Part shown: piece by piece, positions 1-64,000 of the stretch
Numbering within the stretch: the first letter of the stretch is position 1
How the letters are laid out: every line of letters starts with the position of its first letter
From: Piromyces finnis finn
Taxonomy: Eukaryota > Fungi > Neocallimastigomycota
Length of the DNA stretch: 64,000 nt
Direction of reading: 5' to 3'
NCBI GenBank assembly: GCA_002104945.1
Contig: MCFH01000003.1
Span: 1,302,001 to 1,366,000 of the forward strand
The notes under the pieces: model-generated
Told to the model about the DNA's origin: nothing
Seen by the model: the letters and a program-made list of their open reading frames with translations, nothing else
Databases searched by the model: none
Position numbers and translations under genes: made by a program

Positions 1-7
1 AAAAAAA

Positions 8-305
<298 letters not shown>

Positions 306-348
306 ATTTCCTGTTTATTTATAATTATTTAAATATATATTTTTAAAG

Positions 349-714
349 TGTGTAAGTGAATTTAATAATAAAAACCGTATTAAATTGCTTACTTTTGTAA
401 CTGGTAATTCTCAAATTCCAGTTACAGGATTTTCAGATATGATAAATTGCTCTGGGGTTAAAGGCTTTCATATATGTAAGATAGATAGAGAAGATGGATT
501 ACCAGTTTCTCATACATGGTAATTAAATAGATTTATTATATATATATAATTTTATAATTGATTTATTTAAATTATTTATTTAAATTATAAATATTTTTTC
601 AATAAATATAGTTTTAATCAAATCGATTTACCTATTTATAAATCATATTCATCATTAAAACGTAATTTATTGTTAGCAATTACTGAAGGTTGTGATTCAT
701 TTTTAATAAAATAA
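349..714 (+). CDS. Last two exons of a HECT E3 ubiquitin ligase (5' part lies outside the window)
   Basis: Exons 349-518 and 612-714 (AG/GT bounded, phase 2) give CVSEFNNKNRIKLLTFVTGNSQIPVTGF...LPVSHTC|FNQIDLPIYKSYSSLKRNLLLAITEGCDSFLIK*. This is a HECT C-lobe with catalytic Cys in SHTCFN and Phe at -4 from the C-terminus. Confidence 0.9.
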
Positions 715-873
715 AAAAATTTCATATTGATTATTAATTAAAAAATAAAAAATACAATGATAATTTTTTTTTTTTTTTTTTTCAATATTATTATTTTTAC
801 ACATAAAATGTTATTAATTTTTAATACTTTAATTTTATATAATTTTATTTCATATTAAGACTTTGTGATAAAA

Positions 874-906
<33 letters not shown>

Positions 907-972
907 AATTAATTAATTAATTAATTAATTAATTAATAATAATTCTTTTATAATTAAAAAATCTTTTTTACT

Positions 973-3924
973 CTAAGTCTTTAATTCATTAATTAAATTT
1001 TTGATACAATTATTTATTGATGATTCATTAATACTAAGATTTGCCAATATTTTTACCACTTCTTTTTCTTTCTTTTCTAATACAGTTTTTATTATTTCTT
1101 TTTTCTTTTTTCTTTCTTCTTTTTTCTTTTTCTTTTCTTCTTGCTTCTTATTCCTTATTTCTTGTTTCTTTTTCTTTTCTTCTTGCTTCTTCTTCTTTTC
1201 TTCTTGTTTCTTTATTTCTTCTTTTTCCTTTTCCTCCTTTTCTTTTTTCTTTTCTTCTTGTTTCTTTTTCTCTTCTTCTTCTTTTTCTTCATTTATTACT
1301 TCTTCGAAAAAGTCTTTTGGCATGACATTCTTTGGGAAACTATGATAAAATTTGAAATAATTATTAGCTTCTTCGGTGAAACATCCCATGCTTTTAATAT
1401 CATTAATCACTTTATTCCAATTTTCATCCATTTTAAGAGTGGTAGAATTTCCAAAAATAATAAGTGATTTACGTGCACGTGTAATAGCAACATTTAGTCT
1501 TCTTTTATCACGAAGGAATCCAATTTGATTAGTTCTGGAACGAACAGTAGATAGAATAACAATATCACTTTCTTGACCTTGATATCCATCAACTGTAAGA
1601 ACACTAATGAAATCAAGAATATTGGCTTTCATGAATTCATCCATGAATTTTTTATTATCTAAATTAATTTGCTTTTCATAAAATTGAATAGTCATATCAT
1701 TAAGATTATTTATGAATCGTGTTCTTTCTTCATTAAAATATTTTATCAATTTTCTTTTAATTAATGAAACTTGAGCATTATATGGTGATATAATAGCTAT
1801 TTTTTTATTGAAATAAAGATCAGGATATCTATGAAGTAGTTCAACAACACAATTTAAAACTTGAGTAGCTTCTGATTCATTACAACTAGAAGATGAATTA
1901 TTATCAGAAATACTTCCTTTTCCCATTTTACCTGATATATTAAAGAATTGAACTGGTCCTAATTTATAATCATACTTACACCATGGACCAATCCATTCTT
2001 CTGATTTAACATTTTCACCATCTGCAATTTTTTTATTGTAGAAACAGCTAGAAGCTAGTACACTTATCTTAGGATGCATACGATATTGAGTATCAAGAAG
2101 ATAAAGTGAATCTGGTGAATTTCTTTGTAAACGTTCAAAGAAACTTAAATCGTAATAACATTTTTCAGCAATTTTATTTATTACAGTTGGAGGTAGTTGT
2201 TTATGGTCACCAATAAGAACAATTTGTGGTATATCATAACATAATGGAATTAAAGTAGTTAATTCGGTTCCTTGACAAGCTTCATCGATAATTAAAAGAG
2301 AAATTTTACTTTTTATTTTTTCAATACATTTATTACCACTACTACATAGAGTACTAATGATAACATCACATTTCTTTAGATAATTTTCAATTTTCTCTTT
2401 TGATAATTTTTGATATTTTTTTCCATTTTTAGTATTTTTTTTTGGTGAATGATCATTTGGACCAAAGTGATACCTGGCTCTTTCATTTGAATATCTAAAT
2501 GTTTTAACATCATCATCTGTTTACATAAAATATAAAATATTTTTAATATAATAATAAAATATTATTAAAAAATAAATTATTAATTAAGTTAAAAAAAAAT
2601 AATTATTAAAATGTAAATAATACTTTCCAAATAAATAAATAAATAAATTATATAAATAATATAATAGTTTTTTATTTCACATTTTCAATTAATTACCTTT
2701 TTCTAATCGATCATAAATTTCATCACATGCAAAATTACTTGGAGCACAAACTAATATTTTTGTTATTCTAGACTTTTCTTTATCGACTTTAAGATGTCGT
2801 TTAATAAGTGCCTTAATTATTGTGGTTTTACCAGTGCCGGGTGGTCCTTGAATCATAGAGAACTTTCTATTCCATACTTTTTCTAAAATTAAAGATTGGG
2901 ATTGATTTAAATTAAAATCATTGATGATTTTTCTAGTAATTTCATTGACTTGAGAATCATTCTCTCTATAAAGCATACGATTATTTATATTATCGAAATT
3001 TCCTGTCGTAATAAGATTGCTTATAAAAGATGATTTTGGTGTCATTAATGCTTTATACTCTTTACAAACTGAACCAAAAGACATAACATGAATGCAAATC
3101 CAATGACTATTTCGAGTTCTATAAATTTCATATTTCAATTTTTTAATATTTGATTCATTCTTTAGTTGAGCACATTTAACCTCGAACTCTTTATTAGGAT
3201 CAATTTTTATAATAGAATTAATATTATCTACAATAGCATCATCATAGTCTGAATCAGATTTACTACTGGTATCACTATCATCATAGTCAGAATAATCTTT
3301 ATCATTATAAACATGTTCAACAAAAGCTAAAGTTTCATAATAAACTATTTTGTAGTCATCACTTACTTTAGCTAAATAAATTAAATCATTTCTATGTATT
3401 TCACCAGATGATCTTTTACCCTTTTCATCTTCTTTAATTTTTTCATAATCCATACCATTATAACCGTCAATAAAATAATATGGCATTTTTACTTTGAAAT
3501 TAAAAAATGTATCATCTAAATTTGAGTGTCTTTTATTTGATTTAAATTCTGATAAAATAACTTCAACTGCATTTCCATTGAGATATTTTACCCAATTATT
3601 TTTTTGGGTTTTCAATTTATTTATTGTACTACAAAAGTCTCTAAAAGGTTCTTTAGCTTCTAAAAAGAATAAAGGTTTCATAATCTATATTAAAAATAAT
3701 AATAATAATAGTAATAATTTATTTAATAAAATTTTGAATGAAAGATTTCATAATATTATATATATATATAATATATCATTTACTTTTATATATTCATCCA
3801 TAGAAGTATAATTATTTTTTACAGCCTCGTAATTATTTTTTGAATTTTCATCCTCAGATTTTTTTAATAATTCCCAATAAAAGGGACTTTGACTAGAATT
3901 AAAATAACTGTAATTTAAAGGCAT
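973..3924 (-). CDS. SF1B Sen1/Upf1-like helicase, copy 1 (~890 aa, 3 exons)
   Basis: Exons 3784-3924, 2697-3684 and 973-2516 splice in frame (2673 nt). Motifs: YTSMDEYIK|IMKPLFFLE, GPPGTGKT, CAPSNFACDE, IIDEACQ, LIGDHKQLPPTV, QYRMHPKI, TVDGYQGQESD, RRLNVAITRAR. Start codon is inferred. Confidence 0.92.
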
Positions 3925-4457
3925 AATTGATAGTTCAGTTATATTTATATTATTATGGTTTGTTTGGTAATTATTTATTTCTTTTCTTGATATTTAGTAA
4001 TATTGAAAACGATAGTATTTTTCTATTTAATAATAATTAATAATATGTAGTCAACTACTTATACATATACTTTTTTTCTTTAAAATATATTCATTAAACT
4101 ATAGATAGATAAGAGAGAAATTAAAAATTTAGAATATAAGCAATAAATTAAAATAAATTAAACATTGCGCATTGAAATTCGTGAAAATAGAAAAGAAAAA
4201 AAAGGCATTATTAATATTATTTATTAATTTTTATCATTATTTTTTTTTTTTTTTTAATATCAAATATATTAATCTATAAAATGATTCATTTTTGTTCTTA
4301 TTATAATGGTCCATTAATAAAAATTTAGAAATGAAAAATTCATTTAGTTTTAGTATTATCGATCATATTCAAAAGAAAATTAACCAATCAAAATATGATT
4401 TGATTTAAAAGTTAAAATATTATTATAAATAAAACAATAATAAGAGACTAAGCTATG

Positions 4458-4720
<263 letters not shown>

Positions 4721-5831
4721 CTATTATCTATAATTATTATCTATTGTTTATTATTAATATTTATGTTTGCTTTTGTTTGAAAACCTTGGCTATGACTTTA
4801 TATTATGTCAAATTTATTAATATTAATAGATAATAGTAATTACATTTATTATTACAAAAGTTATATCTATTATTACATTGAATTAATAGAAATATTAATA
4901 AACTTATACTATAAATGTATCTAATGAAATTTCTAGATATTATTGTTAATGAATATTCTTATTAATACATTAATTACTTTTCCAATATTTTAAACAATTA
5001 TTACTATTACTATATTACTATTACTACTACTATTACTATTACTACTACTATTAACCTATTAATGTAATATTTTTTCTTTCATTTAATATTGTCAAATTAT
5101 AAAATTTAATAATAATAGAAATGAAAAAAAATCGTATATACTTATTATTATTAGTTATTCTATTAAATATTTATCAATTATATTTATTATATATTCATAT
5201 ATTCTTTAATATGCTCTTAGACTTACATCACCCATTTAAATTTTATTTTCCACTTTTTTTTTCTTCCTTTATTTATTATTTTTTTGAATATCATTATTTA
5301 TTACAATCTTTTTTTCAATTGTTGCTGAACAGTTAAATATTTGAATAAAACGCCACATTCAACTGTCAAAAATGAAAATTGAAAAATCAAACCTTAAAAA
5401 ATATAAAAATATCAATTTATAATTGTCAACAAAAACGGAAAATTTTAATATTAATTTAAAGTAGTTTTTTTTTTAAAAAATAAAAATATGGTAAATGGTA
5501 AAGTTAAATATTTACTTTAATAATTAAAAGTATATAGCAATAAACTACATATAAGCATATATGTATTAGTTAGCATTTTTTATTTTAATATTAAAATTAT
5601 TATAAAAATTATAAAAATTTATTGAATTTATAATTGAAAATAAAATGAATTTTGATTATTTATATAAATATAAATATATCTATTACTTTTAATATATATT
5701 TTAAATTTTCATTCATTTTTTTAATTTTAAACTTTAAAATACATTATATATATATAATATATATATAAATTATATGAATAGCATTATTTTGTCTTAAAAA
5801 CATAAAAGACTTTAACATCATAATTTATAAA

Positions 5832-5985
5832 ATGAATAATAATGAAAACAATAACAAAGATACAAATAATTTAGAGAGAAAACAAAAAATCAAGTATAAT
5901 GAAAACACAAGTAATTGTAGAATTTACTAATATTAAGGACTTCTCATTTCATAGAGTATAATTTAGTAATTATTATAATGATATT
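5832..5985 (+). pseudogene. Degenerate copy of exon 1 of the membrane-protein gene at 17096-18050
   Basis: ATGAATAATAATGAAAACAATAACAAAGATACAAATAAT...GAATTTACTAATATTAAGGAC...CATAGAGTATAATTTAGTAATTATTATAAT aligns to 17150-17296. It has a frameshift and CAA>TAA in the HRVQF motif. Confidence 0.75.
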
Positions 5986-6354
5986 TATATTAATATAACA
6001 TAACAAAAATTTAAAAATGCATTTCAATACATTTATATAACTACTATTCCGTAAATATATAATAAATATTAACATTGATGTAGGCTGATATAAAAATAAA
6101 GATTATTTATTACATTAGAATTAATATTTATAATTAAAAATATTAAATAGAATGATTAAAAATAAATATTGTTTATTATGTTATATATATATTTTTTGTT
6201 TTATTATAGTATATTTTAAGGTCTTGATATAATATGAAATTAAAAGTAAAGTAAAAATTAACAATATCTTTTGTTTAAAACTTTGAGAAAAAAAATTGAT
6301 GAATTTTTTATCGTTTATGCTCTAATATGAAATTTTCAATATCAAACATCTCTT

Positions 6355-10754
<4,400 letters not shown>

Positions 10755-12133
10755 ATTTTATATATTATTGTTTTAAAAAAAAGTATTCTTTGTAAATTAT
10801 AATTCAATAAATAATTAAAAATGCATCTATTCAATAAAGTAATGATAATATTATAAAATATTGATAATAAAAAAGAAAAATAATAATTATAGTACTTTAT
10901 ATATACTATTAATGACCATAAAAAAAAAATGTGCCCAATTTTTTTTTTCATTAAATTAAATACTTTTCAAAACTTTAATAAGCAAAAAAATTATACAATA
11001 TTTGTAGCAGTTACAAGCCACATCTTATAATAAATATTGTACTTTGTACTATTTATGATTAAACTTTTTATTAATAAATTCTTTTAATTTTTCGTATGTT
11101 TTATGAAAAAAAATACTAAAGCTTCAAAATTAATTTTATTAGTATCTTGATCAACATTAACAATATACAACAAATTAAGCTTCTTTAATTCTCCAAAAGA
11201 TCTTTTTTTCTTTATCATCTTTTCTATTATAACCATATATAATTAAAAATAGCAATATTTATAATAAACTTCATTCTTAAATATTATATCAATAATGTTT
11301 ATTACATATTTAAGGTTTAATATTTACGATAAAATGTATATTTAATACTATAAAATATTGAAAAGACTCATAATTGTAATTATTTAGTATTTTAAATAAA
11401 GGTATTAATTTGCTTTAAATAAACTTTTTTTTCGGACTATTTAGCTCTGTTTAATTGAACAAATTTTTTACAATTAATACTATTTTAAAATTACTATTCC
11501 TCTTATTATTCTATTATAATGACATATTATTTTTCTCACATAATATTTAAGATATCATAGAAATATATCCTATGGAATTAATTAATGTTGTTTAATAACT
11601 TTCCTATATCTATCATTACAAATACTACTCTAAAATAATACTACATATAAAAATTTTTATTTCAAAAACGATAAAACGATTTAAGAAATAAATATATAAA
11701 TAAAAAAAAATATTTAAAACTGAGAATATATTTTGATTATATTTATTTGAGAAACTTTATCTTTATTTATTATTTTATTAGAGTTATTGGGATAGTATGA
11801 AATTTGTATACTAATAATTATTGACTATGCAATATATTATATATATATATTAACTTTTTGCTAGATTTGTATAAATTATATAGAAAAATAAAATTGTTTT
11901 TTCTTTTTTAAATATAATATTTTTTTTTTGCCTTTATAATAATTATAATATAAGGTATTTATATATATTTTATAAAATTTCAATAATAAATTGAATTAAT
12001 TTAATTTTCTTGTTATTGATTTTTTAAAAGAAGTTAATAGCATCATTAATATAAAAACGATGATTAAAAGATTAAAGTATTATAATTCATGAGATATACA
12101 TTATTTTTACCATTATATAATAATATTATGATA

Positions 12134-14965
12134 TTAAAAATAAAAACATTCAGACATATTATTTTGTTTTTTAATTCGTGTTTTATTTATTCTTGATGAT
12201 TCATTAATATTAAGACTGGACATTAATTTTGCTATTTCTTTCTTTTCCACTTCTTGTTGAATTTTTCCTCTTTCTTTTTCTTTTTTCTTTTCTTCTTGTT
12301 TCTTTTTCTCTTCTTCTTCTTTTTCTTCATTTATTACTTCTTCGAAAAAGTCTTTTGGCATGACATTCTTTGGGAAACTATGATAAAATTTGAAATAATT
12401 ATTAGCTTCTTCGGTGAAACATCCCATGCTTTTAATATCATTAATCACTTTATTCCAATTTTCATCCATTTTAAGAGTGGTAGAATTTCCAAAGATAATA
12501 AGTGATTTACGTGCACGTGTAATAGCAACATTTAGTCTTCTTTTATCACGAAGGAATCCAATTTGATTAGTTCTGGAACGAACAGTAGATAGAATAACAA
12601 TATCACTTTCTTGACCTTGATATCCATCAACTGTAAGAACACTAATGAAATCAAGAATATTGGCTTTCATGAATTCATCCATGAATTTTTTATTATCTAA
12701 ATTAATTTGCTTTTCATAAAATTGAATAGTCATATCATTAAGATTATTTATGAATCGTGTTCTTTCTTCATTAAAATATTTTATCAATTTTCTTTTAATT
12801 AATGAAACTTGAGCATTATATGGTGATATAATAGCTATTTTTTTATTGAAATAAAGATCAGGATATCTATGAAGTAGTTCAACAACACAATTTAAAACTT
12901 GAGTAGCTTCTGATTCATTACAACTAGAAGATGAATTATTATCAGAAATACTTCCTTTTCCCATTTTACCTGATATATTAAAGAATTGAACTGGTCCTAA
13001 TTTATAATCATACTTACACCATGAACCAATCCATTCTTCTGATTTAACATTTTCACCATCTGCAATTTTTTTATTGTAGAAACAGCTAGAAGCTAGTACA
13101 CTTATCTTAGGATGCATACGATATTGAGTATCAAGAAGATAAAGTGAATCTGGTGAATTTCTTTGTAAACGTTCAAAGAAACTTAAATCGTAATGACATT
13201 TCTTTTCAGCAATTTTATTTATTACAGTTGGAGGTAGTTGTTTATGGTCACCAATAAGAACAATTTGTGGTATATCATAACATAATGGAATTAAAGTAGT
13301 TAATTCGGTTCCTTGACAAGCTTCATCGATAATTAAAAGAGAAATTTTACTTTTTATTTTTTCAATACATTTATTACCACTACTACATAAAGTACTAATG
13401 ATGACATCACATTTCTCAAGATAATTTTCAATTTTCTCTTTTGATAATTTTTGATATTTTTTTTCATATTTAGTATTTTTTTTTGGTGAATGATCATTTG
13501 GACCAAAGTGATACCTGGCTCTTTCATTTGAATATCTAAATGTTTTAACATCATCATCTGTTTACATAAAATATAAAATATTTTTAATATAATAATAAAA
13601 TATTATTAAAAAATAAATTATTAATTAAGTTAAAAAAAAATAATTATTAAAATGTAAATAATACTTTCCAAATAAATAAATAAATAAATTATATAAATAA
13701 TATAATAGTTTTTTATTTCATATTTTCAATTAATTACCTTTTTCTAATCGATCATAAATTTCATCACATGCAAAATTACTTGGAGCACAAACTAATATTT
13801 TTGTTATTCTAGACTTTTCTTTATCGACTTTAAGATGTCGTTTAATAAGTGCCTTAATTATTGTGGTTTTACCAGTGCCGGGTGGTCCTTGAATCATAGA
13901 GAACTTTCTATTCCATACTTTTTCTAAAATTAAAGATTGGGATTGATTTAAATTAAAATCATTGATGATTTTTCTAGTAATTTCATTGACTTGCGAATCA
14001 TTCTCTCTATAAAGCATACGATTATTTATATTATCGAAATTTCCTGTCGTAATAAGATTGCTTATAAAAGATGATTTTGGTGTCATTAATGCTTTATACT
14101 CTTTACAAACTGAACCAAAAGACATAACATGAATGCAAATCCAATGACTATTTCGAGTTCTATAAATTTCATATTTCAATTTTTTAATATTTGATTCATT
14201 CTTTAGTTGAGCACATTTAACCTCGAACTCTTTATTAGGATCAATTTTTATAATAGAATTAATATTATCTACAATAGCATCATCATAGTCTAAGTCAGAT
14301 TTACTACTGGTATCACTATCATCATAGTCAGAATAATCTTTATCATTATAAACATGTTCAACAAAAGCTAAAGTTTCATAATAAACTATTTTGTAGTCAT
14401 CACTTACTTTAGCTAAATAAATTAAATCATTTCTATGTATTTCACCAGATGATCTTTTACCCTTTTCATCTTCTTTAATTTTTTCATAATCCATACCATT
14501 ATAACCGTCAATAAAATAATATGGCATTTTTACTTTGAAATTAAAAAATGTATCATCTAAATTTGAGTGTCTTTTATTTGATTTAAATTCTGATAAAATA
14601 ACTTCAACTGCATTTCCATTGAGATATTTTACCCAATTATTTTTTTGGGTTTTCAATTTATTTATTGTACTACAAAAGTCTCTAAAAGGTTCTTTAGCTT
14701 CTAAAAAGAATAAAGGTTTCATAATCTATATTAAAAATAATAATAATAATAGTAATAATTTATTTAATAAAATTTTGAATGAAAGATTTCATAATATTAT
14801 ATATATATATAATATATCATTTACTTTTATATATTCATCCATAGAAGTATAATTATTTTTTACAGCCTCGTAATTATTTTTTGAATTTTCATCCTCAGAT
14901 TTTTTTAATAATTCCCAATAAAAGGGACTTTGACTAGAATTAAAATAACTGTAATTTAAAGGCAT
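12134..14965 (-). CDS. SF1B Sen1/Upf1-like helicase, copy 2 (~850 aa, 3 exons)
   Basis: Exons 14825-14965, 13738-14725 and 12134-13557 splice in frame (2553 nt). Same motifs as copy 1; near-identical direct repeat offset by ~11.04 kb. Confidence 0.92.
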
Positions 14966-15453
14966 AATTGATAGTTCAGTTATATTTATATTATTATGGT
15001 TTGTTTGGTAATTATTTATTTCTTTTCTTGATATTTAGTAATATTGAAAACGATAGTATTTTTCTATTTAATAATAATTAATAATATGTAGTCAACTACT
15101 TATACATATACTTTTTTTCTTTAAAATATATTCATTAAACTATAGATAGATAAGAGAGAAATTAAAAATTTAGAATATAAGCAATAAATTAAAATAAATT
15201 AAACATTGCGCATTGAAATACGTGAAAATAGAAAAGAAAAAAAAAGTACTCTGAAACTTTAAACTAATCAAATGAAAATCCATTTTAATATTTATAATCT
15301 ATTAATATAAAATTTATTCTATGTCCATTTTTTTAATAATATTTATTATAATATCCAAAAAAATTAACCAATTAAAATATGATTTAATTAAAGTTAAAAT
15401 ACCTCTGTTTTAGCAAAACTAGAAATATAATATTTTAAGATACTCCAATTATT

Positions 15454-15670
15454 ATTACTATTATATTACTATTACTATTACTATTACTATTACTATTACT
15501 ATTACTATTACTATTACTATTACTATTACTATTACTATTACTATTACTATTACTATTACTATTACTATTACTATTACTATTACTATTACTATTACTATTA
15601 CTATTACTATTACTATTACTATTACTATTACTATTACTATTACTATTACTATTACTATTACTATTACTAT
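15454..15670. repeat. (TACTAT)n hexanucleotide microsatellite
   Basis: Directly visible; a shorter, more degenerate counterpart lies at ~4990-5050 in the first duplicated unit. Confidence 0.95.
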
Positions 15671-17095
15671 TAACCTATTAATGTAATATTTTTTCTTTCA
15701 TTTAATATTGCCAAATTATAAAACCTTAATAATAATAGAAATGAAAATAAATCGTATATACTTATTATTATTAGTTATTCTATTAAACATTTATCAATTA
15801 TATTTATTATATATTCTTTAATATGCTCTTAGACTTACATCACCCATTTAAATTTTATTTTTCACTTTTTTTCTTCCTTTATTTATTATTTCTTTGAATA
15901 TCATCATTCATTTTTGTTGACAATTAATTCAAATACTATTTTAATTTTTAACTTTTGATAATTTTATAAATTATAAATTATAAATTCATAAATCACTTTA
16001 GGCCCTATTTTATTACTAATTACCATTTTAATCAAATTTTTCTTTTTTTTTTTACTACTCATATATAATAAGTTTAACATTATTGCTTCTAAATTTAATT
16101 TAAACCACTTTAACACCCTCCCAATAAATAATAATTAATGATTAAATCAACCTATTTCACTATATTTTCCTATTCAATCTTACTGAATATAATATTTTTA
16201 ATTTCTTAATCCTTTTTAGTCAGCTACTTTAAACCATTCATTTAGTTAATGTCCTCCATTAATATAAAATCTGTAACAAAAAATATATATATATTAAACA
16301 AAAAATTAAAAAGCAAAAAGTTAAATTATTATCAAAACTGATAATAGTAATTTAGCGGCAACTTCAAACATTTTGGAAAGAAACTATAATATAAAAAGTT
16401 AAATAGTAACAAGAAAATTGGAAAATATTTCTTAAGTATAATGTGTATATTATCATTATTTTGTTAAAGAGCCATTTAAAGTTTAATTACTATTGAAAAA
16501 AACAAAAAAAGTTTTTTAAAGAATAAATATTTAAAATTATTATATAATTATTTTTGGTTTAAAAATTTGTCTATAATTAAAAAAATTTTAACTTTAATAA
16601 ATATTTAAATAAAACTAAACAAAAAAGTATAATAAAAAAAAACAATTTTATTAATTATACTTTTTAATTTTTTAATTATACCTCATTCTTTTTTTTTTTT
16701 TATTATCTTTTTACTTCATTTATTAAACATTATATAAAAGCAAAATTTAATTATTAAGTATACAATTATTATATTATCATTCATTTTTTTTTTTTTTTTT
16801 ACTTAATAATAAAAGCAATATTTAAAAAAAAAAAAAGAACTTTGAAAATTATAAATTACTACTTTACATAAAAAATAAATTAATATATGGTGGTGAAAAT
16901 CAAAGTGAATAGTAAAATATTAATAAAATAATTGATATTCCCGAAAGTCTTTTATATATAAATATATTTATATATAGATAGACAGATAGATATAATTTTT
17001 CTTTTTTATTTATTTATTTTTTGTTCAAAATATAAATAAAAAAAAAAAAAAAACTTTATTTTTAAAAGGTTTAAATATCAAAATTGAAATAGAAA

Positions 17096-18050
17096 ATGAA
17101 TTTACTTCATCGTAATAATCATGATAGTAACAATGCATCATCATCTCATATGAATAATAATAACGAAAGCAATGACAAAGATACAAATAATTCAACGGAA
17201 AATGAAAAACCAAAACCAACAAAAGCACAAATTGCAGAATTTACTAATATTAGAGATTTACCACTTCACAGAGTACAATTTGGTAATTATTATAATAATA
17301 TATTAGATTTTTTTTTTATACTTGAATAATAATATTAATATACTAATAATTTTCTATTTATTGTTTTTTAAATTAATTTATATATATTACATATATATAG
17401 TTGAATATAGAGGAGGGGATTCAATTTTTTTATTAAGAGTATCGATTACCTTTGCAATTATTACTATTATAACCTATATCGTATTATCATATGTTATTGA
17501 TGTTAATGTAAAAGATTATGAATCGAAATGGAAAAAAATATATACAAATATTTTCATAAGTTATTCTAGTGGAATTTCCTTCATTTTTATTACATGGGGA
17601 GTAGCATTTTATTTTGTTAGTCAGGTTATAAGTCAAAGAATTGATGCTGAATTATTACATAATGAATATAATATAGATGGTAATAAAATACTTTTTATAC
17701 GTGGATCTATACCTGATTTTTATCATTTCAAAAAAGAATTAACAAAAGGTTGTAATATAAAGTTGGTAAAGGTACCCTTTCTTTTTAATAATAAAATTTC
17801 CAAAACTCTTCATTCTGAAAAAATAGATGATTTTATTCCATATTCCACCTATAATTATCCTCAATTCCAAACAAATAATTATTATAGTTATAACGCTGAA
17901 CCATCCAATAATAATAGTTCTGATTCATTAGATTCATTGGATTCCATAAATAACAAACCAAAATCAATAAATACCATACAAAGAGCAATTAATAACAGTA
18001 GTAAATTAGAAAAAATTTTAATTGCAACACCAATTAATTTATCAAGCTAA
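17096..18050 (+). CDS. Hypothetical membrane protein, 2 predicted TM helices (~278 aa, 2 exons)
   Basis: Exons 17096-17282 and 17401-18050 join in phase 1 (QF-V-EYRGGDSIFLLR). Hydrophobic stretches VSITFAIITIITYIVLSYVI and IFISYSSGISFIFITWGVAFYFV. Start could instead be the ATG at 17150. Confidence 0.75.
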
Positions 18051-19471
18051 TATTTTTTTCTAAAATATTAATAACAATAAACTTTTACTTTTTTATTATT
18101 TTTCATTTAATTTTCCATTTATATATATTTAATAAGCTAATAAGTAATCTACCTAAAGTATATATATATATTGGAAATAAAAATAAATAATAATAACAAA
18201 AGTGATAAAAATTAATAATGGACTTTAAAAAAATTAAAGAAAAAAAAATAACAATATTATTAGTAATGATATTGCAAATAGATATATATTATATATACAT
18301 TATATGTAAATAGTATATATAATAATAATACAAATGAAATAATTTTTTTTTTTGTTAACTATAATTAAATCTATTCAACAATAAAATTATAAAATTTGTA
18401 TAAAGTATATATTATTACTAAGTCAGAACTATATAACTAGAGATTCAAATTGAATTACTCTTACTCTCACAATTATCTACTATTGACTTTTTTTTTATTT
18501 TATTGATATACTATATTTTATAAATAAATATAGATAGATAGATAGATAGATACAAAATCAGTTGTTATTCAATAAAATAACCATTTCAAAAGCATAAAAC
18601 AAAAATAATATTGATAATTTATATTTACTATTATATGTATTAGAGCCTTACACATATATACATTAATAAAAGTTTGATTTTTTTTTTTATCTATTTTAAT
18701 TTATTTTCAGGTATTAAATGAGAATAAAAAAAAACTTTTATTTTTGTAGATTAATTCTTATTAATTAAATACTATATATTATATACACAAATAAATAAGC
18801 ATTCACAAAAAAAATGATATTTTCTATATTTGATTAATTACTTTTAAGTATTTTAAAAAAATAAAAAAAAATAAAAATAAAACAAAGCCTTTCTTTTCTC
18901 AAATATGTAGAAGTACAATCTGTCTAATGTTTTATTAATAAACTATATAGAATATTTTATTTATTCTAATTATTTATGTATATATGATATTTTCATCATA
19001 TATATAACTCATAAATATATATAACTAGTTAGTTATGATAAGAATGATAATAATTATTAGTATAATAGAAAAATTCGTCTCAGTAGTAATTATCCTTCTT
19101 CGAAATATTTATATTTTATTCTTATTTTATTTTTATTTAAAAAATTGATTAAACGCATATAAAAAAAAAGTATATATATTATATATATAGTTTTATTGAA
19201 TAATATAAAAATGAACGTCAATTTGAAAATTAAAAAAATTATGTATATGTATTTTAAAATGATTTATTTTAGGAAATTAAAAAGATTATAAGAGTGGTAT
19301 TTTAATAATTTATCTATATAAAAAACGTTTTTAATTATTCATTTTCTTTGATAATCATAGCTTTAAAAAGCATTATAAATTAAGTATTAATATTTATATA
19401 TATTTTGTATTATTAAATTTTTTGGTGGTATCATTATTTTCAAAGAAAAATATAAATTATATGTATACTTT

Positions 19472-21272
19472 TTATAATAAATTATTATCATTATTATTAT
19501 TATTATCATTGATGTCTTCATAAATATTACTGTTATTATTAGTAAGATTAATATTAATATTAGTAGTAGTAGCAGTAATACTGTTATTGCTATCGATATT
19601 ATCATTAATGAAATTATTATTAATGTTATTGTTGTCATTATTCATAATGGTATTAGTGGTTGTATCTGTATTAGTATTTAAATTATCAGTATTATCTCCC
19701 ACAACTGTATTAGAAGAATTTTGGGTTTTTCTATGTCTTCTTTCCAAACTCCTTCTTAAAGTCAAAACTTTCTCTTCATAAGAAACAGGACGTGGATGTT
19801 TTGGTAAATCTGGTATTCTTAATGTACAATCACTACCATAAGTATTGCTTTTTTTATTAATTTTATCATTTTGATATACTTCATTATAAATGTCATATTC
19901 ATTTATTTCGCAATTGCTTATATCATTTTCTTTTTCCATTTGATCAATATCTAAGATCGTTATTTTTTTTGTGTTATTATTATTATTATTAAAATATCTC
20001 ATAGTATTAATTACTGGATGATAATAATATTGACATGTATTATCTATATTATATAAAAATATTGGAATTAAATTTCAAATTATTAAGAATATTTATATAA
20101 AAAGGAAAAAATAATAAAGGTTAATAATCACTAATAAACTATATATTATTTTCATTTACATAAATACTATTAAACATTATTATATCAAAAAAAAAAAAAA
20201 TAAAATAAAATAAAAATAAAATAAAAATATAAATCATAAACAAAAAATAAACAACATATATATATATTAATAAAGGTATGAAGTCTGTTAATATTTACCA
20301 TTACAAAAACGAATGGAAGAATAACGATCAATATTTAGGAAATTATCATAAGTATCTTTTTTTGGTAATAACTTAAAAAGATCATAACGATTTTCTAAAC
20401 AACAAATAGGAAATGCACCTTCACGGAATCTACCTTTAGCTCTAGAACCAAAAGCCCATCCATCATCAAATATTTTTGTTAGTAATACCACTATTTATGA
20501 TATTTTATATTTTATATATATATATTTTAAAGTATAAAATGTATATTAATAATAATAGTCAAAATAACAAAATATAAAAGTTAGGAAAATAAAAAATAAC
20601 AATAATAATAGCAATAGTAACAATAATAGCAATAATAATAATAATAATAATAATAATAGCAATAATAGCAATAATAATAATAATAACAAAAAGAAGAAGA
20701 ATAAAGAAAGAATTTTATTTCAAAGTATACAAAGGATAAAAAAAAAAAGAAAAGAAAAGAAAAAGGGCTTTTCTATATCATATGTTCTTATTATTTTTTT
20801 AATAAACTTTACCATCATTAACATCCAATATTAATTCATCTGATTTTTCATTTGCAGGTTCATGTTCTCGTATAACTCGTGTACGAAGAGGAATTTTAAA
20901 ACAAATACAATGGCCTTTTTTAATTTTTTCTTTTAGATCATATTCCATTTTTTCACATAAATTTGCCATAAATACTTTATCTGGGTCATCATTCTCTATT
21001 TCATTATTTCTCTCTAAATTTCTTTCATATTCCAAAATATTACTACTATCTATAACTTGTATCTCCATATTATTATGAGCTTTATTAGTATAAACTATAT
21101 TACTGAATGGTCGTCCAATACTATTTGTTTCTTTTTTACAGTAAAGTGATTCTGAAGGTTTACGATCTAAATCACTTTTGAAATTTTTATTATGATACGC
21201 TAAAAATAACAATAGCAAAATCAAAAATAATAAAAATCCTAAGCCAACATATAATGCAAGTCGTATTTCCAT
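19472..21272 (-). CDS. Single-pass membrane protein with cytosolic SH3 domain and Asn-rich tail (3 exons)
   Basis: Exons 20813-21272, 20299-20490 and 19472-20043 are in phase. N-terminal TM LYVGLGFLLFLILLLLFLAY; SH3 RVIREHEPANEKSDELILDVND|VVLLTKIFDDGWAFG..GAFPICCL. Confidence 0.82.
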
Positions 21273-22412
21273 TTTTTTTTTTTTTTTATTATTTTTATTT
21301 TCAATTCAATTCCCTTCCCAAACACCTTCCTTATTTAAATTTTATATATATATTCAAGTATAATTCTCTATTAAAGTATTCTTATATTATTTTTTAGAAT
21401 TATACAAAATTATATTTTTTTCTCTTCTCTCTACTTTCTCTTTTATCTTTTTTAATTTGTTTAAATAAAAGTTCAACTAATTACTTTTTGAAAAAAAAGT
21501 AAAATAAAAAGTTTAAAAAAAGTTTTCATTCACGCCTAATAAATTGAACCCATTTAATTAAAACTTTATATAAAAACTTTAATAAATTTTATTATTAAAA
21601 ATTAAATTAATTTTTTATAAATAAATTAATTTTTTAAACTTTAAAAAGGAAAAAAAAAATAATAATAATTTTCAAAGCAAAAATAAAATAAAATGAAAAA
21701 TAAAATAAAAAAAAAAAAAAGACAAAAGAACCATATTACATTCAACCATTTATAATTTCAAAAATAATAGTCAAATAAGTTATATATATTATTTTATATA
21801 TTATATATATTTACATCTATATACTTAATAAATTCTATTAAATATTTTAATAACTATAAATAAATATATAAATTCATTTATTGTTGATGACGTTTTCTTT
21901 TACCTCTATAATAATAATAACAATAAAAACTTGCTTAATTTCATAGTAATTTGACACTAAACAAAAATTTTACTATTATATATATTTTTTTATTTTTATT
22001 AAATGTTGTTTTTTGTTTTTTTGTTTTTTAATAAAAGAAAAAGTAGAATTTAATAAATTAAATATTCTAAAAATTTAACTATTTTATAATGAAATAATTT
22101 AAAAGTTAATAAAAAAAAAAAATTAAAATTATAATTACTATACTATTTATATCAAAATATTAAAAAAAAAAATTTTTTTTTTGCTATGTTTTTAACATAT
22201 ATACTCTAATTCTTCGTTCTTCGGTGGATCTGATAATATGATTAATTAAATTATAATATATATATATTGCTTTTGACAATGTATATATGAATGTTTAATG
22301 ATAATAATTATTTATATATAAAAAAAGATTTCGTTGTTATTGTTGTTATTGTTGTTATTGTTGTTGTACTTTTTCAATAAATACATCACATTTATTTTTC
22401 TTCTAACCTAAT

Positions 22413-25400
22413 TTATTGTCTACTCTTTCTATTTAACTTTCTTTTCTTTGCGATTGATTTCTTAAAACTTTCAGAAATAGCTTCAGCAGCACCATGCTTT
22501 ATTTTATTTTTTTTGGTACTATTGGCATTCTTAATATTTACAATACCACCTTTGGAATCTTCAGATAATTTAACATTGGCCCAATCTTCTTCACTACCTC
22601 CAATAGCATATCTATTAAATTGAAAGAAAAAATAATTATATCAGGATAAAGCGAATAGATTAACATGGAAAAGAAAAATAATAATAATTTGTTTTAGTAT
22701 AATGTTAAAATATTTATAATAGATATATTTATTTAATTGTATTTTTTTTTTTTTTTAATAGAAAAAATGAAAAACATCTTTTTGCTTGTTTGCTCGTATT
22801 TTAATAGGATATATAGCTAATGCTAATTTATATTTACTATATTACTATATATATATATTAATTTCACAATTTTTATATTATAAATGTGACTATTTGGTTA
22901 TAGCATTATTTTGACATTGATCTTTTAAACTATACTGTTTGTTGTTGATTATTTTTTTTATCTGTTTTTTTTTTTTTTTTTTTTTTTTTTTTTGGTATAA
23001 ATTTTTTTATTGTGAAACTAATTATTTGATTTGAATTCAATTCAACAAACATCTATCAATGGGATATAAATAATAGAAGAAAAAAAAATTAAAAAATAAT
23101 AATAAATGAAACTTTACTGTTTTAAATCTAATTGGCTAATAATTTCTTTTTGTTTTTCTTTAAATTGTTTCATGGCTTCATCTTCACCTTCTAATAAATC
23201 TTCTTCTAAAGTTTGTTGAGTTGGATCCCATGCTTCATCATCATCAATATTACGTTTACCATTAGTGTTAGTAGCAGAGGACTCAGTCTTGACAGCAGCC
23301 TTCTTCATTTGAGTAGTTTTATTAATATCTTCTTCGAATTCTCTTTCTTCTACACTTTGATAGAATTGGTAAATCTTTCTTAAGGATTTCATAAATAAGG
23401 CCATAACTTGAGAAACTGGAATACCTAAATCCTTTTCAAGATCTTCCATGGTTTTATGTTGTAAACCAATACCTGCAAGAATAGAGGCTTGAACAGCAGA
23501 TAAACTTACTCTTTCTAATTTCTTTTCAGCATTCTTCTTACCAGATTCGGAATCACATAATTGATTAAGGAAATAGTGATGACTAATAACTGGAACTAAA
23601 TCTAAAATAGCATGGTAATCTAACATATTATTAACATAACTCTTTAAACGCTTTAAATCGTGTGAAGTTAAATTACGAAGAAGTTCTGAACGGCAGTTAA
23701 TCTTTGGTATATTCATACGTGAATTTTCTTTACCCATACCACGACGAGCGGCATCTAAAATGGAAAGAACTAATTTAGAATCAAAGTCCTTAAACTTGTA
23801 ACCTAATAATTCAATAATACGACGGTGGAAATCACTAGAGAAATCATTAATCCAACTTTCATTTTGAATTCTAATTTCACTATCTTCACTTGCGTTTGTT
23901 AAGCTTCTTAACATAATACAGGTGTGTTCACCTGTTAATTCATTACTAGTTTGACGAAGGTAAACTGGAACAAAACCAGACTTCTTCCAGAAACGATGTA
24001 ACTTTTCAGTTAAGCCGTAACTAACACCAATCCATTGTAAATGTTCAGTTAATGGTCTTTCATTTAACTTTAAAAGTAATGGTGGCATAATCTTTGCATC
24101 ACGAACCTTAATTTCATCGTTTTGAAGAGTTAAACCTTCAAAGTCTTCATCTTGAACAGTGTTAATTTCTTCCTTGGTGTCAACATCATCTTCATTAAGA
24201 TTTTGCATCTTACCTTCATAATAATCAACTAAAAGTTGAAGAGCACGCTTACCATAACCCATACCAAAGTAATCTGGGTGGGTAGCAATACGAACAACAC
24301 GAGCACCAGATAAAGAAGCGAAATCTTCATCTTGGAATTGTTGAGACATACACCATGGAATTAAATCACCATTAGCTCTTTGACCCTTACTTAATGAATT
24401 AAGAATAGTTTGCTTTGAAATTTCACCTTCTAAACAAACTTGAATAACACAAAGTGGTTCTGGTAAAGTGACAGCCTTACTGCTATCAATTGGAGGAAGT
24501 AAAACGAATAAGTGGTGAGCTGGAGCATCACTCATTAATTGTAAATCATTTGGACTGTTTTTGTAGTGACTAGCAACGTATAAACTCATCATTCTTTGTA
24601 AGAATGCTTCACTAACTGGATGATAGCTGAAAAGAGTATCTCTATTTACATAGTATAATTCACATTCAGATGGATATGGACAACCACTTGAAAGACGTGA
24701 GAGAGTTGAAGTACTATTACAACAATCTAAACAAAGAATCTTATTCAACCAGGATTCAATTGGATCATTTTCCTTATAACGAATTGGTTCTTCTAACTTG
24801 ATTTCTATATATACAATAATGGATATAAAAATAATTTTTGTTTAATTACTAAATATTGACTTTTGTTATGAATGCATGAATGCCTATTTAAACTAAATAA
24901 AAAAAATTATCCTTTAAAAAACAAATGAATAATAATTTACCCTTCAATAATCTACCAGTTGGAGCACCTGTATCGGTATTAGCTGGTTCCTTAGTTTCAG
25001 TTTTAGATAAAGAAGCAGATAAACCTCTGCTTTGTTCACGAAGTTGTTGAATTAACTTTAAACTTAAACTTCTACCAGTACCTTCATAACCATTAATAGT
25101 ACTAGCCATGAATACAAGGTAATTACCAAGTAATTTTTTAACTAATGGTAATGGAATAGCAGCAGCTTCATCAATAATTAATAATTCAGCTTGACTAAGC
25201 ATATGAGCATCAGCTGGATGAATATATTGAATAGTTTGTCTATGATTTTTGAAAATGTTAACACGAACAACAGCCTTTGGATATTCTGGGTTGGTACTTT
25301 GAACAATATTGTAATCAAGATGTTCTTCATAACCTAAAGCATCAAAACCCTTAAATAAGAATTGGAATAAAGTTTTTAAATTTTCAGGTGATGGAGCAGC

Positions 25401-27119
25401 AATAAATATATTTGAATAACTATTTTAAATTATACATTAAATTTTAAAAATTTTTAAAAATGGGTATTAATAATATATATATACATGGTATATACAATAT
25501 ATATAATATATATAATATTTATGCAATAAATAAATTGATAGCTTAATAAAATATATCTATATATCTATATCTTTTGTCTAATTTATAAATTAAATAATAT
25601 TTACCCATAAGCAACAGCAGCAGCTAATGAAATACCAAGAGAAGCAGATTTACCTCTACCTCTAGCAGCAGTTAAAGTGATAGTACTACGAAGAGTTTTT
25701 TCTGAAATTGCATCAACAAAAGCTAATACAGCCTTGGCCTATATATTATTTAAATATAATGACATTTCAAAATTAATAAAATCTTCAATTAAAATGGTAT
25801 ATCCATTGTAATACTATAATTTTAATATTTACTTGATCAAGAGTACCAGCGCAATCAACAAGACTGCCAATTGGTTGAGTATCCTTTAATGATTCTTTTA
25901 ATTCCTTTAATTCTTGAGCCTTTGGAGTTAATTCATTTTCCTTTAATTATACAATAAATTTATAAACAAACAAAAATAAATTAATTTGAAATCCAATTGA
26001 CAATAAGATTTGTTGCAAAATAATATACAACTATATAAAAATAATGATTTATAAATCTATATTTATTTTTTCTGATAGTTACAAGATTACTTGGTAAAGC
26101 CTTAATATTCTTTCCTTGACTAATTGGTAATACATTTAATTCATCATCGACAACTAAACAATTTCCACAACTACCTAAAGATAAAATGAAACGTTCATTA
26201 AATCTAGCAGTAATATCATGATGAGATTCAGTTCTGTAACGTGAGTGAACATCCTACATATTTTACATATATATTTAATATATAGAATAAATAAATTTAT
26301 CATATATTGAAATATAAAAATTACTTATATAATATATTTAATAATTTACCATAGTCATGGTATATAATTGTTTTAAAGACTTCATGGTTCTTAAAAGTAA
26401 TACAATGACACCACCTCCTTCAACAGTTTCAATAGTTCTAGCTAAAAGATTTGGAGTTAAAGCTTCAAAATCCTTAGATTTTAAAATAATTATTAAAAAT
26501 ATTAATTAAACCCCAAATTTTTTTTTATAATTTTAATAATTTTAAAACTTACTTGTAAAACACACATTCCATAAGTGTTACCAAGAATTTTTTCAGATTC
26601 CTTATAGTAAACGTATCTAATATCGGTGGAAGAAATGAATAAATCAAAAGGATTATCTTGATCTGGATCCTTAATACCACGTTTAATATCTAACTTTAAT
26701 TGTCTCATTCTCTTCTTTCTATGACTGTATTAGTTTAAAGATGAAGAAAAAATAATAAAATGTAAACATTATAGTTTTATTATATTAAAATATATATTAA
26801 CATCATTAATATAATTAATGTTTAAATAATTAATATAGTTAATATTCAAATATAAAGTCATATAAATTTACTATATATTATTCTCATTTTATTTTATATT
26901 ATTATACCTTGAGAAACCTAAATCTTTTTTATAACACCATAATACTGATGGTCTAGCTGCAACTCTAGCCTTTGATAATAAAAAGTGTAAATTAACTACT
27001 TGATCCTTTCCTTTGTCACCAATGATAACAAAAAATGAACGGTGACCTGATTTCACACCATTTTGAATTAAAGTATGGATTCTGGAATCCAATTTTTTCT
27101 TTTGCATTTGTGGTGCCAT
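22413..27119 (-). CDS. KRE33: RNA cytidine acetyltransferase Kre33/NAT10 (multi-exon)
   Basis: MAPQMQKKKLDSRIHTLIQNGV..RPSVLWCYKKDLGFS; LTAARGRGKSASLG; LIIDEAAAIPLPLVK; STINGYEGTGRSLSLKL; SHYKNSPNDLQLMSDAPAH; RVVRIATHPDY. Last exon 22413-22611. Confidence 0.97.
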
Positions 27120-27590
27120 TTTTTTATTGTATTTATATTTTATTTAGGAAAATAACAATAATGAAAATGTTGAATATAATAATTATATTGTTATATAAAA
27201 ATTGGTGAAATTTCTTTGTAATTTCAACAGCTATATATAAAAATAAAATAATTAAATCATTAGAAATATTTTTTATGATTATTTTTACTTTATATATATA
27301 TATATATTATATATTGATTCTTAAAGATATTTCATAGTTAACTTTCGACTTGATAAAAAACATTAATATAATTAAATGTATACCTTATAAATAATAATTG
27401 TAATATATTTTTCTAATTTTCAATGTAAAAATATAAATAGATAGTGAAATATATTTGAATCTATATTAATAAATTATTATTAATTTCTATATTAAAAGTA
27501 AAGATTTCCGTTATTAATAAATAAAATTTTAAAATCGAATTCTTTACTTTTAATTTATCTATTTTCTATTATAAAAACTTAAAAAAAAAT

Positions 27591-27624
<34 letters not shown>

Positions 27625-28417
27625 TAATTATTGTACTACTTTAATAATTATTATTATTTTATTATTTTTATTTATCATTATTTTTTATTCATATTATTTA
27701 GTAGATTTTTGTTTTTTTTTTTAAAAAAAATATAATATACAATTTTGATTGGATAAAAAATAAAAAGTTATGTTGAAATGATGTATTTAAATGTATACAT
27801 TAAATTTTAAAATTTTAAAAAATTCAAAATGTTTTAACAAAATATAAATAAATAAATAATAATAATAGTTATTATTTTGGTTGATATAGTTTATTTGGTG
27901 CTGAAAAACACTACCGTTTATTATTTTTTTTGTTTTCTAATGATAGCAAGTATTTTCAAACTTTACCTGTTACGAATAAATAAATCTAACTTTACATAAT
28001 TATACTAACAAAAAACTAAAAGCCCTCTCTTTTTAGTTATTAACTTTTACATATTATTAATTTCTAAATCTTTAAAACACACTAATAGCCAAAATTATAT
28101 AATATCTAAAACACAATAACATTAGGCAAACCTATATATCATGTAGAGACTTTTCAAAACTTATATATAATGAAAATTGTTGATTATTTATTTATTTCAT
28201 TTTAAATAAATACTTTTAAAATATTTTCTACTATTTTTTTTTTAATTTTAAATAAATACAATTATGCTACTAATAAATAATGATAGGTTTATTTTAATAT
28301 TTTAATAATATGAAAGGATTATAAATTAATTTAATATAAATTAAGTATGTTGACGTTCTTAATATTAATTAATAATTTAATATTATTAAATTTGCGTGTT
28401 TTAAATATTTGATTAAT

Positions 28418-29457
28418 TTAAATAATAAGACGTTCAATTTGTAACTTAATGTTTTGAATTTGTTCCTTTAATTCAGAACCTTCATTGGTAGTGATAGAAG
28501 CAGCAACAACTGGACGAGAAACACCACAAGCACGACCAAGAGCTTGCTTAGATGGAACGAAAACGTATGGAACGTTCTATATATAATATAGAATAATTTA
28601 AAAAAAATTAGATTAATTGGATAATCTTTATATAAATATTTCATTTTAAAAAATCACTTTTTCAATCAATCTTTTTTTAATACTGTTAAAACAATCTTAC
28701 CTTATCTTCACAAAGAAGTGGAAGATGTAATAAAATTTCAATTGGTTCAGTATCAGCGGTAAGAACAATGAATTCAGAAATACCACGGTTTAAAGTCTTA
28801 GTGGCTATATTTTGAATATTTAAATATTTAAATTAACATTTGATAGATTAATATCAATATTAAAAATTAATCATTAAAATTTAAAAAATAAATCGATCAC
28901 TAACTAATAAAATGACATCAGATTATATATAAACGTAAAACAATAATATCCAAATTCACAATGTCCAAATAAAAACTCATTTATAATAATAATAATTTGA
29001 CTAAATAAATAATTTTGCCTCAGGCAAATTATTTTTTACCTTCATTGGCACCCTTCTTTAATTGCTTGTAGTGAGAAGCTTGTTGAACTAAATCTAAGAT
29101 AGAGTTAGTAAGAGCAGCATCAGCAAGTGGGAAAGCTATAAAATATTTATAAATAAATAATATTTTTATTTATATTAATATCTTTTAATCTTTTAATCCT
29201 TTATATATATATTTATAATATATTTAGTTAAAATTATTTTGCATTTTTACCTTTTGGATTAACAGCGGCCTAATTTTTATTTTTGATTGATTATTTTATT
29301 AATTTATAAATATAATATATGAATATACGCAAATAAATGATTATTAATCTGATTTATTCCAATGAACTCATCTTTATTGTAAAATATAATTCTAATCTAT
29401 TTTTAATATCATTATCATTAAAATTTATATACAATTATTTCATTTAATAATTACCAT
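28418..29457 (-). CDS. SNU13: Snu13/15.5K L7Ae-family K-turn RNA-binding protein
   Basis: Exons 29455-29457 (ATG only, inferred), 29251-29269, 29040-29135, 28701-28804 and 28418-28576 give [97 protein letters not shown]. Confidence 0.96.
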
Positions 29458-31099
29458 TTTAATTGATTGATATTTTACTAATATTAATAATATAAAATTA
29501 TAATAGTAAGTAGTGTAAAAAAAAAAAAAATTAATATGTAGTTATATTATTTACAACAATGTTTTTGAAAATTATTTTTAACCAATCATCAATCAATTTT
29601 TTTTTTTTAACTTATCATATTAAAAAGAATATTTAAACATAATTTCTATTATAAATAAAAAATAATAAATAAATAAATAAATATTAAAATAAATAATGAT
29701 AATATTCTATGAAAATAAATAAATAAATTGTATAATAAGTAAATAAATTGCTAACAAATTTTTAGAATTCTAACCCTAGCTATTTTTAGAATATGTTTAT
29801 ATGAAATATATATTATTTTATTACTAATAAAGGGTTAGTATTATAATATTAATAAAGAATACCAAATAATAATATTCTAAACATAGTAATTACAATTATA
29901 CATTGTTAATAGTTTATGATTGATTATATTGATATATTAAAAAAAAAAAGTTATATTTATATATATGTAATTTCTTTTAATATACCTATGAATATATATT
30001 TATTAAATCATTTATCTTATATATTATGGTCTTTAAAGGCATTTTGATTATCATTGCTACAGCTTTAATAAAATGTAAAATATATTTAAAAATCTTTAAT
30101 AATATTATATAAACTCTATGTTACTTCATTTAACAGAAAAAAAAACTTTTCTTTTTTAATTTTTTAATGATAAATTACAATTAAATGACTATGTCATTTA
30201 ATATCTGAAAGATAATTAAAAGAGTATTAATGATTGAACAATAATTAAATTTTTAAATAAAGAAAAAGAAAATATTTCATTTATAAATGTTTAAAAAAAG
30301 GTTTTAATTATTATTTAATAACATTTTTTTTTTATTTTAGGAAGATATTCCAATGAACAGAATAATTATAGTTTTTTATTACTGCTGTAAAAATATGAAT
30401 ATATTTGTAATGAACTTTAAAGAAAATAGGTAATGTTGAATAATGTTCATTAAAATTAATAAATTTTACAAAAGAATTTTAAATAAAATTTAAATGAACC
30501 AATGATAATAATTAAACATTTTAATAAATAATTGCTATTATAATAATAATACTTTTTTTTTTAAAGAGTTATTATAAGCCATTAATAAATTCTTTCTTTT
30601 TTATTAAATTTCAAGTAGTAACTTTTGATTTCATTTCTTCTATCGTACTAACATTCTAAATTTTTCATTCACTATGAATAAATTATCAATGAAATAATTT
30701 CGTTCATTCCTTTGTTTTTTTCTTTATATGAACATTATTTTTATTTTTTGTTATTTATTTGTATTTTCATCATACAAATATTTAGTTTTATTTCTACTTA
30801 TTATAACTTGTACCAAAAAGCAATTATAATAAATAATATCATATCTATAATATTTTCTAGAAAAAGTTATCGTAGTTAGATTTATAATGTCTCTAAATGT
30901 ATATAGTTATCCTCATAAAATAGAAATAATTAAAAAACATGTCAATAGTTTAAATATATTCTAATGGTAATGGTTTAATTATGTATTATTAATTAATTAG
31001 CTTGACCTTGTCCTTTGTGTATTTAAAAATATCCAATAAAAAATCAAGTCATTTTGGATACATAAAAAAATGTATAAATGTATGTCAAAAGTAAGTAAG

Positions 31100-31134
<35 letters not shown>

Positions 31135-32970
31135 ACTATTAATATGAATGAATAACTAACTAAAAAAATAAGAATAAAAATAATTTCCAAATAATTAATA
31201 TATAGTTATCCATAATTGTGGATAATAATATTTAGATGCGAATTACTATAATAAGGAATTCTTGATATATAATGTGTATTATTATTACATTATATATATC
31301 ACTCTGATTATTCATTTCTTCATTACTTTTATTATTGATTTCAACAATACAAAATATCTTTTTTTTTTTTAATGCTATATGCTATTCCTTTCATTCAAAA
31401 TTTATTTTGTGGCACTTTTTTACCTAAAAAAAAAAATCAAAGCATAATCTTGGCTGAGTAAAGAAATAAAAAAGATTTTTTTTTTTGGGAATTTTCCTTT
31501 TTTTTTTTTTTGAACGTGAATTTTTTAATAAAGTTTTTGTTATTAATTAAATTGAAAACTTTAATTATTATAAAACTTTATTATATTTCTTTATCACGCT
31601 TAATTATAAATAAATTGTAATAAAAACTCAAATTAATTATAATAAATTTAGGATATATATTAAATTATATTAATTCATTGTATATTTAATAAATTTGATT
31701 AATTACAAATATACTATTAGTATATTATATATTATATTAAAAATAAAAATACTAAACTTATATATATTAATTTATATTGTTCCTATAGATTTGATATAAT
31801 AATAACTATATATATTATAGTATATACTAACAATATATTCTATTTAATTAATTTTAATTTTTTTGGTTGTTTACTAAAGTTTTTTTATTGAATGGAATTT
31901 ATATTGTTTAATTAAATAGGTACCAATGTATTATAATATATGCTTCAATATATTATTCCATTAACATCAAAAATTAGTGAAAAAACTTTTTTTTGTTATT
32001 CACCAACTACCCCAATATTAGAGTAAAAAAAAAGAAAATTAATATTTAATAATAATAATAATATTAATTATACCGCCTATTTTTTGTGCAATTGATGCAT
32101 GCTTATTATGGCTAGGATGGTGGTAGTGAAAGAAGGTGTAAATGCAATTTTTATTTTATTTGAATAGTATTATATTAACATCTTTTTTTTAAAAGTGAAT
32201 CATTCCAACTCTTTTAGTTGTATGGTGTCATTGATGATAGATATGTTATTGTATATATTACAATATATTCTTTTTTAATCAGCTTCTATGTTTCTATTTT
32301 CTTTTTCCCTTTTTTTCCCTATTAAATAATTATTAAATAATGAAAAAAATGAATATGAAAATTTTTTTATTCCATTTTCTTTTTTTTTTTTTTTAATATA
32401 TAATTATTAGTAATTTCCTAATTCATCATAGCCCAAAAAATTTAAATATTTTTTTTATATTATATAATATTAAAATAATACTAAAATTTTAATACATAAT
32501 ATTTTTCTTTTTATCTTTTTTTCCAAAAAAAAAAAAAAAAATTTTTTTTTTATTCTTTTAAGTAATGCATTAAAATGTTAATTATAAAAGTAGTTTATAT
32601 AAAAAAATAAAGTAATATAAGAAAGAAATAGATTGTATGTTTTAATTTACAAAACATTAAATATATATATTTGAAAAAATATTTCAAAGAAATACATAAA
32701 GAATAAAGGATAAAACCAATTATACAATAAACTTTTTTTTTTTTAAAATAAATTAACAATAAAAGAAATTACAAATAATAAAAAAAAAAGTATTATTATC
32801 AATAATTAAGGTATACCTATTTATCAAACTTTTTATATATACAATACATAATAAGATATTCTAACTATTATATCAAAATTATTTGAATTGATTAACATTT
32901 GTAAAAAAAGAAAAAAAGTCAAAAATTTAATTTATTTAGCCAAAAAAAAAAAATTAAATAATAAAAAAAA

Positions 32971-35900
32971 ATGTCAGTAGCAACACAAACGATTAATCTT
33001 ACTAGTGATATACTAGATACAGCATACAAAAAGTCAGAGTTAACACATTTGAGTTTAAATAAAGCAAAACGATTTTTAGATGAAAAATATAATAATATAG
33101 CTCATGGTTTAAAAATCAATGTTTTAGGTGTGTCATTACAAAATGCAAAATCAAGAGTAGAAACTCAAACAAAAATTTGTATACAAGTAGTAACGGATAA
33201 GGGTGAAAAAGTTCAAAGATGGAGTCATTTAAAATTACCAGAAATATTTGTTAATACCCCAAAAATACGAAAATCAAAATTTAATAATCAATATAATGAT
33301 GTTGATAAGGAAAATATATTAAGTCTGGATGCTATGGTTGTTTGCGCTTCAGATTTAAGTAAATCTGCTATACATATGTGTGTAGGTTGTGTACAAAGAG
33401 AAAGAAAAAGATTATTAAAAAGAGAATCAAAAAAGAACACAGTAGATTCTGCTATCGATAAAAAAATAGACGATTTAATGAGAGAACATGAAAACGAAAG
33501 AATTATAATATTTAATTGTAATCAAATTATAGAATTTGGAGGTGGTGATTGTATATTGCCATCAAGAATTACTTGTTATTGTAGACATCATAAAGAAAAA
33601 ATTGGTTTTTGGTAAGTATTTTTTTTTAAATAATTTAAAGTTTTATTTTTTTATGTAAATTATTAAGTGAGAAAAAACAAAAATACTTTATCCCTAGTCT
33701 ATTGTTATTTACTAAATGAGAAAAATAATAAATTCAATTTCTTATTAATTATCAATAAAATGAGATGCATTGTTTTATACCAAATTTCTTATTAATTATC
33801 AATAAAATGAGATGCATTACTTTATACCAAATTTCTTATTAATTAATTATCCATTGAAATAATATTATTTTTATATCAAATCTGTTATATTAATTATTAA
33901 TTGAAAAAAAAGTTAATCAATATTAAATCTCAAATCAATTGAAAGAGAAATAGTATTATTTTAATGCCAAATTTATTATTAATTATCAATTAGAGTAATT
34001 TTAAATTTATTTAATATAAGAACAATTTAGCAAAATAAATTTGATTTACTAAAGTTATATATATTTTTTAAAAAACACTATTATCATTACTAATAATAAA
34101 ATTTATTAAATATTAATTTAAACTATTATACAACAGTATATATTTTGTATTAAGAGACTATAATGGTGCTGTAGTAGCAACAGGTCTTTCTCCACCAATT
34201 TTAATTACAGATGATCATAAATCAAATCCATTCAAAAAGAATGGAAGAAAACGTGTTAAACTTGAACAACAAAGTGTGCTTCCACCATCTCCAACTTTAA
34301 CATCTTCATCGTTAACACCCCCACAATCAATAGATAATGATGCTGCCTCACCACTATCGTCACAACAGAATGACGGATCAATATTAGTAGATTATGCAAA
34401 CAATAATTTATATAAGCAATCTATACCAATAAGTAAAACTGTTCCATCAAATACAATGAATATCACAGAGTCAGCACTGAATCCACCGTTAAATACAATT
34501 CAATATACTACAGGATTAGATCTAAGTATGACCCCTCTATCACCTATATCGTCTCCAGAAATGAATATGAATTATTCTCAGCAAGCTTCATTTACTACAC
34601 TTACTTCAACATCAGCTACAATAGCAAATCCGAATACATTTGATACCACTGTACCACCTACTTTATCGAGTTATAATATAAATAATAATATAATATCACC
34701 GAGTGCTCAGGTTTTAGATGATTTCCCTAATATAAATATAAAAGCTGAACAAAGTTTAATAAATGAAGCTCATATTAATAACTTTGCAACTAATATTCCA
34801 ATGTACAATATTCCAAATACAACAGCTCCCATGGTTAATAGTAATCAATTAGTGGTTGATCAAAATATTGTTATACCCTCAAATTCTATCCAGGAAGCCA
34901 ATCAAAAACTATTTAATAATACAGACATTAATTTAAATAGAGTTAAAATACCTAGTGAAAAGGCACCATATATCAATAGATTAATTCCAAATGAAGGTCC
35001 TTTAAGTGGAGGAATAGAAGTCACGGTATTAGGTGTCAATTTCATGCAGGGATTAGTAGTACTTTTTGGTGATACGGAAGCTCAAACACAATTCTATAGT
35101 GAGTCTACACTTATCTGTATTTTGCCTCCTGCACAACTACCAGGTCCAGTTCCGGTTTCTGTTAAATCCTATTCATTTAATATACCAATTCAAAATTTAA
35201 TGATATTCAATTATAAAAATGAAACAGATAAACAATTAATGGAATTGGCTCTTCAAGTTGTTGGTTTAAGAATGACTGGTAAAATCGATGATGCTCGTAG
35301 TATTGCAATGAAGATTGTAAGTATACAAGGAAATGGCAATGATTACAGTGGTGAAGGAGGTCGTAAAAATAATGACTATTTACCAAGTGATGACCCTATA
35401 CTAAAATCTTCCATAAGTCTGCTTCAAAAGTATATCATGGATATTAATATTCAAAATATTCCTTATAATAATGGCGTGTTAGAGGTAAATTCCATTGAAA
35501 ATGAAGTAATCCAATGTTTAGCTACAATTATGTCGCCAGACGAACCATTAGAAGAATTTGAAATTAATTTAGCCACACCTACTGGACAAACTCTTCTTCA
35601 TTTTGCTGTTATCCTTAATATGACCTCTTTAGTGAAATGGCTTATTGCCATGAACATTGATATTGATAGTACTGATATCAATGGTAATTCACCATTGCAT
35701 TTAGCTGTATTACAATCCAATCTATTAATGGTTAATATATTGATACATAATGAAGCCGATTTGTATATTGAAAACTGTAATGGTCAAACACCATTAGATA
35801 TGGCATACAACATAAATAATGAAGTAATTATCGATATAATTGAGAATGCTCAAGAGGAAATGGACAACTACTCAGAGGAAGAAGAAAATGATGATATAAT

Positions 35901-37245
35901 GGAAATCAGAGAAATGGAAGAAGCAGAATTAAGTAGTGATGAATATAGTGAAATAAGTGATATTTCATACAAAAAAGAAGATATAGAAAGTGTTCAAAAT
36001 ATAGATCATATCACTAATCGCGATATAGATTATTATGAAAGTAGTAGAAATAGGGTGAAACAAAGAAAGTCTCAACAAAGTTTAGGCTTAAATAAAGATC
36101 CATTAGAAAGTTATAATCCATCTGAAATTGATGAATCTGAAATATATGAAGCCAAACCAGTTGCTTCTGGAGTAAATGAATATGAACAAAATACCGATCA
36201 AACGGCAGAGTCAAATATTATCTTACCAGAAGTTGCAGTAAAGAAGGCATCAAATTTAAAATATAAATTACTTCAAAAAGACTTACCACAATATGCTCAA
36301 TATGCTATGTCATTCTTTGGTAACAAAGAAAAGAATACTACTAATCAATCAAAATCAGAAATGGGATGGTTCCAAAGTATACAAAAGTCAAATTTTGCTA
36401 ATTTCACTAATTTCTCCAACTTAACAAATTTCCCTAATTTTACAAATTTCAGTAGTATTACAGCATTCAACTTTTCATTTACTAATCCATTCCCAATCAT
36501 GACCCAACACTGGAATGATTTACGTAAAAAACAATTTGATGAGTGGCGTTTAAATCAAAGTTTATACACCCTTTTAAAACATGATTCTTCTGCTGTTATT
36601 GTTAATGATGAAATAATGGAAGATGAAAAAGAAAAGAAAAAAGAAAAGACAAATACAAATGATAAAAAATCAACTAAAAAAGTAGGAAAAACATTTAAGA
36701 AAACTGGAGAAATATCATCCGATGATAATAGTGAAAGAGAATTTAGTGAAGAAAATGAAGAATATTATCAATATTATGAAGATTATGACTATGATGAATA
36801 TATAGAAAATGGTATTTTCGAAAGTGATCCAAGATTAACTGAAAGAAGAAGAAGGCAGCTTGCTAGACAAAAACATTCTCGCGAAAATCGTAAACGTCTT
36901 AGACGTGATCGTACTCTTTTCTTATTCTGGATACCAACTATTTTAGGTGAGTGCATTATATAATGAATGAAAGGATTAATGAATCATTTTTAGATCTGTA
37001 TTTTTTTAAAATTATTTAAATTGTATAATTATTAATATATATATATTTTATATATTTTTTCAAACTTTTTTTTTTATATTAAAATAGTAATGGTTGCATT
37101 AGCTTTACTCCGTGTATATACATTTAGAAAATTCTTATTAGAAACTCTAAATACTTTAGTACTTACTCCATTAGGCTTAGAACCCTATGAAGTTATTTCA
37201 TTAACAGATGAAGAAGATCTAGCGGATATCGTTAATATAATATAG
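32971..37245 (+). CDS. SPT23: Spt23/Mga2-like ER-anchored transcription factor (IPT/TIG, ankyrin repeats, C-terminal TM)
   Basis: Exons 32971-33611, 34137-36946 and 37088-37245. Motifs: KSRVETQTKICI, CVGCVQRERKR, LPSRITCYCRHHKEKIGF, SPPILITDDHK, IPNEGPLSGGIEVTVLG, GQTLLHFA/GNSPLHLA/GQTPLDMA, TM LFLFWIPTILVMVAL. SPT23 versus MGA2 cannot be distinguished. Confidence 0.9.
33734..33850. repeat. 47-bp tandem minisatellite in intron 1 of the SPT23-like gene
   Basis: Unit CAAATTTCTTATTAATTATCAATAAAATGAGATGCATTRYTTTATAC at 33734 and 33781, partial at 33828; more degenerate copies near 33877 and 33968. Confidence 0.88.
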
Positions 37246-38284
37246 TCTTAATCTTTTTTTTTTCTTTTAATTTTTTTTTTATTTACCTGAACTATTTTCT
37301 TTATAATATATATACTATTAATAAATAACCCTTTAAACCCCTTAATTATACATAAAAAATACGTTGAACATATATATGTATATTTTTTTTTTAATAAATC
37401 GAGATATCAAATTAAAATAAATAAAAACTATTATAATTAAAATAATATAAATATATTTAATTATATGAGAAAAAAAATATACATAAAAATAGAGACAATA
37501 ATATATCTCTTTATAAAATTTATATATAGGTAAAAAACATTAGGAATGTTTTTATTACAATTTTGATTAAAATTAAAAAAAAGTTTATAATTTAAAAGTT
37601 AAAGAATGAATAAAACAAATTAAAAAATAAAATATAAAAAAAAAACAAATCAGTAATAATATAATAACAATAAATATAATAATAATAATAATAATAATAA
37701 TAAAACAAACAAACATGAAATAGATATACCTATATTTATAAAAAAAAACTAAAAATTTATTTCTTTTAAAAAAAAGAAACAAAAAATAAAAAACAAAAAA
37801 CATTTTTAAAGAAAAGAAAAATCAAAAAGAAGAAATAAAAATAATTGTACCTTTTTTTTTTTCATTTCCATATCTTTTTTTTTTTTTATATTCGTATTTA
37901 ACAATCTTTTTTTTAATAATTTTATAAAAATGTTCTTTTTAATAAAAAAATTTATAGAAAAATAAAAAACTTTTAAAAAAAATAAAATAAAATAGCAACA
38001 ATTAAAATTAAAAAGTAAAATGTGTGTTACTTTTAAGATATGTACAAGTAATTCATATAATCCTTTTTTTTTTTTAATGGTTTCAGTATATAGTAGAATT
38101 ATTTTAAAATTTTAACAAAGTTCAATTTATGCTATTGTAATAATGGATAGATACTATTATTTTATATATTTATAATTTCTCTTTTTTTCATTTAGAGTAA
38201 CACTATGAAAAAGATAAAGAAAATATAAAAATTATATTAATAAAATAAAATCTTTTTAAATAAGTTTTTAATCTATCAACTAAA

Positions 38285-38420
<136 letters not shown>

Positions 38421-39065
38421 TTTTTCATAATTCTAAACTTTTTTTTTTTTCTTTTTTTTCTACCAAAAACTTAAAATAATCATTTTAAATGAAATTAAAA
38501 TTTGAAAGAAATTTCAAATTTACTATTTGTAAATAAATTAAAAACTTCTCATATAACAACAAAATAATGTAAATAATGTTATTTAATAATGATTTATGTA
38601 TAATAATATTTATTTAAGTAATTTCAATTATTTATAAAATTGATTGTTTGTAGAAACAAAAATTTTTATAAATAATTATTTTATAAAGAAATATAAAAAT
38701 ATATATTTAATAAACTTATTGGTTAAAATTTTTTATTATTCTATCTATATCCACACTACCACCACATCACTTTCAATTATCATTTTTCAATATATATTTA
38801 TATTTATAATTTCAATTACAATAATTATATCCCATTAATGTTAACAGAGGAATAGAAAAAAAATTATCAAAGTTTAAAAAGAAGAAACATTTAATTTTAT
38901 AGTAATTGCAAACTTTTCTTTATTTAATAATCAACAAATATCAAATATTAATAATAATTAATAAAATTTATTAAAATCAGTATTAATAATTATATATAAA
39001 TATATAAATACCTATTAGAATTTTATTATTTTACTTTTTTTTTTTTTCAAAAAAAAATTACACAA

Positions 39066-41718
39066 ATGTCTTTTCAAAAGAGTAAGCTTACTTTTGGAAT
39101 GGGCTCATCATTCCAACGCAAAAACATTTTTGAAAATAAATTAGAAGATAAACCTAAACGTAAAAATATATTTGATGATGATGATTCAGCTCCACCACCA
39201 ATTAAAAAGAAATTTAATTTAGATGATGAAGAGGAAGATAATTTCTTAGAAAAGAAATTTGGTTCAAAAACAAATAATAATGCTGTAGGAAAACCAGTAG
39301 TAGATGAAAAAAAGGAAGATGAGGATGAATTGGATAAATTTATGGCAGGAATTGATGACCAATTGAAAAAAGAGAGTGAAGCACCAAAAAAAGAGTTTAT
39401 TGTTAGAGATGATATTGAAGAGGAAGACTATGTTGAAAGTTATGTAAATCATATGAAAAAAAAAGGTATTGATGTTGGAAAAACTCGTGAAAAAATTGAA
39501 AGAGATAAAAAAGATATCGATTCTGATGAAGAAGTTTATTCTACAGCACGTGCAATTGATGAAGGTATTGCTTATGATTCAGATGATAATATGATAGTAC
39601 AGAAAAATAAGGAAATTGAACCATTGCCATCAGTTAATCATGATGAAATAGAATATGCTAAATTTGAAAAATGTTTCTATAAGGAACATCCAGATATCGC
39701 TCAATTATCAGAAGAACAAATAAATCAAATTAGAAAAGATTTAGATATGTGGGTTTCCGGTCATGATGTTGCTAAGCCTTGTATCTCTTTTGGTCATTTT
39801 GGTTTTGATGATCGTTTAATTAATGCTATTATTAAACAAGGATTTACAGAGCCTACTGGCATTCAAAGACAAGCTATCCCAGTAGCACTTTCTGGAAGAG
39901 ATTTAATTGGTGTTGCTAAAACCGGTAGTGGTAAAACTGCATCGTAAGTTTTTTTTTTTTTTTTTTAAAAAAATAAATTATATAATTTTTAATTTTATAT
40001 ATATATAGATATACATATATTAACATTTTTTTTTTCATTTAAATTATTTAATATATATTTGTTTTGTAAATATCCATCTATTTATTTATTTTATATACTC
40101 AATACTTTTTCTTTCTATTATATATATATTAATTTTATATGTTTTAGTTTTGTTTGGCCAATGATCATACATATTTTAGATCAACCTGAATTAGAAAAAG
40201 GTGATGGACCTATTGGTCTTATTTTAGCACCAACAAGAGAATTAGCTCATCAAATTTATGTTGAAGCTAAAAAATTTGCTAAAGTTTATAATATTAAGGT
40301 AGCTGCTGTTTATGGTGGTGATTCTAAAGCAGATCAATTTAAAGAATTAAGAAATGGTCATGTTGAAATACTAGTTGCAACCCCTGGTCGTTTAATTGAC
40401 ATGATTAAAATGAAGGCAACTAATTTAAGAAAAATTACTTATTTAGTTCTTGATGAAGCCGATAGAATGCTTGATCTTGGTTTTGAACCACAAGTTCGTT
40501 CTATTTGTAATAATATTAGACCAGATAGACAAGTGCTAATGTTTAGTGCCACTTTCCCTAAAAGAATTGAAAAATTAACAAGGGATGTTTTAAATGATCC
40601 AGTTAAAATACATATTGGTAATGTTGGTGCTTCCAATTCAGATATTGAGCAACATGCCATTGTTCTTCAAGATGATACCTATAAGTGGCATTGGCTTATT
40701 GGTAATTTAGTTAAATTTACAGTAGAGGGAAGTGTATTAGTCTTTGTTGGTCGTAAAGCAGGTGTTGACGAATTAGCTCAAAATTTGCAACAAGCAGGAT
40801 TCGATTGCTTGGCTTTACACGGTGATTTAATGCAAGTTGAACGTGATCGTATTTTATATGATTTTAAACATGGTAATAAGAAAATTCTAGTTTGTACTGA
40901 TGTTGCTTCTCGTGGTCTTGATATTAAATCCGTAAAAACTGTTGTCAATTATGACGTTGCTAGAGATATTGATTCTCATGTTCATAGAATTGGTAGAACT
41001 GGTAGAGCAGGTGAAAAGGGAACAGCTTATACTCTTATTACTCAAAAAGGTTAGTATTCCCTAAAGAAATAATAGTAATAATAAATTATTTATATAAAAT
41101 GAAATAAAATTATTAATAAGAAAATTTATATGTGAAATAATTTTTTTTTCTTTATATTATATATATTCATTACAAATTTATTATTATATTATAATATATA
41201 TTGTTTATGGTTGGCCTATTTTTATCATTCATTAAATAGAGGATAGATTTGCTGTTGATTTAATCAAGAATTTAGAAGATGCTCATCAAGTTGTACCACC
41301 AGAATTAATAGAAGTTGCTAAGAAAAACCCAAGATTTAGAAAGAATAATGGAAGAAGAAATAATAGGGGAGGTTCTCGTAACAATAATAGAAGAAATGAT
41401 CGATACAATGATAGAAGAAGTGGTGGTGGTAATTATCACTACTCACGTAATAATGCTAATGAAATTCCATTAGGTGAAAATAGTCGATTCTCTGGAAGAA
41501 ATGATCATTATGACCGTCATTCCCGTCATAATTCTGAAGATCGTAACTACTTAAACCACTATAATAATAATTATAATGGTGGTTATAATAATCATAATAA
41601 TAATAATAATAATAGTAGTAGTAGTGGTGGAGGTATTGGTAATAGAGGTTATATGGCATTTAAAAAGGCTTCTACTGATATTAGTAGATCCACTTCATCT
41701 ATTGATGAAGGAAAATAA
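39066..41718 (+). CDS. DDX42: DDX42-like DEAD-box RNA helicase (3 exons)
   Basis: Exons 39066-39943, 40148-41049 and 41240-41718. Motifs AKTGSGKT, PTRELA, DEAD, SAT, HRIGRTGRAG. N-terminal DELDKFMAGI..IDSDEEVY..IEPLPSVNH is typical of DDX42; R/G/N-rich tail. Confidence 0.88.
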
Positions 41719-42199
41719 ATCTTTAGAAATCATTAAAAAAAAAAAAAAAAAATCAAAAACAAAATACATCCACACATATATAAATACTTTATATCTAACA
41801 AAATTATTATAATAATTTTAATAAAACATAATATTTTTATTTTTTCATTTTTTATTTATTCTTGTTATTATTTTATAATTTATTTTTTATTTCTTAATAA
41901 CAACTATATCTTTTTTTTTATATCTAAAATAAAAATAAAGAAATTATTATACATAATTATTAAAGAAAACTTCTTTTTATATTCTATAACATCTGAAAAT
42001 TTTATATATATTAATATAAAATAAAGTAAAAATAATAATAATAATAATAATAAAAAAAGACATACATTATAAATAAGTATTAATTTTATTATATATTTTA
42101 TTAGATTAATTTTTTATTATATATAAATACTCCATTTTTTTTTTTAAAAAAAAGATGGATTAATTATATATATTATCGATATTATTATTATTTTAATAA

Positions 42200-42255
<56 letters not shown>

Positions 42256-42810
42256 TAGAAATTGGAGATAACGTAGTTTTAAAAAGCCTAGTTTTCATTC
42301 TAAACTTTAATTTTTTAAAATGATTAGTATTGTATTACTAATTGCTTATTATTATTATTTTACTTTTTTTTTTTTTTAATATAAATTCATTATAAATAAT
42401 AAAGTTTATATAATTATATTATATATTTATAAATGCATGGTATTTATAATATTATTACTTATTATTTTATTATTATTCTATTACAATAATTATTATATGT
42501 ATGTTTTTTTTTTTTTTTTTTTTTAATATTTATATATATATATATATATTTTTTTTTTAAATTATAAAATAATATTTTTATATTTTATTTTAAATATTTT
42601 ATTTTTTTTTATTTTTATTTTATTTTTTTATGTTTTTGAAATTTTATTGAGAATGATAGAGAAGACGTTATTATAAAATAAATAATAATAAATATTTTTC
42701 TTTTTCGATTACTATGGTATTAAAACTTTTATTTATTATTATTATTTTATATTGGATATACTTTGATAAGGATAAAAGAAATTAGTATTATATATTATCT
42801 TAAAAAAAGA

Positions 42811-43033
42811 CTACCAAAAACGATTTCTTTTACTTTCACTGAGAGCTTGTAATCTTTCAATTTCTTTATTATCAAGTTGTAATAAATTTGTTATAACAGG
42901 AACCAATTTCTATTATTAAAAAAAGCAATAAAATAAAATAAAATATATATAAAAAAATATTATTAATAATGAATGGTTAATATTTATAATTGTTAGTATA
43001 CTATTCAAAAATAGAAAAGAAGGAAATAAAATG

Positions 43034-43064
<31 letters not shown>

Positions 43065-46000
43065 TATAATTATATTTAATGATATATTCATATATATATT
43101 ATTTTTGTTTTGGTAAACCTACTCCTTTTTCATTGCTTTCTAAGAAACTTAGTACTACATTCTTTAAATATTCCATATTAACAGTAGTTCTCTTTTCATC
43201 CCTATTCATTTTATCTAATTCTTCCTTGAGATCCTATATATATATATATTTTGTAATTATAAAAATAAAAATAAAAAATATATGTATTTTAGAGCTTGTG
43301 AGTTTTTTTTTTTTTTTTTTTTTTGTTATTCTTACATTTTCTTTCTTGGTTAATTTTTGAACATTCTTTTCACTTTCGTTTAATAAATCCATTAAATTAT
43401 GAACCTGCTTTTTCAATTCAGCTTCACGAGCTACAAAAGCACTATCTTTATCCACAGGGGCTGCTGCTTCATTATTATTAGTAGAAGGCGTTGAATAGGA
43501 TGATTCATTTGGATTTAATAAAGCACTTAAGGATTTCAAAGGATTAGTTTGACGATTTGATGATAATGGTGTAATCAATTGAGTAAGATTAGATTGTTCT
43601 TCTGCAAGGGTATTTAAGCTACTAGCTTGTTTATTTGTAACTGCTGGATTTGTGGAAATGGTTAAATTGACTTGTTTTTGCTTTTCTAAATCTTCTTTGA
43701 ATTTCTTTTTTAGCTTTTCAATTTCTTGTATTTTTTCATCTAACTTTATATTTACATTCTATTTTATATATTTAAAAAGTTTCCCAATTATGTTAAATAA
43801 TAAATATAATATTAAAAAAAAATTTATAAGAAAGCATATTCAATTTTTATTTAATTATGTGTATAAAATAAACTTTTAATTATCATTATATATATATATA
43901 TATATATATATATAGGTAAATGGAATAAAATATTCTTACATCATAATCAGATTTCAAAGATTCATATTCATTCAATTTTTGTTGATTAATAAGGTTTAAT
44001 TTTTCTATTTCTTTTTCAAACATTTCTTTAATACTTTTCTTTTCTGCTTCTACATTTTCCTTTTCATCTTGCATTTCTATAATGTAAAAAGTGAACGGGA
44101 TGAAGAAATTAATAATTAATTATTATTATTATTATTATTAAATATATATATATATACAAGGATTTGTTGATTTTAATATTAAAAAATTGTAAAAAATGAT
44201 ATACCTTTAGCATGCTTATTTTCATTTTCTTTTATTTGAGTTTTTAATATTGTAACTTCAGCCTTAACTTGATTGGATTCTTGCATATCTTTTTCGTAAT
44301 CAAAAACTTGATTTTGTAAGAAAGAAATCTTTTCATAGGCATTATTAAGTTCATCTTTAATGGATGAATTCTTTTTGAGTATTTCTTCATACTTAATTTT
44401 TTCATTTCTTTTTATATTATATTATTTATTATTTTATTTATTTCGTTAAATATTTATATTATGGTTATGGTAATCAATTAGATATTATTAAATATTATTA
44501 AATTTATTAAATTTATGTATTTAAAAATGTCGCATTCTAATTTGTAATACCTTTTTTCTTCTTCTAATTTTGAATTTTGTTCTTCTAATTCTTCAATTCT
44601 AATCTTGACATTATTTTCAGAGTATTGTTGGAAGATAGTATTAGCTCTGTTTTTGTATTTTTGATATTCTTCTTGAATTTCATTGTTTTCTTTTTTAGCG
44701 TTTTCTAAATCAATAGTCTATTCAGGACATATAGATATAGACAGGAAGAATTAAAGTATTAGAACTATATTTTTACTTTTGATAGAAAAAACAAATAATC
44801 AATTAAAATTAATATTTGATTTAATTACCAATTGATTTATTTTTATAGTTAAGGCTTCACGTTCACTTTGTGAGGTACTAACAATGTTATCAAAGTTATC
44901 TTTAATATCCTTGGTGGATTTCTCTAATTTATCCTTGTCTTCAGTTAAAGTGGCAATTAATTCTTTTTGTTTAACAATTTCTTCATCTTTATCCAAGTTT
45001 TGTTGACGAATTTCAATTAAACTTTTATTAGCAGCAGCTAAAAGACCCTTCATTTTTTGAACCTTTTCTTTATTTTTAGTCTTATAAACTTCAAAATCAC
45101 TATTATTATTTTCGATTTTTTGTTTTTCATTTTGTAGTGTTTTAACCTTTATGATTTTAAATATACAAATAACAATTATATTATTTTAGTTATTTTATTG
45201 TTAAAAAATTATCATTTAAATGTTACTAGGACTAAATTTGAATTGTCTTAATTACCTTTTCTTGTAATTCACTAATAACCTCAATTTGACATTTTTGGGT
45301 ATCCTATAAAAATACAATAATGATTAACATTTAAACTATTTATTATATTTTCTTTCATATATATAGTGTTAATTTTATAAATACCTTTTCAACTTGAATT
45401 TGTTCTCGGAGTTCATTAATTTTCTTTAAATCTTCATTATGCTCAGTTTCAAGTTTGTTAAGTTCATTAATCTTTTTATTCTTATCATCTAATTCATTTG
45501 TAAGTTGTGAGATAACTTGTTCGTTATCTTTAATATTAAATTGTAAGCTACTAATATTGTTTTCTTGATCCTTGGCTAATTTTATATTTTCATCATATTG
45601 TTTTTGTAATTCATCCATCTTACTTTCTAATTGTTTAGTTTTCTCTTCCATTTCTTTAATTGTAGTGGAATGCTTTTGTTCATTTATTTCTTTTTCCTTT
45701 AATTTTTCATTTAAATTTTCAACTTCTTTCATTTTATCATTATTAGCTTCATTATTTTTAATGAGATTATTAATCTTATTGTTAAGTTCTTCAATTTCTT
45801 TGATTTTACTGCTTAATTCATTGGTTTTTTCATTAATATCCTTTTGTAAAGTTTCATTTTCTTCGGTAGCTTTTTGACTTAATTCCCTTACTTTAGCAAT
45901 CTCTTTATTCAAATCTTCAATTGTGGATTCTCTTTCATTTATCTTTTCAAGAGATTTACTTTGAGTTTCTTTATTAGATAAAAGTTCTGTTTGGGTATTT

Positions 46001-49000
46001 TCATATTGTTTTTGCAATTCTTGGTATTTGGAGTTTAATTCTTCGGATTCATTTTTCATCTTCTTGCTACCAACTTCTAAGGCAATAATCTTTTCATTAA
46101 TATTTTTAAATTCTTCTTCTTTATTATTAATAACAAGCTTTAATTCATCAATCTTCTTAATGTTTTCTTCTTTTATATTTTCTAAAGATTGTATACTTTC
46201 TTTTAATTTCTTATTTTCCGTTTCAACATCATCGCATTTCTGTTGCATTTCTGTTTTTAATGTCTCTAATGTAGTTTCGTGATTCTTGACATTATCTGAT
46301 TGTTCTTGTTGGAGTTGCTTCATTTTCTCTAATAAAGCATCATAATTCTTTTGCTTTTCATTTATTTCAGAGTTGATTTTTTCGTTCATATTTTGATTTT
46401 CTTCTTCTAATTGTTTAATTTTTTCCATAGAAGCACTATAATTCTTTTCCTTTTCATCTAATTCAGATTTTAATTTTTCGATAGAATCAGTATAGCTATT
46501 TTGCTTTTCATTCATTTCTAATTCTAACTTTTCTACTGCAGCATTATGATCTTTTTCCATCTTGGATTTAAATTGCTCCATGGAAGTATCATGTTCTTTT
46601 TGTTTCATTTCCATCTCAGATTTTAATTTTTCTAATTCAGATTTATAGCTTTGTTGCTTTTCATCAATTTCAGATTTTAACTTGTCTATATTATTATTAC
46701 AGGCACTAATTTCGTTTTCTTTTTCGATTTTTAATTTTTCAATTGCTTCTTTAAGTAGAGTATTTTGTTCTTGAACACTTTCCTTTTCATTATTAGAAAA
46801 AGATAAATCATTCTTTAAGGCAAGAATTTCTTCATTCTTTGTGGATATATTACAATTAAGATTGTTAATTTGTTCTTTAAGTTGAGAAACCTGAGTTTGA
46901 TGTTCATTTTTTAAATTTTCAAGAATGGAAGCATCATACTTTGATTCGCTATTTTCTTGTTCGGCATTAAGACATTGTTTAAGATGTTGAATTTCTAAAT
47001 CATATTGCTTCTTTGTATCTTCAATTTCTTTTTCTTTTTCTCCCATTTTATTTTGAAGATTATCAATGGTTGAGTTCTTATTATCCATTTCATTCTGAAG
47101 ATTAGTGATTTGACTTTCTAAAGATTTTATTTGTTCTTTTTGATTAGATGCTTCATTATTTATGGATTGATTCTCATCTTCCAATAATTTTATTTTTTCT
47201 TCCATGCTTGTTGAATTATTATTCAAGGTTTGTTTTTCTTCTTCCAATGCTTTTATTTTTTCTTCCATGTTTGTTGAATTATTATTCAAGGTTTGTTTTT
47301 CTTCTTCCAATGCTTTTATTTTTTCTTCCATACTTGTTGAATTATTATTCAAGACTTGCTTTTCTTCTTCCAATGTCTTTATCTTTTCTTCCAAGATTAA
47401 TGATTTATTATTTATTTCCTTATTTTCATCTTCTATTTTTTTTATCTTTTCTTCTAAATTGGAAGATTTAATGCTTAAAGCCTGTTTTTCATTTTCTAAT
47501 ACAGAGACCTTTTCTTTTAAACTTGATGACTCATCATTCATATTTAATTTTTCATTTTCTAATGATTTTATGTTTTCCTCTAAATCAGATACTTTAGCAT
47601 TTATTGTTTTCTTTTCATTCTCTAATATTTCTATTTTCTTTTCTTGGTTTGATGTTTTTTCGTTAATATTCTTGTTTTCTTCTTCTAACTTCTTTACTTT
47701 TTCTAGCAAGCCTGATGATGTATCATTCATACTTTGTTTTTCTTGCTCTAATGCTTTTAATTTTTCTTCTAGGCTAGATGATTTATCATTCATTTTTTGT
47801 TTTTCATCTTCTAAGGATTTTATTATTTCTTCTAAATTAATTGATTTTGTATTAATATTATCTTTTTCAGTATTTATCAAATTATACTGATTTTCTAATT
47901 CTTTATATTTTTGATTAAGTAAATTATTTTCTTCATTGAGTTTCTTTAAGTCATCTTTTAATTTTTCATCTTCGACAGTTTGTTCGTTTTGTTTAATTAG
48001 ATTTTCATATTTTTTAAGTTCTTCAGTTTTATTTTTATTTTCTTCATCTAATTGGCTAATTTTTTCTAATAATTCATTCTTTTCATTTGCTTTACTTTCC
48101 TCCAGTGACTTATATTTATTATTAAATTCATTTATTTCTTTTTCTTTATTACTTTCTAATTCATTAATAGTTTCATTAAGATTATTGATTTTGTCTTTAA
48201 ATTCTTTTATCGAATTTTCATTTTTAGACTTCTCATTTTCCAATTCTGTAGCCATATTTTTGTATTCATTTTCTAAATTGTTATTCTTTTTTTCTATTTC
48301 ATTATTTAATTCTTTAAGTCTATTATTAATTAATTGAAGATTTTTTATAGTTTGAGTATTTTCTTCGTCTTTTTTAATAATTTCATTATATGACTTTTGA
48401 ATATTATTTTTTTCATTGTTAGTTTTTTCTAATTCAGAATTAATATTATTTTTTAATATTTCTTTTTCTTCAGCTATTAATTTAAGTTTATTTGTAAGAT
48501 TATTTATATCTTTATTTAATTCTTCTATTTTATTTTTTAAAATTTTATTTTCATTAGATAAATCATTAACTTGTTTATTTTTATTATCATTTGATTCATC
48601 ATCTGAAAAAGAAATTAATGGTTCTTCCTTTGGACTAGCAGATGCATTTGTTATTTTATTTATTTTTTCATTTAAATCATTATTTTCTTGTTTATATTGC
48701 TTATTTTCTTGTTGTAGAGTTGAAATTTCATTTTGTAACTCAATTAATTTTTTTTGTAATAATGATATATTTTCTTGACTATTTACATTTAAAGTACCTT
48801 GTGAAGTTGTAATATCTGAATAAGCTTCTGTCATATCATCCTGACCTAAACTAATATCGTTTTTTTCTTTTAAATCTTTAATTTCTCTATGAAGATTTAT
48901 AATTTTTTCCTTTGCCTTTGCTTTTAATAATCCATAATTTTTATCTTTAATTAAAATCTGCTTTTTTAACACTGCATTCTCCTCAACTGCTTTCAATTGG

Positions 49001-49169
49001 TCATTTTTGTATTTTTCGGTCATTTCTTGATATGTATTATTTAACTTCTGCAATTCCATACATTTTTCTTTTAATTCTTCGACATCCAAATTTTGCAATG
49101 ATTTTGAAAAATTTTGATTCTTTAATTAAAAATTATATATTTAAAAAAAATATTATAAACAAATAACAA

Positions 49170-49203
<34 letters not shown>

Positions 49204-49584
49204 TATTTAATAAATGAAAATAAAATAAAGGTTGTTATAAATTTTAAAATTTTCATTGTTTTAGTTATACTTTGACATTTTTTGTTATCCCGTCAACAAA
49301 ATTTTCAAAATGTTGTGATATATTAAGCACATTTTGAGAATATGCTTTTGAAGTTGGTTTTGGTGAATCAGAATTTGATGCTTCATTCTCATTATTACTA
49401 CTATTATCCGCTTGAGATTGAGCTGAATTATCAGTTAAAGAGCTGTTCAATTTCCTATTTTCAGCCTCGGTGACCTTTATATATTATAAATAACAATTTA
49501 ATAAATAAAAAATTATATACATAAATATATTAACTTTTAAAAATAATATTGTATTAATACCAGCTTCATAAAAGAATTGAACAT
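42811..49584 (-). CDS. GRIP-domain golgin (long coiled coil; Imh1/GCC-like)
   Basis: 1247-aa coiled-coil exon plus several smaller exons. C-terminal GRIP signature VNMEYLKNVVLSFLES..KLVPVITNLLQLDNKE..RNRFW* (stop at 42811). Putative start MFNSFMKL at 49584. Internal exons were only approximately traced. Confidence 0.88.
47141..47833 (-). repeat. ~11 tandem 63-bp (21-aa) coding repeats within the golgin
   Basis: Units such as EEKIKALEEEKQTLNNNSTSM; three are near-identical at DNA level (~47204-47392), the flanking ones degenerate. Confidence 0.85.
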
Positions 49585-50386
49585 TTTTGATTTTTATTTT
49601 ATGTTTCTATATATATATATATAAGAAAATTATAAAAAAAAACTTTTTATAGTTTGAAAATAATATTATATAATAATATAATAGTATTAAGAGTATATTA
49701 GAATTGAATTGTTATTTAACAATTTGAAATTAAATTATTATCAATACATTTATAATTATATAAAAATTGTCAATATTATTTTAAAATTAAAATTTACTGT
49801 ATATTAATTTATAATATGAAATTGTATTTTAAGTAGAATTTAAATAGTTACTTTTATTATATTATCATTTAATAAGTTTATTATAATTGTGTTTTTTAAA
49901 ATTTATTAACAACAACAACAAAAAAAAAACAAAATTTTTAAATATTTTTAAATATCTGTTATACAGTATTTATTTATGTTTATATTTATATATTCATTTA
50001 TATATATATTTATTTATTTTATATATATTTATATATTATATATAATTTTTAAGTACAATTAATTAAAAAATTTCCATTTTCAAGTTCTAAAGCTAACCCT
50101 AATAAGTTACATATTCTTTAATGTATTTGTAAACAAATAACTATATATTATACATAAATTTTTTTTATTAGATTGAATATTATTCTTTAAGTCTATTGGC
50201 TTAGAAATTTGTAATATATGGATAGACCATATTAAATTAATGTATTTTAAATTTTAAAACTAATATATTATAAATATAGTTATAATATAAAGAATATATT
50301 ATAATTAAATATTTTAATTAATGTAGAAAAAAATTTTTTTTTTGACATTATATAATCAATATGGAAATATGGATTATAATACTAAA

Positions 50387-50418
50387 TGAATGAATGAATT
50401 AATAAATAAATAAATGAA

Positions 50419-50457
<39 letters not shown>

Positions 50458-50614
50458 ATGAATGAATGAATAAATAAATAAATAAATAAATGAATAAATA
50501 AATAAATAAATAAATGAATAAATAAATGAATAAATAAATGAATAAATGAATAAATAAATGAATAAATAAATAAATAAATAAATAAATAAATGAATAAATA
50601 AATAAATAAATGAA

Positions 50615-50645
<31 letters not shown>

Positions 50646-50646
50646 A
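50387..50646. repeat. Compound (TAAA/TGAA)n microsatellite
   Basis: Directly visible. Confidence 0.93.
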
Positions 50647-51350
50647 TATTTTAATAAAGCATTACAATAAATATAATAAAAGAGTTCAATATTTTTTTTT
50701 TTTTTTACTTTCTACAAAAAAAAATATTTAACCATATTTTTATAGTTTTAGATCTATAATATATATATAAAAAATATAATATTTATTTTATATTTTTTTT
50801 TATTTATTAATAATTTTTATTATACAAGTATATTATTGAGGAAATAATATATTTATTATTAAAGGTAATTTTATCGAAAAATATATATATATAAACAATA
50901 AAATAAAAGTTCAAAATAATTTCTAAAGATCAAATCTTGTAAAGAATGTATTTGATAATGTCAAAGGGAGGCATATTAAAAGCAAATTGTATGAAGCTTA
51001 TTACAATATTAAAGATAATAAAAAGAAATAGGAGAAAAAGAAGTATTATGGCTTTAAAAACATAATTCATTTTGTTTTATTAAATGGAATGTTATACAAT
51101 ACTTTTATAGTAATTGTTTTTATTCTGAAGTTTTTAAGCTAAGATAATATCTATATTATCATATATGGAGTGAAATTTTACAATAATGTAAATCGTTATT
51201 TGTGAAAAAAGAATTCATTATAGATATGAATATATGAAAATACCAAATAAATAAATAAACAATACATCAATAACTTCATCATAAACAACAACAAAAAAGA
51301 AAAAAAAAACAAAAACAAATAAAATAAATAAATAAATAAATAAAATAAAA

Positions 51351-51381
<31 letters not shown>

Positions 51382-51525
51382 ATATATATAAATAAAGATT
51401 ATATTTTTTTTAAATATATATATGAAAGATGTTAACAAATACTTTATTTTTTATTATTTATAATCATTAAAATTTAAAGATTTTCAGTTAAAGATAAAAC
51501 TATACAAATATAAAGAATAACACAT

Positions 51526-54500
51526 ATGGTAAATAGTAGATAATTTTTTAGTATATAAATAATTAAAGTAATATTTATAGTAATGAAAATGATAATTAAA
51601 TTTAATAGGAGGAAAGATATGCTGGAATTATCTTTTACAAATTTGGAAAAGGTCCAGAATTTTTATTGATTAACGATTCTTACGCTAAAAAGAAATTTTG
51701 GGCTCCACCAAAGGGAAAGATTATTGGTCAAGAAGATGAATTACAGTAATTATTAAAAATATTATAAAAATTATAATTCATTTAAGAAAGACGTATTGAT
51801 TTTAAATTTAAAAAAATAGATGTGCCATACGTGAAGCTAATAAGATTACTGGATTAGTTACAAGAGATTTTCAAGTTGAAGAAGATTTCAAAGCTGAATT
51901 TAAATACTTAGCTGAAACTAGGTATTTTTTTTAATATATATGAATAATTTAGTCATCAGAAAATCAACATCTTAACTATAATATAAAAATATAAATGAAA
52001 TTATAAATATTATAGACCAAAAAATGTTGTTTTCTTTTTAGCTCAATTAACAGATCCAACACACAAAATTTATCCAACTGCAGAAGGAATTCATTTCAAT
52101 TGGCTTCCATTCCAACAAGCCGCTGATAAAGCAGTTTTCAAAAATATGCAAGAAGTTTTAAGACAAGCTCAAGAATATGTTGAAGAAAAGAAATCAAAGT
52201 ATAATCTTAATAGTAATGGAAATGTTAATGGTAACGGAAATGGAAATAACTATAATAATTATCAATCAAATTATTCACCAAATTATCAAAAGAATTTTGA
52301 TATGAATAATGACAGACGTTTTAAGAGACCATCCCATGATGAAATGGGAAATATGAGAATGGGAAATCAAGGAAAGAATCCATTCATGAAATCACCAAGT
52401 CCATTTAATCAAGGAAGACCAGATAAAAACTATAGACAAATGAATGGTGTTAATTTAACTCGTTCATTTAGTTCAAATAGTAATGGATATTCAAACAATA
52501 ATTATTCAAATAATTATAATCAAAATAATAGTGGACCATTTGGACCTCACAATCCAGGAAATTACGGAATGCAACAACAACAACAACAAGAAAATCATTT
52601 ATATAAAACTAGACTTTGTGAAAGATTTGAAGCTGAAGGAACTTGCCCATACGGAAATAAGGTAGATTATTATTGATAAGTAATATAATAAATATAAATT
52701 ATTTATATTAAATATTAAAATTTTATATAAATTCTTATATTATTTGGGAACTTAAAAATTGTTATAGTGTCATTTCGCTCATGGTACTGTTGAACTTAGA
52801 AGAATGCCTCAACAACAATCATATGATGATCAATATATGAATCAACACCAACAAATGCCACAAAGTTCAAATCCACTTTACAAAACTCGTTTATGTGAAC
52901 GTTTCATGAATGAACACTATTGTCAATATGGTCCAAAGTAATTATATTACATATATTTTAGTTAAATAAAATAATTATATATATTAATTATAACTTTTAT
53001 TTTTTTTATAAATTAGATGTATTTTTGCTCATGGTAATTTTCTGTTTAATTTAAATGCCATTAATAAATTTTAGTTTTAGTGATAATATAGTTTTCTTAA
53101 TTATCATTTCATTCAACAATTATCATAATTGTTATTATTAGTTGTAATATTGATTTATAAATATAAAATCATATTTATTATATTAAACGAAAATAATTGT
53201 AGGTCCTGAAGAACTTAGAGGAAGACAAAATGATATGGGAGGTAGAGAAATGGGTAGAGATATGAGAAGTGATATGGGAAGATATGATATGGATAGACCA
53301 AATGATATGGATGACGATTTAAATAATAGAATGTATGATATGAGTCTTAGAAGTCCAGGTCAAAGATCAAATTCACCATCAGCATTTAATCAATATCGTC
53401 CACCACAACCAGGTTATTACCCACATTCTGCATTACATAAAGCTTCTACTAGTGTATCACCACATCGTCAACAATTTAGCTCACAACAATCAAATGGTTC
53501 TCAAAGTAAATAAATAGCCATAATAGCCATAAAATATTTATACAATATATTTATTTATAAAAATTAAAATACTAATAATTTTAAAAATCATTTTATTTTT
53601 TTATTAAAAACTTATTTTTATACTCACTATAAAAGTGAGTCCAACAAGGTAATATATTCTTATAATTTATATGTTAGCTTATAAAATGAAAAAAATATAA
53701 ATATTGTAGTATTTAAAATGTCAATTTATTTATTAATAAAAACTTTATTTAATATGTAAATTAAGTCCAATGAGAGAACAATTAGATGTTATGAGAGAAC
53801 AAGAAAAGAAACAAGAAACTGTTGAAAAACCAGAAACTGTAATTGAAAAGAAAAAAGAATTAGAAAAACCAGTTGTTAAGGATTTCCTTAAGAGTGATGT
53901 AAATATTATTTTATAAATTATATTTTGAAATGACATTAATTGTATAATAACTTAAATTTTATTATTAATATTAAAGATTGAAGAAGACAAATCATGGATG
54001 AAGGTTGTTGAATTAACTAGTGATGAAAAAGAAAAATTAGAAAGCCTGTAAGCAATTCAAAACTTATTTGAAAATAGAAATTTTAAATTAAAAAATTTTA
54101 AATATTAATACATACAAATTATTTCAATATATATATGTTAGTAAAGTTTTAGAAAAGCGTGCATCCCCAGCAGCTCCAAAACAATATTTAGATGATCCAG
54201 TAATTATTTCATTAAGTGAATACTTTAGTGAAGGTGAACATGATATAAAGGATGAAGTTAAGGAAATTACTCGTTTAGAATTTAAGCATGATTTAAGTAA
54301 ACAACAATTATTCAATGTTTTAGTTCCAAGTTTATTTGATGAATCATACAATGTTGAAAAACTTACTGCCAGAAAAGACTTATTCTTAGCTGTATGTTTA
54401 TATTGTTTAATACTAAATAATAATTTTATAATTTTGTTTTATATAATATTAATTTATTTTTATTTATCATAAATATTCATATTATTATTTTTATATTGAA

Positions 54501-54884
54501 TTTAAATAAAATAAATATTCCAGTTTATTAAGAGTGCTAATGACCAAATTTATTTCTTGAAATCATGGGAAAAATACTTATCATCATCAAGAATGTCTGC
54601 TATCTTACCAAGAACTCCTGTTATATTTAAAGATTTTTATGATATTGATTTAGTAGAAGAAGATAATATATTAGTTTGGTATGATGAAAGTTCAGATTCA
54701 TCAATTGTAAAGCAAAAATGTGAACCATTTATTACTTGGTAAATTTATATTTAATTTATTACATTTTATTATTATATAAGCAAATTATATCATTTTTTGA
54801 TATCTAATTTAATATAATTATAATTAATTTTTTATCATTTGAAATAGGTTAAAAACAGCTGAAGAAGATTCTGAATCCGATTAA
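51526..54884 (+). CDS. Putative fusion protein: NUDT2-like Nudix, N/Q-rich region, 2x CCCH zinc finger, eIF5-type W2 domain (~698 aa, 13 exons)
   Basis: Exons 51526-51528, 51609-51745, 51820-51921, 52016-52661, 52768-52937, 53017-53033, 53203-53505, 53636-53648, 53766-53898, 53977-54047, 54142-54391, 54524-54738 and 54848-54884 are all GT-AG and phase-consistent (2097 nt). Nudix RYAGIIFY..FLLI..WAPPKG; ZF YKTRLCERF..CPYGNKCHFAHG and YKTRLCERF..CQYGPKCIFAHG; W2 FYDIDLVEEDNILVWY..KCEPFITWLKTAEEDSESD*. The domains are confident; the join through 53636-53648 is less so. Confidence 0.8.
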
Positions 54885-55126
54885 ATTCTTTAAATATTTA
54901 TTTATTTTATTCATTCAGTATTCATAATACTTTTTTTTTTTTTTAATAAAAATTTAAAAATTTTTTTACATTCATTTTTATCATCTAAATTCCCCAAATA
55001 CTTATTATTATAAAATAAATTAATTATTATTTAACGTATTTTCAAATTGATACCTTTTAATGATATTGAAAAGTATTTTATTAATAATACATAAATAATA
55101 ATCAATATAATAATAAAAAGAAATAG

Positions 55127-55171
<45 letters not shown>

Positions 55172-55936
55172 AAAAGAAAAAATATAAGAATACTAAAGTT
55201 AAAACGAAAAATTCTTATAAATATTTTTTTTTTTTTTAACAATTGAAAATAATGTAAATGAAATTTAGCCTATAATAATATGTATTATATATTATTAAAA
55301 ATAAATATCATATCATAATAAAAATAATAACAAATACATACACCTATAAATAACAATAAAAAATATATATATATATTTTATTCTTGTTATATTTTATTTA
55401 TAAATCTATTATAAAATACTTTTAGGTAGAGTAATAATAATAATAATAATAATAATATAAATATAGTAATGAATTATCATTACTTTGTATCATCATCATT
55501 TTGTCATCATTATTTTGTTATAATAAACATGTTAGAATGATATATAGTACAAATAAAATGATTAAAAAAAAAAAAATAAAAAACCAAATAATTATAATTA
55601 ATATTTTTTAGATAAAAATATGCAAAAAATATTATGTTATTATATATTGTAGATAATAAACTTTAGTTACATTAAAAAATAAAACTATTATATTTAAATA
55701 ATAGGTTAATTGATACTATTTAATTAAGTTTCTTTTTATTTTATTATATTATGAATAATTTAAATTCTTTCCTTTATTCATGGAATACATTATACTTTAT
55801 TAAAAATTAATATAAAATTCATTAATTTTTACATTAGGTTTTTTAATATAAAATTAAGTTTTATTCCTTTTTTACATATATTTTTTTTTTTTTTTTTTTA
55901 ATTTTTCAATTTGAATTACAAGATTAAAATATAAAA

Positions 55937-58338
55937 ATGAGTAGCTCATTTTATACAATACTTAAATCAATAAATTCATATTTTGATATTATATCAGAAA
56001 TTTTTAGAAAACATTTTATTGAAATTATAAAATCTAAATATTTATTTGTATTATTTTTATCTGTAAGAAATATAATAAAGAATATAATATATTTTTAACA
56101 TTAATATGTTAACAAAATATATTTTAATGGAATTTAATTCAATATATATATTTTTTTAAAAAAAAAAAAATAGACGCTTGCTTTTCATCATGCTTTAAAT
56201 ATAGAACCTTCATATAAACGAAAAAACATACCATTTTATATAAGAGGCTTCTTTAGTATCACACTTTTATATTTTTTCAATCCAATATTTAAAACTCTTT
56301 TTACTATTTCTGTAACAAGCAACAAAGAATTTCTAGCAAAAGTTTTTAATTATTACACAAATTTTTCCTTTGATTCATTGTATGAAAAATTACCCAAACC
56401 TGTTTATGAAATAGAGAATTGCCTATTTTATTTTTATATACTTTTATGTATATTACTTATATTTATTGTATTATTAAATTGTTTAGAACACAGTCTAGTT
56501 GTAAATCATGCTGATGTAATACACATTAAATTTTATTTATACTTAATTTATATAAATAATAATAATAATAATAAAACAAAAATTAAGTTAAAAGAATCTT
56601 TAATAATTTCTAAATTTTTATAATAATCGTTAATTTTATAAAAATAGATTTTTAATCTTCTTATTGCAGGAATTAGTCTTCAATTTTTTAATGTAATACA
56701 TTCAAAATCCCTTCTCATAATTTCGTTTGTTTATTCAATCGAGGTTTTTTTCTATATAATATTATTAGCATTTCCAAAATCTGGTTTACAATTTCAAATT
56801 ATTCCATCAACTTTGACATTTATCATATTGTCAATATACTTTTTCTTATGTATAAAATTTGAAGTACCTTCACATTTTGTCATTTTACTTGTATGTATAT
56901 TAAATAAATTATTAAAATAAAATTATTCATTGGTTTCTAAATGTTAGTATAATATTATAATATTATATTAAAATTACTATTTAGTATATAAGAAAATATT
57001 TAGAGTTTACTGTTATAGGATTAGTTTGTATGTTGTTAATCATTAATATGATAATGAATTTCATTGAAAAAAAGCCATTAATAAATCCAAAGTTATTTAA
57101 TTCTCTATCAAAAGAAGATGATTTTTACACTATATTAATAAAATTTGCAGAAGATGTTATTAATTTATATAATAATGATAAAGAACAAAAAAATACAAAA
57201 ATATTGGATAAAGATAATATGAAGTATATGAATTTGAATGGTATGTATAAATCTATTATTTTAATGTAAATATAAAATACTAATAATATTATTTATATGC
57301 TTAATATCTATCTATATATATGCATATTCATTATAAAACAATAAAATAAGCAAATAAAAGTAAAAATAAAGAAAATATAAATGGTTATGATAATGAATAC
57401 AAAAATGATATTAATGAAAGCAATCCATCCACTGTAGTTTCAATATCAATTATAAGTTATCCTATTGAACCAACTTTATTTGTTATTATTTCTAATGCCT
57501 TAAAAAACATATTGAAATTAATGATAGGATTACCTTATAATAATGATGATGAAAATGAAAAACTTATTTCAGAACTTGATAATGTTCTTTATCAACAGGT
57601 TAGATCAAGCATACCATTTAGTTCTGATACGGAAGACTCAGATTATGAAGATATGGATGATATGAAGACCGAAATAAATGATGGTATATTTAATAATAAA
57701 TTTTTATTTGACTATATTATTATATTATTAATTCTTTCAAAACCTAATATTTTATCTTTTTAAATTTAATATTTAAAGATATGATGAACGAAACAGAATT
57801 AAATGACAGCGATGATAGTATAAGTTATGAATACATTAATGGAAATGAAAGTGAAGATGAAAGTGAAAGTGACGAATCTAATGATATTTTTAAAGAATTA
57901 TTTGATATTAATTATAAACATTTCAATTTAGATTCTTTAAAAAATAATATAATATTAACTCGTAATCAAAGTGATATCTTAAAATATAAAAATGATATTC
58001 ATATGCCAATTTTCAGAAATATAAAATCAGATAATATAGAAAATAGTTCAAATAAAAATAGTAATTCAGTCATTTCAAATCTCTTTAAAAAGAATGGATT
58101 CAACAATAATAGGTATCAATTAATGGATGAAGATGATCATGAAAAAATCAAAAATCAATTTTTGGCTACTGAATTATGCGTTGCATGCCATAAAAGACCT
58201 AGATCTATCGTTTTATGGCCATGTGGATGCTTCTGCTTATGTGATACTTGTAGAAAAGTTTTAGCATTGCAAAAATATGATAAATGCCCATGTACAAACA
58301 ATAAAGTTAAAGGTTATTCAAAGGTTTTTGTACCATAA
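55937..58338 (+). CDS. Multi-pass membrane RING E3 ligase, Asi1/Asi3-like
   Basis: Phase-0 exons 55937-56062, from 56174, from ~56648 and from 56985 encode several hydrophobic helices. The C-terminal RING CVACHKRPRSIVLWPCGCFCLCDTCRKVLAL..KCPCTNNKVKGYSKVFVP* resembles the Asi1/Asi3 RING. Middle exons are approximate. Confidence 0.75.
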
Positions 58339-58677
58339 GATGATTTTCTTTTTTTTGTTTATATTAAAAAAACATTTCTACTAACTACAATTTATTATAA
58401 AATATTATTATTATTATAATAATAATAATAGTAGTAGTAATAATAAATATATATAATTAAAAATCGAAAAAAGTTTTCTATCATTATTAATATATAATCA
58501 CTATTAATACCAACATTTTTTAAAATTTCTATAGAAATTATTAAATATCAATAATAACAATAAAATAAAAAGTGTTTTATTACGATCATTTTTAAAAATG
58601 AAAAATTTACTTGCATTTTTATTTTTTATATTTTTATATTTTATTTATTATTATATATAAATTAATTGCTTATTGTT

Positions 58678-58708
<31 letters not shown>

Positions 58709-58817
58709 CATTATACTTTAATGTATATGTATTTAATTATTTTTTAAATATTATTTGCATTTGAGTGTACTATTAATTTGAATTTCGAATAAATTGAATT
58801 AAATATATATATGCTTT

Positions 58818-58867
<50 letters not shown>

Positions 58868-58888
58868 ATTGAAGTTTATTGTATAATA

Positions 58889-59692
58889 TTAATTTTCAAT
58901 AAGGTATTTTAAAGTAGCTTCTAAATCACCATTGTTTTGTTGTAAGTACTTTTCGGCATCATCTTTGCTGATATCCATTTCATTCATCTTTTTATATATA
59001 TTTTAAAAAAATAATCTAAATTAATATCATTATATATAATACCTTTTTACATATATTAAATTAACTTACAACGACATCAACATCATCCTTATTTATTTTG
59101 ACATCTTGCTTTTTACTATATAATAAATTTTTGTATTTTATATTTTATTATAAATTAAGAAATTCTAAATTATAAATTTTTATTAATGAAATTTTAATTA
59201 CTCATTAACTAAAGCCTTGTTCTTCTTTTTTTCTTCCATTGCTACATTAATAGCCTTAAATATATTATATTTATTATGATATTAATATATTTTATGAGAT
59301 TTAAAATTTATTATAGTCAAGTAAAAGTATTTTTATATAATCATTGAAAAAAAAAAAAAAGAAAAATAAAAAATTAAAAATAAAAAAATTTCTTAATACG
59401 TGAAATAATACATTTTAATACATAATACAATTAAAAATAAAAATAAAAAAAAAAAAAAAAGAAAATCACCTTGTTTAATTTATCTTCATCATGAGCATGA
59501 TTTAATTCATCAAAATAGTCATTAATATTTTTTAAATCCTAAAATTTAAAATTTTCTATAATTTTAGTAAAGTATTCTAAAATTATTATTATTTTATAAA
59601 TTAATTCATACCTTAGAGGCCATTCCTTGGTGACCATTTTGTTGTTGTTCTTCTTCACCTTCAGTGTTTGACTTTTCCTTGTTATTTGACAT
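58889..59692 (-). CDS. HYPK: HYPK-like protein (NatA/NAC-associated, C-terminal UBA-like domain)
   Basis: Five short exons: MSNNKEKSNTEGEEEQQQNGHQGMASK|DLKNINDYFDE..|..|QDVKINKDDVDVV|MNEMDISKDDAEKYLQQNNGDLEATLKYLIEN*. Confidence 0.8.
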
Positions 59693-60748
59693 TTTATTTA
59701 AATATTTACTATTGAAATAATTAGTATTCAAAGTATTTTTATTTTTTTCATTGTATTTTTATTTCAAAAAATGTATAATATTACATTACATTTTGATTGG
59801 TTATCCATTGAAATCTTTTCATTCAAAATTTATATGAACTTAAATAATTTAAAATTAATTAAAAAGTTACTTTTAAAAACTATAAAATTATTCTCTTGCT
59901 GCTTTTTATATGGAAGATATTGGGAACAATCGTTATAGAAATATAATTATAGCATATTATTGTAATTAGTTATTTTTTTATATTTGATGCACTACTTATG
60001 ATTAAATACTTTTTTTTTTTTTTTTTTTTAAAAGAAACCATCTTTTTAAATTTTCAATTTGAAAAATTTTGTAATCATATCATTATAATTATTTAGTATA
60101 TGACAGTTAATGGATATAATGGACATCCATTGATATTTTAACAAGGATATTTATTATTAGTAGCATGATCAATATCATGTTTTTTTTCTTTTATTAAAAT
60201 TTTCATTTTATTTTATTTTATTGATATCTTTATATGATAAAAGTGTATATAAAATATAAAATATAAAAATATACTATTTTGTTAATATTAGAATAGTATA
60301 TTTTCATTGTAATAATTTAAATAGTTAATAATTTTAAAAAAAGAAATGTAGACCCATTATAAAATAATTTATACCTTTTTTAAAAATTTAAAAAAAAAAT
60401 TAAGGGAATAATGAAATTTTTTCATAAAATTATTTTTTAAATCTTATACTAATAATATTGAAATTGTATAAATTAAGATTTATAATATTAATAGATATAA
60501 TACAATAAAGGTTTATATTTTATAAACCTTAAACTTTATTAGAAGTGTAATTTTTATAATTCATTATAAAATAATGTTACTCACAATTAAAAGACAATAT
60601 TTGAATTTCAAAAGAAAACTACAAATACTTTATTCATTATACATTTTTTTTTTTTTAACAAAAAAATAACAGTAGTTAATATATATAAATATTTTAGAAG
60701 ACTTTTTTTAGAATAGTAGGTTGCTGTTAAAATATAGCAATTTAGGAG

Positions 60749-63700
60749 ATGCCAAACCAGATCTTTTTAAGGATTACCTGTGATAAAACAGGAAATAATA
60801 AGACATTAGAAGTAATTTATTAAACTATTATTATTATTACTTTTTTTTCTTTTTTTTCGAAATAATATATTTTAATCATGGTAATTTTTTTTTTTTCTTT
60901 AAAAATACAAAAAGTTTAACGATGAACTTCGGGTATCAGAAGTGTATGAAAAATTAAATGAAAAATTTGGAGTGAGCCCAGAGGAAAATTTCATGCTATA
61001 TCGTCCATCTAAGAAAATGTATTTAAACTCTGGTAGAATATTATATTCATACGAATTTTCAAATGAGGAATCATTAATATATAGATCTCCAATAAGAATG
61101 ATAAAAATTAAATTAATGGATAATGCTACAAAGTTATTTTCTGTAAATGACTCAGAACCCATTTCAAATATTTTAGATATAGTGTTAGATAAAATTAAAA
61201 TTAGTAAGTATTAATATATATTTATGTTAGTTTGTATTATAAAATATTATTAAATACTAACTTTTTAAAAAATTTTAAAAAAATAAAAGATATTGATAGT
61301 AAAGATGAATATTGCTTTGTAAAAGATGACCCTGATTTTGATAAAAAAAAAGTTGATAAAAATGCTCCAAAATATTCATGTTTAGCAACAAAAAATATAA
61401 AATGGTTGGATCCAACTCAAACTCTATGCTATGAAAATATTGAAGCAAATGATGTTCTTGTTTTAAAAAAAAAGTTATTTTACACTGATGAAAGATTAAA
61501 TAGAAATGATAAAGTTCAAGTTAATTTAATTTATAATCAAGTTAAGGAGTCTATTATAAATGGTGTGAATCCATGTACATTAGAAGAAGCTATTTTATTA
61601 GCAGCTATTCAATGTCAAGTTCAATATGGTGATTGTGATTTAGAAAAAGTTAAAGTTAATAATATAATAAAGTAAGAACTTTTAAGAGAAAACTAAAAAA
61701 ATAATATATTTATAATACATATTCATTTAATAATAACTATAATAACTAACATATTCTAAACCGAAAATTAAAATAAAATTTTAATATGTAGTATTGATGA
61801 ATGCTTACCCCCTGATTATAGAAAAACCAAAAAAATTGAAAAATTAATTTCAGATGAATATATAAAGTTAAAAGGAATTTCTGAGTTCGATGGAAAATTT
61901 AGATATGTTCAAATGTGTAGATCACTTAAAACATATGGAACAACATTTTTCTTGGTTAAAGTAAAAGCAATTTAATACATATTAGATATAATCATTAAAA
62001 TAATATTAAAATTATAATTTTAACTATATAATATAATATAAATATTATATTTAAATGATTTGTAGGAAAAAAATGCCAAAAAGAAGAATAAACTTATGCC
62101 AATTCTTCTCGGTGTTACAAAAGAATCAATAATAAAAGTTAATCCAGAAACAAAGGAGGTTATTGAAGAATGGAAGTTTAAGACTTTCAAACGTTGGAAT
62201 TATAATAGTACATCGTAAGTTGCTTAACTCTATATAATATAATAAAATGAAATTTATTGAAATGATAATATTTTTAAATAATTATAACTAATTTTTAATA
62301 CATTATATTAAAAATAGATTTACCATAGATTTTGGTGAAAATAAGGATTCAAACTATGTTGTTGAAACTGATCAAGGAGTGGAAATTGCAAAATTAATTA
62401 ATGATTATATTAAACTTTTATTCAAAATGAAAAATAAAACAGAAAAGAAGGAAGAAGTTGAAGAAAAAGAAGAAATAGCACAAGTTACAGAAGAGATTCC
62501 AGTCAGTGTAGTAAAAAATAAGATTGAAGTTGAAGTTAAAAAAGAAGTAGTAGTCAATGATTATTTAGATATATTAAATAGCGCTCTTATGTATCTTAAC
62601 AAAGCGGAAGAATGTATTATACAATCTGTAGCAAATAATAATAATATTTTTTTGAATAAAACTTATTATCAAAACTTTAAAATCATAAGTTCTAATATTG
62701 ATACCACAAATGATAACATTAAAAAGTTAGGACCATTATCTAAGGAGGACGATATTGAAAAAATATGTAATAAAATATTAACAATTGCTAGTTCAATTGA
62801 AGAGATAACAACTTTAGTTGTTTTTAATTCATGCTATTTAATAAATAATAATTTAGCTAGAAATCAAAAAGTTAAGGAGAAGGAATCAAGTTTATTAATA
62901 AAAAATTATTACTTTAAAGGTGGAAAAGATATTAAAAGCAATTCGCTTTATTTTATTCCAGACGATGAATCAGTATGTAGTTCTGTAAAAAGTAGGGATT
63001 CATTGACTCGTGATGAATTAAGTATTGGATCTTTTGATTCAAAAATAAATGATAATAGTGAAAATATCAAATTTATTGCTGATAAAATATTCTTACCCGA
63101 AGAATATAAAGTAATTACACACACTAAATATATTATAGAATCATTAAAGGAAACTATTATCAATAATAATGATTTACAGCGTTACACAATATTAAGTATT
63201 GATACACGTATTATTGTTGAAGTTTTGAATAAACTTAAAATTAATATATATGAAAATATTCCAGGAAAATCTGATTGTAATAGTTTTATAAAGAAAATTT
63301 CTGAAGTAAAAAACAATTTTACTTTACTACAAGAAAATATTACAAATGAGACTATAGATATTGAAGATAATGATGATGAAGAAACCACCGATAACCAATT
63401 TGAAGAACGTTATATTGATATGATTAATAACATTGAAAAAAGTTCAAATATTGTGTTTGATTTATCAAAAGATAACTATATTTCAATGATATCTTCCATA
63501 AGACAACTTCAGGAACATTTTAATGAGGTAAAATAATTTAAAGATAAAAGTAAATCCTTATTAAAAGGTTAATAAACTTATTAACATTTTCATAATATAT
63601 AAATAATTTATAATATTTTTTGAATTAGATGTATCCATATTCATATAAAGTTTGTGTTAAGGAATATAAAAATATGAAAGCTTCAACATATTTAAAAAAA

Positions 63701-64000
63701 TGTACGCTTTTCTTAAATTTGTTTTCATTATATATAAATGATATTAAAAAAATGTACGGTGATTATAAAAATTTAGAAGTCGAAGATCGTGAAGCTTATG
63801 ATAATGCTTATGGTGAACTTCAATCATTAATAGATATGTTGAGAACCATACCAAAACCCGAAATCAAAGAAGAAAAGAAAGAAGTAGAAGAAACATTAAA
63901 CTTCTATAATGATGTATTGGCAGATTCAGATTTAACTAGGTTGAATAAATTGATAGAAATTTTAAATAATTGTCCAGGCTTAAATGATATTCCAAAAAAA
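60749..64000 (+). CDS. Talin-like FERM protein, 5' part (runs past the window end)
   Basis: F0-F3 head: MPNQIFLRITC..; RMIKIKLMDNATK..NDSEPI; KWLDPTQTL..LKKKLFYTDERLNRNDKVQVNLIYNQVKESIING; FRYVQMCRSLKTYGTTFFLVKEK..PILLGVTKESI; FTIDFG..YVVETDQGVEIAKLINDYIKLL. Followed by a helical region too divergent to align by eye. Confidence 0.88.

Follow-up and report, generated by a model that had tools for sequence, protein, structure and literature searches.

A Piromyces finnis gene from a family of early-diverging fungi joins a NUDT2-like Nudix domain, two CCCH zinc fingers and a W2 domain of the eIF5 type in one protein

The window analyzed here, a stretch of 64,000 nucleotides of the anaerobic fungus Piromyces finnis (assembly GCA_002104945.1, contig MCFH01000003.1, positions 1,302,001 to 1,366,000 of the forward strand), showed 0 mismatches to the GenBank assembly over 9359 bases. 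The locus described is one P. finnis gene. Its coding sequence is divided over 13 exons, preceded by at least one non-coding exon, and the gene product consists of three folded modules (Nudix, two CCCH fingers and W2) linked by long disordered linkers (Table 1). When the exons proposed in an earlier note on this DNA were rebuilt from the sequence, their total of 2097 nt and open frame were recomputed, giving 698 aa; the introns were GT..AG throughout, and the 13-nt microexon and every splice site were reproduced. The translated model is identical to the GenBank protein BCR36DRAFT_579880 of P. finnis (698 aa), the annotated gene span coincides with that of the earlier note, and UniRef also lists this protein, with NUDIX, zf-CCCH and W2 domains. 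Upstream of the coding region, the X1 contig runs 24 letters past 51474, and the sole match of these letters in the window lies at 50835-50858; the alignment is shifted at the 5'UTR intron because TTAAAG is shared. This intron spans 50865-51479, is GT..AG and has the donor TTAAAG/GTAATT at 50864/50865. The same contig carries a GT..AG joint from 51527 to 51608.

Table 1. Features of the P. finnis gene, in window coordinates
Feature	Position	Strand	Basis
Non-coding 5'UTR exon (minimum extent)	50835..50864	+	X1 contig letters
5'UTR remainder and ATG (last three bases; coding exon 1)	51480..51528	+	X1 contig
Coding exons 1-5	51526-51528, 51609-51745, 51820-51921, 52016-52661, 52768-52937	+	Rebuilt model
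Coding exons 6-10	53017-53033, 53203-53505, 53636-53648, 53766-53898, 53977-54047	+	Rebuilt model
Coding exons 11-13 (stop codon included)	54142-54391, 54524-54738, 54848-54884	+	Rebuilt model
NUDT2-type Nudix fold, aa 1-148 (with ATG exon), coding exons 2-4	51609..52217	+	Sequence and fold matches
Nudix box, aa 37-59	51714-51856	+	Alignment
Disordered N/Q-rich linker 1, aa 149-271	52218..52586	+	pLDDT below 50, low conservation
CCCH finger 1 and LYKTRLC lead-in, aa 276-301, split by intron 52662-52767	52599..52782	+	Pfam, structure matches
CCCH finger 2 and LYKTRLC lead-in, aa 333-358, exon 5 and 17-nt exon	52876..53032	+	Pfam, contigs
Exon 7: end of finger region and disordered linker 2	53203..53505	+	Model and contigs
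13-nt microexon TGAGTCCAACAAG, keeping frame from CCCH half to W2 half	53636..53648	+	Contigs, 4/4 runs
Exons 9-10: linker 2 remainder and conserved helix DKSWMKVVEL.. (aa 513-531)	53766..54047	+	Contigs, conservation, model
eIF5-type W2/HEAT domain, aa 546-691, exons 11-13	54142..54884	+	Pfam W2 E=1.6e-11
Acidic/aromatic box 1	54638-54682	+	Alignment to human eIF5
Acidic/aromatic box 2	54728-54869	+	Alignment to human eIF5

RNA contigs from four runs, belonging to three studies of one organism, were compared with positions 50900-55600, and each run provided one contig covering the exons (2243, 2152, 2098 and 2007 nt). The 17-nt exon and the 13-nt microexon occur together on a single spliced contig in all four runs. 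At the contig joint from 52937 to 53202, the letters ATGTATTTTTGCTCAT stand in between and correspond to the 17-nt exon (4/4 runs), while TGAGTCCAAC stands in between at the joint from 53505 to 53763. The AAG that follows TGAGTCCAAC fits the end of the microexon and also the bases just before 53766, so that, given this ambiguity at 53763-53766, the contig equals the predicted TGAGTCCAACAAG microexon exactly. The junctions 53505/53636 and 53648/53766, for which the earlier note had proposed an RNA check, are thereby both bridged in each of the four runs, and read depth is 0-7 in the intron bin 53569-53725 compared with 180-600 on exons. The exon 7 donor, GTAAAT at 53506, precedes an in-frame TAA at 53511-53513. 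Skipping of the microexon would, as computed, lead to a stop after ..SQIQ, and the predicted products of skipping and of intron retention are both W2-less proteins of 461 aa; neither event is supported by any contig among the four RNA runs, where contigs lose rare variants and are not single molecules, such that a minor W2-less isoform could escape. Another joint, from 51464 to 52726 (CA..TA, with a 21-letter side, in runs X2 and X4), was judged an assembly chimera.

The claim that the locus forms one gene encoding one protein is therefore confirmed by the exon model, the contigs and the GenBank entry. The opposite reading, of two adjacent genes (Nudix and CCCH ending at TAA 53511-53513, and W2 starting from ATG 53770) that would appear joined only through an assembly error or read-through, is very improbable and is refuted as the main form: each piece is open alone (461 and 233 aa) and contigs do not represent single molecules, but a canonical double splice through the 13-nt exon was found across the runs and studies with near-zero intron depth, and the orthologues, whose encoding by separate genes would have refuted the earlier note by its own terms, are single proteins in over 100 species, some of them read as unbroken ORFs from transcript contigs.

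The homologue search, in which the query was the orthologue P0001 rather than the P. finnis protein itself (1e-280 between the two), returned 149 homologues at E<=1e-5, nearly all with NUDIX, zf-CCCH and W2. More than 100 homologues of the same architecture are distributed among Neocallimastigomycota, Chytridiomycota, Olpidium, Kickxellomycota, Basidiobolus, Mucoromycota, Mortierellomycota and Glomeromycota, with no Dikarya member among the matches listed. P0001 matched the chytrid, glomeromycete, mucoralean, mortierellalean and kickxellalean proteins at 1e-114 to 1e-60, and its homology to chytrid members, at about 1e-114, extends over the full length. In another organism, three transcript contigs carry an orthologue (73% overall identity) as an unbroken ORF, and six further Neocallimastigomycota orthologues are continuous through the junction region. 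Both the protein and its family are already known, from the GenBank entry and from a 2025 study in BMC Genomics that described the family as 'NUDIX subfamily A' of early-diverging fungi (PMC12210691). That study, the sole match in a literature search for the three-domain combination, included P. finnis among the proteomes analyzed and found subfamily A in fungi only; it called the Nudix motif of the subfamily 'well-preserved' and proposed Ap4A hydrolysis from docking, which favored Ap4A and Ap3A (PMC12210691). The P. finnis protein has no structural difference from subfamily A, sharing a NUDT2-related PF00293 domain with NUDT2-like contact residues, two PF00642 fingers in the middle and a C-terminal PF02020 domain on one polypeptide, together with homology across phyla. 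The correctness of the gene model and of the family membership is close to certain. The statement in the earlier note that no characterized protein has this architecture holds in the sense that the published study offers docking and expression only; the architecture itself, however, was already present in GenBank, in UniRef and in that study.

All three domains had been assigned correctly, as judged by Pfam and by matches to solved structures. Pfam missed the Nudix domain on single-exon translations because the domain is split over three exons, and NUDIX is recovered only when full-length proteins are scanned. Among solved structures, human NUDT2 (3U53) is the nearest relative both by sequence (E=2.4e-17, 29% identity) and by fold (target TM 0.88, rmsd 1.6 A), in agreement with the NUDT2-type Nudix that had been proposed. 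The fold and the W/P/G/Y/K ligand-contact residues are shared, whereas NUDT2 is a single-domain protein with the motif RETQEEAGI and the P. finnis protein has REANKITGL and two further domains (AIREANKITGL aligned with ALRETQEEAGI). The canonical Nudix box, GX5EX7REUXEEXGU with its four glutamates, is not present in the P. finnis protein: E43 and E52 are kept, and K55 and I56 (51842-51847) occupy the third and fourth glutamate positions, so that two of the four are lacking. The fourth position is never Glu in the 108 aligned members (108/108), in which the other positions are E102 (first), E74/N19/A5/V4 (second) and E75/D18/K6 (third). The third is K or A in P. finnis and its relatives, and the position of NUDT2 E58 is N in Glomeromycota and A or V in some other members. 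This reading of the box differs from the published one (PMC12210691), as the fourth glutamate is absent family-wide and a second one was lost in the P. finnis lineage. The family alignment also shows conservation of 90% or more at W32, P35, K36, G37, F70, Y76 and K83; W32, P35, G37, Y76 and K83 of P. finnis are the equivalents of NUDT2 W38, P41, G43, Y82 and K89, and most of the conserved positions are Ap4A-hydrolase contact residues (PMC12210691). A search with the Nudix part only for a stand-alone NUDT2 in anaerobic fungi returned two orthologue fragments and nothing else.

Two precedents bear on the catalytic state of such a domain. CF Im25 (NUDT21), which is without the second and fourth glutamates, binds Ap4A with micromolar affinity and hydrolysis was not detected (PMC2425470). 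Like the P. finnis protein, it combines a Nudix fold with two missing box glutamates and an Ile at the fourth position, and it is an RNA-processing factor. However, it belongs to PF13869, the glutamates missing from its box are the second and fourth (the third and fourth in P. finnis), UGUA RNA is bound by its Nudix domain itself, and it is a nuclear protein of 3'-end processing without CCCH or W2 domains. In E. coli NudD/Gmm, two glutamates are replaced by hydrophobic residues, yet these proteins remain enzymes, although their chemistry is a different one (PMC5389931); a degenerate box thus does not prove inactivity. Judged from the residues present, the chances that the P. finnis Nudix domain is non-catalytic are evenly balanced. 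A protein that is an active Ap4A or RNA 5'-end hydrolase, with the CCCH and W2 domains only placing the enzyme on mRNPs or ribosomes, seems unlikely. Such an enzyme would agree with NUDT2 as the nearest relative by fold and sequence, with the conservation of the Ap4A-contact residues, with the three of four glutamates kept in most members, with the docking preference for Ap4A and Ap3A and the function proposed for subfamily A (PMC12210691), and with the ability of NUDT2 to dephosphorylate PPP-RNA 5' ends (PMC8616924). However, the fourth glutamate is missing in every aligned member, the third has been replaced in P. finnis and its relatives, and the N, A or V found in other lineages stands at the position where the NUDT2 mutant E58A is inactive (PMC8616924). 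Docking, moreover, is no measure of catalysis, and catalytic positions that drift while ligand-contact positions stay fixed form the pattern of a binding module, as in CF Im25.

The zf-CCCH domain was found twice in the exon translations, and both fingers follow the C-x8-C-x5-C-x3-H pattern. Their best solved matches are the tandem zinc fingers of the TTP family (TTP/TIS11d), with E about 1e-16 to 1e-18. TTP/ZFP36/TIS11 proteins, including yeast Cth1/Cth2 and Zfs1, likewise have two fingers led in by YKT.LC, and the aromatic positions coincide. In the TTP/ZFP36 family, exactly 18 residues separate the fingers, the lead-in is (R/K)YKTELC, and an effector-recruiting motif is located at the C-terminus. 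The P. finnis fingers are instead 37 residues apart (29-123 across the family) and R replaces E in their YKTRLC lead-in, so the TIS11/TTP type proposed for them stands for the sequence and fails for the spacing and lead-in, and AU-rich specificity is consequently not assured. No NOT1-binding motif was found at the C-terminus by inspection; the last 150 residues are the W2 domain, which ends in the acidic box ..AEEDSESD.

This W2 domain is closest to eIF5, with E=9.4e-10 to the human eIF5 CTD (2IU1) compared with 3e-4 to eIF2B-epsilon, and eIF5 CTDs outrank all other solved HEAT domains. Both acidic/aromatic boxes are present, as in the eIF2-beta-binding W2 proteins; the two segments quoted in the earlier note align with the eIF5 boxes, and family-wide conservation is seen at the box residues Y654, D655, E661, W667, F684, W687, L688 and E692-694. 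PF01873, the eIF5/eIF2-beta-type N-terminal domain, was found only in five genuine eIF5 matches and is absent from family members. The P. finnis protein thus resembles the eIF5 CTD in its W2/HEAT fold with both boxes, and 5MP/BZW in carrying W2 without the eIF5 GAP domain, but it differs from eIF5 and 5MP in having neither the N-terminal domain of the former nor the HEAT/bZIP part of the latter, and in joining W2 to an RNA-binding module. By analogy, eIF2-beta would be the likeliest partner, although several partners are known for W2 domains. A TTP-like mRNA decay adaptor, in which the fingers sit on AU-rich elements and the HEAT/W2 domain recruits decay or deadenylation rather than initiation factors, is rather improbable. 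The closeness of the fingers to those of TTP/TIS11d, the name Cth1p carried by one family member in UniRef and the C-terminal effector recruitment known for TTP proteins would fit it, whereas the C-terminal domain is specifically eIF5-like with both boxes conserved, a C-terminus of the NOT1-binding type is lacking by inspection, and the finger spacing is unlike that of the TTP family.

The best reading of the protein, which is somewhat favored from its sequence features, is an mRNA-bound translation regulator with a ligand-binding and probably non-catalytic Nudix module. The fingers would recognize particular mRNAs by single-stranded stretches rich in U and A, with a short site probably read by each finger, and the long linker between them would permit variable site spacing. 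The W2 boxes are predicted, by analogy, to contact the partners of the eIF5 CTD, namely the lysine boxes of eIF2-beta and eIF3c, so that the mRNA held by the fingers would be linked to the initiation machinery; repression and activation would both be compatible with such a contact. The Nudix module keeps the Ap4A-holding residues of NUDT2 but has lost metal-binding glutamates; its ligand is most likely a dinucleoside polyphosphate or resembles a 5' end, and would be bound with no efficient hydrolysis, so that the module may act as a sensor or as a second contact with an RNA end. Translational control via eIF2 or the pre-initiation complex is a possibility by analogy, falling somewhat short of probable. 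The function proposed in the earlier note, with reading of an mRNA 3' element, engagement of the 5' end and recruitment or sequestration of eIF2, is plausible. More tentatively, the family could be an alarmone- or 5'-end-sensing regulator in which a NUDT2-derived pseudo-hydrolase gates a TTP-like binder that tethers eIF2 or the pre-initiation complex via the eIF5-type W2 domain; it might then represent an ancestral fungal stress-to-translation circuit, kept in all early-diverging phyla and lost in Dikarya.

The structure model gives the W2 domain a pLDDT above 95 and no confident interdomain contacts (pTM 0.41). The 13-exon model, with its 3-nt coding exon and its two microexons (17 and 13 nt), is recoverable from the raw sequence, and the gene model so recovered duplicates the public annotation. 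To the known family the present analysis adds the glutamate losses, the conservation of the NUDT2-contact positions at 90% or above, the eIF5-type W2 boxes and the range of finger spacings. In this conserved and expressed family, a ligand pocket of the Ap4A type is physically linked to TTP-like RNA recognition and to an interaction domain of the eIF5 type. One catalytic glutamate is gone from the whole family and others were lost independently in several lineages, which speaks against the published label of 'Ap4A hydrolase' and turns that label into a question for the bench: whether the Nudix domain binds its ligand or cleaves it.

The gene model rebuilt from the raw sequence consists of 13 coding exons, all bounded by GT..AG, which total 2097 nt, as the earlier note had claimed, and carry an open frame of 698 aa. 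That note had also described an ORF track that splits the region into unrelated pieces, as the ORF list does, and a stop behind a GTAAAT donor, which is found at 53506 with the TAA just downstream (53511-53513). Four RNA runs (three studies, one organism) contained roughly half of the words sampled across the stretch, which fits spliced exons. RNA contigs were placed on window positions 50900-55600, and in each of the four runs a single contig of 2.0-2.2 kb tracked the predicted exon chain. In these contigs, ATGTATTTTTGCTCAT, corresponding to the 17-nt exon, sits between 52937 and 53202, and the letters TGAGTCCAAC bridge 53505 and the next exon. The AAG that follows TGAGTCCAAC matches the microexon end and also the three nucleotides preceding 53766, so that the contig equals exactly exon 7 (53203-53505), TGAGTCCAACAAG and exon 9 (53766-53898). 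The 13-nt microexon (53636-53648) proposed as the in-frame link between the CCCH and W2 parts was thus read out in spliced RNA, and the junction RNA whose absence would have spoken against a fusion is present in all four runs. Depth was 0-7 in the intron bin 53569-53725 versus 180-600 on exons; since the contigs join both parts across the junction, two separate genes (461 aa and 233 aa) are not the main product, and the fusion gene is confirmed by observation.

A search with the W2 exon returned 45 proteins, the best being a 671-aa protein with 80% identity and W2 at its C-terminus. A full-length search with this protein led to the GenBank entry "hypothetical protein BCR36DRAFT_579880 [Piromyces finnis]" (698 aa; UniRef name bis(5'-nucleosyl)-tetraphosphatase), identical to the proposed model at every residue. 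Its locus, MCFH01000003.1:1350526-1359884 of GCA_002104945.1, equals window 48526-57884 with 0 mismatches, and the annotated gene span, 51526-54884, has the same coordinates as the proposed gene. The upstream neighbour ends ~1.9 kb away and the downstream one begins ~2.1 kb away, distances in line with the argument that a 250-bp intergenic gap would be short for this window.

At E<=1e-5 the full-length search yielded 149 proteins; of the 120 listed, almost every one has NUDIX, zf-CCCH and W2. Among the matches listed are proteins of Neocallimastigomycota, many chytrids, Olpidium, Kickxellomycota (Coemansia, Dispira, Dimargaris), Basidiobolus, Mucorales, Umbelopsis, Endogone, Mortierellomycota and Glomeromycota; no Dikarya species occurs among these 120 of 149. 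For the closest orthologue, three transcript contigs from other runs carry the ORF (2016 nt) without interruption, and the region encoded by the microexon is continuous in six further Neocallimastigomycota orthologues. The fusion is therefore conserved, and relatives encode single proteins, not the separate genes that would have counted against it. One Coemansia sp. member (P0133, 956 aa) has extra alcohol-dehydrogenase-type domains (PF00107, PF08240) and may be a merged gene model. A literature search for the Nudix, CCCH and W2 combination found it described in PMC12210691 alone (BMC Genomics 2025), a study of 183 fungal proteomes, including P. finnis, that defines "subfamily A": 84 proteins, fungal without exception, most with W2 and zf-CCCH. 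The earlier note, right on structure and domain identity, had implied that the architecture was unrecorded; with a public gene model and a published family, both gene and family are already known.

Features of the transcript 5' end, the modelled protein and the Nudix box (window positions in nt; protein positions in aa)
Feature	Position	Strand	Evidence or family composition
Non-coding upstream exon	at least 50835-50864 (ends 50864)	+	X1 contig
5'UTR intron, 615 nt, GT..AG	50865-51479	+	X1 contig, spliced to 51480
ATG start as final three bases of its exon, then directly an 80-nt intron (ATG|GTAAAT)	51526-51608	+	X1 contig only
Nudix fold	aa 1-148		AlphaFold, pLDDT above 90
Two zinc fingers			AlphaFold, pLDDT ~86
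Short conserved helix	aa 523-531		AlphaFold
W2/HEAT domain	aa 546-691		AlphaFold, pLDDT above 95
Disordered linkers, ~120 and ~150 residues			AlphaFold
First Nudix-box glutamate	E43		108 members: E102
Second Nudix-box glutamate	E52		108 members: E74, N19, A5, V4
Third Nudix-box glutamate	K55		108 members: E75, D18, K6
Fourth Nudix-box glutamate	I56		108 members, never Glu: I58, A13, T10, L9, V7, Q4

The AlphaFold model was built from the 108-sequence family alignment (A2); its pTM is low (0.41), so the inter-domain arrangement carries no confidence. Human NUDT2 (3U53) is the best solved relative of the Nudix domain in sequence (E=2.4e-17) and in fold (target TM 0.88, rmsd 1.6 A), its ALRETQEEAGI aligning with AIREANKITGL of P. 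finnis, where the first two Nudix-box glutamates are retained and the last two replaced. The published view is of an active Ap4A or RNA-end hydrolase: subfamily A is a distant relative of human NUDT2 with conserved Ap4A-hydrolase residues, and Ap4A was put forward as substrate on the basis of docking (PMC12210691). W32, P35, K36, G37, F70, Y76 and K83 are conserved at >=90% across the family alignment, and most of these are Ap4A-hydrolase contact residues (PMC12210691). NUDT2 has E58 at the second Nudix-box position, and changing this residue to alanine leaves the enzyme inactive (PMC8616924). At this position RE is replaced by RN in Glomeromycota and by RA or RV in Umbelopsis, Dispira and some Spizellomycetes, replacements that are independent losses. 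A fixed ligand pocket with repeatedly eroded catalytic carboxylates is the pattern expected for a binding module. CF Im25 offers a parallel, as it binds Ap4A at micromolar affinity without hydrolysis (PMC2425470); two box glutamates are gone and the fourth is Ile in both proteins, although the missing pair differs, being the second and fourth in CF Im25 and the third and fourth in P. finnis. However, NudD/Gmm have two glutamates replaced and are enzymes nonetheless (PMC5389931), so the "pseudo-Nudix" proposed earlier is likely in the P. finnis lineage, short of proof: the NUDT2-type fold and the loss of the third and fourth glutamates stand, and a lack of catalysis is likely only.

Beside the published hydrolase view, a TTP-style decay adaptor is a second rival to the binding-module reading. 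Both fingers are C-x8-C-x5-C-x3-H with an LYKTRLC lead-in, and the best solved matches of the finger region are TTP-family tandem fingers (E ~1e-16 to 1e-18). In the TTP family the linker is always 18 residues long, the lead-in reads YKTELC and the C-terminus binds NOT1, whereas the finger spacing is 37 residues in P. finnis (29-123, median 39.5, family-wide). Given these differences in linker, lead-in and C-terminus, the protein is TTP-like and not a TTP-family member; of the TIS11/TTP-type assignment, the sequence likeness holds and the membership does not.

The W2 domain was recognised by Pfam from exon 12 alone (E=1.6e-11). Its best solved matches are the human eIF5 CTD 2IU1 (9.4e-10) and then yeast eIF5, with eIF2B-epsilon behind (3e-4), and the non-family matches of the protein search that bear PF01873 are eIF5 proteins, in agreement with the eIF5-type proposed. 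The two acidic/aromatic segments align with eIF5 DLLEEEVIISWS and WLKEAEEESS, their box residues being conserved family-wide. Upstream of W2, a block DKSWMKVVEL.. (window 53989-54045, aa 513-531; consensus K.W.KVVE) is also kept family-wide and includes the predicted helix.

In silico, within 53506-53765, skipping of the microexon (stop after ..SQIQ) or retention of the intron (..SQSK, then stop) each gives a 461-aa product without W2, which could in principle act as an on/off isoform switch of this module. No contig among the four runs supports such an isoform; contigs lose rare variants, so minor isoforms are possible. The 17-nt exon (53017-53033), which encodes the central part of zinc finger 2, is present in 4/4 runs, and its skipping would shift the frame, with a stop after ..YGPKS. 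The public gene span begins only at the ATG, leaving the upstream non-coding exon outside; the ATG-exon joint is seen in one run because the other contigs begin further downstream. At 51668, run X3 has A versus G (Leu TTG to TTA, synonymous), probably a strain difference. A non-canonical CA..TA joint, 51464->52726, in runs X2 and X4 (1261 skipped, 21-letter side) probably arose by chimeric assembly where the sequence is AT-rich. A (AAATAAAT)n-type microsatellite in the 5'UTR intron (51290-51395) and a long poly(A) run (55130-55170, ~250 bp past the stop codon) were excluded from the read comparison as repeats.

P. finnis expresses three conserved modules as one polypeptide. The CCCH fingers would select mRNAs, W2 may contact eIF5-CTD-type partners (eIF2-beta, eIF3c), and the Nudix module would bind Ap4A or a ligand resembling an RNA 5' end, hydrolysing it weakly or not at all. 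The effect on translation could be repression by eIF2 sequestration, as in eIF5-mimic proteins, or activation by eIF2 recruitment. The main gain is the argument for the Nudix domain as a likely binder rather than a hydrolase.
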